A stretch of DNA of 64,000 nt, taken from the NCBI GenBank assembly GCA_041650835.1, contig JBAZKL010000002.1:142477-206476 (forward strand), given 5' to 3'. The position numbers were made by a program, and so were the translations under genes. Position 1 is the first letter of the stretch. The number at the start of each line of letters is the position of its first letter. The notes beneath the pieces are model-generated. The model saw only the letters and a list, made by a program, of their open reading frames with translations, did no database searches and was not told where the DNA came from. Below are positions 1 through 64,000 of this stretch, in pieces. Source of the stretch: Candidatus Omnitrophota bacterium (GTDB lineage: Bacteria > Omnitrophota > Gorgyraeia > Gygaellales > Profunditerraquicolaceae).

Positions 1-633
1 CGGTTTGTTTTGATCTCCACCGATAAAGCGGTCAACCCGACATCTGTCATGGGAGCTACCAAAAGGATAGCGGAAATGCTCCTTCAGGCGAAATCAAAAA
101 AGAGCAGGACTAAATTCATGGCAGTCAGGTTTGGGAACGTGATCGGCTCTGACGGAAGCGTGGTGCCCCTGTTTAAGAAACAAATAGAAGAAGGCGGGCC
201 GGTCACGGTAACCGACCCTGAAGTAAAAAGGTATTTTATGAGCATCTCTGAGGCAGCCTCACTCGTCTTACAGGCAGGCGCCCTGGGTAAAGGAGGGGAA
301 ATATTCATCCTCGACATGGGTGAACAGGTCAAGATAGGCGACCTGGCAAAGAACCTCATCGCGCTTTCCGGCAGCGATGTCCCTATACAGTTCATCGGCC
401 TTCGCCCAGGCGAAAAACTCTATGAGGAAATGCTCTTGAATACCGAAAGCGATACGGTTACCAAGCATAATAAGATATATGTCACGAGATCTCCCGATTA
501 TAACCCTGCGAAATTACGCAAGAAAATAAAAGAGATGGAGCGTCTGGTGAAAACGTCCGATGTTAAAAAGACCATGCAGCTTATTTCTGAACTGGTGTCC
601 ACATATAAGCCTGCCAAAGATTCATTGATATGA
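1..633 (+). CDS. C-terminal part of a polysaccharide-biosynthesis nucleotide-sugar dehydratase/epimerase (CapD/PglF/WbpM-like). The 5' end is cut by the window edge.
   Basis: Open frame runs from the window start. The sequence shows C-terminal conserved blocks of the CapD/PglF family (FMAVRFGNV...[50 protein letters not shown]). Confidence 0.6.
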
Positions 634-634
634 T

Positions 635-1957
635 ATGGAAATAACAAGAGAAAAAACAGTCTTTTTCTGTGACCGGGCGCTGTTCGTCTGCGTATGCCTG
701 TTAATGGCGTGGCTTCCGGTTTCCTCCGGAGGAGTAGAAACCTGTGTTTGGTCAGGGGTATTCTTTTGGGTCATGAAAAAGGTTTACGGGTATAAAACTA
801 AAAATTTCCGGGGCGGATTGTTCCCTCAGACAATTTTGAACAATCCTTTGATCTTTTTTATCATGGCAAATGTGATATCGACTGTTTTTACGGTCAATCT
901 CGGTTTGTCCGTAAGAGGTTTACTGGGAAAAGAATTGAAATTTATCGCTGTCTACGTCATGGTCGTTGAGGCGATCAGTAGTTATAAACGCCTGGAACGG
1001 CTCTTAGTTATAGCTCTTATCACATCTGTCATCATCATTGCTGACGCGGGTATGCAGTATTTTTACGGGATGGATTTCCTGCGCAGGTATGTCTCAACTC
1101 AGATGCGCGCCAGCTTTCCTTCTACCAATGATTTCGCAGGTTGGCTTATTATAATGATCTTCCTGTTTTTGGGAGTTATTTTCGCAAAAAAGGTTTTTAC
1201 AAGAAAATTAAAGATTTTCGCGGGAGTTGCGGCATTCGCCATGCTGATTTGTCTGCTCGTGACATTTTCGCGCGGCGGCTGGATAGGGTTTTTTTTCGGA
1301 GGGCTTATATTCCTTGCGATAGTTTTGAAACATTGCCGGTTGAGGTCTAAAATGATCTTGTCAAGTGTTGTGACAGGTTTATTAGTCTTCACCTTATTTT
1401 TACCGCAGTCGGTGAAGAACAAAGTTGAAGCTGTCGGCAAAATCGACTTTAAGACAGGACTGACCATTATTGACCGTTTTAAGTCTATGGCTGATATGAA
1501 TTACGCGTCAAATGCCCACCGTATAAAGCTCTGGAACCAAGCGTTACAGGTGATCAGGGATTTTCCGGTAAGCGGATGCGGCTTAAATACATATTCTTAT
1601 TTTGTAAAGAAATACCCGAGTTTTATTGGAGGGAGCATGTATCCTCATAATTCCTTTTTACAGATGACGGCTGAAACCGGCTTTGTAGGGTTAATAATGT
1701 TTTTGGTGCTTCTGATAAGTTTTTTGATCGCGGGGTTCGGCCATATCGCTCGGAAAAACAGTTATTTGGTTTTAGGGTTGGTATCCGGCATTTTCGCGTT
1801 CTTAGTGCAAAGTTTCTTTGATACCAATCTGTACGCGCTTCAATTAGTGGTTTTGTTCTGGTATATGCTGGGATTGACTATCGCGGTAATGAGGATAGAG
1901 CAACGCGATGATCCCGGCTCTGTCGTACAAGGGCCGTCTTTTGTGAAAAATAATTAA
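635..1957 (+). CDS. O-antigen ligase / Wzy_C family polytopic membrane protein
   Basis: About 10 predicted TM helices and the Wzy_C hallmark ...TFSRGGWIGFFFGGLIFL.... It is tightly packed against flanking glycan genes. Confidence 0.6.
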   Translation: MEITREKTVFFCDRALFVCVCLLMAWLPVSSGGVETCVWSGVFFWVMKKVYGYKTKNFRGGLFPQTILNNPLIFFIMANVISTVFTVNLGLSVRGLLGKELKFIAVYVMVVEAISSYKRLERLLVIALITSVIIIADAGMQYFYGMDFLRRYVSTQMRASFPSTNDFAGWLIIMIFLFLGVIFAKKVFTRKLKIFAGVAAFAMLICLLVTFSRGGWIGFFFGGLIFLAIVLKHCRLRSKMILSSVVTGLLVFTLFLPQSVKNKVEAVGKIDFKTGLTIIDRFKSMADMNYASNAHRIKLWNQALQVIRDFPVSGCGLNTYSYFVKKYPSFIGGSMYPHNSFLQMTAETGFVGLIMFLVLLISFLIAGFGHIARKNSYLVLGLVSGIFAFLVQSFFDTNLYALQLVVLFWYMLGLTIAVMRIEQRDDPGSVVQGPSFVKNN

Positions 1958-1965
1958 ATTACAGG

Positions 1966-3366
1966 ATGATCGATCTATTATTAATTAAGCCGCTGAGTAA
2001 ATACAGCCTGCAATACACTCCTTCTTTAGGCATGGGATTTATTGCCGCCCATGTGCAGGCGTGTGGTTTTCAGGTACGGATCGTTGACGCTAATGTAAAA
2101 AAAATAACTCCCGCTGAATTGCCCAAACATTGCTCTTTAAAAGATTTCCGGCTCATCGGCCTCCAGGCGTATGATATGGACCTGCAGGAGGTAAAAGAAT
2201 ACATACAGTCCATTCAAAGTGCCGCTCCCGGAGTCCCGGTCATCGTAGGCGGGCCGGCGCCCTCCTCTAATCCTGAGTTTGTCCTTGAGTTCCTTAAAAC
2301 GGCCGATTTTCTGGCTGTGGGAGAAGGGGAGATCTCTCTCGAGAGGCTTTTAAAGGTGCTTAAACCCGGGGCCGTTAAATATCCTCTTTTTGAACATGTG
2401 CCCAACCTGGCCTGGAGGCAGGATGGCTCGATCCATTTGACGCCCCATGAATATGTCCAGGACCTCGATGCTATCGGGGCCCCCGACTGGGATGCCCTGG
2501 ATCCGGGTTTGTATAAAAACGCGGTGCATGGTTTTTTTTATCGCCGCCTTCCGGCGCTGCCGGTCATGGTATCACGGGGATGCCCGTTCCGTTGTTCGTT
2601 TTGCGGGAGCAGGAATATCACCGGATATAAAGTCCGCAGGCGAAGCCCGGAGTCGGTTGTCAATGAACTGGAGTATTTAAAACATACCTTTGGTTTACGC
2701 GAGTTCCAGGTGATCGACGATAATTTTACTTTTCCTCCGGAAGCGGCATTGGAATTCGCGCAGATGCTGATCGACCGGCGGCTTAACCTGTTATGGACCT
2801 GTCCTAACGGCTTACGGTTAGACACCTTAAATAAGAAATTGCTCCTGGCTATGAAACGTTCGGGATGCTATGAAGTTGCCGTCGGTATAGAATCGGGAGA
2901 CCCCGGGATTTTGAAGGATATGGGTAAGAACCTGTCTTTGGAAACAGTCGTTGAGAAGGTGGATCTTATTCATCAACAAGGGATACAGGTGGTCGGGTTC
3001 GTCATGGTCGGGTATCCGTTAGAAACTGAAAAGACGCTGCGTAAAACGCTCGATTTTCTGCTCTCTCTACCGCTGGTGCGCATTAGCTTGACGAGGTTTA
3101 TCCCTATGCTCGGCACGCCGATAAGCGAACGGCTGCTTGCGAAAGGCGAGATCAGCACCGCAACGATAGACCCGACAAAACAAAATTACAACTCTTTCAC
3201 CTATGTCCCGGCAGCGCTTACCGAAAGCAGGCTTCATTATTGGTACCGTTTTATTTTTTTGCGGTTTTCATTACGGCCGCGCATAATCTTTCATAATATA
3301 AGGAATATAAGATCATTCTCTCATGCAAGAATCATCTTTCAAAAGATCATCGGATTCTTTAAATAA
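1966..3366 (+). CDS. Cobalamin (B12)-binding radical SAM enzyme
   Basis: N-terminal Rossmann-like B12-binding region (LLIKP...GMGFIAAHVQACGFQVRIVD) followed by the radical SAM cluster motif VSRGCPFRCSFCGS. Confidence 0.75.
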   Translation: MIDLLLIKPLSKYSLQYTPSLGMGFIAAHVQACGFQVRIVDANVKKITPAELPKHCSLKDFRLIGLQAYDMDLQEVKEYIQSIQSAAPGVPVIVGGPAPSSNPEFVLEFLKTADFLAVGEGEISLERLLKVLKPGAVKYPLFEHVPNLAWRQDGSIHLTPHEYVQDLDAIGAPDWDALDPGLYKNAVHGFFYRRLPALPVMVSRGCPFRCSFCGSRNITGYKVRRRSPESVVNELEYLKHTFGLREFQVIDDNFTFPPEAALEFAQMLIDRRLNLLWTCPNGLRLDTLNKKLLLAMKRSGCYEVAVGIESGDPGILKDMGKNLSLETVVEKVDLIHQQGIQVVGFVMVGYPLETEKTLRKTLDFLLSLPLVRISLTRFIPMLGTPISERLLAKGEISTATIDPTKQNYNSFTYVPAALTESRLHYWYRFIFLRFSLRPRIIFHNIRNIRSFSHARIIFQKIIGFFK

Positions 3367-3409
3367 TTTGCCCGTTTCCGGCACCCGAAAGGTCAAAAAA
3401 GCCTTTTGT

Positions 3410-4906
3410 ATGGCAGCCGGCAGGGGAATACGCTTTCGGTCCTACAGCAGGGTGATCCCGAAGTCAATGCTTGTTATTGATTCAGAACCATTGATCTCCC
3501 GCAACATTCGGCTGCTTGACGAAGCGTTCGACCTGGACATAGTATACGTTCTTATCAGCCGCAAAAACGCTGTTATCCGTGAGTGCGTCAATAAAATGAC
3601 CCGCTTAAAATGCAAACTGGAGTTTATCGAGATCCCGGAAGAAAATGTTTCTCAGGGCCTCCTCGCCGGGTACGCCGCGATCGCAGCGTACCTTGATCCC
3701 TCGGAAGTCTTTGTTTCTGTTTTGGGAGATGAGTATTATGAAGGGACCGACCACCGGGGATTTGCCGAGTTCATCCAGAGCTGCCCTGATTTCTCGGTTT
3801 GCTGCGCCGTTAAGAGATATGTTTCTCCCGATGAGTATTTTAAAAATTATTCCGTTGATTTTCTCTCGGGATCGCAGGTTAAAGAGGTCCGTGAAAAACC
3901 GAAGAAAATAACCTCCGCGTATTTCGGTTTAGGAATGATCAGTGGAAAACGGGAGCTTCCTGAATTAGCTCAAAAGAAGCTCCAGGAGGGCAGCCCGGTT
4001 AATTTCATCGAGCTTTTAAACAGTATGCCCCAACAGGGCGCGGGGTGCTTACGGGGCTTTGAATTCCGGGGCGGCTACGTCAATATCAATACCCGCAGCG
4101 ATGTTTTTAAATTAAAAAGGTTCCTGAGGGAGAGCCGCTGGAAGACATTTTCTATTGATGTGATCATCCCCGCGTGGAATGAAGCGGAGTCTATCGCTTA
4201 TGTAGTCAAGGATTTTCTCCCGGTGTGCGGGAAGGTGATCGTTATGGACAATGCTTCAACTGACGGGACTGCCGATATCGCCCGCGCGGCAGGGGCGGTC
4301 GTATATTCCGAGAAGCTTGACGGTTATGGGGACGCTATAAAAAAAGGCATGGACCGGTCGCTTGCCGATATTATGTGTATTACGGAGGCCGACGGCACAT
4401 TCCGCGGTGAAGATATCGAAAAATTGCTTATGTATCTAAAGAACGCCGACGCTGTTATCGGCACCCGCACCTATTGGCAGTATGTCGAGTATGGCGCCAA
4501 CATGCCTTTTACGCAGCGTTTCGGGAACATGATCTTCGGTTCGATCATTACGCTGCTTTGGTGGAACCGCCGTTCGAGATTCACCGATGTAGGCTGCACT
4601 TTCCGTTGTTTGTGGAAAGATTCGTATCAAAGGATCGCTCACCGCCTGGTAGGCCGGGGGCCTGAGTTTTCACCGGAAATGATCATTGAATTGCTCAATA
4701 CCTGGCAAAGGGTGATCGAAGTACCGGTGCCGTATCACGCGCGCGTAATGGGAGAATCCAAGTTCTCTCACAGCTTTTTTGCTTCAGCAAAGACCGCCTG
4801 GAAGATGCTGAGGATAATCGTCTATAAACGATGGAAGGAATGGATGTTTACCTTGTTTGCCCTGAAATCGATGTATTTTAACTCCCAGGAAAGGCCGTCC
4901 GCATGA
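3410..4906 (+). CDS. Fusion protein: sugar-phosphate nucleotidyltransferase domain plus family-2 glycosyltransferase (polyprenol-phosphate sugar synthase, DPM1/ArnC-like)
   Basis: N-terminal MAAGRGIRF...P.SML nucleotidyltransferase signature. C-terminal IDVIIPAWNEAESI...VMDNASTDGT...GYGDAIKKG...ITEADGTF GT2 (DPM1-like) motifs. The ATG at 3410 is chosen because the upstream part of the 3323 ORF overlaps the preceding gene. Confidence 0.6.
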   Translation: MAAGRGIRFRSYSRVIPKSMLVIDSEPLISRNIRLLDEAFDLDIVYVLISRKNAVIRECVNKMTRLKCKLEFIEIPEENVSQGLLAGYAAIAAYLDPSEVFVSVLGDEYYEGTDHRGFAEFIQSCPDFSVCCAVKRYVSPDEYFKNYSVDFLSGSQVKEVREKPKKITSAYFGLGMISGKRELPELAQKKLQEGSPVNFIELLNSMPQQGAGCLRGFEFRGGYVNINTRSDVFKLKRFLRESRWKTFSIDVIIPAWNEAESIAYVVKDFLPVCGKVIVMDNASTDGTADIARAAGAVVYSEKLDGYGDAIKKGMDRSLADIMCITEADGTFRGEDIEKLLMYLKNADAVIGTRTYWQYVEYGANMPFTQRFGNMIFGSIITLLWWNRRSRFTDVGCTFRCLWKDSYQRIAHRLVGRGPEFSPEMIIELLNTWQRVIEVPVPYHARVMGESKFSHSFFASAKTAWKMLRIIVYKRWKEWMFTLFALKSMYFNSQERPSA

Positions 4907-6996
4907 TCATCCTGTTTGTGGAAGCGTTAATGGTTATCTTGAGCTCGTGGCTCCTGGCGCGTGAATATTTCGGTTTGCGGCTTTTAAGCGAATCAGTTAT
5001 TGTCTGTTTTATGCTCGGATTTGCCCAGATCGTTCTGGTAGAGCTGGGATGCGGCATTACGGGAAAACTTTATGTATATACTGTTTTTACGTCGCATCTG
5101 GCGGTTTTTGCCTTCGTTGTAATGCTCTATTTGAAAAAGAAAAGAACAACATTGGAAAAACCTGATATCGAGCCATTTTTGAAAAGCAATCTGCTGCTGT
5201 ACGCTTTGAGCGCCTTCGCGGCGTTCTTCCTGGTTAAAATATCCGTTAATTTGCTTAATCCTCCGTTAAGCCCTGACAGCCTGCAATTCCATCTGGCATT
5301 TCCCGCCGCCTGGATCACTCAGGGGAATTTAAACAGCCCGTTCTTTGTTTTCGGCGCAAGCCCTATTGTGAACCCCGGGTCATTGGAAACAGGGTCTCTT
5401 TCTTATTACCCTATTAACGCGCAGTTGTTTTATACTTGGCTCATGCTGCCTCTTCGCAACGCTTTCCTGGCGGATATAGGTGAAGCTCCGTTCTATATTA
5501 TCGGCATAGTAACGATATACGCGATATTGAAGCGCTATGGCATTGATAAGACAAGGGCTTTGTTAACCGGTTTCCTCTGGGCGCTTATCCCTAATATCCT
5601 GAAACAGCTGCGTACCGGCTCATTGATAGACGTTATTTGCGCGGTTTTGCTTTTGATGGTTTTTTATACGCTATTGTTGCTTAAAAAAGAATTGAGCGTT
5701 AAGCATGCTTTGCTCTTCGGGACCGCCCTGGGGCTTTTTATCGGTACCAAGATCATTAATTTTGTCTGGCTTATCGCTTTTATCCCTTTTATGGCTTATG
5801 TTTTGTTCGCTGCCGTAGGCGAAAAAAAACTTGCGTTCGGCCGCGCAGCCGCTATCTCGGCGGCGGCAGCGGGTATGGTGATCATCCTTGGCGGGTACGT
5901 CTATATAAAGAACTTCATTTATACCGGAAATCCTTTGTTTCCCGTCTCCGTGAAGATAGCGGGGAAGGCCCTTTTTAAAGGCTTGCTTGATAACGCCGGA
6001 TATAAGGCCCAAATAGCCCGCGGCGACCAGATAAATATCATGAAAGTCATTTTCCGGGAAGGCTTGGGGCTGCAATTCTTATTATTGATCCTTCCCTGTA
6101 CTGTCGCGCCGCTTATTTTTTTACGGTACCTTAAAACGAGGCTTAAGCCGTTTACTGAATATATCCTTTTGTTCCTTACTCCGTTAATGATGATAGTTTT
6201 ATATTTGGTTTTTATAAATATATCCTGGGTGAGGTATATTTTCCCGTATTTGACGCTGGGATTAGTAGTCGCGGTCATATTCGTAACCGCTTTACCCGGC
6301 GGCCATGCGTATTTGACTTTTGTGTCGTTCGTAGCCATTACCGCGGCATTATTCGAATTAGGAAAAGGCTCTGAGCTGGTTGTGTCTGTCGCGCTGACCA
6401 TCGCGTTAACGGCCGTGTTTATTTTTTACAAAAAACAGATCATTGTATTTTATAAAACCAGGGTTTTCGGTACAGTTTTTTTTGCGGCTGCCGGTACGGG
6501 TGCGCTCATCTTGTTTTTTGGGAACGCCCAATACGACCGGAATGAATTTACCAGGTACCCGCAGACTTTCAGTAAAAAAGAGTCCTGGCAGATCGATACG
6601 GGGAGAAGCTGGAAATGGCTTAACGAGCATTCCGGTGAGGGTGCCGGTATCGCCTACGCCGGCCGTTCGGAGTTTTATCCGCTTTTCGGTGATCACTTGA
6701 AAAACAGGGTAAGCTACATTTCGGTCAATGATAAAGAGATTACCCCGTATAATGATCCTGACGGCTCCTGCCGGCAGAAAAAGGATTACGCGGCATGGCG
6801 CAGAAATCTTCTCTCAAAAAAGGTCGACTATCTGTATACGGTACTTCCCTGCCCTGAAAACAGGGAAGTTGAGGATGCCGGCGCATTTCCGATAGAGGAC
6901 CAGTGGGCTGCCGGCCATCCTGAAGGTTTTCAGCTGGTGTTCAGTAACTCTTTGACGAGGATATATAAAGTAATAATGAACGAACGGTTAAATTGA
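4903..6996 (+). CDS. Large polytopic membrane glycosyltransferase of GT-C fold (ArnT/PMT-like)
   Basis: 697 aa with at least 12 TM segments in the N-terminal 500 aa and a soluble C-terminal domain. It directly follows and overlaps a polyprenol-phosphate-sugar synthase gene, the arrangement seen for ArnC-ArnT and DPM-PMT pairs. Assignment rests on architecture and context. Confidence 0.45.
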   Translation: MIILFVEALMVILSSWLLAREYFGLRLLSESVIVCFMLGFAQIVLVELGCGITGKLYVYTVFTSHLAVFAFVVMLYLKKKRTTLEKPDIEPFLKSNLLLYALSAFAAFFLVKISVNLLNPPLSPDSLQFHLAFPAAWITQGNLNSPFFVFGASPIVNPGSLETGSLSYYPINAQLFYTWLMLPLRNAFLADIGEAPFYIIGIVTIYAILKRYGIDKTRALLTGFLWALIPNILKQLRTGSLIDVICAVLLLMVFYTLLLLKKELSVKHALLFGTALGLFIGTKIINFVWLIAFIPFMAYVLFAAVGEKKLAFGRAAAISAAAAGMVIILGGYVYIKNFIYTGNPLFPVSVKIAGKALFKGLLDNAGYKAQIARGDQINIMKVIFREGLGLQFLLLILPCTVAPLIFLRYLKTRLKPFTEYILLFLTPLMMIVLYLVFINISWVRYIFPYLTLGLVVAVIFVTALPGGHAYLTFVSFVAITAALFELGKGSELVVSVALTIALTAVFIFYKKQIIVFYKTRVFGTVFFAAAGTGALILFFGNAQYDRNEFTRYPQTFSKKESWQIDTGRSWKWLNEHSGEGAGIAYAGRSEFYPLFGDHLKNRVSYISVNDKEITPYNDPDGSCRQKKDYAAWRRNLLSKKVDYLYTVLPCPENREVEDAGAFPIEDQWAAGHPEGFQLVFSNSLTRIYKVIMNERLN

Positions 6997-7047
6997 ACTT
7001 TTCGTTTTCCAAATAAAAGCGCGAACTGACTGCTTTTACGAAAGCAT

Positions 7048-8472
7048 ATGCGCGCAGAAAGAGAAAGACAAGTTATGAAGGTATTCCTTGTTTATCCTCC
7101 GTGCTCTGAGCTTAATTTAAAGGGTTATCCGCTCGGATTAGGTTATCTTGCCGCAGCTATGGGTAAACATTTTGATGTCAGCGTATTTAACTATAACGGC
7201 AGAGAGTTCCAACAGAGTATCCGCTCATTCTTACAGGAGATAAAAGCGGGGAAGCCCGATATCGTCGGGATATCGTTTAATTCCTTTAACCGCTGGGGCG
7301 CGTACCGGCTGATAAACCAGATTAAGCGCCTGGACTCAAAGATCAAGGTCGTTTTAGGCGGCGTTCACCCCTCGACGATGTTCGGGCAGGTGTTCCAATA
7401 CTTTTATAAAAATATCGATTTTATTATCCAGTCTGAGGGTGAAACAACGCTGGTAAAACTCTGTCAAGCTTTAGAAAAATCGGCTGATTTCACCGGCATA
7501 AGCGGTTTGGTTTACAAGACGGCCGACGGAAAGTTCAAGGCAAACCCGGTAACGGATATTGTCAAGAATATTGACGACCTGGCGATGCCGGATTATTCGT
7601 ATGCCGCGCAAGAAATAAGGAGAAAGGGGATCGCGTTCCTGATCTCTTCCCGGGGCTGCCCGGTGAATTGTTCGTTTTGTTCTACGTCATCGTTCTGGGG
7701 CCAGAATGTCCGCATGAATTCTCCTGAACGGATCGGCGCTGAAGTTGAAAGCGCGGTCCAGCGTGGAGCAAAAAAGATATTCTTTCATGATGACACCTTT
7801 AATTTGGGTATAGAGCGCACGATCAAGATCGCGGGCGTCTTAAAGAAATTTAATATCGAATATGCTATCCAGTGCAGGGTCACTCCTGTCAACGAGGAAA
7901 TGATCGCCGCGCTGGCGGATTCCGGATGCAGGCATATCACCTGGGGGGCGGAGAGCCTTTCCGAATCGATCCTTAATAACATCCATAAGAAGATCACCCG
8001 GGAGCAGGTGAAAAAAGCTTTTGACATATGCGCCGGCTTTACCGATAAACTTACAACTTCCGCTTTCTTTTGCGTCGGTACACCGGGGGAATCTGAAAAA
8101 ACGGTCGCTGAAACTCTCTCATACTTGAATAATTTTATCCGTTCAACCCACGGGCCGGGCGCGTCCATGCTTTACATTTTACCCGGGACTAAAATACACG
8201 CTGACCTGGTGAAGGCCCGGAAATTCGATGAGCGGATATGGCTTGAGAGCGGCTCGGTATATTATTATACCGGCGAGCATTCTATGAAGGTGCTCAACCG
8301 CTGGCGTAAAGCGATCAACCGCAGCGGCATCAGGATCCCGTATACTGCCGCTTATTTCTGGGATTCACTCTCTCAGAAAAATGCTCCCGAGGGAAAACCC
8401 GGGAATAATTTGTTTGCCAAAACAGTTAAAAAATTTAAAAGAGCCGTGAATCTATTACTGCGCCGGTATTAA
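7048..8472 (+). CDS. Cobalamin (B12)-binding radical SAM enzyme (second paralog)
   Basis: B12-binding N-terminal region (MKVFLVYPP...GLGYLAAAMGKHFDV) and CxxxCxxC motif SSRGCPVNCSFCS. Confidence 0.75.
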   Translation: MRAERERQVMKVFLVYPPCSELNLKGYPLGLGYLAAAMGKHFDVSVFNYNGREFQQSIRSFLQEIKAGKPDIVGISFNSFNRWGAYRLINQIKRLDSKIKVVLGGVHPSTMFGQVFQYFYKNIDFIIQSEGETTLVKLCQALEKSADFTGISGLVYKTADGKFKANPVTDIVKNIDDLAMPDYSYAAQEIRRKGIAFLISSRGCPVNCSFCSTSSFWGQNVRMNSPERIGAEVESAVQRGAKKIFFHDDTFNLGIERTIKIAGVLKKFNIEYAIQCRVTPVNEEMIAALADSGCRHITWGAESLSESILNNIHKKITREQVKKAFDICAGFTDKLTTSAFFCVGTPGESEKTVAETLSYLNNFIRSTHGPGASMLYILPGTKIHADLVKARKFDERIWLESGSVYYYTGEHSMKVLNRWRKAINRSGIRIPYTAAYFWDSLSQKNAPEGKPGNNLFAKTVKKFKRAVNLLLRRY

Positions 8473-8507
8473 CACCAATCCCGCAGTATTATTATTCGGA
8501 GAAGGAA

Positions 8508-9182
8508 ATGCCTGAACTTTCTGTTATCGTCCCGGTGTATAATGAAGCGACCATGATCGAGGGGATCATTAAAAAGATCATCGATATCCCGGTCGATAAA
8601 GAGATCATCGTCGTTGATGACGGCTCCTCAGACGGCACGGGAAAGATCTTAAGGTCGATCTCCTACCCTGGGGTTTTGATCATACATCACGGCACCAATC
8701 GCGGCAAGGGAGCTGCCGTCCTGACCGGTTTGGCTCACGCGCGCGGAGAATATTTGATCGTGCAAGACGCTGATTTCGAATATGATCCTCATGACTATTT
8801 AAAGTTGCTTGAACAGGCAAAGCTCGGGAAAGGCGACCTTATATTAGGGGCGCGTTTCATGAAAGGCTATTTTGGCATGGCTATCCCTAAAATGGGCAAC
8901 CGTTTATTGACCGGCCTCGTCAATCTTTTATTCGGAGTCAAATTAAATGATTGTTTTACCTGCTATAAGCTGATGCGCAGAGTAAGCATACTCGATCTTA
9001 ACCTTGTGTCGGGAAGCTTTGATATTGAGATCGAGATACTTGCTAAGGCCATAAAGAAAAAAATGCATATTTTTGAAGTGCCGATAACATACCGGCCGCG
9101 CACATATTCTCAAGGCAAGAAGATAAGGATACGGGACGGTTTGTGGGCGGTGGCAAGGATATTCAAGTTCCGTTTTAACTAA
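8508..9182 (+). CDS. Family-2 glycosyltransferase, polyprenol-phosphate glycosyltransferase type (DPM1/ArnC/GtrB-like)
   Basis: LSVIVPVYNEA...IIVVDDGSSDGT...NRGKGAAVLTGL..A.GEYLIVQDADFEYDP motifs. Confidence 0.7.
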   Translation: MPELSVIVPVYNEATMIEGIIKKIIDIPVDKEIIVVDDGSSDGTGKILRSISYPGVLIIHHGTNRGKGAAVLTGLAHARGEYLIVQDADFEYDPHDYLKLLEQAKLGKGDLILGARFMKGYFGMAIPKMGNRLLTGLVNLLFGVKLNDCFTCYKLMRRVSILDLNLVSGSFDIEIEILAKAIKKKMHIFEVPITYRPRTYSQGKKIRIRDGLWAVARIFKFRFN

Positions 9183-9195
9183 GAAAGAGGGCGCT

Positions 9196-10440
9196 ATGCT
9201 TAAAATGTTCGAACTTATCATTTATTGGTCGATTATTTTGATCCCGTTTTCCGTGGCAATTTCTACCGGGTTTTCCAATACGCTCCTCGGATTTTTAGCC
9301 TTCGGTTATTGCGGGAAAAAGTTTATGCTCCGTAAGCCCCCTTTTTGGAATACCCCTTTGAGCTGGGTCTATTTTTTGTTTGTGGCGGTAGCCTTGGCCT
9401 CAATAATGAATTCAAGCGCCCTTTTGTATCCGGCGAACCGTCAAGGTATCCTGAAACTTTTAAAATACGGGCTGATTTTCTTGATCTGCGCGGAGGAGAT
9501 ACGCAGCGTTGAGCATATCAAAAGGATCGTTCTGGGGCTTGTGTTCGCGGGGCTGCTGGTAAGCGTAGATGCGTTCTGGCAGCTTCGCGTGGGATGGGAT
9601 TTTGTTCATCATGAAGCCGTGCAATCATGTTTGATCAATTTACCCCGGCCCACCGGACCGTTCCCCAATCCGAATGTCATGGGTATTTTTCTCGGTTTGA
9701 TCGCCCCGCTCCCCCTTGGCCTGGGGCTTGCGTATTATTCGGGAAAAGAAAAGATCTCATGGTTCATCGTTTTCCTGTTCACGGCAATGGGGATTTATCT
9801 GACGCTTTCCCGCGGTTCTGGGCTGGGATTGTTCGTAAGCGCCTTTTTGCTTGCTGTCACATTAAGAAAAAAGGCCCTGGTTGTTTTTTTAGCGGGGATA
9901 TTGCTGGCTTACCCGTTAGTCATGCCCAAGAACATTAAAACCTGGGCTCAAAAGCGTAATTATAATCCACTGGTCTTCTTTTTTAATGAGGACCGTTTGA
10001 GCATGTACATGAATTCGATGAATATGATCAGCCGGCATCCATTTACAGGCGTAGGAATAAACACATATTCTCAGAATTACGGAAAATATAAGACAAAGAA
10101 AGCGGAAGACTACTGCGTTACCCCTGAATCCAGCTACGCTCAAAGTAATTTCTTTCAGATGGCAGGAGAGGTCGGCTTGGTCGGACTGGCGGTTTTCTTT
10201 TTATTCCTGGGTATTTTGTTTAACGGGCTTATACGCGCGTATAAACGATCAAATGATCCGTATTTAAAAGCGCTGTCCGTGTCATTGATCGCCTGCTTTA
10301 CCGCGTTTTTGGTCAATGGATTGACTGAATCAAGCCTGTATTATTCGCGGGTGGTGATCATGTTCTGGTATTTTGTGGGTATCTCGTTAGCTTTACGCAA
10401 ATTCAGGATTCCGGGAACACCACCGGCTCAAGAGGTATAA
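9196..10440 (+). CDS. O-antigen ligase / Wzy_C family membrane protein (second paralog)
   Basis: Polytopic membrane protein with Wzy_C motif LTLSRGSGLGLFVSAFLLAV and a C-terminal periplasmic loop. Confidence 0.6.
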   Translation: MLKMFELIIYWSIILIPFSVAISTGFSNTLLGFLAFGYCGKKFMLRKPPFWNTPLSWVYFLFVAVALASIMNSSALLYPANRQGILKLLKYGLIFLICAEEIRSVEHIKRIVLGLVFAGLLVSVDAFWQLRVGWDFVHHEAVQSCLINLPRPTGPFPNPNVMGIFLGLIAPLPLGLGLAYYSGKEKISWFIVFLFTAMGIYLTLSRGSGLGLFVSAFLLAVTLRKKALVVFLAGILLAYPLVMPKNIKTWAQKRNYNPLVFFFNEDRLSMYMNSMNMISRHPFTGVGINTYSQNYGKYKTKKAEDYCVTPESSYAQSNFFQMAGEVGLVGLAVFFLFLGILFNGLIRAYKRSNDPYLKALSVSLIACFTAFLVNGLTESSLYYSRVVIMFWYFVGISLALRKFRIPGTPPAQEV

Positions 10441-10477
10441 GGCTTAAGGCTTTCCTAAGGTTAGGGGGCGCGGGACT

Positions 10478-11476
10478 ATGGGGATAAAAAGAATAGTAGT
10501 ATTCCGTAATGACCGGTTTGGAGAATTTTTGTTGATAATTCCGGCGCTTGAGGCTTTAAAACGCATGTATCCCGGGGCATCACTTACGGTAGTGGCGCAT
10601 CCGTCGGTACAAGCGCTCGCCCGGATCATTCCGGGTATTAATGCGGTCATCGCCTGGGAAAACCGCAAGCATCGTTTTGTCGAAATAATTAAATTTGCTT
10701 TTGAGCTGAGAAGAGGACATTTTGACCTGGCAGTTATCTTTAACCCGATGAAGGAATCCCATCTGGTCACTTTTCTGGCAGGGATAAGCGAAAGATTAGG
10801 CTATAGAAGGAAATGGGGCGCATTATTAACTAAAAGCCTCACCGATACCAGGGATTCGGGATTGAAGCACGAAGTGGAATCTAATTGCGAATTACTGCAG
10901 TGTTTGGGTGCCGTGCCGAAAGATCACCGCCTTTCGCTTGAATTGGAGGAACGTTTGATCAATGATTTTCTCAAGGAATATCCTTTTGCCGGCTCCGGCA
11001 ACCTGGTTGTGATCCATCCCTGGACGAGCGACCCGGTTAAGCAGTGGCCGCCGGAGAATTTCAGCGCTTTGGTTGAAATGATAGGGGAAAAATTAGACGT
11101 AACAACGGTGCTTATCGGTGGGGAGCAAGAGCGGCTGAAGGATTTCACCTGGAAAACTAACTCCCGACAGAAGATCATTGACCTGACCGGCAAAACTACT
11201 CTTGTGCAATTGGCCGCGCTTTTAAAGAAATCCCGGCTGCTTGTTTCTGCTGACAGCGGCCCGGTGCACCTGGCCGCGAGCGTCGGCACTCCGGTAATAG
11301 CCCTTTTCCGTAACGATATTCCCGGCAAAAGCCCAAGGCGATGGGGGCCCTGGGGAAAGAACAATCGCGTTATCGCTCAACCGCGTATTAACGATATTAC
11401 TGTCGCGGAAGTTTTTGAGGCAGTGGAAGAAGAATTGAGATCGGATAAAGTATTCGAAGGTAATTTAAAAAATTAA
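10478..11476 (+). CDS. GT9 family ADP-heptose:LPS heptosyltransferase-like glycosyltransferase
   Basis: GT9 signature blocks: VVIHPWTSDPVKQWP..NF..L, LIGGEQE, DLTGKTTL.QLAALL..S.LLVSADSGPVHLAASVGTPVIALF. Confidence 0.75.
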   Translation: MGIKRIVVFRNDRFGEFLLIIPALEALKRMYPGASLTVVAHPSVQALARIIPGINAVIAWENRKHRFVEIIKFAFELRRGHFDLAVIFNPMKESHLVTFLAGISERLGYRRKWGALLTKSLTDTRDSGLKHEVESNCELLQCLGAVPKDHRLSLELEERLINDFLKEYPFAGSGNLVVIHPWTSDPVKQWPPENFSALVEMIGEKLDVTTVLIGGEQERLKDFTWKTNSRQKIIDLTGKTTLVQLAALLKKSRLLVSADSGPVHLAASVGTPVIALFRNDIPGKSPRRWGPWGKNNRVIAQPRINDITVAEVFEAVEEELRSDKVFEGNLKN

Positions 11477-11580
11477 AGTTTAAATAACAAAGGAAGGTTT
11501 AAGCCTAAAGATTAAATTATAAAATTCGTCCTTTAACCTTTTAATTTTCTTTGTTATTTAATCTTTATCCTTTAAACTTA
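11477..11580. repeat. Module-B intergenic palindromic element (copy 1 of 4). AT-rich imperfect inverted repeat.
   Basis: agtttaaataacaaaggaagg ... ctttgttatttaatctt...tttaaactt. The arms are reverse complements. It shares the core 'taaataacaaaggaa'...'ttaaatt(t)taaaatt'...'cctttgttattta' with copies at 13931, 56951 and 57227. Confidence 0.7.
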
Positions 11581-11584
11581 TTTT

Positions 11585-12670
11585 ATGATGGAAGCTAAAA
11601 AGATCGAAAAAATACTAGTCATCAATCCCTTCGGTATCGGGGATGTGCTTTTTACTACTCCGGTTGTCCGCGCACTCAGGGAGAATTTTCCTCAGGCGGT
11701 CATTGGATATTGGTGTAATGAACGCGTCAAAGAAGTTCTAAAGCACAACCAGAATATTAACATGATCTTTTCGCTTTCGCGCGGCGACCTGAAGCGCTTA
11801 TATAAAAAATCCAAGGTCCAGGCTGTTTTAAGGTTAATCCGGGTATTGACGGATATAAAGAGCCATTCTTTCGACGCCGTGATCGATTTTTCTTTAGATT
11901 ACCGTTACAGCTTTATGACCAGGATCTTAGGGATCAAAAAAAGGATCGGTTTTAATTATAAGAACCGGGGAAGGTTCTTAACGGATACGCTGCCTATTGA
12001 AACGTACAGCTCAAAGCATGTCGTGGATTTTTATTTGGATTTGCTGCGATTCTTGAATATTGAACCTCGAACAAAAGATTTAGACCTGAGCGTTTCCCCT
12101 GTTAATAACGTAAAGGGCAGGTATATCCTCAGCCGTCTTGGGATAAAGGAGAATGACACGGTCATCGGTATCGCCCCCGGAGCCGGGGCGAGTTGGGGTA
12201 AGGATGCGTCGTTTAAGCGCTGGCCTGCCATACGATTCACGCAATTAGCGGATAAGGTGGTCTCTGAACTCGGGGCTAAAGTCGTGATCCTGGGAGATGA
12301 GTCTGAACGGGACATCGCTGATTTTATCATGTATTCAATGAGGTATAAGGCCATTGACCTGGTAGGTAAGACAAATATCGAGGAGTTCATCGCGCTGATC
12401 AATAATGTCGATGTGCTTGTCGCTAATGACGGCGGGCCGCTCCACTGCGCGGTCGCCCTGGGCAAAAAAACAGTCGCGATATTCGGCCCGGTTGATGATG
12501 TCGTCTACGGCCCGTTCCCCAGGTCGGATAAACACATCGTTATTAAAAAAGACCTGCCGTGCAGGCCATGTTACCAAAAATTCAAACTCGGCGCCTGTGA
12601 GCGTGACAGGGCATGTATTAATATGATCTCAACTGAAGAAGTTTTTGAGGCGATAAGGAGGCTTGTGTGA
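11585..12670 (+). CDS. GT9 family heptosyltransferase-like glycosyltransferase (second paralog)
   Basis: ILVINPFGIGDVLFTTPV..., GIAPGAGASWGKD..KRWP, LVGKTN..EFIALINN.DVLVANDGGPLHCAVALGKKTVAIFGP. Confidence 0.7.
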   Translation: MMEAKKIEKILVINPFGIGDVLFTTPVVRALRENFPQAVIGYWCNERVKEVLKHNQNINMIFSLSRGDLKRLYKKSKVQAVLRLIRVLTDIKSHSFDAVIDFSLDYRYSFMTRILGIKKRIGFNYKNRGRFLTDTLPIETYSSKHVVDFYLDLLRFLNIEPRTKDLDLSVSPVNNVKGRYILSRLGIKENDTVIGIAPGAGASWGKDASFKRWPAIRFTQLADKVVSELGAKVVILGDESERDIADFIMYSMRYKAIDLVGKTNIEEFIALINNVDVLVANDGGPLHCAVALGKKTVAIFGPVDDVVYGPFPRSDKHIVIKKDLPCRPCYQKFKLGACERDRACINMISTEEVFEAIRRLV

Positions 12671-13794
12671 ATATCCCATTTTCAGATCTCGGCATTATCC
12701 ATAAAAAATTAAGAATACCTCTCAATAAAGCATTAGAACGCGTGATCGCGAGGGGAGACTTTATTCTCGGAGAAGATGTACGTTTGTTTGAACAGGAATT
12801 CGCATCCGTTTGCAACGCCCGTTACGGTATCGGCACAAGCTCCGGGACTGCCGCCTTATTCCTATCGCTGGTAAGTTTAGGGATTGGAGCGGGAGACGAG
12901 GTCATTGTGCCGGATTTTACCTTTATCGCTACCGCTTTTGCGGTAACCTATACGGGCGCGAAGCCGGTTTTTGCCGATATCGACGATGTTACCTACAATA
13001 TTGATGTTAAAAAGATCAAACATGCCCTTTCCCGAAAAACGAAAGCGATCATCCCCGTGCATTTATACGGGCAGCCTGCCGCGATGCGCCAGATCATGCA
13101 ATTAGCCGGAGAATATGATTTGAAGGTTATTGAGGACGCCGCTCAGGCGCACGGTGCGCTCTGCCAGGTTTCAGGAAAAAAGCTTTTGCCTGTCGGGTCG
13201 ATCGGCGATATCGGATGTTTTAGTTTTTATCCTTCTAAAAACCTCGGGGGATTTGGTGACGGGGGAATGATTGTTACCAATGATGAAGCCTTGTACCGTA
13301 AATTGCTCGTTTTACGGGATTGCGGAAGGATCTCAAAATACGAGCATGCGGTTGTCGGTTATAATTCGCGCTTAGACACGCTTCAAGCTGCGCTCTTGAG
13401 GGAAAAACTCAAATATCTTAACGCCTGGACCCGGTTACGCAAGGCAGCCGCGGAGCGCTATGACGCGATGTTAAAGGATGTGCCGGGAGTTATTATTCCC
13501 CGGGCAGTTGACCAGGCATCCCATGTGTATCACGTCTACGCGATACGGATCAAGAACAGGGATGCTGTAGTAAAGAAGCTCCAGGAGAAAGGTATCGGAG
13601 TGATCGTTCATTACCCGATCCCGCTGCATATGCAGAAAGTGTACGCGTCGTTGGGATACAAAAAAGGGGATTTCCCGGTGGCAGAACAGGTCTCCCGGGA
13701 GATCGTTTCTTTACCGCTGTATCCGTATATGAAACCCTCCCAGATCAAGTACGTTGTGCGCCAGATTCGGGCTGCGGTTGAAACAGCAGGTTAA
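12667..13794 (+). CDS. DegT/DnrJ/EryC1/StrS-family PLP-dependent sugar aminotransferase
   Basis: GTG start overlapping the upstream stop. Motifs GDEVIVPDFTFIATA, HLYGQPA and SFYPSKNLGGFGDGGMIVTND (PLP-lysine). Confidence 0.8.
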   Translation: MNIPFSDLGIIHKKLRIPLNKALERVIARGDFILGEDVRLFEQEFASVCNARYGIGTSSGTAALFLSLVSLGIGAGDEVIVPDFTFIATAFAVTYTGAKPVFADIDDVTYNIDVKKIKHALSRKTKAIIPVHLYGQPAAMRQIMQLAGEYDLKVIEDAAQAHGALCQVSGKKLLPVGSIGDIGCFSFYPSKNLGGFGDGGMIVTNDEALYRKLLVLRDCGRISKYEHAVVGYNSRLDTLQAALLREKLKYLNAWTRLRKAAAERYDAMLKDVPGVIIPRAVDQASHVYHVYAIRIKNRDAVVKKLQEKGIGVIVHYPIPLHMQKVYASLGYKKGDFPVAEQVSREIVSLPLYPYMKPSQIKYVVRQIRAAVETAG

Positions 13795-13930
13795 AGAAAA
13801 GTGATCGGTAAACAGGAAAGCCCGGGACGAGGTAATCCGAGGATACGGCGATCTGGGGACTGGGGCACCGGGGATCCGGCGAACTGATAGTTCGGGAAAA
13901 CGTTAAACTCGGGCTTAGGAATCATAAGTT

Positions 13931-14070
13931 AAGTTTAAAGTCTAAAGGATAAATAACAAAGGAAGATTAAAGGATTAAGGCTAAATTTTAAAATTACCTG
14001 CCTGCCGGCAGGCAGGAACCTTTAAACTTAAGTCTTCCTTTGATATTTAGACTTTAAACTTTAGACTTTT
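13931..14070. repeat. Module-B intergenic palindromic element (copy 2 of 4), with a central perfect 20-bp palindrome cctgcctgccggcaggcagg
   Basis: aagtttaaagtctaaaggataaataacaaaggaag...ctaaattttaaaatt...cttcctttgatatttagactttaaactttagac. It lies in a 334-bp gap between the DegT-type gene and a GT2 gene. Confidence 0.7.
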
Positions 14071-14127
14071 ACAAGAATACTATAGTTAAAAGAAATGAAT
14101 TATAACATTACCAATTAAGGAGGAATA

Positions 14128-14910
14128 ATGCCGGAAAAAATAAAGCTTTCAGTGGTAACGTTAACTAAAAACAGCCAGGAGATAATCGAGGATTGTTTGA
14201 AGAGCGTTGCCGGCTGGGTGGGAGAAATAATCATTGTAGATGATATGAGCACGGACCGTACTTTGGAGATCGTAAGGAAATATACCGATAAAGTTTCTGT
14301 CCGCAAATGGGACAAGGAAGGCCTCCACCGGAACCTGGCTTACGCGAAAGCATCCTATGATTATATATTAAGCCTTGATTCCGATGAGCGGGTGACTCCC
14401 GAACTCAGGGATGAAATAATCGCGATCTTTAAGGCAGGCCCGGAATTTAACGGGTACAATATCCCTCACCGTAATTTTATCGGCAGCTATTGGATACGCC
14501 ATGGAGGCTGGTATCCCAACGCTAAATTGAAGCTGTTCAAGAAATGTGAATTCAAGTACGAAGAGGAAGCGGAATATCATCCGCGCGCTTTCATGGAAGG
14601 AAAAACCTTTACGCTCAAGGGCGATATTATCCATTTTGCCTACCGGGATTTTAAGAACCTTTTTAGCAAATTAAACCATCAGACTGATTTTGAAGCCCGA
14701 AAGTGGCTGCGCGATAAGCGTAAGATGAGCTTCGGCCTGTGTATGGTGAAGATCTTTTCGCGTTTTATGAAATTTTATTTAGGCAAAAAAGGGCACAAAG
14801 ACGGTTTTATCGGATTTATGATGGCGCTCGCGTCTGGGCTCTATCAGATCATGGCTTACGCTAAATATTGGGAGGCTAAACAGAATGCCTTGCCCGCAAA
14901 GGAAAAATAA
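14128..14910 (+). CDS. Family-2 glycosyltransferase (LPS-core WaaE/KdtX-like)
   Basis: KLSVVTLTKNSQEIIEDCL.SV...IIVDDMSTD...LSLDSDERVTPEL. A strong RBS (AGGAGG) lies upstream. Confidence 0.7.
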   Translation: MPEKIKLSVVTLTKNSQEIIEDCLKSVAGWVGEIIIVDDMSTDRTLEIVRKYTDKVSVRKWDKEGLHRNLAYAKASYDYILSLDSDERVTPELRDEIIAIFKAGPEFNGYNIPHRNFIGSYWIRHGGWYPNAKLKLFKKCEFKYEEEAEYHPRAFMEGKTFTLKGDIIHFAYRDFKNLFSKLNHQTDFEARKWLRDKRKMSFGLCMVKIFSRFMKFYLGKKGHKDGFIGFMMALASGLYQIMAYAKYWEAKQNALPAKEK

Positions 14911-15484
14911 GCCCCGCCGGAATAAAAAGGCGGTTTTTATCGACCGAGACGGAGTTATTAACCGCTACCCGGGTGAGAACCGTTTTGTGGCATCCTGGAA
15001 GCAATTCCGCTTTCTTCCGGGGGCAAAGGGCGCGCTGCAGAAGCTTTCTGCCGCCGGTTATTTGGTTTTTATCGTTTCGAATCAATCGGGAGTCGCGCGC
15101 GGGCTTTATTCACAGGCCGTATTGGATGAAATAACATCCTTGATGCTCAAAGCGCTTGAAAGATCACGGGCATATATACAGCAAGTTTATTATTGCGTGC
15201 ACGGCCCGCACGACAGCTGTCACTGCCGTAAGCCTAAGCCGGGATTGATCAAAAAAGCGATGAAGGAATATGGCATTGGCAAGAAGGCCTTATCGGAATC
15301 GTTTTTTATCGGTGACAACATGGTTGATATTCAAACTGCCCAAACGGCCGGCTGTAAGTCGATCTTAGTCTTTTCAGGCAAGGAGAATGAGGGCAATAAA
15401 AAACTCTGGGTTGCGCAGCCTGATTTTACCGCGCGGGACCTTGCCTGTGCTGTCAAATTAATCCTACGCTCCACAACACTCTAA
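14885..15484 (+). CDS. gmhB: D-glycero-D-manno-heptose-1,7-bisphosphate phosphatase (HAD-IIIA)
   Basis: AVFIDRDGVIN (DxDGT/V nucleophile motif) and the Zn-binding C.H..(n)..C.C motif CVHGPHDSCHCRKPKPG. It is co-localised with heptosyltransferases. Confidence 0.7.
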   Translation: MPCPQRKNKPRRNKKAVFIDRDGVINRYPGENRFVASWKQFRFLPGAKGALQKLSAAGYLVFIVSNQSGVARGLYSQAVLDEITSLMLKALERSRAYIQQVYYCVHGPHDSCHCRKPKPGLIKKAMKEYGIGKKALSESFFIGDNMVDIQTAQTAGCKSILVFSGKENEGNKKLWVAQPDFTARDLACAVKLILRSTTL

Positions 15485-15488
15485 TATT

Positions 15489-16577
15489 ATGAAAGTCATC
15501 GTCGCTTATGCCGCAGCGGGCAGGGGTCACCAGCAGGCTGCAGAGGCGCTTCTTACGCATTGCAGAACCGCCTATAAAACCACGGATATTGAAGCTGTGG
15601 ATATCCTTAAGTTTACGAATCCTTTTTTCGATTTTTTGTATTCACGGGGTTACTATGTGGTGGCCAGCCACTTAGGTTTTCTTTGGCAGTTCTTTTTTTC
15701 CATAACCTACCAAGCTCCTATCCGCCGGCTGTTCAACAGGCTCAGCGCTTGGGGCGCGGTTAAATTTAAACGTTACCTTATTGAACGCAATCCCGACGTT
15801 ATTATCTCAACTCATTTCTTTCCGGCGGATATATCGGCCAGGCTTAAAGAAGAGAATAAAATAACATCGCGTTTAATGACCATAATTACTGATTTTGGCG
15901 TGCATCCGTTATGGGTAACCTCCGGCTGCGATGTTTACGTGGTTGCTTCTGAAGCTACAAAGCAGGAATTGCTTACCTTGGGTGTTAAGGGCGAAAAGAT
16001 CAAAGTATTCGGTATTCCCATCAGGGAGGGCTTTGGGCGCCGCTATCAACGGTCGAATCCACGCTTTAGCGTCTTACTTTTTACCGGGTCATTCGGTTTT
16101 TCTTTTATTGAAAAGATCGCTCTTGCACTCGCGGATAAGGTGCATCTTTGGGTGGTCTGCGGGAATAATGCCTCTTTGTATAACCGCTTGCGGAAAAAAA
16201 CACTTGCCGGTATCGAATTATTCGGGTTTACCGAAGAAATCCCCCGGATCATGGCTGAAGTCGATGTGGTCATAGCCAAGCCGGGCGGATTGAGCATCTC
16301 GGAAGCTTTAGCGAGTGACCGGCCGCTCATCTTCACCCGCGGCATTCCCGGGCAGGAATGCGCCAATGAACGTATCCTTCATGAATACGGATGCGCGTTA
16401 ACGCCGAAGAACTTATCTGAAATGCAGGAAGTGATACTTCAGCTTAAGGACGACCCCGATAAACTTGAGTCTTTACGCGCGCATATTCAGAAGATCAAAA
16501 AACCTTTATCTACTCAGGAGATACTCAGGTATGTTTGCGCAGGTGCATCTGGGACTGCCGATCGAAGGCCCCTTTGA
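15489..16577 (+). CDS. MGDG-synthase-like / GT28 glycosyltransferase (lipid or LPS glycosyltransferase)
   Basis: N-terminal MKVIVAYAAAGRGHQQAAEAL (MGDG_synth domain) and C-terminal Glyco_tran_28_C blocks (AKPGGLSISEALASDRPLIF). The 3' end overlaps the priA start by about 47 bp. Confidence 0.65.
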   Translation: MKVIVAYAAAGRGHQQAAEALLTHCRTAYKTTDIEAVDILKFTNPFFDFLYSRGYYVVASHLGFLWQFFFSITYQAPIRRLFNRLSAWGAVKFKRYLIERNPDVIISTHFFPADISARLKEENKITSRLMTIITDFGVHPLWVTSGCDVYVVASEATKQELLTLGVKGEKIKVFGIPIREGFGRRYQRSNPRFSVLLFTGSFGFSFIEKIALALADKVHLWVVCGNNASLYNRLRKKTLAGIELFGFTEEIPRIMAEVDVVIAKPGGLSISEALASDRPLIFTRGIPGQECANERILHEYGCALTPKNLSEMQEVILQLKDDPDKLESLRAHIQKIKKPLSTQEILRYVCAGASGTADRRPL

Positions 16578-18396
16578 TTATTCAGTACCCCTTGAGTTCC
16601 AACAGAAAATAAAACCCGGAAGCAGGGTGTTTGTCCATTTCCGGGCTAAGAAAATGGTCGGGTATGTGGTTGGTTTAAGTGATAAGACCGATATCCCCAG
16701 GGTAAAGCCTCTCTTAGGCTGTATAGACGATTTTCCCGTATTGAACCATGAACTATTAGCGCTGACCAGGGAGGTTTCAGAATATTATTGTTGTTCCTGG
16801 GGCGAAGCTATTGAAACTGCCCTTCCCCAGGGTTTACGTAAAGGTAAACTGTTACAACTATCCTGCGAAGTTCCTCTTGAAAGACAAGATCAGACTTCCC
16901 CTGCTTTAAAAGGGCAGGCTCAAGCGTCGACAATGATTATTCAGGACTGGGGAGGAAAGCTCCGGTGGGAACGCTATTGGGAAGCTCTGCAACCGGTATT
17001 AAAGAGAAAAGAAAGCGCCATCATCCTGGTGCCTGACGTAGACGCGGTAGCGCGGGCTCAAATCCTGGTAGCTGAGAAATTCCGTATTCCGGTAGGCGTC
17101 TTGTACCGCGATTGCCCCGCGGAGATGAGTGAATGGTTAAGAATCAAAGAAGGGGGCGTTCAAATTATTGTGGGCACCCGCTCCGCTGTTTTTGCCCCGG
17201 CACAGAACCTGGGGTTGATTATTGTCGATGAGGAACAGGACCAGGCATTTAAACAGGACCAGGTGCCTCATTATCACGCGCGCGATGCCGCGTTGATGCG
17301 CGCCGGGATGAGCCATGCGCGCTGTTTACTGGCAAGTAGTGCGCCTTCGTTAGAAAGCTTTTATTTGGCAGAAAAGGGCAAAGCCGAGTTCCTTCGTTTA
17401 GAAGAAAAAGAGGCTCCCCGGGTCAAGATCATCGATTTAAAGAATCTGCCCCTGTTTAACCGTAAAAAGGCGTTAGTCCTGACTTTATATGTACAGGATG
17501 CTATCGAGTCCGCGCTTGCGGCGGGGGAAAAAATACTTTTATTCATTAACCGCAAAGGGTTCGCTACATTTGCCGCCTGCCACCACTGCGGGGCTGTTTT
17601 AAAATGCCCGCGGTGCAATATCAATGTCGTCTATCATTATAAGAGTAATGTTTTATCGTGCCACTATTGCAATTATAAGATAAAACCTCCTGAGATCTGC
17701 CCCCAGTGCAATTCCGGTTATATAAAGTATTCCGGCGCAGGCGCCGAGAAAATAGAGAGCGAGCTTTGCAGGCTGTTTCCTCAAGCCGTGATCAAGCAAA
17801 TTGAAGAAGGAGAGGGATCCGATCTCACCATTGCCGATATCTTTGTGGCGTCGCAAGCGGTCCTTAAGTGTACGGTTGAGTCCTTCGGCATGGTTGTCGT
17901 GTTAGCTATCGACTATGAACTCAACCGTGTCGACTTCCGCGCGAGCGAAAAAACCTTTTCTCTCTTATCAAGCCTCTTGCGTTTATCCGCCAAGCAAATG
18001 CTTATACAGACAAGCCTGCCGCATCATTATTGTTTCGCGGCTTTAGAACAGAATAATCCCGCGCTTTTCTACGATGAAGAGCTTTCGATGCGCAAGCAAC
18101 TTGAATTTCCGCCTGTCCGGCACATGGGACTGGTCAAGATCCGCGGAAAAAATGAAGAGAAGGTCCAAACAACAAGCCAAAGCTTATTTACCCTCCTCCA
18201 GGAGAAAGCGGCGCAAAACGATGTCTCGGTCATATCGGTTAATCCCGGCGTGCACGTAAAGCTCCGGGGGAATTTTTACTGGCAGATCGTCCTGCACGCG
18301 GGGACGGCGCAGAAATTATCAAGCTTCCTTAAAAGTTCTTTAAAAAAGGTTTCACATTCTGGTATAATAGTGACTGTTGATATTGACCCCTGGTAA
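16531..18396 (+). CDS. priA: Primosomal protein N' (PriA) homolog with degenerate ATPase motifs
   Basis: Canonical N-terminus MFAQVHLGLPIEGPFDYSVP. Blocks IIVGTRSAVFAP and the Cys-rich zinc module CHHCG...CPRCN...CHYCN...CPQCN are present. The Walker A position reads QDWGGKLRW and Walker B reads DEEQD. Confidence 0.7.
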   Translation: MFAQVHLGLPIEGPFDYSVPLEFQQKIKPGSRVFVHFRAKKMVGYVVGLSDKTDIPRVKPLLGCIDDFPVLNHELLALTREVSEYYCCSWGEAIETALPQGLRKGKLLQLSCEVPLERQDQTSPALKGQAQASTMIIQDWGGKLRWERYWEALQPVLKRKESAIILVPDVDAVARAQILVAEKFRIPVGVLYRDCPAEMSEWLRIKEGGVQIIVGTRSAVFAPAQNLGLIIVDEEQDQAFKQDQVPHYHARDAALMRAGMSHARCLLASSAPSLESFYLAEKGKAEFLRLEEKEAPRVKIIDLKNLPLFNRKKALVLTLYVQDAIESALAAGEKILLFINRKGFATFAACHHCGAVLKCPRCNINVVYHYKSNVLSCHYCNYKIKPPEICPQCNSGYIKYSGAGAEKIESELCRLFPQAVIKQIEEGEGSDLTIADIFVASQAVLKCTVESFGMVVVLAIDYELNRVDFRASEKTFSLLSSLLRLSAKQMLIQTSLPHHYCFAALEQNNPALFYDEELSMRKQLEFPPVRHMGLVKIRGKNEEKVQTTSQSLFTLLQEKAAQNDVSVISVNPGVHVKLRGNFYWQIVLHAGTAQKLSSFLKSSLKKVSHSGIIVTVDIDPW

Positions 18397-18410
18397 CTAA
18401 AACTTAAACT

Positions 18411-19358
18411 ATGAACATTATATTCTTCGGAAGTTCGCATTTCGGCGTTGCAGCGTTAAAAGAAATTCTTCGTTCAGAGGTGAGCGTTTCTGCCGTGGTG
18501 ACTCAGCCGGATAAACCCAAAGGCCGGGGCATGCATGTCTCTTCGACCCTGGTCAAAGAGACTGCTCAGGCGGCAGGCATACCTGTCTTTCAACCGGTAC
18601 AGGTAAATGCCCTGGAATCGGTCCGGTTCATAAAGGGGTTAGACCCCGACCTTTTTATTGTTATCGCTTATGGGCAGATATTATCGCAGGAAATCTTAGA
18701 TATACCCCGGATCGCGTCGATTAACGCGCACGCGTCGCTTTTGCCGAAATACCGGGGAGCAGCGCCGATCAATTGGGCTATCATGAACGGCGAGAAAACA
18801 ACGGGAGTGAGCATTATTAAAATGGTCAGAAAAATGGATGCCGGGCCGCTCATCATAAAAAAGGAAGTCCCGATCTTAGAGGAACATACGGCGGTAAGCC
18901 TGGAAGAAGCATTATCCGCTTTGACCGCTCAGTTGATCCCCGAATCGATACGAATGATCGCCCGCCGGGATTACACGCTTATTCCCCAGGATGAATCAAA
19001 AGTGGTTCACGCACCCAAGCTGAAGAAGGAAAACGGCTTAATAGAGTGGCAGTCTACGGCTGAGGAGATACAAAACCATATCAGAGGGTGCCTTCCCTGG
19101 CCGGGAAGCTTCACCTATTACCGCTCGCAGATCCTCAAAATATATAAATCAGCGACAGTAGGGCCGTATTGCTTTGACCCTGTCCGCTTCGGATGCGGCA
19201 GTGTCGTGCATACCGAAAAAAAAGGGATCCTTGTCGCGACCGGCAGCGGTTGTATCCGTATTTTAGAATTACAGCTGCAGGGAAAGCGGATCATGAAAGC
19301 TGAGGAATTTATCGCGGGCCATAAAATCCAACCCGGCGAAGTATTCGGCAAAAAGTAG
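18411..19358 (+). CDS. fmt: Methionyl-tRNA formyltransferase
   Basis: MNIIFFGSS.F...NAHASLLPKYRGAAPINWAIMNGEKTTGVSIIKM... plus the C-terminal Fmt domain. Confidence 0.85.
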   Translation: MNIIFFGSSHFGVAALKEILRSEVSVSAVVTQPDKPKGRGMHVSSTLVKETAQAAGIPVFQPVQVNALESVRFIKGLDPDLFIVIAYGQILSQEILDIPRIASINAHASLLPKYRGAAPINWAIMNGEKTTGVSIIKMVRKMDAGPLIIKKEVPILEEHTAVSLEEALSALTAQLIPESIRMIARRDYTLIPQDESKVVHAPKLKKENGLIEWQSTAEEIQNHIRGCLPWPGSFTYYRSQILKIYKSATVGPYCFDPVRFGCGSVVHTEKKGILVATGSGCIRILELQLQGKRIMKAEEFIAGHKIQPGEVFGKK

Positions 19359-19386
19359 TTGCAAGCCTATTAAATTTTGATATAAT
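19359..19386 (+). promoter_or_regulatory. Sigma70-like promoter candidate upstream of the GalT-like gene
   Basis: TTGCAA at 19359-19364, 16-bp spacer, TATAAT at 19381-19386. Confidence 0.4.
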
Positions 19387-19456
19387 ATCTATCACTTGTT
19401 TTTCAACACCCTGCGTAAACAAAAGACATAATACCAGCACACAATTAAACAAAACC

Positions 19457-20485
19457 ATGCCTGAATTACGAAAAGATCCTGTTATCGGACGATGGGTGAT
19501 TATCGCCACTGAACGGGCACGCAAGCCCGACCAGTTTGCCGGCGCGCAAGTCGAAAACCGGGCGGAAAAACCTTGCCCTTTTTGTGAAGGTAAAGAATCG
19601 CAGACTTCCCCGGAAATTTACTCGGTCCGCCCAAAATTATCGGCTCCCAATACTCCGGGATGGGACTTGAGGGTTGTCCCCAGTGTTACGCCCTTCCTGC
19701 GCATTGAAGGCGATCTGGACCGCCGCGGCAAAGGCCTATACGATGTGATGAATGGCGTTGGCGCTCATGAGATCATCGTAGAGACCAACGCGCATATTGC
19801 CGGCATGGCTGACTTAAGCGTCGAACAGATCACTCAAGTGATCTCCTGTTATGTCGACAGGATCGTTGATCTGGAAAAAGATAAACGCTTTAAATACGCG
19901 CTGGTCTTTAAAAATTACGGATGGATCGCCGGAGGGGGGAGCGTAAAACATTCCCGTTCGCAGTTAATAGCTACGCCCGTCAATCCTAAACGCGTCAAGG
20001 AAGAACTCGTCGGCGCGCGGCATTACTATGAACTCCATGAGCGCTGCATTTTCTGCGATTTAATTAAACAGGAGCTTGATTCAAAAGAACGCCTTATTTT
20101 GGACGTTGACGGTTTTATCGCGATCACGCCGTTTGCCTCACGCTTTCCTTTCGAAGTGTGGATACTGCCTAAAAAGCATTCTTGCGATTTTGTGAATCTC
20201 GATATGCCCAGCCGCGGCAATCTGGCGCGGATCATGAAGGCGGTACTTTCAAAATTAAAAAAAGGATTAAATGACCCGGCATTTAACTACGTTTTACATA
20301 CCGCACCTTTTAAGCGGCAGAAGGGGGCGTATTGGAGAAGTATTGAGGATGATTATCACTGGCATATTGAAATTATGCCTTCATTAACTAAGGTTGCCGG
20401 CTTTGAATGGGGAACGGGTTTTTATATCTGTCCTATGCCGCCGGAAACCGCCGCAAAGTTTTTACGGGAAGTAAATGTCAGTTAG
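19457..20485 (+). CDS. GalT-family (galactose-1-phosphate uridylyltransferase / HIT-like) paralog with substituted active-site motif (H-S-R instead of H-P-H)
   Basis: Family blocks: DPVIGRWVIIATERARKP, CPFCEG (zinc CxxC), FKNYGWIAGG and the C-terminal FASRFPFEVWILPKKH. The nucleophile motif reads KHSRSQ where the family has HPHxQ. Confidence 0.7.
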   Translation: MPELRKDPVIGRWVIIATERARKPDQFAGAQVENRAEKPCPFCEGKESQTSPEIYSVRPKLSAPNTPGWDLRVVPSVTPFLRIEGDLDRRGKGLYDVMNGVGAHEIIVETNAHIAGMADLSVEQITQVISCYVDRIVDLEKDKRFKYALVFKNYGWIAGGGSVKHSRSQLIATPVNPKRVKEELVGARHYYELHERCIFCDLIKQELDSKERLILDVDGFIAITPFASRFPFEVWILPKKHSCDFVNLDMPSRGNLARIMKAVLSKLKKGLNDPAFNYVLHTAPFKRQKGAYWRSIEDDYHWHIEIMPSLTKVAGFEWGTGFYICPMPPETAAKFLREVNVS

Positions 20486-20894
20486 TATGCGTGAGCTGAC
20501 GCTAGATATTGTTAAAGTAGTTGCTCAAAATAGTGTGATAGTAACCCGCACCTCGTAAGCATGCGCAAAATTTCCTCATTTCCAAGAGGTGCGCAAAAAT
20601 TTCTTTTAAATTTTTGCGGTGCAACGTTGTGGGAAATGAGGAAATTTTATGCGCATACTCGGTGGGGTTTGCGGCAGAAAGCCGCATACCGGCGCAATAC
20701 CGCCGCAGTAAGCGGCGTACCCAGCCACACCAATTAGGCTGGGTGCTATCTGCGCCGGGTGACGCTGAATAAAGAATTAAGGTGCATGAAACAGGGAGTA
20801 ATGACCCGCACCTCGTAAACGCACGAGAAATTTCTTCGAAATTTCTTTCGTGCACTCGGTGGGGTTTCGCTGAATAAAGCTTTAAGGTGCTCAA
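20486..20894 (+). repeat. Family-C structured repeat array. It consists of about three tandem units, each with a hairpin and each ending in the boundary motif gct.aataaag.tttaaggtgc.
   Basis: Repeated 'ccgcacctcgtaa(g/a)c...' unit starts. Hairpins gcgcaaaatttcctcatttcc/ggaaatgaggaaattttatgcgc and cacgagaaatttcttc/gaaatttctttcgtg. An extra stem-loop cluster gcggcagaaagccgc, cggcgcaataccgccg, acccagcc(N11)ggctgggt. The boundary motif occurs 3 times, and the last copy supplies the AAGGTG RBS plus ATG of the downstream gene. Confidence 0.75.
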
Positions 20895-21914
20895 ATGTCA
20901 GAATTACGCAGAGATACGATAACAGGAAGATGGGTCATTGTTAATACCGACAGCCCCTCAAAACCATCCGATTATGAGCGGGAAGTCCAGGTTTTAAAAG
21001 GCGGCGTCTGCCCTTTTTGTTACGGAAACGAGTCTCAAACTCCTCCTGAGATCGTGGCTATAAGAGAGCCCAGTACTACGCCTAATTCTCCCGGCTGGCA
21101 GGTCCGTGTTGTTTCGAATAAATTCCCCGCCCTGCAAATAGAAGGTGATTTAGACCGCAGAGGATCAGGGATCTATGATATGTCTAACGGGATAGGCGCC
21201 CATGAAGTAGTTATTGAGACCCCGTATCATACCAAGGGGTTTTCCGATCTTTTAGAACTCGAAATAGAAAATGTTATTACGATGTGCATGCAGCGAACGC
21301 TCGATCTTTTAAAGGACAAGCGCTTTAAGTACATTATGATATTTAAGAATGTGGGTGCGGCCGCGGGCGCGTCAATGGAACATCCGCATACGCAGATCGT
21401 AGCGCTTCCTATGGTGCCCAAGAATGTGAAAGAAGAGATATTAGGCGCTCATAAATATTTTGAATACCGCGACCGGTGTTTGTATTGCGATATGCTGCGC
21501 CAGGAAGCACAGGATAAAGAGCGTATTGTGTCGGAAAACAAGCTTTTTATGGCGTTCTGCCCCTTTGTTTCGCGGTTTCCTTTTGAAATATGGATCGTTC
21601 CTAAAAGGCATAACAGTTTCTTTTGCCTGATGTCTTCAGACGAAAAAACGGCACTCGCGGCAATTATGAAAGATACCGTGGGAAAGCTCAAACATGTCTT
21701 CGGGGATCTAGCCTATAATTCTATTATACATTCCTCACCCTTGAATAGCGAGACCAGTATCGATAGTTATCATTGGCATATGGAATTCATGCCGAAATTG
21801 ACCCGCGTGGCGGGTTTCGAATGGGGGACAGGTTTTTATGTGGTACCGACGCCCCCTGAAGTTGCAGCGCAATATTTAAGAGAAGAAGAACCACAGCAAA
21901 CTAAAGTTGGTTAA
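20895..21914 (+). CDS. galT: Galactose-1-phosphate uridylyltransferase-family enzyme (intact His-Pro-His active site)
   Basis: DTITGRWVIVNTD...KP, CPFCYG, FKNVGAAAGASMEHPHTQIVALP (HPH nucleophile motif), FVSRFPFEIWIVPKRH. Confidence 0.75.
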   Translation: MSELRRDTITGRWVIVNTDSPSKPSDYEREVQVLKGGVCPFCYGNESQTPPEIVAIREPSTTPNSPGWQVRVVSNKFPALQIEGDLDRRGSGIYDMSNGIGAHEVVIETPYHTKGFSDLLELEIENVITMCMQRTLDLLKDKRFKYIMIFKNVGAAAGASMEHPHTQIVALPMVPKNVKEEILGAHKYFEYRDRCLYCDMLRQEAQDKERIVSENKLFMAFCPFVSRFPFEIWIVPKRHNSFFCLMSSDEKTALAAIMKDTVGKLKHVFGDLAYNSIIHSSPLNSETSIDSYHWHMEFMPKLTRVAGFEWGTGFYVVPTPPEVAAQYLREEEPQQTKVG

Positions 21915-21929
21915 ATATTACCAGCGTAA

Positions 21930-23012
<1,083 letters not shown>

Positions 23013-23040
23013 GAGGCAGTTTACGAAAGATACTATAAAA

Positions 23041-23069
23041 AAGGCGGAGGAAGATCTCCGCCTTTTTTA
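23041..23069 (+). terminator. Rho-independent terminator after gap
   Basis: aaggcggag-gaagat-ctccgcctt followed by a T-run (tttttt). Confidence 0.6.
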
Positions 23070-23099
23070 TTTATTCAACCTGGAATTACAACTAAAAGA

Positions 23100-25370
23100 A
23101 TGAATATTGTTTTAGCAGGCACGATTATACTTATAGGTTTAAGCGGGATTGTCGCCCAGATAGTTTTATTGCGCGAGTTATTGACGGCTTTTTACGGCAA
23201 TGAACTTATTATAGGCGTAATTTTCGCGAATTGGATTTTATGGGAATCTCTGGGCGTGATCTTATGCGCGCCGCTTGCCTGCCGGATGAAAAACGCCTTT
23301 AATCTATGTTGCGCTTTTTTACTGGCTTTCGCTTGCGCGTTTCCCGCTTCTGTTTTCATCACGCGCATTTTTAAAACGCTCGCCGGTATCTCCGTCGGTG
23401 AAGCGACAGGGTTTTCTGCCGTATTTCTGGCGACGCTTGCGGTTAATTCAATTACGGGTTTTCTTCACGGCGGATTATTCAGCTGCGCTTTAAAATTAAA
23501 CGCCCAATACCGCTCTCACCCGTCATTGGGCATTGCGAATGTTTACGCGTTGGAAACGGTGGGGACCCTTCTCGGAGGCATACTCTTAAGCTTCTTTTTT
23601 TTAGGACACTGGAACTCTTTTCAAACAGCTCACCTGATCGCTTTTGCTCATCTGAGCGCTGTAGTTATCATATGCGTATATTTCAACCGGGGCCGTTGCC
23701 GGCGTTATCTATTGGGCCTCACCCTGGGGTTGGGAATGCTTTTCTTGTCTGTGCCTGCCGATTTTATTCATAAACGCTCGCTCCATATCCAGTGGAAGGG
23801 CGTCGAAGTCCAGGAGTATAAGAATTCAGTTTACGGGAATATCATGGTAACCAAACGCCTCGGGCAACAAACAGTTTTTTATAATGGGATCCCCGCAATA
23901 GTAACGCCGGTCCCCGATATCGTTTCTCTTGAAGAATTCGCGCATTTCCCGCTGCTCCTGCATGAACAGCCGAAGAATATTTTGGTAATTAACGCTGCGG
24001 CGGGAGGTTTTATCCGCGAGATACTCAAACACGGTCCTGAACGGCTCGATTACCTGGAACTGGACCCGCAAGTCATTGCGATGCTAAAAAAATACCCTAC
24101 GGCTCTCACCGCGGAGGAATTATCAAACCAGCGCGTGCGTATATTCCCTGTTGACGGAAGATTTTTTATACGCACAACCACTACGAAGTATGATATTGTT
24201 TTGATCGGCGTCTCAGGGCCGGGGGATTTAAGTTCCAACCGTTTTTTTACGCTTGAATTCTTTGATCTGCTTAAGAAAACCGTAAATCCGAAAGCTATAA
24301 TCGCTTTTCGTTTACCCGGTTCACAAACATATTTCAGTAAAGAGCTCCTTGATTTGAATTCCTGCATTTATCAAGGGCTCAGAAGCGTTTTTCCCTGCGT
24401 GCGTGTTATTCCCGGTGATTTAACGCTCTATTGCGCTTCAACCGATAATACAATCCTGAGTTTGAACGCAGGGGACCTCATGCGCCGCTTTGAGGAGCGT
24501 TTTATACGCAGTCCGGTGATTTCATTGCCGTACCTAGGTTATCGCTTTAATGAAGCGTCTGAAAGAGATCTTTTGATAGCCCTGCAAAATACGGCTGCCG
24601 GAGAAAACCGGGATATGTTTCCGGTCGCCTTATATTATATGCAATCATTCTGGAATAAACAATTCTCGCCCGGACTGGTGAGGTTTTTCAGTTTATTGAG
24701 AGTATTTAATATGCGTACGGCTGCGGCGGTCATATTCTTGGGGTTAGCTTCAGCTTTATTGATCTTTCGTAAAAAACCGAAGAGCCTTCATGATTTATCC
24801 ATTCTCTATAGTATCGCTACAACAGGCTTTGCCGGAATGCTTTTAAACCTTATCCTGATCTTTACGTTTCAGGTGTATTACGGATTTATCTATCAATGGA
24901 TAGGGATATTAGTGGCAGTTTTTATGGCTGGCGCGGCAATGGGGAGTTTTGTAATGACGCGGGAGAGTGAGAGCCTTGAGAGATCACTCGGTCTTATGCG
25001 TTTTTTTGAAGGGGCTGTCCTTATGTTTTCTTTATTACTGGCATTTATTTTAAAAGAAAATTTTATGAATAGAGGGACCGCATATATGAGTTTTTTAACG
25101 CTTTTCCTGGTTTCAGGAATACTTGTCGGCGCGGAATTTCCCCTCGCCTGCCGGCTATTCCTTAAATCCTCTGAGCAGGCAAGCATGGCTGGCAGCGTGC
25201 TTTATTTTGTCGATCTGGCCGGAGGGTGGGCAGCAGGCTTACTGGGAGGTATTTTCTTTCTGCCGATTTTAGGAGTGTTTAAGAGCTGTGTGCTTTTGGC
25301 ACTCTTGAAGTTAAGCAGCCTGGTACTGCTTTTTCTATCGCGAACAAAAAATAACTATTCTACCTCGTAA
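23100..25370 (+). CDS. Fused polytopic membrane protein with a central spermidine-synthase-like (aminopropyltransferase fold) domain
   Basis: N- and C-terminal multi-TM regions. The central soluble domain has SpeE-like blocks (ILVINAAAGGFIREILKH, YLELDPQVI, DIVLIGVSGPGD) but lacks the acidic residues of the canonical GGGDGG and D-S-S-D motifs. Confidence 0.55.
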   Translation: MNIVLAGTIILIGLSGIVAQIVLLRELLTAFYGNELIIGVIFANWILWESLGVILCAPLACRMKNAFNLCCAFLLAFACAFPASVFITRIFKTLAGISVGEATGFSAVFLATLAVNSITGFLHGGLFSCALKLNAQYRSHPSLGIANVYALETVGTLLGGILLSFFFLGHWNSFQTAHLIAFAHLSAVVIICVYFNRGRCRRYLLGLTLGLGMLFLSVPADFIHKRSLHIQWKGVEVQEYKNSVYGNIMVTKRLGQQTVFYNGIPAIVTPVPDIVSLEEFAHFPLLLHEQPKNILVINAAAGGFIREILKHGPERLDYLELDPQVIAMLKKYPTALTAEELSNQRVRIFPVDGRFFIRTTTTKYDIVLIGVSGPGDLSSNRFFTLEFFDLLKKTVNPKAIIAFRLPGSQTYFSKELLDLNSCIYQGLRSVFPCVRVIPGDLTLYCASTDNTILSLNAGDLMRRFEERFIRSPVISLPYLGYRFNEASERDLLIALQNTAAGENRDMFPVALYYMQSFWNKQFSPGLVRFFSLLRVFNMRTAAAVIFLGLASALLIFRKKPKSLHDLSILYSIATTGFAGMLLNLILIFTFQVYYGFIYQWIGILVAVFMAGAAMGSFVMTRESESLERSLGLMRFFEGAVLMFSLLLAFILKENFMNRGTAYMSFLTLFLVSGILVGAEFPLACRLFLKSSEQASMAGSVLYFVDLAGGWAAGLLGGIFFLPILGVFKSCVLLALLKLSSLVLLFLSRTKNNYSTS

Positions 25371-25628
25371 GCATACGCAAAACTTCGGGATGCTTCTTTT
25401 ATGCAAAAGTGCCTGCTCACCCTCCTGCGCACTTTAAATTTACTATTAAATGCTGACGGCGTGCTTCGGAGGACTGCGCTCAATAAAGCTTTGAGGTGGA
25501 ACTACTCCGACTCATAAGAAGCGTGCCCACCCAAACAGCTAAACACTTCGGAAATTCTTCCGCTTCGCTCCATAATTTCCTCGTAGCTGTTTGAGTTTCG
25601 CTAGATAAAGCTTTAAGGTGCTCAAAAG
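25360..25628 (+). repeat. Family-C structured repeat (two units), beginning over the stop codon of the upstream gene
   Basis: ctacctcgtaagcatacgcaaaa...(hairpins)...gcgctcaataaagctttgaggtgg, then a second unit ending gctagataaagctttaaggtgctcaaaag. Shares unit-start and unit-end motifs with 20486-20894. Confidence 0.7.
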
Positions 25629-25722
25629 TCAATAAAAAGGGGAAAGAGCAGCTTTACATTCCTTAACAATTTTAGTAAAGTAATTAAACTAGAATAACGG
25701 ACAAAAAAAGGAGCGTTCAGGT

Positions 25723-26964
25723 ATGCAGCCGTATCCTGCGCTATCAGAAATCCAAGATTCTGAAAAAGATCCTTTTAAAGCATTTTTAAGCGACAGCCTG
25801 GAGAGTTGCTTAAAAACCGTTAATGCTCAATCAGGATCAATATTTTTGATCGATAAAAAGAACAAGGACAGGCTTTTTCTCGAAGTAGCCCGTAATAGAG
25901 AAGGCAAAATATTTGATAACGTAAAACTTCGCCTGGGTGAGCGTATAGTTGGTAAAGTCGCCCGGGACCGTAAGCCTCTTTTTATATCCGACCTTGACCG
26001 GGAGAAAGAATTTGAATCAATGCCCCGGTACCTGCATTACACCTCGAAATCACTCCTATCAGTTCCCCTGGAACACGCGCATGAGTTGATCGGCGTCGTT
26101 AATATTACCGATAAAATGAGCGGAGCGGCTTTTAGTCATACTGATTTTTCTAAGGTTTTAAGTATTGCGCGCGATCTAGGCGTTGCTACGGACATGCTTA
26201 AAGGATATTTGGAGCGCCTCAGGAAAGTGAATTTAAGCCTTTTGATGCAGCTTAATGATCTTAAAGGTGCCGTAGCGCGTGCAAATAAATACTGTACTCT
26301 GGGAAAGTTTTCGGGAGATATCCTGCATGCCATAAACGGCCCTCTCGACGGGATCATTCGCTACATTAACTTAGCGTACCACCAGTTAGAAAATGAGACT
26401 TCGGGAAAACGCTATTTAAAGAATGCTGCCGAAGGTTTGTCGAGGCTTACGAGAGTGGTAAATTCCATCGCAACCTTGAAACGGATGATCCCTGATGAAC
26501 CAACTACTGTTGATGTTACCCGGGAACTTAATAATTGCATCACTGCATTTAATAATGATTTTAAGCTAAGGCATATAAACTTTCAGGAATTCTTACTGCC
26601 CTGCGCATTACTGGTGCCGGATTTCGGGCTGAAACTCGTTTTTACCGGTATTATGCAGAATGCCGCCGAAGCGATGAAACAAGGGGGGATGGTAAATATT
26701 TATTCGCAAGTTCAAAGCGGATGCCTTGAGATCAGATTCACTGACTCCGGATGCGGCATCCCTGAAAGCCTGTTAAAAAAGGTCTTTGAGCCATTTTTTA
26801 CGACTAAAGCCGATGATGGCGCGTTGGGGATGGGTTTAACGGTCGCGCATGAAATAATACAAAAATATAAAGGTTCCATTTTCATTGAAAACATTCCCGC
26901 AGGAGGCACCTCTGTTACGGTATCGGTGCCCGTCGCGGCAAATTCTCTCCACGATAATGAGTAA
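25723..26964 (+). CDS. GAF-domain sensor histidine kinase (orphan; no response regulator adjacent)
   Basis: N-terminal GAF-like region. Candidate H-box near ILHAINGPLDGI. C-terminal HATPase_c blocks (N, G1 DSGCGIP, G2 GLGMGLTVAHEI). Confidence 0.6.
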   Translation: MQPYPALSEIQDSEKDPFKAFLSDSLESCLKTVNAQSGSIFLIDKKNKDRLFLEVARNREGKIFDNVKLRLGERIVGKVARDRKPLFISDLDREKEFESMPRYLHYTSKSLLSVPLEHAHELIGVVNITDKMSGAAFSHTDFSKVLSIARDLGVATDMLKGYLERLRKVNLSLLMQLNDLKGAVARANKYCTLGKFSGDILHAINGPLDGIIRYINLAYHQLENETSGKRYLKNAAEGLSRLTRVVNSIATLKRMIPDEPTTVDVTRELNNCITAFNNDFKLRHINFQEFLLPCALLVPDFGLKLVFTGIMQNAAEAMKQGGMVNIYSQVQSGCLEIRFTDSGCGIPESLLKKVFEPFFTTKADDGALGMGLTVAHEIIQKYKGSIFIENIPAGGTSVTVSVPVAANSLHDNE

Positions 26965-27109
26965 GCCCTTTAAGTAGCTCCCATGCCTGTGCACCGGCAT
27001 ATCGGATGAGCTATAGTAGTGAAATCCCATTCAAAAAAAGGGCTTACTCAGTTTCTCCCTCTAAGAAATATTATTTTTGCTCACCGTTTTCGATGCTCGG
27101 TTTTCGCCG

Positions 27110-27262
27110 GGCGGTTGCCGTTTAAGTCATCCTACCCGAATAATGATAACACCCCGCGCTAATCGCACCCAGCCTCATTGGAATGGCTGGGTATGCCGCT
27201 TTTCTGCGGCAGTATTGCGCGGGGTGTGCTGCTTTCTGCAGCACCGATTACCATTAATATAT
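27110..27262 (-). repeat. Family-C structured element in inverted orientation
   Basis: The reverse complement of 27150-27250 aligns base-by-base with 20676-20770 (tgcNgcagaaagcNgc...gcgcaatac.gccgcag.aaagcggc.tacccagcc...ggctgggtgc). Differences fall as compensatory pairs in stems (gcggc/gccgc versus gctgc/gcagc). Confidence 0.7.
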
Positions 27263-27291
27263 TTGACAACCATTCCAATTTATTATATATT
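27263..27291 (+). promoter_or_regulatory. Sigma70-like promoter candidate upstream of pgk
   Basis: TTGACA at 27263-27268, about 17-bp spacer, TATATT at 27286-27291. It lies about 90 bp upstream of the pgk ATG. Confidence 0.35.
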
Positions 27292-27382
27292 AAACAAACA
27301 TTCGGTTTTGCATGTTATTTATCCGCAATACGTATTCTTTCTGGAAATCGTTTAAGGATCAATTATAAAAAAGGAGCAACCG

Positions 27383-28564
27383 ATGAGTAAGAAAACAGTA
27401 AAAGACCTGGATTTAAAACAAAAAACAGTTTTAATGCGTGCCGATTTTAATGTTCCTCTTGACGCTGCTTTATCCATTACCGATGATACCCGTATCAGAG
27501 AGACGGTGCCGACTATAAAGTATATCCTGGAACAGGGGGCTCAAAAGATTGTATTAATGAGCCATCTGGGAAGGCCTGAAGGAAAACGCGTCGAGAAATA
27601 CAGCCTTAAACCTGTAGCCGCTCAGTTGGCTAAGCTTACCGGTGTCGCGGTAAAGATGCTCGATGATTCTACCGGTGAGGCGGTAAAGAATGAAGTTAAG
27701 GCCGCGAAAGAAAAGATCGTCCTTTTAGAAAACCTCCGTTTCCACGCGGAAGAAGAGGCTAATGATGAGGTTTTCGCGAAAAATCTCGCTTGCCTCGGTG
27801 ATGTTTTCGTCAATGATGCCTTTGGGACTGCGCATCGCGCGCATGCTTCCACTGCGGGGGTGACAAAATACCTGGAATCGGCCGCGGGATTCCTTTTGGA
27901 AAAAGAGATCATTTATTTGGGCAATGCCGTTCAAAACCCTCAAAAGCCTTTTGCCGTTATTTTAGGCGGCGCTAAAGTATCAGACAAGATCGGAGTAATT
28001 GAGAATTTACTTCCCAAATGCGATACGATCCTGATAGGCGGAGGCATGGCGTATACGTTCTTGAAAGCGCAAGGCAAATCGATCGGTAATTCAAAGCTTG
28101 AAAAAGATAAGCTCGGTTTAGCTAAGAGCCTGCTTGATAAAGCCGTCGCCATGAAAAAAGAGATCGTCTTGCCTGTTGACCATGTGGTTGTGGAAGCCGT
28201 TGACGCGAATGCAAAATCTGAAATAACCGGGGAATCTATTCCTGACGGCAAAATAGCCGTAGATATAGGGCCCAGGACTATCGAATTGTTCAAAAACAAA
28301 TTAAGGCCCGCAAAAACTATTGTTTGGAACGGGCCGTTAGGGATATTCGAAATGGACGCATTCAGTAAAGGCACGCAAGCTGTGGCTGAATTTATCGCGA
28401 CGCTTAAAACAACGAGTATAATCGGCGGCGGCGATACTGCCGCGGCTGTGGCGAAGTTCAAGCTGCAGGATACAATGACGCATATTTCGACCGGCGGGGG
28501 AGCAAGCCTGGAGTTTCTTGAAGGCAAAGTCCTTCCGGGAGTTGCCGCGTTAACCGACAAGTAA
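27383..28564 (+). CDS. pgk: Phosphoglycerate kinase
   Basis: Full-length PGK with conserved blocks (RADFNVP, MSHLGRP, GGGDTAAA, GGGASLE). Confidence 0.9.
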   Translation: MSKKTVKDLDLKQKTVLMRADFNVPLDAALSITDDTRIRETVPTIKYILEQGAQKIVLMSHLGRPEGKRVEKYSLKPVAAQLAKLTGVAVKMLDDSTGEAVKNEVKAAKEKIVLLENLRFHAEEEANDEVFAKNLACLGDVFVNDAFGTAHRAHASTAGVTKYLESAAGFLLEKEIIYLGNAVQNPQKPFAVILGGAKVSDKIGVIENLLPKCDTILIGGGMAYTFLKAQGKSIGNSKLEKDKLGLAKSLLDKAVAMKKEIVLPVDHVVVEAVDANAKSEITGESIPDGKIAVDIGPRTIELFKNKLRPAKTIVWNGPLGIFEMDAFSKGTQAVAEFIATLKTTSIIGGGDTAAAVAKFKLQDTMTHISTGGGASLEFLEGKVLPGVAALTDK

Positions 28565-28580
28565 CCTTGACCGGAGGTTT

Positions 28581-28808
28581 ATGAATAAAAAACAGTATTT
28601 CACCGCCTGGGTAATGGGGGCAGCGATCTCATTGATTTTGTTCTTTACCCCCAAAATCACGACCTGGCAGAATGGATTGCTTATTTTACGCCAGGATAAA
28701 GCGTTTCTGGCGCCGTTAGTTAATTGGAGCCTGGTCGGCTCCTATAGTCTGATAATACTTATTATCGGCGGTTTACTCATTTATTCTTTCCGGGACAAAA
28801 ATAAATAA
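28581..28808 (+). CDS. Small 2-TM membrane protein (hypothetical)
   Basis: 75 aa with two hydrophobic helices. Start and stop are coupled to neighbours inside the pgk-tpiA interval. Confidence 0.3.
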   Translation: MNKKQYFTAWVMGAAISLILFFTPKITTWQNGLLILRQDKAFLAPLVNWSLVGSYSLIILIIGGLLIYSFRDKNK

Positions 28809-29083
28809 TGAAGACCAATCGTTTAATCTTGATCGTATGCTTACTCGTGCTCATCTTAGGATGCGCTACTGCGGTAAAAAAAGATGCGCCTGCCGATTTA
28901 AGCGCGCAACTCTTGGAACTATCGGAAATTATCGCTAAGAAAGACGCGGTTATCTTGAAAAAAGAGGCTGAGATCATAGCGTTACAGAAATTATTGAACG
29001 ATAGCGCCGCAGAGATAAAAGACAGGGACTTAAAAATCGACGCGTTAAAGGGTAAATTGAAAGGTTTCGGTGTTTTTGAATAA
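28808..29083 (+). CDS. Small lipoprotein with coiled-coil region (hypothetical)
   Basis: Lipobox LILG|C after a hydrophobic signal peptide. The remainder is heptad-like (AEIIALQKLLNDSAAEIKDRDLKIDALKGKLK). Confidence 0.4.
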   Translation: MKTNRLILIVCLLVLILGCATAVKKDAPADLSAQLLELSEIIAKKDAVILKKEAEIIALQKLLNDSAAEIKDRDLKIDALKGKLKGFGVFE

Positions 29084-29184
29084 TTGCCGCGTGCTCCTTG
29101 CGATAAATGTCTTTTATTTGACAGCGAGCTATTTCTGGGGTATACTTATTTTCCTTGTTTGAATAATGCAGAAAGGCATAAACT

Positions 29185-29958
29185 ATGCGTAAAACCATTA
29201 TAGCCGGTAACTGGAAGATGTATAAAACGATCCCTGAGGCCATAGAATTGGCTAATGGACTGAAAAGAGAGCTTTTTGAGTTGGACGGCCAAACTATAGA
29301 AATTGTCCTTTGTCCGCCTTTTACCTCACTCAGTGAAGTTTCTGAAGTCACTCAGAATTCGAATATCAGTTCAGGGGCGCAAGATGTATTTTGGCAGGAA
29401 GAGGGCGCTTTTACGGGAGAGATTTCCTGTAAGATGCTTAAAGATGCCGGCGCTCATTTTGTGATCATCGGCCATTCCGAACGCAGGCAGTTCTTCGGCG
29501 AAACAAATGATTCGGTCAATAAGAAACTTAAGGCGGTATTAAAGAGCGGCCTTATCCCGATTGTCTGCGTTGGAGAAAGCCTTGCTGAGCGCGAGGCGGG
29601 TAAGACCTTTGATGTCCTTAATAGCCATGTGCAGAATGGATTAAAGGACATTACCAAAGATGAGATGACGCGCACGGTCATTGCGTATGAACCGGTTTGG
29701 GCTATCGGTACCGGCAAAACCGCTACACCGAAACAGGCACAGGAAGTTCATGAATATATCAGGGGATTATTGATTAAAATGTTCGATAAAGAGACAGCGG
29801 TAAGCGTGCGGATACAATATGGAGGAAGTGTAAAACCGGATAACATTACTGAATTAATGAATCAGCCGGATATTGACGGGGCTTTGGTAGGCGGGGCGAG
29901 CCTGACGGTTGAATCGTTCAGTGAAATAGTGAAACGGGCACAAAAGGTGAAAAAATGA
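29185..29958 (+). CDS. tpiA: Triosephosphate isomerase
   Basis: IAGNWKM, GHSERR, AYEPVWAIGTGKTAT, YGGSV motifs. Confidence 0.9.
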   Translation: MRKTIIAGNWKMYKTIPEAIELANGLKRELFELDGQTIEIVLCPPFTSLSEVSEVTQNSNISSGAQDVFWQEEGAFTGEISCKMLKDAGAHFVIIGHSERRQFFGETNDSVNKKLKAVLKSGLIPIVCVGESLAEREAGKTFDVLNSHVQNGLKDITKDEMTRTVIAYEPVWAIGTGKTATPKQAQEVHEYIRGLLIKMFDKETAVSVRIQYGGSVKPDNITELMNQPDIDGALVGGASLTVESFSEIVKRAQKVKK

Positions 29959-30413
29959 TGGGGTTAATTGTCGCGGTACACGTGATCGTTTGCATAACTT
30001 TGATCATCCTGGTTTTGATACAGCGGGGAAAAGGCGGAGGGTTGGTCGAGAGTTTTTCAGGGATCGAATCGATGTTAGGGACTAAGACTAATGCGTTCTT
30101 GACAAGATCGACTACCGTATTGTCGGTTATTTTCTTTCTAACCTGTCTAAGCCTGGCATTTTTGTCGGTAAAACAAAGCAAATCATTGATGCAGAATGCT
30201 CAAACAAAGTCTCAAGCGGTCAAGGCTGCCGACACAAAAGCCGCACCCGAACCGGCGCAAACTCAGGAAAAAGCTGTTCCCGTAACCCCTGCTGTTTCAG
30301 AAAAGCCTCAAAACCCGCAGGCGCCTGCGCAAGCAACAGCCGTTGAAGTACCGGTTCCTGCAACTAAAGCGGCGGTTGAGCAGGGAAAACAAGCTGCAGA
30401 GAAGACCCAATAG
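29955..30413 (+). CDS. secG: Preprotein translocase subunit SecG with an extended Ala/Pro/Gln-rich C-terminal tail
   Basis: N-terminal SecG core (HVIVCITLIILVLIQRGKGGG...GTKTNAFLTRSTTVLSVIFFLTCLSLAFL). The ATG overlaps the tpiA stop (ATGA). Confidence 0.7.
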   Translation: MMGLIVAVHVIVCITLIILVLIQRGKGGGLVESFSGIESMLGTKTNAFLTRSTTVLSVIFFLTCLSLAFLSVKQSKSLMQNAQTKSQAVKAADTKAAPEPAQTQEKAVPVTPAVSEKPQNPQAPAQATAVEVPVPATKAAVEQGKQAAEKTQ

Positions 30414-30425
30414 CATTTAAGGTAG

Positions 30426-32087
30426 ATGTTGCTTGGCTTAAAAGAAGAATTATACGGCATATTCCGCAAGTATCCTCTTGTGCGGCTGAAAATTTTTATT
30501 GAAAGGCTGTCATTTTTAATGATAGCCTTTTTTATTTACGGGGGAGCCCTCGCGCAAGATTACGGGGATGCTTATGTTGCCGGATCGATCGCCGACGCGC
30601 GGACCCTTATTCCTATCTTAGCATCTGATTCGGCGTCATCTGAAATATGCGGGATGATCTTTAACGGCCTGATCAAATACGATAAGGATGTCAGCCTTGT
30701 AGGCGACCTCGCGGAAAGTTGGGAGATACGCGATGAAGGATTGACGATCATTTTCCATTTACGTAAAAACGTCTCCTGGCATGATGGCGCGCCGTTTACC
30801 GCCGGAGATGTCGAATTCACCTATTCTAAACTGATCGATCCCGCGGTCAAAACTCCTTATAGCGGCGATTTTGAGCGGGTAGAGTCTTTGGAGGTCCTTG
30901 ACGACTATACCGTTAAAGTGAAATATAAAGAACCGTTCTCACCAGGCTTATCGAGCTGGGGGATGCCGATCATGCCGCGGCATCTTCTGGAAAAACAGGA
31001 TTTGAGCAATACTCCTTTCAGCCGGCATCCGGTAGGCACCGGCCCCTATATGTTTAAATCCTGGCGGCCCCAGGAGAAGATCGAGTTGGCATCAAATCAT
31101 GATTATTATGAGAAAAGGCCTTATATCGATCGCTCTATCAGCCGGGTCATTCCTGATGAGGCTACCATGTTCCTTGAACTGCAAACGCAAGGCATTGATT
31201 CTTGCGGCCTTACTCCGCTGCAATACCTGCGCCAGACCAATACCGCATTTTTCAAAAAGCATTTCCGAAAATTCAATCTGCCTAATTTTAGCTATGTTTA
31301 TTTAGGGTATAATCTGTCCAATCCTCTGTTCAGCGACCGGCGCGTCAGGCAGGCGTTCAATTACGCAGTTAATAAAAAAGAGGTCATTGATATGGCGCTT
31401 TTGGGGTTAGGCAGGCCGTTGACCGGCCCGTTCATCCCTGATTCCTGGGCATATGACCAATCTGTCAACGAAGCTGCATTTGACCGGAAAAAAGCAGGCG
31501 AGCTTCTTAAAGAAGCCGGATGGACCGATAACAACGCAGACGGCTGGATTGAAAAAGAAGGAAAGATCTTCGAGTTTACGATCATTACCAACCAGGGAAA
31601 CCAGGAGCGTATCAAAGTAGCAGAGATCATCCAGCGGCAGCTCGGCGGCATCGGCGTTAAGGTTAAGATAAAAGTCGTCGAATGGAGTGTTTTCCTGACG
31701 GAATTCATCAATAAAAAAAACTTTGAAGCGGTGCTCCTGGGATGGTCGCTTTCCCGGGATCCCGATAATTTCGACATTTTCCACTCCTCAAAGACAAGGG
31801 AGGGGGAGTTTAATTTTGTCGGGTACCGCAATCAAGAAGTTGATGGTCTGTTAGTTGAAGCCCGGAGAGTTTTCGACCAGGAGAAAAGAAGATCCTATTA
31901 TCATCAGGTACACCGGATCATTTATGATGATCAGCCCTATATGTTCCTGTATGCCCCGGATAATCTGTCGATCCTTAATGCCCGATTCAACGGGATAAAG
32001 CCTGCCCCTCTCGGTATAGGGTATAATTTTATTGACTGGTGGGTAAAAAAGCAGGACCAGAGATATAATAGAATGAGCAGCGAGTAA
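30426..32087 (+). CDS. ABC transporter substrate-binding protein, family 5 (oligopeptide/dipeptide/nickel type)
   Basis: SBP_bac_5 architecture, length about 550 aa, N-terminal signal/anchor. Followed by cognate permeases and ATPases. Confidence 0.75.
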   Translation: MLLGLKEELYGIFRKYPLVRLKIFIERLSFLMIAFFIYGGALAQDYGDAYVAGSIADARTLIPILASDSASSEICGMIFNGLIKYDKDVSLVGDLAESWEIRDEGLTIIFHLRKNVSWHDGAPFTAGDVEFTYSKLIDPAVKTPYSGDFERVESLEVLDDYTVKVKYKEPFSPGLSSWGMPIMPRHLLEKQDLSNTPFSRHPVGTGPYMFKSWRPQEKIELASNHDYYEKRPYIDRSISRVIPDEATMFLELQTQGIDSCGLTPLQYLRQTNTAFFKKHFRKFNLPNFSYVYLGYNLSNPLFSDRRVRQAFNYAVNKKEVIDMALLGLGRPLTGPFIPDSWAYDQSVNEAAFDRKKAGELLKEAGWTDNNADGWIEKEGKIFEFTIITNQGNQERIKVAEIIQRQLGGIGVKVKIKVVEWSVFLTEFINKKNFEAVLLGWSLSRDPDNFDIFHSSKTREGEFNFVGYRNQEVDGLLVEARRVFDQEKRRSYYHQVHRIIYDDQPYMFLYAPDNLSILNARFNGIKPAPLGIGYNFIDWWVKKQDQRYNRMSSE

Positions 32088-32114
32088 GCAGGTATCATTA
32101 AACGGAACAAGCGC

Positions 32115-33089
32115 ATGGGAACATATATTATAAGAAGGTTATTGGGAATAATTCCGCTGCTCTTGGGGATCACCTTGTTGAGTTTTTTTATGATCCATCT
32201 GGCTCCCGGAAAGCCCTCGGTCTTGCAAGAATCGATGAACCCGAAGATCTCTCTTGAAGTCAGGAACCGTTTGGAAAAACTTTACGGGCTGGATAAGCCG
32301 CTGCCGGCCCAGTACCTGCTTTGGTTGCAACGCTTGCTGAAGCTGGACTTTGGGCGTTCTTTGGGGGATGACCGGCCGGTCATAGAAAAAATAAACGAGC
32401 GTATACCGGTAACGTTGGCTATTAACTTCCTTTCGATGTTTTTTTTATTTCTTATCGCGGTACCGTTGGGCATCCAATGCGCCGTAAAACAGGGATCATT
32501 TTTCGATCATACCGCGACTTTTCTCCTTTTTTTATTTTTTGCCGCTCCCACATTCTGGCTGGCACTCCTGCTTATGCAATTCTTCGGAATAACGTTAGGG
32601 TGGCTTCCAATCTCAGGATTGAAATCACTTGATTATGATTATTTTAACTGGTGGCAGAAAATAGGGGATTTGTCCAGGCATTTGCTCCTGCCGGTAGCGG
32701 TTTCCGCGTTCGGAAGCCTCGCGGGGGTAAGCCGGTACATGCGGTCAAATATGATCGAAACTTTGCAGCAACCCTATATTTATACTGCCCGGGCCAAAGG
32801 ACTGCCTGAAGCCGTGGTGATCTATAAACACGCGTTACGTAACGCTATACTGCCTATTGTAACCATTATCGGCTTGTCAATACCCGGCCTTTTAGGCGGA
32901 AGCGTTATTTTTGAATCGATATTCGCATTGCCCGGGATTGGAAGACTCTTTTATGAGGCGGTCATGATGCGGGATTATCCCCTGATAATGGCAGAAGTTG
33001 TTTTAGGTGCGGTCCTTACCATGACGGGCAATCTCATAGCCGATATTGCTTACGCGTACGTAGATCCAAGGATCCGTTACAGGAAGTAA
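32115..33089 (+). CDS. ABC transporter permease (OppB/DppB-like)
   Basis: BPD_transp_1 with N-terminal OppB-type region and EAA-like loop ([12 protein letters not shown]...RNAILP). Confidence 0.8.
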
Positions 33090-33093
33090 AGGT

Positions 33094-33891
33094 ATGATGA
33101 ATAAAACATTGATTATCGGGGTTATACTTATCGGCTTCTTTACATTTATCGCGGTGCTGGCGCCCTTCCTGAGCCCGTATGACCCGTCAGAAATGAACCA
33201 GGCTCATATGCTCATGGCACCCTCAAGCGAGCACTGGTTGGGCACTGACAGCTTAGGCAGGGATATTTTAAGCAGGATGATGTATGGAGCGCGGATCTCT
33301 TTGACAATCGGCTTGATCGCTGTGGGGATCGCTACCATGCTCGGGCTTGTTTTAGGGGCAGTGGCAGGGTTTTACGGCGGATTTATCGATTCGATTATTA
33401 TGCGCTTTACCGATATCATGCTTTGTTTTCCGACTTTTTTCCTGCTTTTGGCGGCAGTGGCGTTCCTTGAATCATCGATTTTTAATATAATGGTAATAAT
33501 CGGTTTGACCAGCTGGATGGGTCCCGCGCGCCTTATCCGGGGAGAAATACTTTCTCTTAAAGAAAGAGAGTTTATACAGGCGGAACACGCCTTAGGAGCT
33601 TCTCACTATAGAATAATAGCTTTACATTTGATCCCTAATGCGCTCGCACCCGTGCTGGTTAACGCGACGTTAGGCATTGCCGCCGCTATACTTTTAGAGT
33701 CGGGTTTGAGTTTTCTCGGTTTAGGCGTGCAGCCCCCGGTCCCCAGTTGGGGAAATATCCTGATCGAATCGAAATCGACTCTCGGCATTGCCTGGTGGAT
33801 AACGCTTTTCCCCGGGGCGGCGATACTGTTGACCATCCTGGGATTTAATTTCATTGCCGAAGGATTAAAGCGAAAGTTCGGCGGAGTTTAA
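33094..33891 (+). CDS. ABC transporter permease (OppC/DppC-like)
   Basis: OppC-type N-terminus (HWLGTDSLGRDILSR) and an EAA loop (ALGASHYRIIALHLIPNALAP). Confidence 0.8.
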   Translation: MMNKTLIIGVILIGFFTFIAVLAPFLSPYDPSEMNQAHMLMAPSSEHWLGTDSLGRDILSRMMYGARISLTIGLIAVGIATMLGLVLGAVAGFYGGFIDSIIMRFTDIMLCFPTFFLLLAAVAFLESSIFNIMVIIGLTSWMGPARLIRGEILSLKEREFIQAEHALGASHYRIIALHLIPNALAPVLVNATLGIAAAILLESGLSFLGLGVQPPVPSWGNILIESKSTLGIAWWITLFPGAAILLTILGFNFIAEGLKRKFGGV

Positions 33892-33894
33892 TCA

Positions 33895-34689
33895 ATGGAC
33901 AATCTGTTAAAAATACGGGGCCTGAAGGTTAATTTTTATATAGGCGCGCAGGTCATTACCGCCGTTGATGGCCTTGACCTTGATATCGGCTGCAAAGAGG
34001 TTGTTGTTCTTGCCGGAGAATCGGGGTCAGGAAAGACCGTCTCAGCGCTGGCTGTTACGCGTATTTTACCTGCGAACGCCAGGGTGGAGGCAGGGAGCAT
34101 TATTTTTTCCGGCAGGGATTTATTGTCAATCGATGAGCAAGCTTTACGCGCTGTTCGAGGTAAAGATATCTCGTATGTATTCCAGGAGCCGGCAAGTTAT
34201 TTGAATCCCGTCTATACGATCGGCGGCCAGATCCAGGAGGCTGTCCGCTTGCATCAAAAAACGACAAAACAAGTTGCTGCCGCAGAAACACTGAGGTTAT
34301 TGGAAGAGGTCAAGATCACCGATCCCCGCAGGGTGGCATCCTCTTATCCACACCAGCTTTCAGGAGGGATGAATCAACGGGCGCTTATCGCTATGAGCCT
34401 GGCAAGCTGCCCTAAGCTTTTGATCGCCGATGAACCTACTACGGCGCTGGATGTCACCATTGAGGCTGAGATCCTTGCGCTCTTGACCACGCTTAAATCC
34501 AAACTCGGATTTTCGCTGCTTTTTATAACGCACAATCTTTCGATAGCCAGGCGCATCGCAGACCGGGTGGCAGTGATGTACCGCGGGAAGATGGTTGAAG
34601 AAGCGCCCTCCCAAGACATCTTTAAGGACCCAAAACATTTTCACACAAAAGAGCTTATCAGCGCTTACGAAAAGATCGGAAGGATCTAA
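33895..34689 (+). CDS. ABC transporter ATP-binding protein (OppD/DppD-like)
   Basis: Walker A GESGSGKT, signature LSGGMNQR, Walker B LLIADEPT. Confidence 0.85.
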   Translation: MDNLLKIRGLKVNFYIGAQVITAVDGLDLDIGCKEVVVLAGESGSGKTVSALAVTRILPANARVEAGSIIFSGRDLLSIDEQALRAVRGKDISYVFQEPASYLNPVYTIGGQIQEAVRLHQKTTKQVAAAETLRLLEEVKITDPRRVASSYPHQLSGGMNQRALIAMSLASCPKLLIADEPTTALDVTIEAEILALLTTLKSKLGFSLLFITHNLSIARRIADRVAVMYRGKMVEEAPSQDIFKDPKHFHTKELISAYEKIGRI

Positions 34690-34706
34690 ACTATCGTGAT
34701 TATTTT

Positions 34707-35465
34707 ATGGAAAGCATAGTCGAAGTAAAAAATATTTATAAGGATTTCAAGGTTGCAGGCGGCCTTTTGCCGAATGAAGCGGCAGTTGTGCATGCCCTCA
34801 AGGACGTCAGTTTTTCCATCAATGAATTTACCACGGTCGGGATCGCGGGGGAATCAGGATCGGGAAAAACGACTTTGGCTAAAATAATCTTAAAATTGAT
34901 CACCCCAACCCGGGGAGAAATAATTTTCCACGCGCAAAAGGTCCGTAATTTGCGCAAAGACGCGCAGATCATCTTCCAAAACCCTTATAACAGCTTGGAT
35001 CCGAAAATGCGCGTTTTTGACGCGGTCGCCGAGCCGCTTTTGATCCATGGGATACTGCCGCGCAAGGATATAAAAGGAAGGGTTTTTGAGTTAATGAAAA
35101 TGGTCGGGCTCCAGGAGAATATGTCGGGAAGGTTTCCCGCGGCTTTCTCCGGAGGACAACGGCAGCGGATCTGCATCGCGCGCGCCCTCGCGTGTGAACC
35201 GAAATTCCTCGTGCTCGATGAGCCGCTGTCAAGCCTCGACCTGACAATACAAGCTAAGCTTCTTGAACTTTTTCTTACGCTTAAAACAAAATTAAAATTG
35301 ACCTATTTGTTGATATCGCATAACCTGGCGGTCATAAAAAACATCACCGATGAAGTTATCATAATGCAGAACGGAAGGATCGTTGAACAGCAGTCTACAT
35401 CTGAAATCTTTTCGCGCCCGCGCAGCGCGTATACGCAAAAACTTCTTGACGCCGCGAGAGGCTGA
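34707..35465 (+). CDS. ABC transporter ATP-binding protein (OppF/DppF-like)
   Basis: Walker A GESGSGKTT, signature FSGGQRQR, Walker B LVLDEPLS. Confidence 0.85.
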   Translation: MESIVEVKNIYKDFKVAGGLLPNEAAVVHALKDVSFSINEFTTVGIAGESGSGKTTLAKIILKLITPTRGEIIFHAQKVRNLRKDAQIIFQNPYNSLDPKMRVFDAVAEPLLIHGILPRKDIKGRVFELMKMVGLQENMSGRFPAAFSGGQRQRICIARALACEPKFLVLDEPLSSLDLTIQAKLLELFLTLKTKLKLTYLLISHNLAVIKNITDEVIIMQNGRIVEQQSTSEIFSRPRSAYTQKLLDAARG

Positions 35466-35555
35466 AAATACGCGAGCCCTACGGCAGAAAACGGCACAAC
35501 GGTGTGAGATGATCTTTCAGGTAAAATTAACATGATAAAAAAAATAAAAAAAACA

Positions 35556-35584
35556 TTTGACAAATTCTAAATGTATGTTAAACT
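35556..35584 (+). promoter_or_regulatory. Sigma70-like promoter candidate for rplM-rpsI
   Basis: TTGACA at 35556-35561, 17-bp spacer, TAAACT at 35579-35584. Preceded by an A-rich UP-like tract. Confidence 0.4.
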
Positions 35585-35593
35585 TTTTATTCT

Positions 35594-36025
35594 ATGAAAA
35601 CAACCTACATTCCTAAAAAAGAAGATATCAAGAGAAAATGGTATTTGGTCGATGCCCAGGATAAAACCTTGGGCAGGATGGCTGCAAGGATTGCCAGTAT
35701 CCTTCGGGGTAAACACAAAGCGATGTATACTCCTCATTTGGACACAGGTGACGGAGTCATTGTTATCAATGCCGCCAAGGTCAAGGTCACCGGCAAAAAA
35801 TTACAGCAGAAAGTTTACCGCAGGTATTCAGGTTACCCGGACGGCTTACACGAAGTCGGGATGGATACTATGTTTGCCAAGAAGCCTGAAACAGTCGTAA
35901 AATTAGCGGTGAAGCGGATGCTCTCCCAAGGGCCATTGGGAAGAGAAATGTTTAAGAAGCTTAAAGTTTATGCTGATGATCAATATCCGCATAAAGCTCA
36001 AAAACCGGAACTACTCGAACTTTAA
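35594..36025 (+). CDS. rplM: 50S ribosomal protein L13
   Basis: KRKWYLVDAQDKTLGRMAARIASILRGKHK... canonical L13. Confidence 0.9.
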   Translation: MKTTYIPKKEDIKRKWYLVDAQDKTLGRMAARIASILRGKHKAMYTPHLDTGDGVIVINAAKVKVTGKKLQQKVYRRYSGYPDGLHEVGMDTMFAKKPETVVKLAVKRMLSQGPLGREMFKKLKVYADDQYPHKAQKPELLEL

Positions 36026-36034
36026 GGATATATA

Positions 36035-36427
36035 ATGGAACATATTACGAAAATCTTAGTTGGAAGGCGTAAAGAAGCGATAGCTCGTGTTTTCTTGACC
36101 CAGGGAAAAGGCACCATCATCGTCAATGATATGCCCTGCGATAAATATTTCTCTCGTGAGACCGACCGGATCATCATCAAACAGCCTTTGCGGGTCACGA
36201 ACACCCTGAACAAGTATGACGTGAGCGCCAATATTTGCGGCGGAGGGCTTGCGGGACAGGCAGGAGCGTTGCGCCATAGTATTTCAAGAGCGTTAGTTGC
36301 CGCTGAACCGGAATTGAAAGATTTATTGCGTAAGAACGGCTATTTAACCAGGGATCCCCGCATGAAGGAGCGCAAGAAATTCGGACAGAAGGGCGCTCGG
36401 AAACGCTTCCAGTGGACAAAGAGGTAA
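36035..36427 (+). CDS. rpsI: 30S ribosomal protein S9
   Basis: [10 protein letters not shown]...[19 protein letters not shown]...[25 protein letters not shown]. Confidence 0.9.
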
Positions 36428-36465
36428 TGGACTAAAAACAACAGATATAGATTCAGATCGTAAAG

Positions 36466-36497
36466 AATCCCGCTCGGAAGACGCGGGATTTTTTATT
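36466..36497 (+). terminator. Rho-independent terminator after rpsI
   Basis: aatcccgc-tcggaagac-gcgggatt followed by ttttttatttt. Confidence 0.7.
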
Positions 36498-36528
36498 TTA
36501 CGGGCGCTTTTTTCCGACGAGAAAATTC

Positions 36529-36557
36529 TTGACTACAGAATGGTTTTAATATAAAAT
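36529..36557 (+). promoter_or_regulatory. Sigma70-like promoter candidate for the arg operon, in an AT-rich region that could also hold an ArgR operator
   Basis: TTGACT at 36529-36534, 17-bp spacer, TAAAAT at 36552-36557. AT-rich semi-palindromic sequence atataaaatattaaacactataaatat lies downstream. Confidence 0.4.
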
Positions 36558-36613
36558 ATTAAACACTATAAATATCCCGCCGGAAAAGATAAATTCCCGG
36601 CAAAGGAGCGTCG

Positions 36614-37630
36614 ATGATTAATGTTGGTATTGCCGGTGCTACCGGCTATACGGGCGAAGAACTCATCTCTATTCTTTTAAAGCATCCCGAGGTCAGGATC
36701 GCCAATGTTTCCTCAAGTTCCGACCGGTTAAAGCCTATCTCCGAGATCATTCCTAAATTTTCAGGGCGTATCGGGCTTATGTGTAATAAGCTGAACGTCG
36801 ATTCGCTTATCAAGGATTGTGACCTCATCTTTCTGGCACTGCCGCATACGGTTTCCATGGAGATCGTCCCGAAATTATTGTTAGCGGGAAAGCGAGTGAT
36901 CGACTTAAGCGCCGATTATCGTTTTAAAGATACCGGCATATATGAACAGTACTATCGGGTTTCCCATAAAGACAGTTCAAACCTTAAAGCGGCAGTTTAT
37001 GGTTTACCGGAGCTCTACCGGCAGAAGATCAAGAGCGCCCGGCTTGTCGCTAATCCCGGGTGTTATCCGACTGCCGCGATTTTAGGCTTAGCGCCGGTCA
37101 TCGCGATAAATTCCATCGATACCGGTTCTATTATAATCGACGCTAAATCAGGCGTTTCCGGGGCAGGCAAGAAATTATCTCCCGAATATCTTTTTTCCGA
37201 GATTACCGATGATTTCCGCGCTTATAAAGTTAACGCGCATCAGCACGCGCCCGAGATAATCCAGGTATTGTCGAACCTCTCGAGAAAAAAAATAAGGCTT
37301 ATTTTCGTGCCTCATCTCTTGCCGTTAAAACGCGGGATACTCGAAACAATATATATTCGCACGAAGAACGCGAAGAAGATCACGCAGGACCTGCTTTCGC
37401 TGTACCGCAAGTTTTACCAGAAGGAACCGTTCGTCCGTGTCAAAGAGGAGGGTGTTTATCCTTCCCTTAAAGATGTCGCGGGGACAAATTTCTGCGATAT
37501 CGGGATTAAAGCCGATGGCGATACAGTTATTATTATTGCCGCTATCGATAATCTTTTAAAGGGTGCTTCAGGCCAGGCTGTCCAGAATTTGAATATCATG
37601 TACAAGTTCCCTGAAAGGACCGCATTATAA
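36614..37630 (+). CDS. argC: N-acetyl-gamma-glutamyl-phosphate reductase
   Basis: VGIAGATGYTGEEL, ANPGCYPTA (active-site Cys) motifs. Confidence 0.9.
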   Translation: MINVGIAGATGYTGEELISILLKHPEVRIANVSSSSDRLKPISEIIPKFSGRIGLMCNKLNVDSLIKDCDLIFLALPHTVSMEIVPKLLLAGKRVIDLSADYRFKDTGIYEQYYRVSHKDSSNLKAAVYGLPELYRQKIKSARLVANPGCYPTAAILGLAPVIAINSIDTGSIIIDAKSGVSGAGKKLSPEYLFSEITDDFRAYKVNAHQHAPEIIQVLSNLSRKKIRLIFVPHLLPLKRGILETIYIRTKNAKKITQDLLSLYRKFYQKEPFVRVKEEGVYPSLKDVAGTNFCDIGIKADGDTVIIIAAIDNLLKGASGQAVQNLNIMYKFPERTAL

Positions 37631-37643
37631 TCTTTTTAACCTT

Positions 37644-38810
37644 ATGATGAAAATATACAAGAAAGCTTTGCTTCCCGAAGGTTTTAGCGCCCACGGCCTT
37701 GCCTGCGGGCTTAAAAAATCAAAGAAGCCCGATCTGGCGCTCATCTACTCTCAGGTACCTGCTTGTGCCAGCGCCTGTTTTACTACCAATAAAATCCCGG
37801 CTGCGCCGGTCCTGCTGAACCGGGAGCATTTGAAGAAAGCCGGGCGGCACCAGGCGATAATCGTCAACAGCGGGAACGCGAATTGTTTTACCGGCGCAAG
37901 AGGGCTTGCGGCAGCGCAATGCACCGCGCGGATCTTCGCCGATGAATTGGGTATCGCAAAAGAAAGCGTATTAGTTAATTCTACGGGTATTATCGGAAAG
38001 CAGCTTTCTGTCGTAAAAATTAAAAAAGCCGCGCCTGAGCTGGTGCGCGGTTTGTCTGTGACGGGGATCACGCGGGCTTCCCGGGCTATTATGACTACGG
38101 ATACCTTCGTTAAAGAAGTAACCGTTGATCTTAAGGTCGGTAATAAGGCGGTCCGGTTATGCGGGATCGCAAAAGGAGCGGGAATGATCGCTCCCGACCT
38201 GGCAACGATGCTCGCGTTTATCACCACTGATGCCGCAATAACCCGCCGCGCGTTGGATAAAGCCCTAAGAACGGCGGTAGCGCATTCATTCAATTGTATT
38301 ACGGTTGACGGCTGTATGAGCACGAATGACACAGTCATAGTTTTGGCGAACGCTGCAAGTAAGAATAAGCTTATTGACCTTACATCTTCAGCCGCCGCGG
38401 GCAGTGGATCGAAGGATTTTAACCTGTTTTGCGAAGCCCTGCGCATTGTGTGCCAGGAATTAGCGCAGATGATAGTCCGTGATGCCGAAGGAGCGACAAA
38501 ATTCATCAGCATTCACGTTAAAAACGCACGGAATTTCCCTGACGCGCGCAAGTGCGCTTTAGCGATCGCTAATTCCAACTTGTTCAAAACAGCGATGTAT
38601 GGGTGTAATCCTAATTTCGGCAGGGTCGCCGCAAGCGTCGGGGCAAGCGGGATTGTCGTCACTGAAAAAGGCTTAAAAATAAAATTGGGCCCGCTCCAGA
38701 AAAAAAATATCCATGTGGAGGTGAACCTCTCTATGGGGAGCGCTGAAGCTACTATTTATACTTCAGACTTAAGCCCGGAGTATGTTTTGATAAACGCGGC
38801 GTATAATTAA
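37644..38810 (+). CDS. argJ: Bifunctional glutamate N-acetyltransferase / amino-acid acetyltransferase
   Basis: ArgJ family with the autoproteolytic ATML/T motif (DLATMLAFITTDA). Confidence 0.85.
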   Translation: MMKIYKKALLPEGFSAHGLACGLKKSKKPDLALIYSQVPACASACFTTNKIPAAPVLLNREHLKKAGRHQAIIVNSGNANCFTGARGLAAAQCTARIFADELGIAKESVLVNSTGIIGKQLSVVKIKKAAPELVRGLSVTGITRASRAIMTTDTFVKEVTVDLKVGNKAVRLCGIAKGAGMIAPDLATMLAFITTDAAITRRALDKALRTAVAHSFNCITVDGCMSTNDTVIVLANAASKNKLIDLTSSAAAGSGSKDFNLFCEALRIVCQELAQMIVRDAEGATKFISIHVKNARNFPDARKCALAIANSNLFKTAMYGCNPNFGRVAASVGASGIVVTEKGLKIKLGPLQKKNIHVEVNLSMGSAEATIYTSDLSPEYVLINAAYN

Positions 38811-38889
38811 GTGTTCTTTATAAAGGCTTACAGGAATAACCTGTACGATCTTATTAAGAGAACGCCAAACAAAGGAAAAAGAGTGTAAA

Positions 38890-39744
38890 ATGGAAGCTGC
38901 TATTAAGAAAGCGGATGTTTTGATTGAGGCTTTACCGTATATAAAGAAATTCCATAAAAAGATCGTAGTGATCAAATATGGAGGAAGTATTCTTGGAGAA
39001 GATAAGATCAGGAAAGGGGTGATAGAAGATATTATTTTCCTGAATTTTATGGGATTAAAGCCTGTTCTGGTCCACGGAGGCGGGCCGAATATCAGCGACC
39101 GCATCCGCTCTACCGGGAAAAAAAGCGAGTTTTTAGACGGCATGCGCGTCACTGACGAGGAGACGTTAAGGGTTGTTGAGGAGGAATTGCAGAAACTCAA
39201 TGATCAGATCGTATACGAGATCGGAGAATTAGGAGGAAAAGCTGTCGGATTGAACGGAAAAAATAATAAATTGGTCCTCGCCGAGAAAAAGAAAGCCAAG
39301 ATCGATTTAGGCCTTGTCGGTAATATTATCGGCATCAATACGCAGGTTGTCCTTGATGAATTAAGATCTGATTCCATCGTTGTCATTCTCCCGATGGGGG
39401 TCGGAAATGACGGGCTCACGTACAATGTGAACGCTGACGAAGCGGCCTCGCATATCTCCTGGTCGTTGAAAGCGGAGAAATTAGTCCTGCTCACCGACGT
39501 AAAAGGGATCATGCGTAACCCTGAAGACCCGAATTCTTTTCTTTCAACGCTCACCAGGGAGGAATCTATCGGGCTTATCCAGGAAAAGGTCGTCCAGAAA
39601 GGAATGATCCCTAAGGTTGACGCCTGTATCGGAGCGCTCAATAACGGGGTTAAACAAACGCATATTATCAACGCGCGGATACCCCACGCGTTATTATTAG
39701 AGGTGTTTACGGACCAGGGGATCGGCACTGAGATCATTAAATAA
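38890..39744 (+). CDS. argB: Acetylglutamate kinase
   Basis: VIKYGGS, LVHGGGP, NVNADEAA motifs. Confidence 0.9.
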   Translation: MEAAIKKADVLIEALPYIKKFHKKIVVIKYGGSILGEDKIRKGVIEDIIFLNFMGLKPVLVHGGGPNISDRIRSTGKKSEFLDGMRVTDEETLRVVEEELQKLNDQIVYEIGELGGKAVGLNGKNNKLVLAEKKKAKIDLGLVGNIIGINTQVVLDELRSDSIVVILPMGVGNDGLTYNVNADEAASHISWSLKAEKLVLLTDVKGIMRNPEDPNSFLSTLTREESIGLIQEKVVQKGMIPKVDACIGALNNGVKQTHIINARIPHALLLEVFTDQGIGTEIIK

Positions 39745-40977
39745 ATGAAACTTGAAGAAATATTTGAAACCTATAAGAACTGCATTATGCCGACCTACAC
39801 CAAGACTCCGTTAGTCTTCGTGAAAGGCAAAGGCTCCCGGCTCTGGGATATTCACAATGATTCTTATCTTGATTTCTTTCCTGGATGGGGAGTTTGTAAC
39901 CTCGGGCATTGCCATCCCAAGGTGATGTCCGCGGTCCGCGACCAGGTTTCTAAACTTATATTTGTCCCGAATAATTATTACACGGTACCTCAGGCGAAAT
40001 TGGCCAAAGAATTGAATATGCTCGCTCAACACCCCTTTAAGGTATTTTTTTGTAATTCCGGGGCGGAAGCCAATGAAGCCGCGATAAAGTTCAGCCGTAA
40101 GCACGCGGATGCCTCAAAAGCCTCCGGCGGTAAAAATGCCCTCAGTAATACCCTTGGGGGGGGGAGATTTGAAATTATTACTTTTAAGGATTCCTTCCAT
40201 GGAAGGACGTTAGGAGCGCTGGCAGCAACTGGACAGCCCAAATATCAGGCAGGCTTTGCGCCGCTTCCCGGAGGATTTAAAACAGTCGTTTATAATGACC
40301 TGACGGCGGTTAAAAACGCCTTAACTGAACATACGGTCGGCATCATGCTCGAACTTATTCAAGGCGAAGGAGGCATCAATATCGCCGAAAAGCATTTTGT
40401 CAGCGGTTTGAGGAAGCTCTGCGACGAACATAAACTTTTGTTGATCATCGATGAGGTCCAAACCGGCATAGGGCGCACGGGGAAATTGTTCGCCTACCAG
40501 CATTATGATATTATTCCTGATGTGGTGACTTTAGCAAAGGCTCTCGGGGGAGGTTTTCCTATCGGCGTTATGATGGCAAAGAAATCCATTGCCGACTGTT
40601 TGTCCGCAGGCACGCACGCATCCACATTCGGCGGGGGCGCGGTTATTTGTAAAGCGGCGCTTGCCGTATTAACGGCGCTGCGAAAGGAAAAATTACTGCA
40701 AAATGCCGTAAAAATGGGGAGTTACCTTCAGCAAGGGCTGCTTGAGTTAAAGTCCTCCAACCCGATGATCAAAGAGGTCAGAGGGATAGGCTTAATGTGG
40801 GGGATCCAGCTTGACCGGGAAGGTAAATCCGTAGTAGAAGGGTGTTTGAAGAAAAAACTGTTGATCAACTGTACCCATGACACTGTTTTACGCCTCATGC
40901 CTGCGTTGAATGTAACAAAGAAAGAGATCGATAAAGCGGTCTATATACTCGGCAGCGTGTTAAAAACTTTAAACTAA
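39745..40977 (+). CDS. argD: Acetylornithine aminotransferase (class III PLP aminotransferase)
   Basis: LIIDEVQTGIGRTGKLFA, TLAKALGGGFPIG (PLP-Lys) motifs. Confidence 0.8.
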   Translation: MKLEEIFETYKNCIMPTYTKTPLVFVKGKGSRLWDIHNDSYLDFFPGWGVCNLGHCHPKVMSAVRDQVSKLIFVPNNYYTVPQAKLAKELNMLAQHPFKVFFCNSGAEANEAAIKFSRKHADASKASGGKNALSNTLGGGRFEIITFKDSFHGRTLGALAATGQPKYQAGFAPLPGGFKTVVYNDLTAVKNALTEHTVGIMLELIQGEGGINIAEKHFVSGLRKLCDEHKLLLIIDEVQTGIGRTGKLFAYQHYDIIPDVVTLAKALGGGFPIGVMMAKKSIADCLSAGTHASTFGGGAVICKAALAVLTALRKEKLLQNAVKMGSYLQQGLLELKSSNPMIKEVRGIGLMWGIQLDREGKSVVEGCLKKKLLINCTHDTVLRLMPALNVTKKEIDKAVYILGSVLKTLN

Positions 40978-40986
40978 AAGGAAAGC

Positions 40987-41901
40987 ATGAAGAAAGATTT
41001 TATTACCATAGCAGATCTAAACAAAAAACAGGTCAATGATATTTTACTGTTAGCCGCGGATATTAAAAAACGGCCGCAGGATTTCACGGGGATTTTAAAA
41101 GGGAAGACCCTGGCTTTGATCTTTGAAAAACCCTCCAACCGTACCTATGTTTCTTTCCAGGTCGGCATGTATCAGCTGGGAGGTAATTCTATATACCTGG
41201 GCCCGGAGCATATTAAATTAGGAGTGAGAGAAACTGTTCATGACGTCGCTCAAACCTTAAGCAGGTATGTCAATTCGATCGTTTTACGCACCTTTGCCCA
41301 CAAGAACGTTATTGATATGGCGGCGCACGCAAGCGTCCCCGTTATTAACGGGTTATCCGACCTGTTGCATCCCTGCCAGGGATTGACCGATATTTTTACG
41401 GTTAAAGAGAAGGCCGGTAAATATAAGAACATAACCATGGCATATATCGGAGACGGAAATAATGTTTGCCATTCTTTGCTTCATTCATGCTCCAAGGTCG
41501 GGCTTAATTTACGTATTGCCACGCCTGCCGGATATGAACCCGAACCCGGTATTGTCAAACAATCCCTGGGCTTCGCAAAGGATTCAGGATCGCTCATCGA
41601 ACTGTTCACTGATCCTCAAAAAGCCGTCCGCGGTGCGGATGTGATTTACACTGATGTATGGGCCAGTATGGGGCAGGAGGAAGAAACAGCTCAAAGAAGG
41701 AAAATATTCGCCGAATTCCAGATTAACCAGGGGCTTGTTGCCCAGGCAAAGAAAAACGCCATTATCATGCACTGCCTGCCGGCCCATCGGGGAGATGAAA
41801 TTACTGACGGAGTCATTAACAGCAAGAATTCCGTGGTTTTCGACCAGGCTGAAAACAGGCTGCATGTTCAGAAAGCGATCTTAATCAAACTTTTAACTTA
41901 G
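40987..41901 (+). CDS. argF: Ornithine carbamoyltransferase-family protein with variant carbamoyl-phosphate motif (SNRTY instead of STRTR)
   Basis: IFEKPSNRTYVSF, HPCQ, DVWASMG, HCLPAHRGDE blocks. Sits between argD and argG. Confidence 0.7.
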   Translation: MKKDFITIADLNKKQVNDILLLAADIKKRPQDFTGILKGKTLALIFEKPSNRTYVSFQVGMYQLGGNSIYLGPEHIKLGVRETVHDVAQTLSRYVNSIVLRTFAHKNVIDMAAHASVPVINGLSDLLHPCQGLTDIFTVKEKAGKYKNITMAYIGDGNNVCHSLLHSCSKVGLNLRIATPAGYEPEPGIVKQSLGFAKDSGSLIELFTDPQKAVRGADVIYTDVWASMGQEEETAQRRKIFAEFQINQGLVAQAKKNAIIMHCLPAHRGDEITDGVINSKNSVVFDQAENRLHVQKAILIKLLT

Positions 41902-41968
41902 GAGAAACTGAGGCAGCGTGTTTTTTAAATGAACTTTAAAAAGCATCTTCCTTGAAAGCGTAAAACAC

Positions 41969-43150
41969 ATGAAAAAAGTAGTTTTGGCGTATTCCGGCGG
42001 GTTAGATACATCCTGTATTGTGCGTTGGTTATGTGATAGAGAGTTTGAAGTCATTTGTTTCGTCGCTGATCTGGGACAGGGCTTGGGTAAAGGCGAGAAT
42101 TTCGAAGAGATCGAAGCGCGCGCGCTCTCCGCGGGAGCTTCAAAAGTATATATAAAAGACCTCCAGGACGAATTTGTCGATGATTTTATCGTCCCTGCCC
42201 TTAAAGCGAACGCGATTTATGAAGGAAAATATTTGCTGGCGACCGCGCTCGGTAGGCCGCTCATCGCTAAATACCTGGTTGAGGTAGCGCATAAGGAGAA
42301 AGCCGGATTTGTCGCTCATGGGTGTACCGGTAAAGGCAACGACCAGGTCAGGCTGGAAGTTACCATAGGGATATTAGACCCGAAATTGGAGATCATAGCG
42401 CCGGTAAGAGAGTGGGAATTCAAGTCGCGTGAAGAAGAGATCGATTATGCCCTGGCTAACAATATCCCTATAGATGTCACCAAAAAGAAACCCTACAGTA
42501 TCGACAGGAATATCTGGGGCATCAGCATTGAAGCGGGTGTCCTTGAAGACCTCGAACAAGAGCCTCCTGAAGATGCCTATATGATAACCAAAAGCCCTTC
42601 ACAGGTATCGACGTACCCGAAATACATGGAAATCACCTTTGAAAAGGGAGTCCCCAGGAAACTTAACGGCAAGGCGCTCAAACTTAAAGCTATGATCGAA
42701 GAATTGAACCTTATCGGCGGACAGCATGGTATCGGGCGGTGTGATTCGGTGGAAAACAGGCTCGTGGGGATTAAATCCCGCGAAGTCTACGAGGCTCCGG
42801 CAGGGACAATTCTTTATACCGCTCACCGTGAATTAGAAAGCCTGGTTTTAGACCGGGAGTTAGCGCATTATAAGGAAATGATATCGCTTAAGTATTCGGA
42901 GCTTATATACTACGGCCTTTGGTATTCCCATTTAAAAGAGTCTTTAGACGGATTTATCAATTCCAGCCAGAAATATGTATCAGGAGCGATAAAATTAAGA
43001 TTATCCAAGGGTACCTGTGTCGCGGTAGGCAGGAGATCACCGTATTCTTTATACAAAAAAGAGCTCAGCACCTATGGGAAAGAAGATAAATTCAACCAAA
43101 AGTTAGCTGAAGGCTTTATTAAACTGTGGGCGATGCCGTATAAGAGATAG
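41969..43150 (+). CDS. argG: Argininosuccinate synthase
   Basis: VVLAYSGGLDTS (PP-loop) and full-length ArgG. Confidence 0.9.
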   Translation: MKKVVLAYSGGLDTSCIVRWLCDREFEVICFVADLGQGLGKGENFEEIEARALSAGASKVYIKDLQDEFVDDFIVPALKANAIYEGKYLLATALGRPLIAKYLVEVAHKEKAGFVAHGCTGKGNDQVRLEVTIGILDPKLEIIAPVREWEFKSREEEIDYALANNIPIDVTKKKPYSIDRNIWGISIEAGVLEDLEQEPPEDAYMITKSPSQVSTYPKYMEITFEKGVPRKLNGKALKLKAMIEELNLIGGQHGIGRCDSVENRLVGIKSREVYEAPAGTILYTAHRELESLVLDRELAHYKEMISLKYSELIYYGLWYSHLKESLDGFINSSQKYVSGAIKLRLSKGTCVAVGRRSPYSLYKKELSTYGKEDKFNQKLAEGFIKLWAMPYKR

Positions 43151-43155
43151 ACAAA

Positions 43156-43200
43156 AAGTCACAGGTCACAAGACACAAGTAGTCCATAGTCGATAGTCCA
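43156..43200. repeat. Module-A intergenic motif (gtcacaggtcacaagacaca...gtagtccatagtcgatagtcc), one of three copies
   Basis: Same motif pair as at 56818-56880 and 57094-57155 (aagtcacaag.cacagg...cacgtagtcgatagtctatagtcgatggtcc). Confidence 0.6.
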
Positions 43201-43307
43201 AGGCAAAAGAATATCTGGCGACAGGGGCACCCGGAGAACCAGGAAGTCAAGATTATGGCATCGGGGATAATAAAAGAAAATTAAAAGGTAAAAAAAGAGG
43301 TTTTATA

Positions 43308-44669
43308 ATGGCTAAGAAATTGTGGGGTGGAAGATTCAGTAAGCCGATCGACCCGTTAGTTGAAGCATTTACTCAGTCGATTCAATTTGATCATAAATTG
43401 GCTGAATGCGATGTTCTGGGTTCTATAGCCCATGTTACCATATTGAAAAAGGCCGGATTGCTTACTCAACCGGAAGCGTCGCGATTAATCCGCGGCCTCC
43501 AGGATATCCTGAAAATCATATATAAAAATAATTACAAACCCGATATGGCTGCGGAAGACGTGCATTCCGATATCCAGAATAAATTGCAGCATTCACTCGG
43601 GGATATAGTCTTAAAAATGCACACGGCCCGTTCGCGTAATGATCAAGTGGCGTTTGCCGCTAAATTGTATTGTAAATTAGTGCTGCAAAAGTCGATACTG
43701 GTTGAACTCGATACGCTCAAGGCAACTTTGCTTGCCTGCGGCAGCAAACATAAACAGTTGATAATCCCGGGATTCACTCATTTACAGCACGCGCAGCCGG
43801 TTTATTTGAAAGATTTTTTTAATGCCTACGCGATAATGCTCAAAAAAGACCTGGAGCGCCTGGGAACAATCAGCCGGAATATCCACTTGACGTTAGGGGC
43901 GGGAGCTTTGGCAGGTACGCCTATTCAGGCGGCTACGTATTCTCTCAAAGCCTCAGAATTTATGCAGGGCTACAGCGCAGGTTCAGACTTTAATATAAAA
44001 GCAACGGTCAATTCTCTTGAGAGCGTAAGCGACCGGGATTTTGTGATCGAAATAATCAGCGCTTTAGCGATCCTCGCGATGCATCTGTCGCGCTTAGCGG
44101 AAGACCTGATACTCTGGTCGACGAAGGAGTTCGATTTTGTGGAGCTTGATGACGCCTTTTGCACGGGCAGCTCGCTGATGCCGCAGAAAAAGAACCCTGA
44201 TGTATTGGAGCTGGTGCGCGGGTATGCCGGCCGGCTGAACGGGAACCTGGTAAGTGTATTAACGATGATGAAAGGGCTGCCCTTGACCTATAACCGGGAT
44301 ATGCAGTTGGATAAGGAGCCATTATTTAATTCCTTTGAAATAATTTCCGACGAATTAGAGGTCCTGGCAGGCCTTGTAAATACCCTGAAATTCAAAAAAG
44401 ACAAGATCGCCGCGCATCTTAAAGATGAATCCTTGTACGCCACCGACCTGGTGTATTACCTGGTTGATAAAAAGGTCCCCTTTAAACAAGCGCATACGAT
44501 CGTCGGCAAACTGATCCAATATTCGCTGGCGCACGGGATTGAAATTAAAGCGATGCCGGAAGATATTTTAAAGGAGTTTTCAGGGTCGTTAGTGAAAAGG
44601 GAAATAGTAAAGCTTTTTGATCCTTTGGTTTCGGTAAGATCCAAGAAATCGATACTCAGAAAAAAATAA
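43308..44669 (+). CDS. argH: Argininosuccinate lyase
   Basis: WGGRF N-terminus, fumarate-lyase signature GSSLMPQKKNPD. Confidence 0.9.
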   Translation: MAKKLWGGRFSKPIDPLVEAFTQSIQFDHKLAECDVLGSIAHVTILKKAGLLTQPEASRLIRGLQDILKIIYKNNYKPDMAAEDVHSDIQNKLQHSLGDIVLKMHTARSRNDQVAFAAKLYCKLVLQKSILVELDTLKATLLACGSKHKQLIIPGFTHLQHAQPVYLKDFFNAYAIMLKKDLERLGTISRNIHLTLGAGALAGTPIQAATYSLKASEFMQGYSAGSDFNIKATVNSLESVSDRDFVIEIISALAILAMHLSRLAEDLILWSTKEFDFVELDDAFCTGSSLMPQKKNPDVLELVRGYAGRLNGNLVSVLTMMKGLPLTYNRDMQLDKEPLFNSFEIISDELEVLAGLVNTLKFKKDKIAAHLKDESLYATDLVYYLVDKKVPFKQAHTIVGKLIQYSLAHGIEIKAMPEDILKEFSGSLVKREIVKLFDPLVSVRSKKSILRKK

Positions 44670-44679
44670 CCCGAGAGAA

Positions 44680-45942
44680 TTGACCATGCACGATTTTAAG
44701 GTTATTAAGAATAGCTTGTACTGCGAAGGGTTAAAGATAGAGGCTCTCGCCAGGCGCTTTGGAACCCCCCTCTATGTATATAGCCACCATACATTGATCG
44801 ACCATTACGCCAAGCTTTACGCGGCGTTCCGGCAGATCGACCCGCTGATCTGCTACTCGGTCAAAGCTAACTCAAATTTGTCTATTCTCAAAGCGCTTGT
44901 GTCTCGAGGCGCCGGCCTTGATATTGTATCCGGAGGAGAACTTTTTCGAGCGCTCAAAGTAGGGTGTCCCGCCGAAAGGATCGTTTACGCGTCTGTCGGC
45001 AAGACAAACCGCGAAATAGAGGACTCACTCAAAGCAGGCATTTTATTCTTTAATGTCGAAAGTTTACCGGAGTTGGAGAACATCAACCGTATCGCCTCAA
45101 AGCTCAACCGGCATACGCGCGTTGCCATACGCGTCAACCCCGACGTGGAACCTAAGACGCATAAATATATTACTACGGGAAAACTTACGAATAAATTCGG
45201 GATAGACCTGTTGACCGCTCATGATATTTTAGCGGTAAGAAGCCGATTCTCAAATCTTACGATTTCGGGGTTGCATATACATATCGGCTCGCAAATAACG
45301 GAAAGCGAATCGTTCGTCGCGGCAATAAACAAGATGGCCGCATTTATTGAAAAATTAAAACGTCAAGGCATTAACCTTGAGTATTTGAATATCGGCGGCG
45401 GGCTGGGTATTGTTTATGATAATGAATCGCCGCAGACAGCGGAAAAGTACGCGACAGAGATTTTACCTTTATTGAAACGGACCGGCCTTAAAATAATCAT
45501 GGAGCCCGGCAGGTTCATCGCCGGTAACGCGGGTATCCTGGTAGTCAAAGTTTTATACGTCAAAACTTCGCCTAAAAAGAAGTTCATTATAGTTGACGGC
45601 GGAATGAACGACCTGATCCGTCCATCGCTTTACGGGGCTTACCACCAGATCGTCCCGACGTCCGGGCCTCAACGCTCAGCAGTAACCGAAAAAGCTGATG
45701 TCGTCGGACCTATCTGTGAGTCAGGTGATTTTTTTGCCAAAGACAGAATGCTCCCGAGGGTTACCGAAGGCGATTTTTTAGCGGTAATGAGCGCCGGCGC
45801 CTATGGCTTCAGCATGTCGAGTAATTATAATTCCCGCTGCCGCGCGGCAGAGGTTATGGTAAAAGGCAAGCGCGCGCACCTGATACGCAAACGTGAGCGC
45901 TATTGCGATTTGACCGCGAACGAGGAGATCATTGCGTTATGA
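44680..45942 (+). CDS. lysA: Diaminopimelate decarboxylase
   Basis: TPLYVYS, YSVKANSN (PLP-Lys), GGGLG, CESGD motifs. Confidence 0.85.
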   Translation: MTMHDFKVIKNSLYCEGLKIEALARRFGTPLYVYSHHTLIDHYAKLYAAFRQIDPLICYSVKANSNLSILKALVSRGAGLDIVSGGELFRALKVGCPAERIVYASVGKTNREIEDSLKAGILFFNVESLPELENINRIASKLNRHTRVAIRVNPDVEPKTHKYITTGKLTNKFGIDLLTAHDILAVRSRFSNLTISGLHIHIGSQITESESFVAAINKMAAFIEKLKRQGINLEYLNIGGGLGIVYDNESPQTAEKYATEILPLLKRTGLKIIMEPGRFIAGNAGILVVKVLYVKTSPKKKFIIVDGGMNDLIRPSLYGAYHQIVPTSGPQRSAVTEKADVVGPICESGDFFAKDRMLPRVTEGDFLAVMSAGAYGFSMSSNYNSRCRAAEVMVKGKRAHLIRKRERYCDLTANEEIIAL

Positions 45943-46757
45943 TAAAACACCTGGAATTCACTAAAATGGTCGCTTCAGGCAATGACTTCGTTGTCATTGA
46001 GAACGACCAATCGCTGAAAAAAGACGATTTACAATCATTAGCGCGAGAGGTCTGCGACCGTAAATTCGGGGCCGGTGCCGACGGACTGCTCGTTCTGGAA
46101 AAATCGATCGTTGCGGACGTTAAAATGCGCATTTTCAATGCCGACGGGTCAGAAGCGGAAATGTGCGGTAATGGGGCGCGGTGTGTCGCCTGTTGGATAA
46201 GTACATCCCGGAAGATAAAGAACGGCGAGCTTAAGATCGAAACTAAAGCCGGATTGATCGAATCGGAGATAATCAACGATAATATCAGCGTTAAATTAAC
46301 TGATCCCCGGTCGGTTAAGCTTAACATCCTCTTGGACCTTGAAGGGCGGAAATTATACGTAAATTTTATAAATACCGGGGTCCCGCACGCGGTTATTTTC
46401 GTCGAGGGTTTGGACAAGATCGATGTAGAGGGGATCGGCAGGAAAATAAGGTCCCACGAACAATTCTCGCCCGCGGGCACTAATGTTAATTTCATAGAAC
46501 TTATTAATGAGAATTCCCTGAGGATACGCACGTACGAACGGGGAGTTGAGAATGAGACCCTGGCCTGCGGCACCGGCTCTGTAGCTGCCGCGCTTATTTT
46601 CGCGATGAAGACCGATGCGGTGGAAAAGATCTTTGTCCATACTCAAAGTAAAGAAGTTGTGGCCGTTTATTTCGACCGTGCCGGGGATGTCTTTAAAAAT
46701 GTCTGGCTTGAAGGTAAAGCAAGGGTGGTATTCCAGGGGCAGTTTGGATCTTTATAG
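45939..46757 (+). CDS. dapF: Diaminopimelate epimerase
   Basis: FTKMVASGNDFVVIEN, MCGNGARC, LACGTGS (both catalytic Cys). The ATG at 45939 overlaps the lysA stop (ATGA). Confidence 0.85.
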   Translation: MIKHLEFTKMVASGNDFVVIENDQSLKKDDLQSLAREVCDRKFGAGADGLLVLEKSIVADVKMRIFNADGSEAEMCGNGARCVACWISTSRKIKNGELKIETKAGLIESEIINDNISVKLTDPRSVKLNILLDLEGRKLYVNFINTGVPHAVIFVEGLDKIDVEGIGRKIRSHEQFSPAGTNVNFIELINENSLRIRTYERGVENETLACGTGSVAAALIFAMKTDAVEKIFVHTQSKEVVAVYFDRAGDVFKNVWLEGKARVVFQGQFGSL

Positions 46758-46766
46758 GAGGCGTTT

Positions 46767-47333
46767 ATGGTTCTCTACGTTCTATTAGGTGTTGCGGTGA
46801 TCGCCGGTATTTGGTTGGCTGGCGCGTACAATTTTCTCGTCGCCTTGAAAAACCAGATGCTGAACTGCTGGAAGCAGATCGATGTGCAGCTCAAACGAAG
46901 GTATGACCTGGTCCCGAATCTGGTTGAAACGGTCAAGGGAGTGATGAAATTCGAACAGGATACCTTTACCAAAGTCATTGAAGCAAGGAACAAAGCGGTT
47001 TCTTTACAAGGAGGCATCGCGGAAAAGGCGGCGCAGGAAAATATTTTGAGCGGGGCGCTGCGCCAGTTGTTCGCGTTAGTGGAGAATTATCCGCAGCTAA
47101 AATCAAATGAGAATGTTTCAAAATTGCAGGAAGAGCTGGCAGCGACTGAAAACAGGATCAGCGCGGCCCGGCAGGCATATAACGACAGTGCGACCAGGTT
47201 TAATATCGCGGTGCAAAGCTTTCCGCTCAATATAATAGCCGGAATGTTTAATTTCAAAGCCGCTGAGCTGTTCGAGGTATCCGATGTTAAGGAAAAAGAG
47301 GTCCCCAAGGTCGATCTCAATCTGAATAAATAA
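46767..47333 (+). CDS. LemA family membrane protein
   Basis: N-terminal TM followed by ...YNFLVALKNQMLNCWKQIDVQLKRRYDLVPNLVETVKG.... Confidence 0.7.
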   Translation: MVLYVLLGVAVIAGIWLAGAYNFLVALKNQMLNCWKQIDVQLKRRYDLVPNLVETVKGVMKFEQDTFTKVIEARNKAVSLQGGIAEKAAQENILSGALRQLFALVENYPQLKSNENVSKLQEELAATENRISAARQAYNDSATRFNIAVQSFPLNIIAGMFNFKAAELFEVSDVKEKEVPKVDLNLNK

Positions 47334-47363
47334 CACGGAGAATAATATATCAAGGAGAGTTAC

Positions 47364-48239
47364 ATGTTCAAAGGTTCGATGGTGGCTATAGTGACGCCGT
47401 TTAAAAACGGAAAAATAGATGAAAAAAAATTAAGGGAGCTGGTGGCTTTTCATATAAAGAATAAGACCTCCGCGCTTGTGCCGTGCGGTACAACAGGTGA
47501 ATCGGCGACACTATCATGGGCTGAACATGAGCGGGTCATCGAGGTCGTGATCGAATCCGCCGGGAAAATGATCCCCGTTATAGCGGGAACCGGTTCCAAT
47601 TCGACTGAAGAAGCGGTCATGCTTACCAAACAGGCCGCGAAATCAGGGGCTGACGCGACCCTTCATGTGGCTCCCTATTATAACCGGCCTACCCAAAAAG
47701 GCCTGTACCTGCATTTTAAAGCCGTTGCGGAATGCGCGGATATCCCGGTTATTTTGTATAATATCGCTTCCCGCACGGGAGTCAATATTGAACCGGAAAC
47801 GATCGCGAAATTGGCCCAGGATTGCAAAAATATCGTCGCGGTCAAAGAAGCTTCCGGCAATCTCGAGCAGATGGCACGTATTAAGCAGCTCTGCGGCGCC
47901 TCATTTGATGTCATATCCGGCGATGACGCGTTGACTTTGCCGCTTTTATCGATCGGCGGAACAGGAGTGATTTCAGTCGTCGCTAACATCGTGCCTAAAG
48001 AGGTAGCGAACCTGGTAAACGAATTTGAAAAAGGCAATATCAAAAGAGCTCAGGAGATCCATTACAAACTCCTGCCGTTAATCAAAGCCATGTTTATTGA
48101 AACAAATCCGATCCCGGTAAAGACGGCAATGGGCCTTTTAGGCTTATGCGGCCCTGACTTACGGTTACCTATGTGCGCGATGTCGCCTGATAATCTGGAA
48201 AAACTGAAAAAAGCCTTAAAAGACTACGGCTTATTATAA
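47364..48239 (+). CDS. dapA: 4-hydroxy-tetrahydrodipicolinate synthase
   Basis: GSMVAIVTPF, PCGTTGES, AVKEASGN (Schiff-base Lys) motifs. Confidence 0.85.
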   Translation: MFKGSMVAIVTPFKNGKIDEKKLRELVAFHIKNKTSALVPCGTTGESATLSWAEHERVIEVVIESAGKMIPVIAGTGSNSTEEAVMLTKQAAKSGADATLHVAPYYNRPTQKGLYLHFKAVAECADIPVILYNIASRTGVNIEPETIAKLAQDCKNIVAVKEASGNLEQMARIKQLCGASFDVISGDDALTLPLLSIGGTGVISVVANIVPKEVANLVNEFEKGNIKRAQEIHYKLLPLIKAMFIETNPIPVKTAMGLLGLCGPDLRLPMCAMSPDNLEKLKKALKDYGLL

Positions 48240-48283
48240 CTGCCGGTAACTTATTGCTCGTTACTGCTTATGGAGGCACCATG

Positions 48284-48994
48284 ATAAAATTAGGAATAGC
48301 CGGGGTCTGCGGAAAAATGGGCAGGCGTATATTTGATCTAGCCCAGCACGATAAAAATTTCGAAATAAGCCTTGCTTTGGAAAGAAAGGGGATACCGGAA
48401 ATAGGAAAAGAAGCCGGTAAGCTCAAGATCTCTTCCAGCCCGGACGGTATATTTTTGATCGATGTTTTGATCGATTTTACCGTCCCTGAAGCAAGTATCA
48501 ATCTTCTCGATTACGCGGCTAAATACCGTAAGGCGCTTGTTTTAGGGACGACCGGTTTTAGCGTGGAACAGGTTCAGAAAATAGAGGAGATCGCGCGCGT
48601 GATCCCCGTGGTATTCTCACCGAACATGTCTGTAGGAGTTAACGTGTTATTTTGCATGCTTCCTGAGATCGCCAAACGACTGGGTGCGGATTATACTATT
48701 GAGATAGTAGAGGCTCACCATAAGTGGAAAAAAGATGCGCCTTCGGGAACGGCAAAAAAAATGATGCAGGTATTAAAAGACGCATCCGGCAGAGAGATCC
48801 CCGCGCATTCCATTCGTTTAGGGGATATTATCGGAGACCATACCGTGATCTTTTGCGGCAATTCAGAACGCATTGAAATTAAACATCAGGCGCACACGCG
48901 GGACCTTTTTGTTTTAGGAGCGCTGAGAGCCGCTGCCTGGATCGCGGGGAAACCGGCGGGGTTGTACTCGATGCAGGATGTCCTGCTCAAGTAA
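48284..48994 (+). CDS. dapB: 4-hydroxy-tetrahydrodipicolinate reductase
   Basis: IKLGIAGVCGKMGRRI, VIDFTVPEA, EAHHKWKKDAPSGTA motifs. Internal ATG chosen over the 48254 ORF start. Confidence 0.8.
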   Translation: MKLGIAGVCGKMGRRIFDLAQHDKNFEISLALERKGIPEIGKEAGKLKISSSPDGIFLIDVLIDFTVPEASINLLDYAAKYRKALVLGTTGFSVEQVQKIEEIARVIPVVFSPNMSVGVNVLFCMLPEIAKRLGADYTIEIVEAHHKWKKDAPSGTAKKMMQVLKDASGREIPAHSIRLGDIIGDHTVIFCGNSERIEIKHQAHTRDLFVLGALRAAAWIAGKPAGLYSMQDVLLK

Positions 48995-49016
48995 TTTCAC
49001 GGATAAGGAGTTTGTT

Positions 49017-50051
49017 ATGGACGAGCAATTACTGAAAAAAATCATTAATTCCGCGGGAGTTTCCGGCTATGAAAAAGAAACCGCCGCGATCATGCAGGAT
49101 GAACTTAAGAAGAGCTGTCGGGATGTGCGCATAGACTTGTTCGGTAATGTGATCGCCCGAAAAGGCAAGGGGACAAAAAAGATCATGCTAGCTGCGCATA
49201 TGGATGAGATCGGACTCGTCGTAAAGCATATCGCTAAAGACGGCTATTTAAGCTTCATAAAGATCGGAGGCATCGACGACAAGGTCCTCGTCGGGCAGCG
49301 GGTTATCGTTAAATCTAAAAAAGGGGATTGTTTCGGCATAATCGGCATTAAACCTCCTCATTTGACCAAGGAAGAAGAAAAGAACAAACCGATGAAATAC
49401 GAAGACATGTTCATTGACATCGGCTGTTCCACTAAAGAAGACGCCGAAAAGAAAGTTGCGGTCGCCGACGCGGTGATCTTTGAACCGAACGCGGGTGTCT
49501 TAAACGGGAAATTGTTTTACGGTAAGGCTATCGACAACCGTATCGGCTGTTATTGCCTGCTCAAGATCATGGAAAAATTAAAAGTGGACGCAGAGGTGTT
49601 CGCGGTCGCAACTACCCAGGAAGAAGTAGGCTTAAAAGGAGCGCGGACCGCCTCATTTAAACTTGACCCCGATTTTGCGATCGCGATCGACACGACCTGC
49701 GCGGGAGATACGCCTCATATCCGGGAAAGGGAGTCTTCGTTAAAATTGGGAGGCGGTGCCGCTATTACGATCATGGAAGCCGGAGGTCGGGGAATAATCG
49801 TATCTGAAAAGATCCGGGACTTATTCATTGAAACCGCGAAAAAGAGTAAAATAAAATACCAGGTCGATATCCTGGAAGGCGGAATGACCGACGGCGCAAT
49901 GATCTATATGAACCGTGAAGGAGTTTTGACCGGCGTTTTAAGCATCCCTACCCGGTATGTTCATTCTCCTACGGGGGTGTTCCATACGGATGACGCGCAG
50001 GCAGTGATCGACTTATGCGTCAAAGTTGTCGAGAATTTTGTTAAAAGTTAA
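49017..50051 (+). CDS. M42 family metallopeptidase (glutamyl aminopeptidase / FrvX-like)
   Basis: GVSGYE, AAHMDEIGLVVKHI, DNRIGCY, AVATTQEEVGLKGA blocks. Start chosen at MDEQLL. Confidence 0.7.
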   Translation: MDEQLLKKIINSAGVSGYEKETAAIMQDELKKSCRDVRIDLFGNVIARKGKGTKKIMLAAHMDEIGLVVKHIAKDGYLSFIKIGGIDDKVLVGQRVIVKSKKGDCFGIIGIKPPHLTKEEEKNKPMKYEDMFIDIGCSTKEDAEKKVAVADAVIFEPNAGVLNGKLFYGKAIDNRIGCYCLLKIMEKLKVDAEVFAVATTQEEVGLKGARTASFKLDPDFAIAIDTTCAGDTPHIRERESSLKLGGGAAITIMEAGGRGIIVSEKIRDLFIETAKKSKIKYQVDILEGGMTDGAMIYMNREGVLTGVLSIPTRYVHSPTGVFHTDDAQAVIDLCVKVVENFVKS

Positions 50052-50081
50052 GGCTTGACGGGGCGAACGAAGGGGGCTTGA

Positions 50082-51242
50082 ATGGAATTTGAAATATCAA
50101 AACGACTGACTCAATTACCTGCGTACCTTTTCCTTGAAATTGATAAGGCCAAACGGCTCGCTCGGCAGGAAGGAAGGGATGTAATCGACTTAGGGATCGG
50201 TGATCCCGATCAGCCTACGCCCAAATTCATCATCAAAGCGTTGTACAAAGCGGCCCAGGACCCGGTGAACCACCGCTACGCCCTTGACCAGGGTATGCCG
50301 GCGCTGCGCCAAGCGATCGGTAAATGGTATAAAACTCGCTTTAAAGTTTCACTTGAGCCGGACAGCGAAATATTACCGCTTATCGGCTCTAAAGAAGGGA
50401 TCGCTCATTTTCCTTTGGCATTCTTGAACCAGGGCGATTATTCTTTAGTGCCTGACCCCTGTTATCCCCCGTATAAAGGCGGCACCATTTTCGCGGGAGG
50501 AAAGCCCTATTTGCTCCCGCTCCTTGAACAGAACGGCTTCTTGTTTGATCTAAAGAAAATTCCCGCGACTATCAGGAAAAAAGCAAAGTTACTGTATATG
50601 AATTATCCCAATAATCCTACCGGCGCTACGGGTGAAGCCGATTTCTACAAAAAAGTAGTTGATTTCGCCCATAAACATAAGATCATTGTTATTTCCGACC
50701 TCGCTTACTCAGAGATCGCCTATGACGGATATAAACCCAAGAGTTTCCTTGAAATAGACGGCGCGCGTGAAGTCGGCATAGAATTCCATTCGCTTTCTAA
50801 AACCTGCAATATGACCGGCTGGCGTATCGGCTGGGCCTGCGGCAATAAGAAACTCGTCGGTGCTTTAGCTAAAGTTAAATCTAATATTGATTCAGGGATA
50901 TTTTCCGCGATCCAGGTTGCCGGAGTAATAGCGCTGGAAGGCCTCAATGAACATATTGAACATATGTGCCAGTTGTACCAGGCCCGCAGGGATATACTCG
51001 TATCAGGATTGGCCGGGTTAGGCTGGGAGCTCAAGAAACCGCGCGCTACATTTTATCTGTGGGCTAAAATACCCGGAAAAAACAAATCAATCGATTTCGC
51101 GCAAGACATCCTGAAAAAAACCGATATTGTGGCCACTCCCGGAGTAGGTTTCGGACAATACGGAGAAGGATATATCCGCTTCGCGCTTACCGTAAATAAA
51201 GAACGGATGAAAGAAGCGGTGGAAAGGTTAAAGTCACTATGA
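50082..51242 (+). CDS. dapL: LL-diaminopimelate aminotransferase-type class I aminotransferase (DapL pathway)
   Basis: N-terminal RLTQLPAYLFLEIDKAKR...DVIDLGIGDPDQPTP matches the DapL family start. SKTCNMTGWRIGWA carries the PLP-Lys. The cluster holds dapA, dapB, dapF and lysA but no dapD, dapC or dapE. Confidence 0.55.
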   Translation: MEFEISKRLTQLPAYLFLEIDKAKRLARQEGRDVIDLGIGDPDQPTPKFIIKALYKAAQDPVNHRYALDQGMPALRQAIGKWYKTRFKVSLEPDSEILPLIGSKEGIAHFPLAFLNQGDYSLVPDPCYPPYKGGTIFAGGKPYLLPLLEQNGFLFDLKKIPATIRKKAKLLYMNYPNNPTGATGEADFYKKVVDFAHKHKIIVISDLAYSEIAYDGYKPKSFLEIDGAREVGIEFHSLSKTCNMTGWRIGWACGNKKLVGALAKVKSNIDSGIFSAIQVAGVIALEGLNEHIEHMCQLYQARRDILVSGLAGLGWELKKPRATFYLWAKIPGKNKSIDFAQDILKKTDIVATPGVGFGQYGEGYIRFALTVNKERMKEAVERLKSL

Positions 51243-51820
51243 TACGCTGCTATATCGGCATAGGATCTAATCTCGGTGACCGATTGTATAATATTCAGTC
51301 CGCGGTCAAAAAGGTCATGATGCTCGACTTTACCCGCGTGAGAAAGCTCTCGACCATTATTACCAGCCCTCCCCAGGGAGGGCCTTTAGGGCAAGGACCT
51401 TATTTGAATGCGGTATTAGAGATAGATACGCAACTTACGCCGTATCGGCTTTTACAGGAGCTTCAAAAAGTAGAATCATCACTCGGCAGGATCCGCACGG
51501 TTAAAGACGCGCCCCGGATCATTGATCTGGATATCCTTACCTATGGCGATGTTTGCATGAATGAAGAAGCGCTCTGTATCCCCCATCCCAGAATTCCGGA
51601 AAGGGATTTTGTCTTGATACCGTTACGGGAGATCGCCCCTGTTGAAGTCATGGATTTTATCAATCGCCCCAATCTGCCCCGGAAATCAAGAAAGAAAACG
51701 CTTAAATCGCCGGTTAAGAAAGTTAAAAAGAAAAAACAGGTAAAAAGTAAAAAGGTGGCGCCGTCACGCAAGGCAAAACCGAAGAAAAAACTAAAGCATA
51801 AAGCCCAAAAAAGGTCTTAA
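51239..51820 (+). CDS. folK: 2-amino-4-hydroxy-6-hydroxymethyldihydropteridine pyrophosphokinase with a roughly 45-aa lysine-rich C-terminal tail
   Basis: YIGIGSNLGDR, IDLDILTYGD HPPK blocks. The tail reads KSRKKTLKSPVKKVKKKKQVKSKKVAPSRKAKPKKKLKHKAQKRS. Confidence 0.8.
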   Translation: MIRCYIGIGSNLGDRLYNIQSAVKKVMMLDFTRVRKLSTIITSPPQGGPLGQGPYLNAVLEIDTQLTPYRLLQELQKVESSLGRIRTVKDAPRIIDLDILTYGDVCMNEEALCIPHPRIPERDFVLIPLREIAPVEVMDFINRPNLPRKSRKKTLKSPVKKVKKKKQVKSKKVAPSRKAKPKKKLKHKAQKRS

Positions 51821-51824
51821 GCTT

Positions 51825-52685
51825 ATGAAAATCGTTCGCAGGCCGCAGACGCTGCAGAAGATACTTTTTGAGTTAAAAAGAAAAAACAAACCCATTGGCT
51901 TTGTTCCGACGATGGGAGCGCTGCACGCGGGCCACTTAAGCCTCATGCAGGCGGCGCGAAAAGAAAACTCGATCCTGGTCGTCAGTATTTTTGTAAATCC
52001 ATCGCAATTCGGCCCGCATGAAGATTTAAAACGTTACCCGCGGCCGTTAAAGCGGGACCTGGCGCTTTGCCGGGCATCCGGAGTTGATTTTGTTTTCTTA
52101 CCTTCCCCCGATGATATCTATCCTAAAGGCTTTTCAACGTATGTTACCGTGGAAGGGTTAAGCGGCCTTCTGTGCGGTAAATCGCGCCAAAACCATTTTC
52201 GCGGGGTCTCAACCATTGTGGCAAAACTCTTCAATATTGTTTGTCCCACGAGCGCTTACTTTGGCCAAAAAGATGCCCAGCAGGCAGCCATTATAAAACG
52301 AATGATAATAGATTTAAATATTCCCGTCAAGCTTAAGGTCCTGCCGATCGTCAGAGAAACAGGAGGATTGGCCTTAAGCTCCCGGAATATATATTTGAAT
52401 CATGCCGAGAGAGAAGACGCGCTTGTTCTAAGCCAATCGCTTGATATGGCGAAACAGGCAGTCCAAAAAGGGCAGAAAAACTCAAGCTACATTGTTAACC
52501 GGGTAAAAAAATTCATACAAAATAAAGGGACCGTTCGCATCGATTATGCCGAGGTCGTTGATCCGGAGGATCTTTTACCGGTAAAAAACATCACTCACCC
52601 CAGCCTGTTAGCTGTGGCAGCCACGATCGGAAAGACCCGATTGATCGATAACACGGTATTAAAGCCCAAAAAAGGGACTTTTTAA
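51825..52685 (+). CDS. panC: Pantoate--beta-alanine ligase
   Basis: GFVPTMGALHAGHLSLM, FGQKDAQQ motifs. Confidence 0.85.
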   Translation: MKIVRRPQTLQKILFELKRKNKPIGFVPTMGALHAGHLSLMQAARKENSILVVSIFVNPSQFGPHEDLKRYPRPLKRDLALCRASGVDFVFLPSPDDIYPKGFSTYVTVEGLSGLLCGKSRQNHFRGVSTIVAKLFNIVCPTSAYFGQKDAQQAAIIKRMIIDLNIPVKLKVLPIVRETGGLALSSRNIYLNHAEREDALVLSQSLDMAKQAVQKGQKNSSYIVNRVKKFIQNKGTVRIDYAEVVDPEDLLPVKNITHPSLLAVAATIGKTRLIDNTVLKPKKGTF

Positions 52686-52687
52686 GA

Positions 52688-53512
52688 ATGAAAAAGAAGA
52701 TAACCATCGGTATAGTCGGCTGCGGCGCTATCGGCACATCATTGGCTCTGTCAATAACCAGGGATTTTAGCCGGGAAATGCGCGTATCCGCGGTTTATGA
52801 TACCGATACCGCCAAAAAAGATCTTCTGTCAAAAACAATTTCCATGAAAAAACGGCTCAGCGCTCGCAGCCTCACCGATCTGATCGATAAGTCTGATCTG
52901 GTCATTGAAGCTTCATCCGCCCGTTGCTCCTGGGATATAGCGCAAAAAGTTTTAAAGCGCGGCCGTGATATTATGATCATGAGTATTGGCGGGGTACTCC
53001 CGTACTATAAGGAATTAAGCGCTTTGGCGAAGAAATACGCGCGCAAGGTTTATTTGCCCAGCGGAGCGCTTTCCGGCATTGACGGGATCAAAGCTTCTTC
53101 CGGAGCAAGGATCCTTTCGGTTACCCTCACAACGACCAAACATCCGTTATCGTTCACCGGAAACGCGTATGTGGAGGATTCCGGAATTGACCTGAAAAAG
53201 ATAAAAAAAGACACGGTGCTTTTTTCCGGTAACGCTCAAAGCGCGGTAAAATATTTTCCTCAAAATATCAACGTCGCCGCTATCGTCAGTATCGCAGGCA
53301 TCGGCCCCTATAGGACAAAAGTGCGTATTGTCGCTTCGCCTGCTTCGAAAAGAAACATTCATGAGGTCGCTGTTGAGTCCGCGGCGGGAAAGATCCTGGC
53401 GCGCACGGAGAACCTGCTTCACCCGGATAATCCTAAAACAAGCTATTTAGCGGTGCTCTCGGCGTATGCCGCTTTAAAACAGATCATTGACCCGGTGAAA
53501 ATCGGGACATAA
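52688..53512 (+). CDS. nadX: L-aspartate dehydrogenase
   Basis: IGIVGCGAIG N-terminus. C-terminal blocks FPQNINVAA, NIHEV, HPDNPKTS match Thermotoga-type NadX. Confidence 0.7.
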   Translation: MKKKITIGIVGCGAIGTSLALSITRDFSREMRVSAVYDTDTAKKDLLSKTISMKKRLSARSLTDLIDKSDLVIEASSARCSWDIAQKVLKRGRDIMIMSIGGVLPYYKELSALAKKYARKVYLPSGALSGIDGIKASSGARILSVTLTTTKHPLSFTGNAYVEDSGIDLKKIKKDTVLFSGNAQSAVKYFPQNINVAAIVSIAGIGPYRTKVRIVASPASKRNIHEVAVESAAGKILARTENLLHPDNPKTSYLAVLSAYAALKQIIDPVKIGT

Positions 53513-53514
53513 TT

Positions 53515-53545
53515 TCATGCCTCGTTCAAGGTCCGGGAGGCATGA
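53515..53545 (+). terminator. Hairpin directly after nadX (9-bp stem, weak T tract)
   Basis: tcatgcctc-(N13)-gaggcatga immediately 3' of the stop codon. Confidence 0.35.
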
Positions 53546-53584
53546 ATGATTCAAAATAAAAAAAAGAAGGGAGGTGAAAATAAT

Positions 53585-53830
53585 ATGGCAGAAAAAGTCG
53601 CAAAGGTCGGTATCAAAAGAGAAAAAGGCTACCTTTACTACGTCGATAAGCAGGGTGACGTTTCTTGCGCTAAAATGGCAAGAGGCAAAGAAAAGGGAGG
53701 AAAGCCTAAGAAAGTCTCGAAATGCGGTATCAAAAGAAAAGAAGGATACCTTTATTTCGTTGATAAGCAAGGCGATGTTTCTTGCGCCAAAATGAAAAGA
53801 GGCGGCAAGAAGAAATCAAAGAAGAAATAA
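53585..53830 (+). CDS. Small (81 aa) lysine-rich protein made of two tandem copies of a roughly 35-aa module
   Basis: MAEKVAKVGIKREKGYLYYVDKQGDVSCAKMARGKEKGGKPKKVSKCGIKRKEGYLYFVDKQGDVSCAKMKRGGKKKSKKK. Strong RBS GGGAGGTG 7 nt upstream of the ATG at 53585. The two modules are 80% identical. Confidence 0.5.
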   Translation: MAEKVAKVGIKREKGYLYYVDKQGDVSCAKMARGKEKGGKPKKVSKCGIKRKEGYLYFVDKQGDVSCAKMKRGGKKKSKKK

Positions 53831-53840
53831 TTGTCAGGCG

Positions 53841-53897
53841 ATACTGCCCTCTAACAAATGAATAATGTTAATTATTATCATAGTTAGAGGGCAGTAT
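53841..53897. promoter_or_regulatory. Perfect 15-bp inverted repeat (atactgccctctaac / gttagagggcagtat) with a 27-nt AT-rich loop, between the small protein gene and uvrA
   Basis: Arms at 53841-53855 and 53883-53897 are exact reverse complements. No downstream U-tract, so operator or processing hairpin is more likely than an intrinsic terminator. Confidence 0.5.
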
Positions 53898-53937
53898 TGT
53901 TAAAGGCGCTTTTGGAATATCACCAGGCGGTAACTCA

Positions 53938-56772
53938 ATGGACACGAATAACAGCCAACCGAATATCGTAATCCGGGGAGCTAAGGAGCATAATTTAAAG
54001 AATATCGACCTTGTGCTTCCGCGCAATAAACTGATCATTGTCACCGGTTTATCCGGCTCCGGAAAATCGAGCCTTGCCTTTGATACTATTTACGCGGAAG
54101 GCCAGCGCCGCTATGTCGAGAGCCTCTCAAGCTATGCCCGCCAGTTCCTGGAGCAACTGCAAAAACCCGATGTTGAATATATCGAAGGTTTGTCCCCGGC
54201 CATATCCATTGAACAGCGCACTGCCGGAGGAAACCCGCGTTCAACAGTGGGGACCCAAACCGAGATCTACGATTATCTGCGCTTGCTTTTTGCGCGGGTA
54301 GGAACGGTCACCTGTAGCCGGTGCGGGCAACCAATAGAAAAACAGTCTTCGCAGGAAATAGTAGAACGCATCCTTAATCAGTTTAACGGCCGCTCAATAC
54401 ATATCCTTGCCCCTCTGGTTAAAGGTAAAAAGGGCGAATATAAGGACATTGCCGCCCAGATCCAGAAAGCGGGTTTCATCCGCTGCCGCATCGACGCAGT
54501 CACGTATGAATTGCCCGCAAAGATCAAACTCGAGAAATATAAGATCCATACTATTGAAATCGTAGTCGACCGCCTGAGTATTAAGCCTGAAATTAAAACG
54601 CGGCTCACTGATTCTATAGAGACCGCCCTGAGAGTGGGAAAAGGCCTGGTCATAATACATGAATCAGGCGCTGATGCGAATAAACAAAAGAAACAACCGG
54701 AAGATCTGCTTTTGAGCGAACAATATTCCTGCGCGCGTTGCGGGATCGATATCCCTGAAGTTGAGCCGCGCATTTTTTCTTTTAATTCTCCTTACGGGGC
54801 ATGCCCTGAATGCCATGGGTTGGGCATCAAGCTGGAATTTGACATTGACCTGCTGATCCCTGATAAGAAAAAATCGATCAATGAAGGCGCGATCGAAGCT
54901 TGGAAAAGGGGCGGAAAAGGATATATTCTGTATTACCGCTGGCTGTTACGCGAATTATCCAGGCAGATGAAGTTCAGCCTCGATACCCCTTTTAAGAAGC
55001 TCAGTAAACAGGTGCAAAAAGCTATTTTGTTCGGGACTGACATTATTGCCGGCAATAAGCCGTTTGAAGGCATCGTGCCGCACCTCGAACGCTTATTTAA
55101 CCAGACAGACAGCGATTACTTGAAAGAGGAAATTTCCCGTTTTATGTCCAGCCTCCCCTGCCCCTATTGCAAGGGCGCCCGGCTGAAAAAAGAAAGCCTT
55201 GCGGTCTATATAGCGGGTAAAAATATCTGGGATGTCACGCGCATGTCTATCAGCGATTGTTACGCTTTCTTTTTAAATTTACGTTTAACGGAAAAACAAA
55301 AGCTTATCAGCCATCAGGTGATCAAAGAGATCACGCAAAGGCTGAAATTTTGTATAGATGTAGGATTGGATTACCTGACACTCGAGAGAAAGAACGCCAC
55401 GCTTTCCGGCGGGGAAGCGCAGCGGGTGCGCCTGGCAACTCAGGTCGGTTCAGGTTTGGTAGGAGTCCTGTATATTCTTGATGAACCAAGCATAGGCCTG
55501 CATCCCCGGGATACCGCGCGGCTTATTTCGACGCTTACAACCCTGCGAGACCTGGGCAATACGGTGATCGTGGTCGAACACGAAGAATCAACTATCAGAG
55601 CGGCTGATTTCATCGTTGACCTGGGGCCAGGCGCGGGCAGGCACGGCGGAGAAATCATGTTTGCCGGGACAATGGATGAATTATTGTCCGGCTCACAAAC
55701 ATTAACCGCGAAATATTTAAGAAAAGAATTAAATATTCTCCCCCCCAAGGTCCGCCGGCCCTGGCAAAAACCGAAATGCCTTGAGATCACCGGCGCGCGA
55801 GAGAACAACTTAAAGAGCATTACGGTACAGTTCCCTTTTGGGCTTTTTAGTTGCGTGACCGGCGTGTCCGGATCAGGCAAGTCGACTTTGATAAATGAGA
55901 TACTGTATAAAGGTTTAGCGAAATCTTTATACGCCTCCAAGGATAAACCGGGACTGCACGATTCGATCAAAGGCGTTGAATACCTGGATAAAGTGATCAT
56001 GGTCGACCAGTCCCCCATCGGCAGGACGCCCCGGTCGAACCCGGCGACATATACGGGGATATTCAGCCATATCCGCGACATATTTTCCAGCCTTCCTGAA
56101 GCGCGCCTGCGGGGATACCGCCCGGGGAGGTTTTCATTTAATGTAAAAGGCGGCCGTTGTGAATCTTGCTCCGGAGACGGTACTAAAAAAATAGAAATGC
56201 ATTTCTTACCCGATATCTACGTTAAATGCGATGTTTGTAAAGGAAGGCGTTTTAATGACGCGACTTTAGAAGTAAAATATAAAGGCAAATCCATAGCCGA
56301 TGTCCTGGAGATGACGGTAGAGGAGGGGTTAGCGTTATTTACCAATATCCCGAAGATCCAAGAAACGCTGGCGACCTTATATGACGTCGGCCTCGGGTAT
56401 ATCGAACTCGGACAGGCTGCTACCACCCTTTCAGGCGGCGAAGCCCAGCGCGTCAAGCTTTCTTCCGAGCTCAGCCGGCGTTCAACCGGCAAAACGCTTT
56501 ATATATTAGATGAGCCCACTACCGGGTTGCATTTCGCTGATGTAGAGAAGCTCATAGGCGTGTTACAAAAATTAGTCGATAAAGGCAATACCGTGATCGT
56601 GATCGAACATAATCTTGAAGTAATAAAATGCGCTGATTATATTATTGACTTGGGCCCGGAAGGGGGGCAAAAGGGCGGAGAGATTGTTGCCCGGGGTACT
56701 CCTGAAGAAGTCATGGCCCAGCCTGATTCTTTTACCGCCCAATACTTAAAAAAGGCATTGAAGAGCAGGTGA
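53938..56772 (+). CDS. uvrA: Excinuclease ABC subunit A
   Basis: GLSGSGKSSLAFDTIYAEGQRRY, two ABC modules, zinc-finger Cys clusters, 944 aa. Confidence 0.9.
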   Translation: MDTNNSQPNIVIRGAKEHNLKNIDLVLPRNKLIIVTGLSGSGKSSLAFDTIYAEGQRRYVESLSSYARQFLEQLQKPDVEYIEGLSPAISIEQRTAGGNPRSTVGTQTEIYDYLRLLFARVGTVTCSRCGQPIEKQSSQEIVERILNQFNGRSIHILAPLVKGKKGEYKDIAAQIQKAGFIRCRIDAVTYELPAKIKLEKYKIHTIEIVVDRLSIKPEIKTRLTDSIETALRVGKGLVIIHESGADANKQKKQPEDLLLSEQYSCARCGIDIPEVEPRIFSFNSPYGACPECHGLGIKLEFDIDLLIPDKKKSINEGAIEAWKRGGKGYILYYRWLLRELSRQMKFSLDTPFKKLSKQVQKAILFGTDIIAGNKPFEGIVPHLERLFNQTDSDYLKEEISRFMSSLPCPYCKGARLKKESLAVYIAGKNIWDVTRMSISDCYAFFLNLRLTEKQKLISHQVIKEITQRLKFCIDVGLDYLTLERKNATLSGGEAQRVRLATQVGSGLVGVLYILDEPSIGLHPRDTARLISTLTTLRDLGNTVIVVEHEESTIRAADFIVDLGPGAGRHGGEIMFAGTMDELLSGSQTLTAKYLRKELNILPPKVRRPWQKPKCLEITGARENNLKSITVQFPFGLFSCVTGVSGSGKSTLINEILYKGLAKSLYASKDKPGLHDSIKGVEYLDKVIMVDQSPIGRTPRSNPATYTGIFSHIRDIFSSLPEARLRGYRPGRFSFNVKGGRCESCSGDGTKKIEMHFLPDIYVKCDVCKGRRFNDATLEVKYKGKSIADVLEMTVEEGLALFTNIPKIQETLATLYDVGLGYIELGQAATTLSGGEAQRVKLSSELSRRSTGKTLYILDEPTTGLHFADVEKLIGVLQKLVDKGNTVIVIEHNLEVIKCADYIIDLGPEGGQKGGEIVARGTPEEVMAQPDSFTAQYLKKALKSR

Positions 56773-56817
56773 GGGAGTGTTATAGTAACACGCATACTGT
56801 CTCAGGTTTCAGGCCGC

Positions 56818-57379
56818 AAGTCACAAGACACAGGGCGCATGACACACGTAGTCGATAGTCTATAGTCGATGGTCCATAGTTATAGGTTGTGGTTAAGGTT
56901 AAGATGTTAGTTTGGTTGTTAGGTCAAGGATTGGGTAATTGAACGTTAATGATAAAGTTTAAAGCTCAAATAACAAAGGAAATCCAAAGAATAAAGGTTA
57001 AATTTTAAAATTAAACCTTGAACCTTAAACCTTCCTTTGTTATTTATCCTTTAGACTTTAGATTTAACTTGTCATACCTAACTGCCAATAATTAAGTCAC
57101 AAGTCACAGGTCGCATGACACACGTAGTCGATAGTCTATAGTCGATGGTCCGTAGTTATAGGTTGTGGTTAAGGTTAAGATGTTAGTTTGGTTGTTAGGT
57201 CAAGGATTGGGTAATTGAACGTTAATGATAAAGTTTAAAGCTCAAATAACAAAGGAAATCCAAAGAATAAAGGTTAAATTTTAAAATTAAACCTTGAACC
57301 TTAAACCTTCCTTTGTTATTTATCCTTTAGACTTTAGATTTAACTTGTCATACCTAACTGCCAATAATTAAGTCACAAG
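56818..57379. repeat. Tandem direct duplication, 2 x 276 bp plus an 11-bp start of a third unit. Each unit carries one module-A and one module-B element.
   Basis: Units 56818-57093 and 57094-57369 are about 98% identical (e.g. aagtcacaagAcacagggcgc versus aagtcacaagTcacaggtcgc). A third unit restarts at 57370 (aagtcacaagt) and stops. Confidence 0.9.
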
Positions 57380-57410
57380 TATTAGTCAAAATTAACAATA
57401 CAATAATTAC

Positions 57411-59915
57411 ATGAAAGAATTTCAGACTAAAAATCTTAAAAAGAACTTGATCCTGTGCAGTATAATTATTCTATTTATGCTCTTTCCCCAAAGCTATTGC
57501 GGCGCGCAAACCATTGACCAGAACGTTAAGGAAGAAGAGAGCATCTTTATTGCCCAGAAGGCTATTGAAGACGGTTTTTATGACGTCGCTCTATCTCTCT
57601 TGGAGCGTTTTCTTGCGCAATATCCTTCTTCGCCGCGAAAGGCGGAAGTCAACCTTCTCATGGGAGAGTGTTATTTTCATCAAAGCAAGTTTCTTGACGC
57701 ACTCGGTAAATTCAATGAACTCCTGAATCAACCGCTGGCAGGCGATATCCAGGACGCAGTTTTGTACTGGATCGCCGAAGTCCATTTCCGGGGAAACAAT
57801 TACCGTAAAGCGGCCGTTTATTATCAGTCAGTGATCGATAAATTCCCGAAATCGCCATACCTGGTAGCTTCATATTATTCGTTAGGATGGTGCTTATTCC
57901 AGGACCAGAAGTACAAAGAAGCCTTAGAATATTTCGGTATCATTGAAACAAAATATCCTCATGACCAGCATGTCCCCGACGCGGCTTTTAAGATCGTCGA
58001 ATGCCTCTACAACCTTAAAGATTACACGCGGGTAAAAGAAAAGGCAAAAGCTTATCTTAAGGTTTATTCGAAAGACAACGTTCGAACCGCGTATTTTTAT
58101 TTCTATTTGGCGGAGGCTGATTATTATCTTAATAATTTCAGTGACGCGATGGATGAATATTCGAAAGTGCTTGCTAAAACTACCGATGAAAAGACCAAAG
58201 CTGTTTCTCTCCTGGGGATGGCTTGGTCGGTTCTGCGGTTAAAGCAATATGAACAGGCGCAAACGATATTCTCTTCTATCAAAAGCGAAAACCTCGAAAA
58301 AAGAAGTATCGATGTCTTGCTGCTGGGAAAGGCTATACTTAACTTTGAGTTGAAGAATTTTCCTGAAGCAAAGATCATATATGAATCGCTGATTAATACT
58401 ACCGAAGACCCCGCGGTATTATTACAGGCATATTTGGGAAAAGCGGACTCGCTCTATAACCTCGGAGAATTTAAAGCCGCAGAAGCTTTTTATAAGGCCG
58501 GATTGAATAAGGCTTCCGAGCAGCCGGCCGCAGGGGAAATAACGGACAAGCTCCATTACGGCCTTGCGTGGACCTTCTTTAAAGAAGGAGAATTCAAAGA
58601 AGCCATTAAAGAATTTCAAAAGATCGCCACGCAAAGCGCGGATCAGATCGTTAAAATAAGCGCGCTCTGCCAGATCGGTGACGCTTACCAGGACTCGGGA
58701 GATTACGCGAAAGCCCAGGACGCCTACGACAGTATTCTAAAAGGCTATCCCGACAGCCTTTATAACGATTACGTCCAGTACCAATTAGGCCTTACCCAGC
58801 TCAAAACTGCCGCCTATGAAGGGGCTATAATGAGTTTTTTAAGCCTCAAAAAGAATTTTCCCAAATCAAAATTAATCGACGACGCCTCATACGCGCTGGG
58901 CTTAGCGTATTTCCAGAAGCAGGATTACCGTTCAAGCAAAGAGATATTCGAAACCTTCATCGCTGATTTTAAGGACAGCCCTATGCATGCCCAGGCGATG
59001 TATTTATTAGGGAGCAGTTTATTTAATTTAGAGGAATTTTCCGCCGCGATTGAAGCTTTTAAGAACATCCTGCGGGCCTACAGCCAGGATGCCGAGCTTT
59101 GCCAGAAGGCTGAATACGAAATAGCCGATTGCTATTATCAGATGGGCAACGAACCCGAGGCCATGTCACGCTTCAAGGCACTACGGACAAAATATCCCGA
59201 CTCGACCCTGACTGCGGAGATCATGTGGTGGCTGGGAGAGTATTATTACCGGCACAATGATCTAAATTTGGCAGGCAGGTATTTTTCATCGTTGATCAGC
59301 GATTTTCCGAAAAGCAATTTGATCAACGACGCGTATTACGTGCTGGGGTCCATATATGTTGAACAACAGAAATACCGGGACGCGATGGAAAATTTTCAAA
59401 AAGTCATCGATTCGGGGGCGCCTGACCTATCAGGGCAGGCTTATATCGCTATCGCCGATATATATGCGAATCAGGAAAAAACAGAGAAGGCTTTCAACGC
59501 CTATAGGGAGATCTCGGATAAATTCCCCCATTTACGTAACCTGGTATTCCCAAAAATCGCCGATTTGCTGGGTAAAGAAAAAAAGTTTAAAGAAGCGGTT
59601 GACTATTACGAGAAAAGTTTAGAGCTCGTCCCCGCGCGCGAAACAGCCCAGATCATGTTTAAAATAGCTGAAGCCTGGCAGGCGCAGGGCGACTTCAGCC
59701 GCGCTGTGGAGAGCTACCTGAAAGTCACGTATCTGCACGCGGATAATACCGCTTTAGTCGTAAAATCGCTGCTGCGTGCCGCCCAGATCCATGAAGACAA
59801 GCCGGATATCGACCAAGCGAGGAAGTTCTATCAAAGAATAGCGGAAATGAATGTCCCTGAAGCAAAATTCGCGCGGGAAAAATTAGAGGCTCTCAAACCC
59901 GCACGGAAACAATAA
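57411..59915 (+). CDS. Large secreted tetratricopeptide-repeat (TPR) protein
   Basis: N-terminal signal peptide (LILCSIIILFMLFPQSYCGAQT), then about 20 TPR-like 34-aa repeats (recurring W/Y..A...Y...G.Y..A...F patterns). Confidence 0.7.
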   Translation: MKEFQTKNLKKNLILCSIIILFMLFPQSYCGAQTIDQNVKEEESIFIAQKAIEDGFYDVALSLLERFLAQYPSSPRKAEVNLLMGECYFHQSKFLDALGKFNELLNQPLAGDIQDAVLYWIAEVHFRGNNYRKAAVYYQSVIDKFPKSPYLVASYYSLGWCLFQDQKYKEALEYFGIIETKYPHDQHVPDAAFKIVECLYNLKDYTRVKEKAKAYLKVYSKDNVRTAYFYFYLAEADYYLNNFSDAMDEYSKVLAKTTDEKTKAVSLLGMAWSVLRLKQYEQAQTIFSSIKSENLEKRSIDVLLLGKAILNFELKNFPEAKIIYESLINTTEDPAVLLQAYLGKADSLYNLGEFKAAEAFYKAGLNKASEQPAAGEITDKLHYGLAWTFFKEGEFKEAIKEFQKIATQSADQIVKISALCQIGDAYQDSGDYAKAQDAYDSILKGYPDSLYNDYVQYQLGLTQLKTAAYEGAIMSFLSLKKNFPKSKLIDDASYALGLAYFQKQDYRSSKEIFETFIADFKDSPMHAQAMYLLGSSLFNLEEFSAAIEAFKNILRAYSQDAELCQKAEYEIADCYYQMGNEPEAMSRFKALRTKYPDSTLTAEIMWWLGEYYYRHNDLNLAGRYFSSLISDFPKSNLINDAYYVLGSIYVEQQKYRDAMENFQKVIDSGAPDLSGQAYIAIADIYANQEKTEKAFNAYREISDKFPHLRNLVFPKIADLLGKEKKFKEAVDYYEKSLELVPARETAQIMFKIAEAWQAQGDFSRAVESYLKVTYLHADNTALVVKSLLRAAQIHEDKPDIDQARKFYQRIAEMNVPEAKFAREKLEALKPARKQ

Positions 59916-59946
59916 TTTAACGATACAAGGATTGAAAGGGTAGCGC

Positions 59947-60579
59947 ATGGACCTGTACAGAATGAGTCTTTGGAGCTTATTTTCGGCCGGAGGGCCTTTA
60001 ATGTGGCCGATAGTGATATGTTCTGTTTTTGGAGCGGCGATCGTTATGGAAAAATTCTGGTATCTCCATAAAATAACGATTGATTCCCAATCTTTTTTAG
60101 ACAATATCCTGGAAAAGATAAAAAGGCACCAGATACAGGAAGCGTTGCTGCTTTGTGACAAGCAAGAGACTCCCGTAGCGCATATCCTTAAAGCAGGGAT
60201 CTTGAAATATGACCGGCCGCGGCCGCAGATAAAAGAAGCGATAGAAGATGCCTCATTATATGAGATCCCGAAATTGGAAAAAAACCTTTCAGCGTTAGCA
60301 ACTATCGCGCATATTTGCCCCTTATTGGGGCTCCTGGGGACGGTTACCGGCTTAGTCAGATGCTTTCAGCTCATTCAGGCAAAATCCACGGTTTTAACGC
60401 CTGTTTCACCCGCCGACCTGGCGGGAGGGATTTGGGAAGCTTTACTAACGACTATCGCAGGCCTTGTTGTCGCTATCCCGGCTTATGTCATGTATAATTA
60501 TTTGGTCAGCCGCATTAACAATGCTATCCTTGAAATGGAGCGCTCAGCGACGGAACTCGTCAATTTCCTGACTGAATAG
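59947..60579 (+). CDS. MotA/TolQ/ExbB proton-channel family protein
   Basis: 3 TM helices. Conserved C-terminal block AHICPLLGLLGTVTGL...AGGIWEALLTTIAGLVVAIPA. Confidence 0.75.
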   Translation: MDLYRMSLWSLFSAGGPLMWPIVICSVFGAAIVMEKFWYLHKITIDSQSFLDNILEKIKRHQIQEALLLCDKQETPVAHILKAGILKYDRPRPQIKEAIEDASLYEIPKLEKNLSALATIAHICPLLGLLGTVTGLVRCFQLIQAKSTVLTPVSPADLAGGIWEALLTTIAGLVVAIPAYVMYNYLVSRINNAILEMERSATELVNFLTE

Positions 60580-60594
60580 CGCTAAAAAGGGGAA

Positions 60595-60999
60595 ATGAAA
60601 TTCAGAAGACATGTTGAATTTGAGCACGGGCTCAAACAGATCGACATAGCGCCGCTCATCGATATCATTTTCTTGCTTTTGATCTTTTTTATGCTGACTT
60701 CAAGCTTTATCCTTCAGCCGGGTATACCGGTAAAGCTCTCCAAAGCCGTAACAAGCGAAGCACTGCGCCGGGTGAATCTAGTCATAAACCTCACTTTTGA
60801 AGACAGGGTCTATTGTAACGCAGACGAGATAAAACTTCCGCAGGAGCTTAAAGGTTTACTTGCCCGCGCGGCACGGGAAAATACGCCTGTTTTGATCAAG
60901 GCCGATCAACGCGCTTCACTGGGTAAGGTGGTAGAGATTTGGGATATGGCACGCCAAACGGGTGTTACTGTCATTAATATCGCTACTGACCGGCAATGA
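60595..60999 (+). CDS. ExbD/TolR biopolymer transport protein
   Basis: IDIAPLIDIIFLLLIFFMLTSSF N-terminal TM plus periplasmic domain. Confidence 0.75.
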   Translation: MKFRRHVEFEHGLKQIDIAPLIDIIFLLLIFFMLTSSFILQPGIPVKLSKAVTSEALRRVNLVINLTFEDRVYCNADEIKLPQELKGLLARAARENTPVLIKADQRASLGKVVEIWDMARQTGVTVINIATDRQ

Positions 61000-61700
61000 T
61001 CAGCTATACTTCTCAACGCCATAAACCGCCGGCTTTTCATTTATTCGGCTCGCGGAAATTCCTTTTATTCCACGGAAACCTCGGAAGAACGGTCGCTATT
61101 TCTTTTTTAAGCCATATTGCTTTATTCGGGCTCTTTAGCTTCTCTTTTGGCACCCGGATGCCGGATACGTGGAGACCTGATGTAAGTTTTCTCGGTTCGA
61201 TCCTGCTGCCAACCGATGTTGCTATTCCCGGAAATCATCCTCAAACCGGGATTATTGAAAGTATATTCTCAAAGAAAACAGCATCCGGTTTTTTGAAGGC
61301 TCAACCCGGTTCTTTTTTAACACAGCCTGCGTATGAACCTAAACCGGCTTTGGCCCATCAGCTTTCGTTGAAAAAATGCAGCTTCTCATATCATGCGGCC
61401 GCCAAAACAGGCAGGCATATTTTAAAAGACCATGATATTATGTTTTATCCGCTTTTACCGCAGCATTTCATGTTATATTTTCAAGACAGGCAAAGCGCCC
61501 ATATGGAGCTATTATGTAAAGCCGGCAAAGTACAAAAACCAAGCTCAATTATTATAAAGCGCAAAGTTTCTTCGGGCAACCTTGAAGTTGACTTGCTGAC
61601 AATGCGTTATATCGGGCATTATCTTTTTATCCAGCAGCGCCATTTCATCGAAGATACGTGGCAAACTATTAAGATCGACCTTTCTGCGGAAACCAAGTAA
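60996..61700 (+). CDS. Single-pass membrane protein in the TonB/TolA position (divergent; no Pro-rich spacer or recognisable TonB C-terminal domain)
   Basis: ATGA overlap with the exbD-like stop. One TM helix (VAISFLSHIALFGLFSFSFG) then about 180 aa periplasmic region. Call is by position only. Confidence 0.3.
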   Translation: MISYTSQRHKPPAFHLFGSRKFLLFHGNLGRTVAISFLSHIALFGLFSFSFGTRMPDTWRPDVSFLGSILLPTDVAIPGNHPQTGIIESIFSKKTASGFLKAQPGSFLTQPAYEPKPALAHQLSLKKCSFSYHAAAKTGRHILKDHDIMFYPLLPQHFMLYFQDRQSAHMELLCKAGKVQKPSSIIIKRKVSSGNLEVDLLTMRYIGHYLFIQQRHFIEDTWQTIKIDLSAETK

Positions 61701-61717
61701 CCGTTTAGCTGATTACC

Positions 61718-61939
61718 ATGATACGAATAGATTTTTCTCTTGCTATAACCTTTTATCTTCTCCTGCCGCTGGCCGTTATTTTTATCTTATGGCTTAAGAG
61801 GGTCAAACATAAAGAAAAAGACCTTTTTCTTAATCCGAAATTCATATGGTTTTGTTCGATCTGTACCTATACGTATATTAATACCAAAGAGGCAAAAATC
61901 TCAACGTGTCCTCGCTGTGGAAGTTTCAACGCCGCTTGA
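61718..61939 (+). CDS. Small membrane protein with C-terminal CxxC...CxxC zinc-ribbon (hypothetical)
   Basis: TM helix (AITFYLLLPLAVIFILWL) then FCSICTY...CPRCGS. Confidence 0.3.
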   Translation: MIRIDFSLAITFYLLLPLAVIFILWLKRVKHKEKDLFLNPKFIWFCSICTYTYINTKEAKISTCPRCGSFNAA

Positions 61940-62006
61940 GCCGTGATAGCCGAGGATTACTGACGAATTTTCTTGCGTCGCGCGGAATGAGGAATGAAGA
62001 TTTTAG

Positions 62007-62035
62007 TTGACCGTTGATACATTTGTATTTATAAT
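62007..62035 (+). promoter_or_regulatory. Near-consensus sigma70 promoter
   Basis: TTGACC at 62007-62012, 17-bp spacer, TATAAT at 62030-62035. Followed by RBS GGAGGAGG and the ATG at 62065. Confidence 0.55.
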
Positions 62036-62064
62036 TATGGCATACTATTAATGGAGGAGGACCT

Positions 62065-62271
62065 ATGATTACAGAAATCGGCATTATAGCAGGCGAGATT
62101 TGGCATTATCTGGACCAGCATGGAGAAGTCGATTTAAACGTTTTGATAAAAAGCATAGACAAACCCAGGGACGAAGTCTTAATGAGCCTGGGATGGCTTG
62201 CTCGTGAAGGGCACGTTGTATTACAGAAACTGAACAATGAATATAAAGCCGCTTTGAGAAAGAATGCTTAA
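62065..62271 (+). CDS. Small soluble protein (68 aa), possibly winged-helix-like (hypothetical)
   Basis: Strong RBS. Sequence MITEIGIIAGEIWHYLDQHGEVDLNVLIKSI.....LMSLGWLAREGHVVL. Translationally coupled to the next ORF (overlap 62264-62271). Confidence 0.35.
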   Translation: MITEIGIIAGEIWHYLDQHGEVDLNVLIKSIDKPRDEVLMSLGWLAREGHVVLQKLNNEYKAALRKNA

Positions 62272-62623
62272 GCTGCATCCCCGGAACAAGAGAGGTGTCG
62301 TTATATTGATTGTTTTAGTGACCTTGATGATCGTTACTGCGTTAAGCCAGGTGGTTTTGACGATCATTTTAAACCAGGCGAGGCTTACGCACCATCAGGT
62401 AAGCAGGGTCCGGGCATATTATGCGAATTTAGCGGCAATGAATTTAGCCCGGGAAAGCCTGCGGTTGGGATATTGGGCAACCGGCACATATACGCTTTGC
62501 GCTTCCGGTTGCACGGTAGATGACCCGAATATTCCCTATAGAGTAACCATTACCATAGGCGCCGCAAATGCTTCTACCGGCGTCCGCCAAATTACCCTGT
62601 CCACAGATTACACCTATCCTTAA
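62264..62623 (+). CDS. Pseudopilin-like protein (GspK-type N-terminus KRGVVILIVLVTLMIV without Glu+5)
   Basis: N-terminal hydrophobic segment resembling minor pseudopilins. A PilM gene lies downstream. Weak. Confidence 0.3.
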   Translation: MLKLHPRNKRGVVILIVLVTLMIVTALSQVVLTIILNQARLTHHQVSRVRAYYANLAAMNLARESLRLGYWATGTYTLCASGCTVDDPNIPYRVTITIGAANASTGVRQITLSTDYTYP

Positions 62624-62898
62624 TTAATCGTTATCCTGGTTTAAAGCCTGCGCGATATTTTCTTTTCACATTTATAATTAAGGCACGTTGAATAAACGCG
62701 CCTTAATTCATCATTATTAAGAATTTATTATAAATTAAGTAAGTTTATTATAGTTAGCATAACTTTGTTATACTATTATCTCCGTCGGAAAACCTACCAA
62801 AAGTAACTATGAGTAAGTTTAAGTAAAAAAACAGTTGACAAAGCTGATCTGTTATGTTTTAATGTTAACCATTATGAAAGATCAAAGAAGGTAGAAGT

Positions 62899-63087
62899 AT
62901 GACGCGATTAATGAACATAGACGAGTTAGCTGATTATCTGCGATTACAAAAACAGACGATTTATAACTGGCTGTCCCAGGGTAAACTTTCCGGGATAAAA
63001 GTCGGCGGCGTCTGGAGGTTCAGCCGTAAGGATGTCGATAATTGGCTTCGCAGTAGAAAAACAACTTCACGGACAGGGGATAAATAA
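62899..63087 (+). CDS. Excisionase/MerR-family helix-turn-helix DNA-binding protein
   Basis: MNIDELADYLRLQKQTIYNWLSQGKLSGIKVGGVWRFSRKDVDNWL, an HTH_17-type motif. Promoter-like TTGACA...TTTAAT lies upstream at about 62834-62862. Confidence 0.5.
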   Translation: MTRLMNIDELADYLRLQKQTIYNWLSQGKLSGIKVGGVWRFSRKDVDNWLRSRKTTSRTGDK

Positions 63088-64000
63088 TGGGCGCTTCTGC
63101 TGGTATATATTTTGGGCCTCGCGATATAAGTGTTGTTGAAGTCGCAGGGAAGAAAATCCTCAATACGATTAAGATCTCCCGCGCGAGCCTGTCTTCCAAC
63201 ACCGCGGAAGATAAGGTCCCCGAGGAAATCAAAATGATCGCCTTGCTCAAAGATGAGTTCAGGAAAAGCAAGGTTTCTGCCAAAAAATTCGACCTGGTTT
63301 TATCCGGTAACACTCTGGTCATACGCACCTTTGAGATCCCGATGCTTCCCCGTGATGAAATCTATAGCGCGGTAACCTTTGAAGCCAAGAAATATATCCC
63401 CTTCAAGCTGGAAGAATTGGTCTTCGATTATTATTTGTCCGTCGACCATGTTTCAAAAAAGAACATGGTACTGTTGGTCGGCATAAAAAGGGACACGCTT
63501 GAGCAATACTTCGCGATGTTTAAACAGCTCAATCTTGACATTCATTCGATTGAGTATTCCGCGTTCAGCGCTGTGCGCCTGTTAAAGATGGCAGGAGTGA
63601 AAGAAAAAGGCATTTCGGTCGTGATCAATCTCGACAGCGTTGAAAATGATGAGGTCAACTTTATTGTCCTGCAGGATGGTTTTCCCCTGTTTTGCCGCGA
63701 CATTACCTTAAAAAACGATTTCGATCAAGCGGCGCCAACTGACGCGCCTCAAGAGAACACCGTCGATGTAGAAAAGATAAAAGCGGAGCTGCGCGTTTCT
63801 ATAGATTTTTACAATCGGAAATTCCCCACAAAAAATATCGATAATGTATATTTTCTTGCCAATGAAGAACTCCGTGAACCGTTAGAATCGATAGCGCAGG
63901 AAAAGAATATCGCCTCCCGTTTCATAGACCAAAGGGTCATCCTTGGAAAGTCGGCGCCGTTCTCCCTGGCGGTATTAAAGGCATTTGCCGGAGCTTTATA
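63087..64000 (+). CDS. pilM: Type IV pilus assembly protein PilM (3' truncated by window edge)
   Basis: GIYFGPRDISVVEV..., FEAKKYIPFKLEELVFDY (PilM signature EA..YIPF.LEE), actin-like ATPase fold blocks. The ATG overlaps the upstream stop (TAATG). Confidence 0.7.
   Translation, partial: MGASAGIYFGPRDISVVEVAGKKILNTIKISRASLSSNTAEDKVPEEIKMIALLKDEFRKSKVSAKKFDLVLSGNTLVIRTFEIPMLPRDEIYSAVTFEAKKYIPFKLEELVFDYYLSVDHVSKKNMVLLVGIKRDTLEQYFAMFKQLNLDIHSIEYSAFSAVRLLKMAGVKEKGISVVINLDSVENDEVNFIVLQDGFPLFCRDITLKNDFDQAAPTDAPQENTVDVEKIKAELRVSIDFYNRKFPTKNIDNVYFLANEELREPLESIAQEKNIASRFIDQRVILGKSAPFSLAVLKAFAGAL

Follow-up and report, generated by a model that had tools for sequence, protein, structure and literature searches.

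Our data support the conclusion that the stems of a small intergenic hairpin repeat in Candidatus Omnitrophota are under selection for structure, with either RNA or single-stranded DNA being the molecule concerned. The original prediction for this DNA had proposed that secondary structure, of RNA or DNA, is selected, as opposed to a dead repeat that drifts neutrally, and this proposal is supported by covariation across 18 copies and by the conservation of orthologous copies. The hairpin repeat family is new for the phylum Omnitrophota and represents a familiar kind of repeat: these sequences probably constitute a lineage-specific family of small, modular, hairpin-forming, nonautonomous intergenic repeats, similar to REP, BIME, and REPIN sequences, in a narrow Candidatus Omnitrophota clade. 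Members of this phylum have no cultured representatives and, to our knowledge, little is on record about their non-coding DNA; our literature searches found no description of repeats in this phylum. Hereafter, "the window" denotes the whole 64-kb stretch of DNA analyzed.

Two inverted copies share a four-helix fold and differ by matched changes

Two regions of the window had been predicted to be homologous in inverted orientation, and both pairwise alignment and a covariance model confirmed this relationship. More specifically, copy A (20671-20762, plus strand) and copy B (27147-27245, minus strand) are homologous elements of ~95 nucleotides (nt), inverted relative to each other. The reverse complement of 27147-27245 matched 20668-20764 along its entire length, and the covariance model scored copy A at 115 bits (E ~1e-26; match at 20668-20764) and copy B at 104.7 bits (E ~1e-24). 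The next match in the 64-kb window reached only 14 bits, which is sub-significant, in a search with filters off and E values up to 10. Copy B had been described as the third copy of its family, a count that does not hold, because only two sequences in the window match the model even with filters off. The neighboring repeats at 20539-20900 and 25360-25631 represent a different, leader repeat, in which copy A is embedded.

Both copies adopt the same fold, consisting of a P1 hairpin and a long-range stem, P2, that encloses hairpins P3 and P4. Copy A is a full nested form of 92 nt, as defined by the covariance model match and the fold. Its P1 (Hp1 of the outer unit; GCGGC-AGAAA-GCCGC) was assigned by folding to 20671-20685, and its P2 (Hp2 of the outer unit) spans 20689-20758, where CCGGCGCA (20689-20696) pairs with TGCGCCGG (20751-20758). 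The enclosed P3 (CGCCGC-AGTAA-GCGGCG; 20701-20717) and P4 (CCCAGCC-ACACCAATTA-GGCTGGG; 20720-20743) form an inner module (20701-20746), delimited by alignment of orthologous spacers and by short-form covariance model matches in loci L043 and L045; all of these features lie on the plus strand. Copy B, likewise a full nested form by model match and fold, carries on the minus strand P1 (GCTGC-AGAAA-GCAGC) at 27228-27242 and P2 at 27150-27226, the latter pairing CACCCCGCGC (27217-27226) with GCGCGGGGTG (27150-27159) and enclosing P3 (TGCCGC-AGAAAA-GCGGCA; 27194-27211) and P4 (CCCAGCC-ATTCCAATGA-GGCTGGG; 27168-27191). Folding with RNA parameters gave z scores of -4.7 and -6.6 for the two copies, whereas DNA parameters returned the same four helices with z scores of -7.1 and -7.0. 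The complementary strands of copies A and B folded nearly as well.

Over 92 aligned positions, the two copies differ by 14 substitutions and 2 single-base indels. Paired columns hold 8 of the 14 substitutions, and 6 of these make up three fully compensated pairs, one each in P1 (G:C in copy A to U:A in copy B), P2 (G:C to C:G), and P3 (C:G to U:A). One of the two other stem substitutions improves a U.G pair to C:G, and the second affects an end position of P2 at which most copies have no pair; between A and B, every conserved pair stays intact. By a rough hand estimate, ~0.16 compensated pairs would be expected from random placement, and the probability of three is ~6e-4. Thus, the matched P1 change noted in the original prediction is confirmed by the A/B alignment and the shared fold, and the compensations in P2 and P3, which it had overlooked, can be added. 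Its statement that P4 keeps its stem while the loop differs was also correct, except that the loop comprises 10 nt (ACACCAATTA versus ATTCCAATGA) and not 11 nt.

Covariation across 18 copies reflects compensation in the stems

In the alignment of 18 copies, standard pairs occupied 94.4% of pair cells compared to 86.1% in shuffled alignments, double-sided changes occurred in 13 of 30 pairs (4.5 ± 1.1 in shuffles), and the covariation score was 0.207 (0.078 in shuffles); for each of these three measures, none of 500 shuffles was as high. When the 3' partners were moved by 1 to 3 columns as a control, at most 6 double-sided pairs and a score of at most 0.046 were obtained. Divergence was 0.150 in paired and 0.156 in unpaired columns. 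Since these values are about equal, the stem signal reflects compensation and not a slower rate of change. Two outcomes had been named as speaking against selection, namely, equally frequent change in unpaired positions and covariation that vanishes as copies are added. The first was indeed found, whereas the covariation persisted above both the shuffles and the slid-partner controls.

Among the stems, P1 varies most: 5 of its 6 pairs show double-sided changes, and its stem divergence of 0.44 is near that of the flanks (0.69), whereas its AGAAA loop is conserved (0.17). The third P2 pair appears across copies as G:C, C:G, A:U, or U.G, and uncompensated stem changes are nearly absent among well-aligned copies. 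The invariance of P4 in the first copy set was partly imposed by the search pattern. In the L048 copy, which was found without the P4 pattern, the P4 stem CCCAGCC/GGCUGGG is replaced by CCGGCGC/GCGCCGG, P1, P2, and P3 are also changed in a compensatory manner, and the loops are kept. Copy-to-copy exchange or quasi-palindrome correction could be the source of some of the matched changes.

The family appears confined to a narrow clade

Scanning 185,579 species genomes with a P4-hairpin pattern identified 32 loci, 9 of them with the whole element, and these 9 come from just two MAGs, GCA_964588175 and Ca. Omnitrophota SO_2017_GW1_19. A metagenome scan returned mostly the same organisms again and added few independent copies, and a viral-contig scan with the P4 pattern yielded no matches. 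Orthologous loci fetched via homologs of PGK, ABC-F, and GlyRS added short forms, empty sites, and the divergent full copy L048, which is located on another contig of the window organism. The 18 distinct copies thus collected derive from four closely related Candidatus Omnitrophota assemblies and represent a partial census biased toward one subfamily, as the collection patterns fix part of P4 or P3. Four copies were found in ~86 kb of the window organism, and a locus identical to the window is present in ENA assembly ERZ27247363. Overall, the hairpin repeat family appears to be confined to a narrow clade. Copies inside one genome are 85-93% alike and not near-identical, hence showing no sign of very recent bursts.

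The nearest proteins to the window PGK carry the name Candidatus Omnitrophota. GCA_964588175 was taken as Omnitrophota because it is syntenic with the window and its PGK is 93% identical; the GlyRS of SO_2017_GW1_19 is 95% identical to that of GCA_964588175. The public record GCA_964588175.1 (source of L002, L003, L014, L016, L020, L027, and L043) is labeled "uncultured Planctomycetales." Its PGK, ABC-F, and GlyRS share 93-96% identity with Omnitrophota MAG proteins, so that this assembly looks like a close Omnitrophota relative and the Planctomycetales label looks wrong.

Rfam 15 models gave no match at the gathering score in the window, L037, or L048, and nothing on the element at E values up to 10 in the stretch 20400-27500, which contains both copies. 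ARAGORN detected no tRNA or tmRNA.

The element is built from a two-hairpin unit that nests within itself

The building block of the family is a ~50-nt unit of two hairpins. Hp1 consists of a 5-6 bp stem of free sequence with a purine pentaloop (AGAAA), followed by the linker RYA; the stem of Hp2, bordered by ACC...GGGUG, measures 7-10 bp, and its loop includes UUCCRAU. In the 93% and 86% relatives, the exact position of copy A within the galT1-galT2 spacer is occupied by a 52-nt short form composed of P1 and a P2 hairpin closed by the loop AAUUCCGAU, so that the inner module of copy A is missing from the orthologous copies of these two relatives. The P3-P4 module of the window (45 nt) consists of GCCGC-AGAAA-GCGGC, a linker, and ACC-stem-AUUCCAAU-stem-GGGUG. 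Since this is the architecture of the short form, we interpret the 95-nt form as a short unit located inside the Hp2 loop of another unit. We compared 13 full-length CCCAGCC-type copies, a sample that was ascertained via the inner module and from which the divergent L048 copy was set aside. Divergence was 6.6% for inner modules and 29% for outer parts, and these values were not correlated (Mantel r = -0.08). As these divergences are unequal and uncorrelated, they fit an inner unit that was repeatedly acquired or lost.

Further arrangements include full and short units in direct tandem (L039), solitary or inverted Hp2 hairpins beside full copies (L014, L016), a multiply nested cluster in both orientations (L045), and a GC-rich palindrome inserted into the P1 loop (L002b). 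Inverted partial units adjoin full copies in L014, L016, and L045; both window copies are solitary. Three structural candidates were tried and rejected. Kissing of the two hairpin loops (Hp1, GGAAA/AGAAA; Hp2, UUUCC/UUCC) is perfect in the L048 short form only and is not general; the likeness of the Hp2 loop UUCCAAU to a tRNA T-loop is broken by an extra C and by a pyrimidine where tRNAs have a purine; and a hammerhead or other small ribozyme was dismissed for lack of conserved core motifs and Rfam matches.

Copies are intergenic, occur in both orientations, and vary between close relatives

All 18 copies are intergenic, and none of the open reading frames (ORFs) overlapping them has been called as a gene. 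ORFs of 70-130 codons cross the repeat-filled spacers of the window (20502-20894, minus strand; 27077-27355 and 27178-27390, plus strand); they are uncalled in public assemblies and almost certainly spurious. For 14 copies, orientation relative to the neighboring genes was read by eye from flanking ORFs and called genes, giving ~8 sense and ~6 antisense copies. Copy A lies in the same direction as its genes, within a promoterless spacer of the galT1-galT2 operon. Copy B is antisense to both of its flanking genes; it is situated 183 nt after the stop of a histidine kinase gene (26964) and before the pgk promoter (TTGACA-17-TATATT; 27263-27291, plus strand; conserved in four genomes). As this promoter starts 18 nt after copy B, the element is outside the pgk transcript, and no minus-strand promoter placed to transcribe copy B was found. 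Genes next to copies (galT-like, pgk, csp, ABC-F, glyS, and others) have no common function. Given the mixed orientation, this incoherent gene set, and the position of copy B beyond the pgk promoter, the element does not behave as a cis-regulatory leader or riboswitch. Nor does it resemble an intrinsic terminator: no T-run follows P2 in either copy, and the only terminator-like prediction inside copy B is a 5-bp match at chance level.

Presence of the element varies between close relatives at every comparable site, gain and precise loss being indistinguishable at each individual site. Copy B is absent at the orthologous site in L042 (95% PGK identity), L043 (93%), and L045 (86%), and L042 has different hairpin DNA there. 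Extra repeat-like DNA adjoining copy B (27084-27146, no strand assigned) is also missing in L043, the 93% relative, marking a variable patch upstream of the pgk promoter. An unoccupied version of the copy A site (GGGGTTT^CGCTGAA; 20867-20868, plus strand) occurs within the window in a second, paralogous leader unit (20799-20900). The csp 5' untranslated region (UTR) is empty in two genomes, holds a short form in the window organism, and holds a full form in GCA_964588175. The content of the panB-glyS spacer varies likewise: in GCA_964588175, a full copy in antisense orientation directly adjoins the glyS promoter, the window organism has a truncated fragment in sense orientation, and SO_2017 has other palindromes. 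Downstream of ABC-F, the repeat family differs from genome to genome. Behind the gap terminator, L045 has a nested cluster and the window has nothing. The speE-histidine kinase spacer of the window versus L043 was considered as a clean filled/empty pair and discarded, the window spacer being too rearranged.

Three filled/empty comparisons (leader GGGGTTT^CGCT, csp UTR, and Hp2 loop AATTC^CGATC) revealed clean junctions and no target-site duplication (TSD) of at least 3 nt. Terminal inverted repeats (TIRs) are absent, as the 5' end TTTGCGGCAGAAAGC is unrelated to the reverse complement of the 3' end (CGTCACCCGGCGCA). GTAG is absent on either strand of copies A and B, and no conserved tetranucleotide 5' of the element was found in the 18-copy alignment; the 5' flanks are T-rich and variable (TTT, TTC, ATC, AAT, ACC). 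Insertion points have a common context, being located immediately behind a hairpin with a T-run (GGGGTTT^, CGGTTTTTT^, CCCTTTTTATTTT^), directly 5' of a -35 box, or within the loop of a hairpin. Domains of transposases, integrases, or reverse transcriptases were found neither in the window genes nor in the annotated genes of related loci (~190 kb). Similarly, no Y1_Tnp domain was present among the annotated genes of the window and related loci, which cover a fraction of each genome.

Orthologous copies are conserved above neutral sites, which bears on alternative explanations

Four-fold degenerate sites of five flanking genes served as the neutral reference; their identity to the window is 61-72% in L043 and 44-57% in L045. 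At short-form positions, the orthologs of copy A are identical at 53/54 and 51/54 positions (binomial P of 1e-7 and 8e-10), and the orthologous csp UTR copies at 41/47 positions (P of 0.011 against 0.72). Overall, orthologous copies are 87-98% identical, compared to 44-72% for four-fold sites. Individual copies are therefore kept well above the neutral expectation, and their stems change only in matched fashion.

The copies conserved across species are sense copies in transcribed regions (galT spacer, csp 5' UTR), and both antisense copies that could be checked (copy B and L020) are lineage-specific. This pattern is in favor of a functional structured RNA, either an mRNA module or a small RNA, that is selected as RNA and has been dispersed by duplication of a useful module rather than by selfish mobility. 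Consistently, sequence is preserved in loops and junctions, in contrast to the covarying stems, as seen for the P1 loop and stem (0.17 versus 0.44), and on the defined strand ~9 G.U wobbles contrast with 1 reliable A.C mismatch, although this asymmetry is thin, with most wobbles at one terminal P2 position. Nevertheless, we consider this explanation unlikely for the family as a whole. Approximately 6 of 14 copies run against the direction of their neighboring genes, copy B has no minus-strand promoter from which it might be transcribed in sense, and the flanks are unconserved, which means that neither promoter nor terminator travels with the element. Moreover, the leader works without the element, as the proximal unit before galT2 has none; units nest within each other in either orientation; neighboring genes are functionally unrelated; and no Rfam match was obtained at E values up to 10. 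An RNA-level role is plausible for copies inside transcripts and would account for their conservation, yet the existence of antisense and untranscribed copies means that it is not the defining property of the family.

The csp copies also bear on a second alternative, in which the element is a neutral palindromic repeat and its matched changes are mechanical, arising by quasi-palindrome template switching in replication or by exchange between copies. These orthologous copies differ at 6 of 47 positions and by a 45-nt indel, whereas their flanks differ at 4 of 334 positions (Fisher p = 4e-4). With 330 of 334 flanking positions identical, the element is the fastest-changing piece of a very constrained UTR, which leaves room for inter-copy exchange as a contributing mechanism. 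In addition, P2 and P3 variants are shared by copies of different genomes in mosaic combinations, and tandem and truncated units show frequent recombination. Still, the csp differences include two pairs in which compensation is complete (P1 C:G/U:A, P2 C:G/G:C) and leave no pair broken, and uncompensated stem changes are almost lacking among well-aligned copies in general. The excess identity of orthologs over four-fold sites would require purifying selection or constant homogenization, the loops are conserved too although they have no internal template, and a distance of 3-4 nt separates the outermost P1 pairs from the edge of the element, in our judgment too little homology for their replacement by gene conversion. 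We thus regard neutrality as quite improbable.

Finally, the end or relic of a larger mobile element that has lost its protein gene, such as IS200/IS605-type subterminal hairpins or a guide-RNA scaffold, would agree with the hairpin-rich ends, the T-rich 5' flanks, and clean junctions devoid of TIRs and TSDs, but is very improbable given that 0 of 18 copies adjoin a transposase or TnpB-like ORF, that the left end has no conserved flanking tetranucleotide, that the unit is only ~50 nt and self-complete in many places, and that Rfam models give no match.

Other repeats and features occur in the same spacers

The leader repeat that surrounds copy A occurs at 20539-20795 and 20799-20900, with degenerate copies at 25360-25631. 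It is organized as ACCCGCACCTCGTAA, a covarying hairpin, ACTCGGTGGGGTTT, the optional hairpin repeat, and CGCTRRATAAAGnTTTAAGGTGC, and its conservation across species amounts to 90-96%, compared to 44-72% identity at their four-fold sites. Its GCACCT segment has two alternative pairing partners, GGTGGGG or the galT2 Shine-Dalgarno region AAGGTGC (ATG at 20895), which suggests that the leader repeat might serve as a translational switch.

A second repeat family comprises AT-rich imperfect palindromes of ~125 nt with a GC-rich center (CCTGCCTGCCGGCAGGCAGG). In the window, these palindromes are located at 11450-11596, 13915-14069, 56945-57081, and 57221-57357, the last two within a 276-nt tandem duplication (56818-57369). 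In GCA_964588175, the family also precedes the csp promoter and the ABC-F gene, and in the window organism it occurs downstream of ABC-F. The small GC palindrome is present on its own in the P1 loop of a hairpin repeat (L002, 3007-3123). A third family of small palindromes, AAGACCNGGTCTT, is often paired and shares its spacer hot spots with the hairpin repeat (L006, L020, L049, and L052 spacers).

Directly after the histidine kinase stop, a long hairpin at 26955-27052 (GAGTAAGCCCTTT ... AAAGGGCTTACTC) encloses ~70 nt and is kept in L042 and L043. Downstream of ABC-F, a candidate small RNA gene is conserved in three genomes (L037 ~7900-8030, minus strand; L048 ~12300-12460; L049 ~12000-12160), with a promoter (TTGTCA...TATACT), a near-invariant predicted transcript of ~110 nt, an intrinsic terminator (CCGGGTCAGGGGGGAGATCCGGTTTTTT), and no Rfam match. 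Nearly all genes of the window (1-64000) are on the plus strand and GC skew is positive throughout; this uniform strand bias and skew place the window on one replichore, with genes co-oriented with replication. The window contains no tRNA, rRNA, or mobile-element genes.

DISCUSSION

REP-like behavior of the hairpin repeat family is evident from its intergenic location, occurrence in both orientations, turnover, modular and nested forms, clean junctions, and compensated hairpins. Between close relatives, units are added, lost, nested, and tandemly duplicated, and such events favor sites next to a hairpin plus T-run, sites just upstream of promoters, or the loops of other units. We infer that the hairpins may be recognized as single-stranded DNA by a trans-acting enzyme, perhaps of the Y1 (IS200/RAYT) type, that moves or excises the units, and that the host may retain copies in transcribed spacers (those of galT and the csp 5' UTR, for example) as mRNA structural modules. 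The REP-like interpretation is weakened by the lack of a transposase in the window or in ~190 kb of related annotated DNA, which makes the mobilizing agent hypothetical, and by the strong conservation of orthologs, which is atypical of purely selfish repeats.

A bolder possibility, to which we give only limited credence, is that the ~50-nt unit is a new minimal mobile DNA that inserts without duplication into single-stranded hairpin loops, including the loops of its relatives, and beside terminator-like hairpins. Such a unit would be moved by an as yet unrecognized Omnitrophota enzyme, and some of its copies would have been co-opted by the host as mRNA modules.

The REP-like interpretation implies that structured repeats under measurable hairpin selection also populate small Omnitrophota genomes, where they make promoter- and terminator-adjacent spacers the most changeable parts of otherwise syntenic chromosomes. 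The two features of note are self-nesting in hairpin loops and conservation of orthologs above neutral sites. Self-nesting together with clean junctions offers a tractable case for how very small nonautonomous elements move, and the covariance model provides a clade marker that flags sites prone to assembly and gene-call errors.

Several known systems share some of these properties. Like MITEs (e.g., the Correia elements of Neisseria), the Omnitrophota elements are small dispersed nonautonomous repeats near promoters and terminators. However, MITEs are defined by TIRs and TSDs; both were looked for in the Omnitrophota element and neither is present, so it is not a MITE. Pneumococcal BOX and enterobacterial ERIC/IRU elements are modular or length-variant structured intergenic repeats, often located inside transcribed spacers, and their short and long forms arise by internal insertions and deletions. 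The Omnitrophota family resembles them as modular, length-variant intergenic repeats, with no sequence relationship; BOX modules are arranged linearly (A-B-C) and ERIC is a single long imperfect palindrome, whereas Omnitrophota units are nested in loops. The ends of IS200/IS605 elements and their nonautonomous derivatives (palindrome-associated transposable elements) have subterminal hairpins, no TIR, no TSD, and clean filled/empty junctions, as does our family; such junctions are consistent with single-strand "peel and paste." IS200/IS605-type elements insert 3' of a fixed tetra- or pentanucleotide. In contrast to these, the Omnitrophota element is much smaller, has no constant 5' target tetranucleotide, and has no associated tnpA or tnpB.

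Genomes with REPs have a cognate RAYT (Y1 transposase) gene that REPs typically flank. The REP palindrome is immediately preceded by a conserved tetranucleotide, in most cases GTAG (PMC8266576). With GTAG absent and no RAYT gene known from the annotated loci, the hairpin repeat is not a strict REP. Furthermore, its unit consists of two different hairpins with conserved loops, whereas REPs are one palindrome or an inverted doublet, and Omnitrophota units, unlike REPs and REPINs, nest in each other's loops. Each Omnitrophota module is nonetheless a hairpin of 15-30 nt, in keeping with the REP palindrome (20-50 nt, extragenic, high copy). As in REP, BIME, and REPIN families, we find short extragenic palindromes in many copies and in either orientation, variably present between relatives, and able to fold as single-stranded DNA or mRNA. 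BIMEs are clusters of units in alternating orientation; in the Omnitrophota family, inverted partial units adjoin full copies at some loci, and the window copies are solitary. Compensatory changes across the hairpin, which here affect all four helices, have been described as common in REPINs (PMC3116915).
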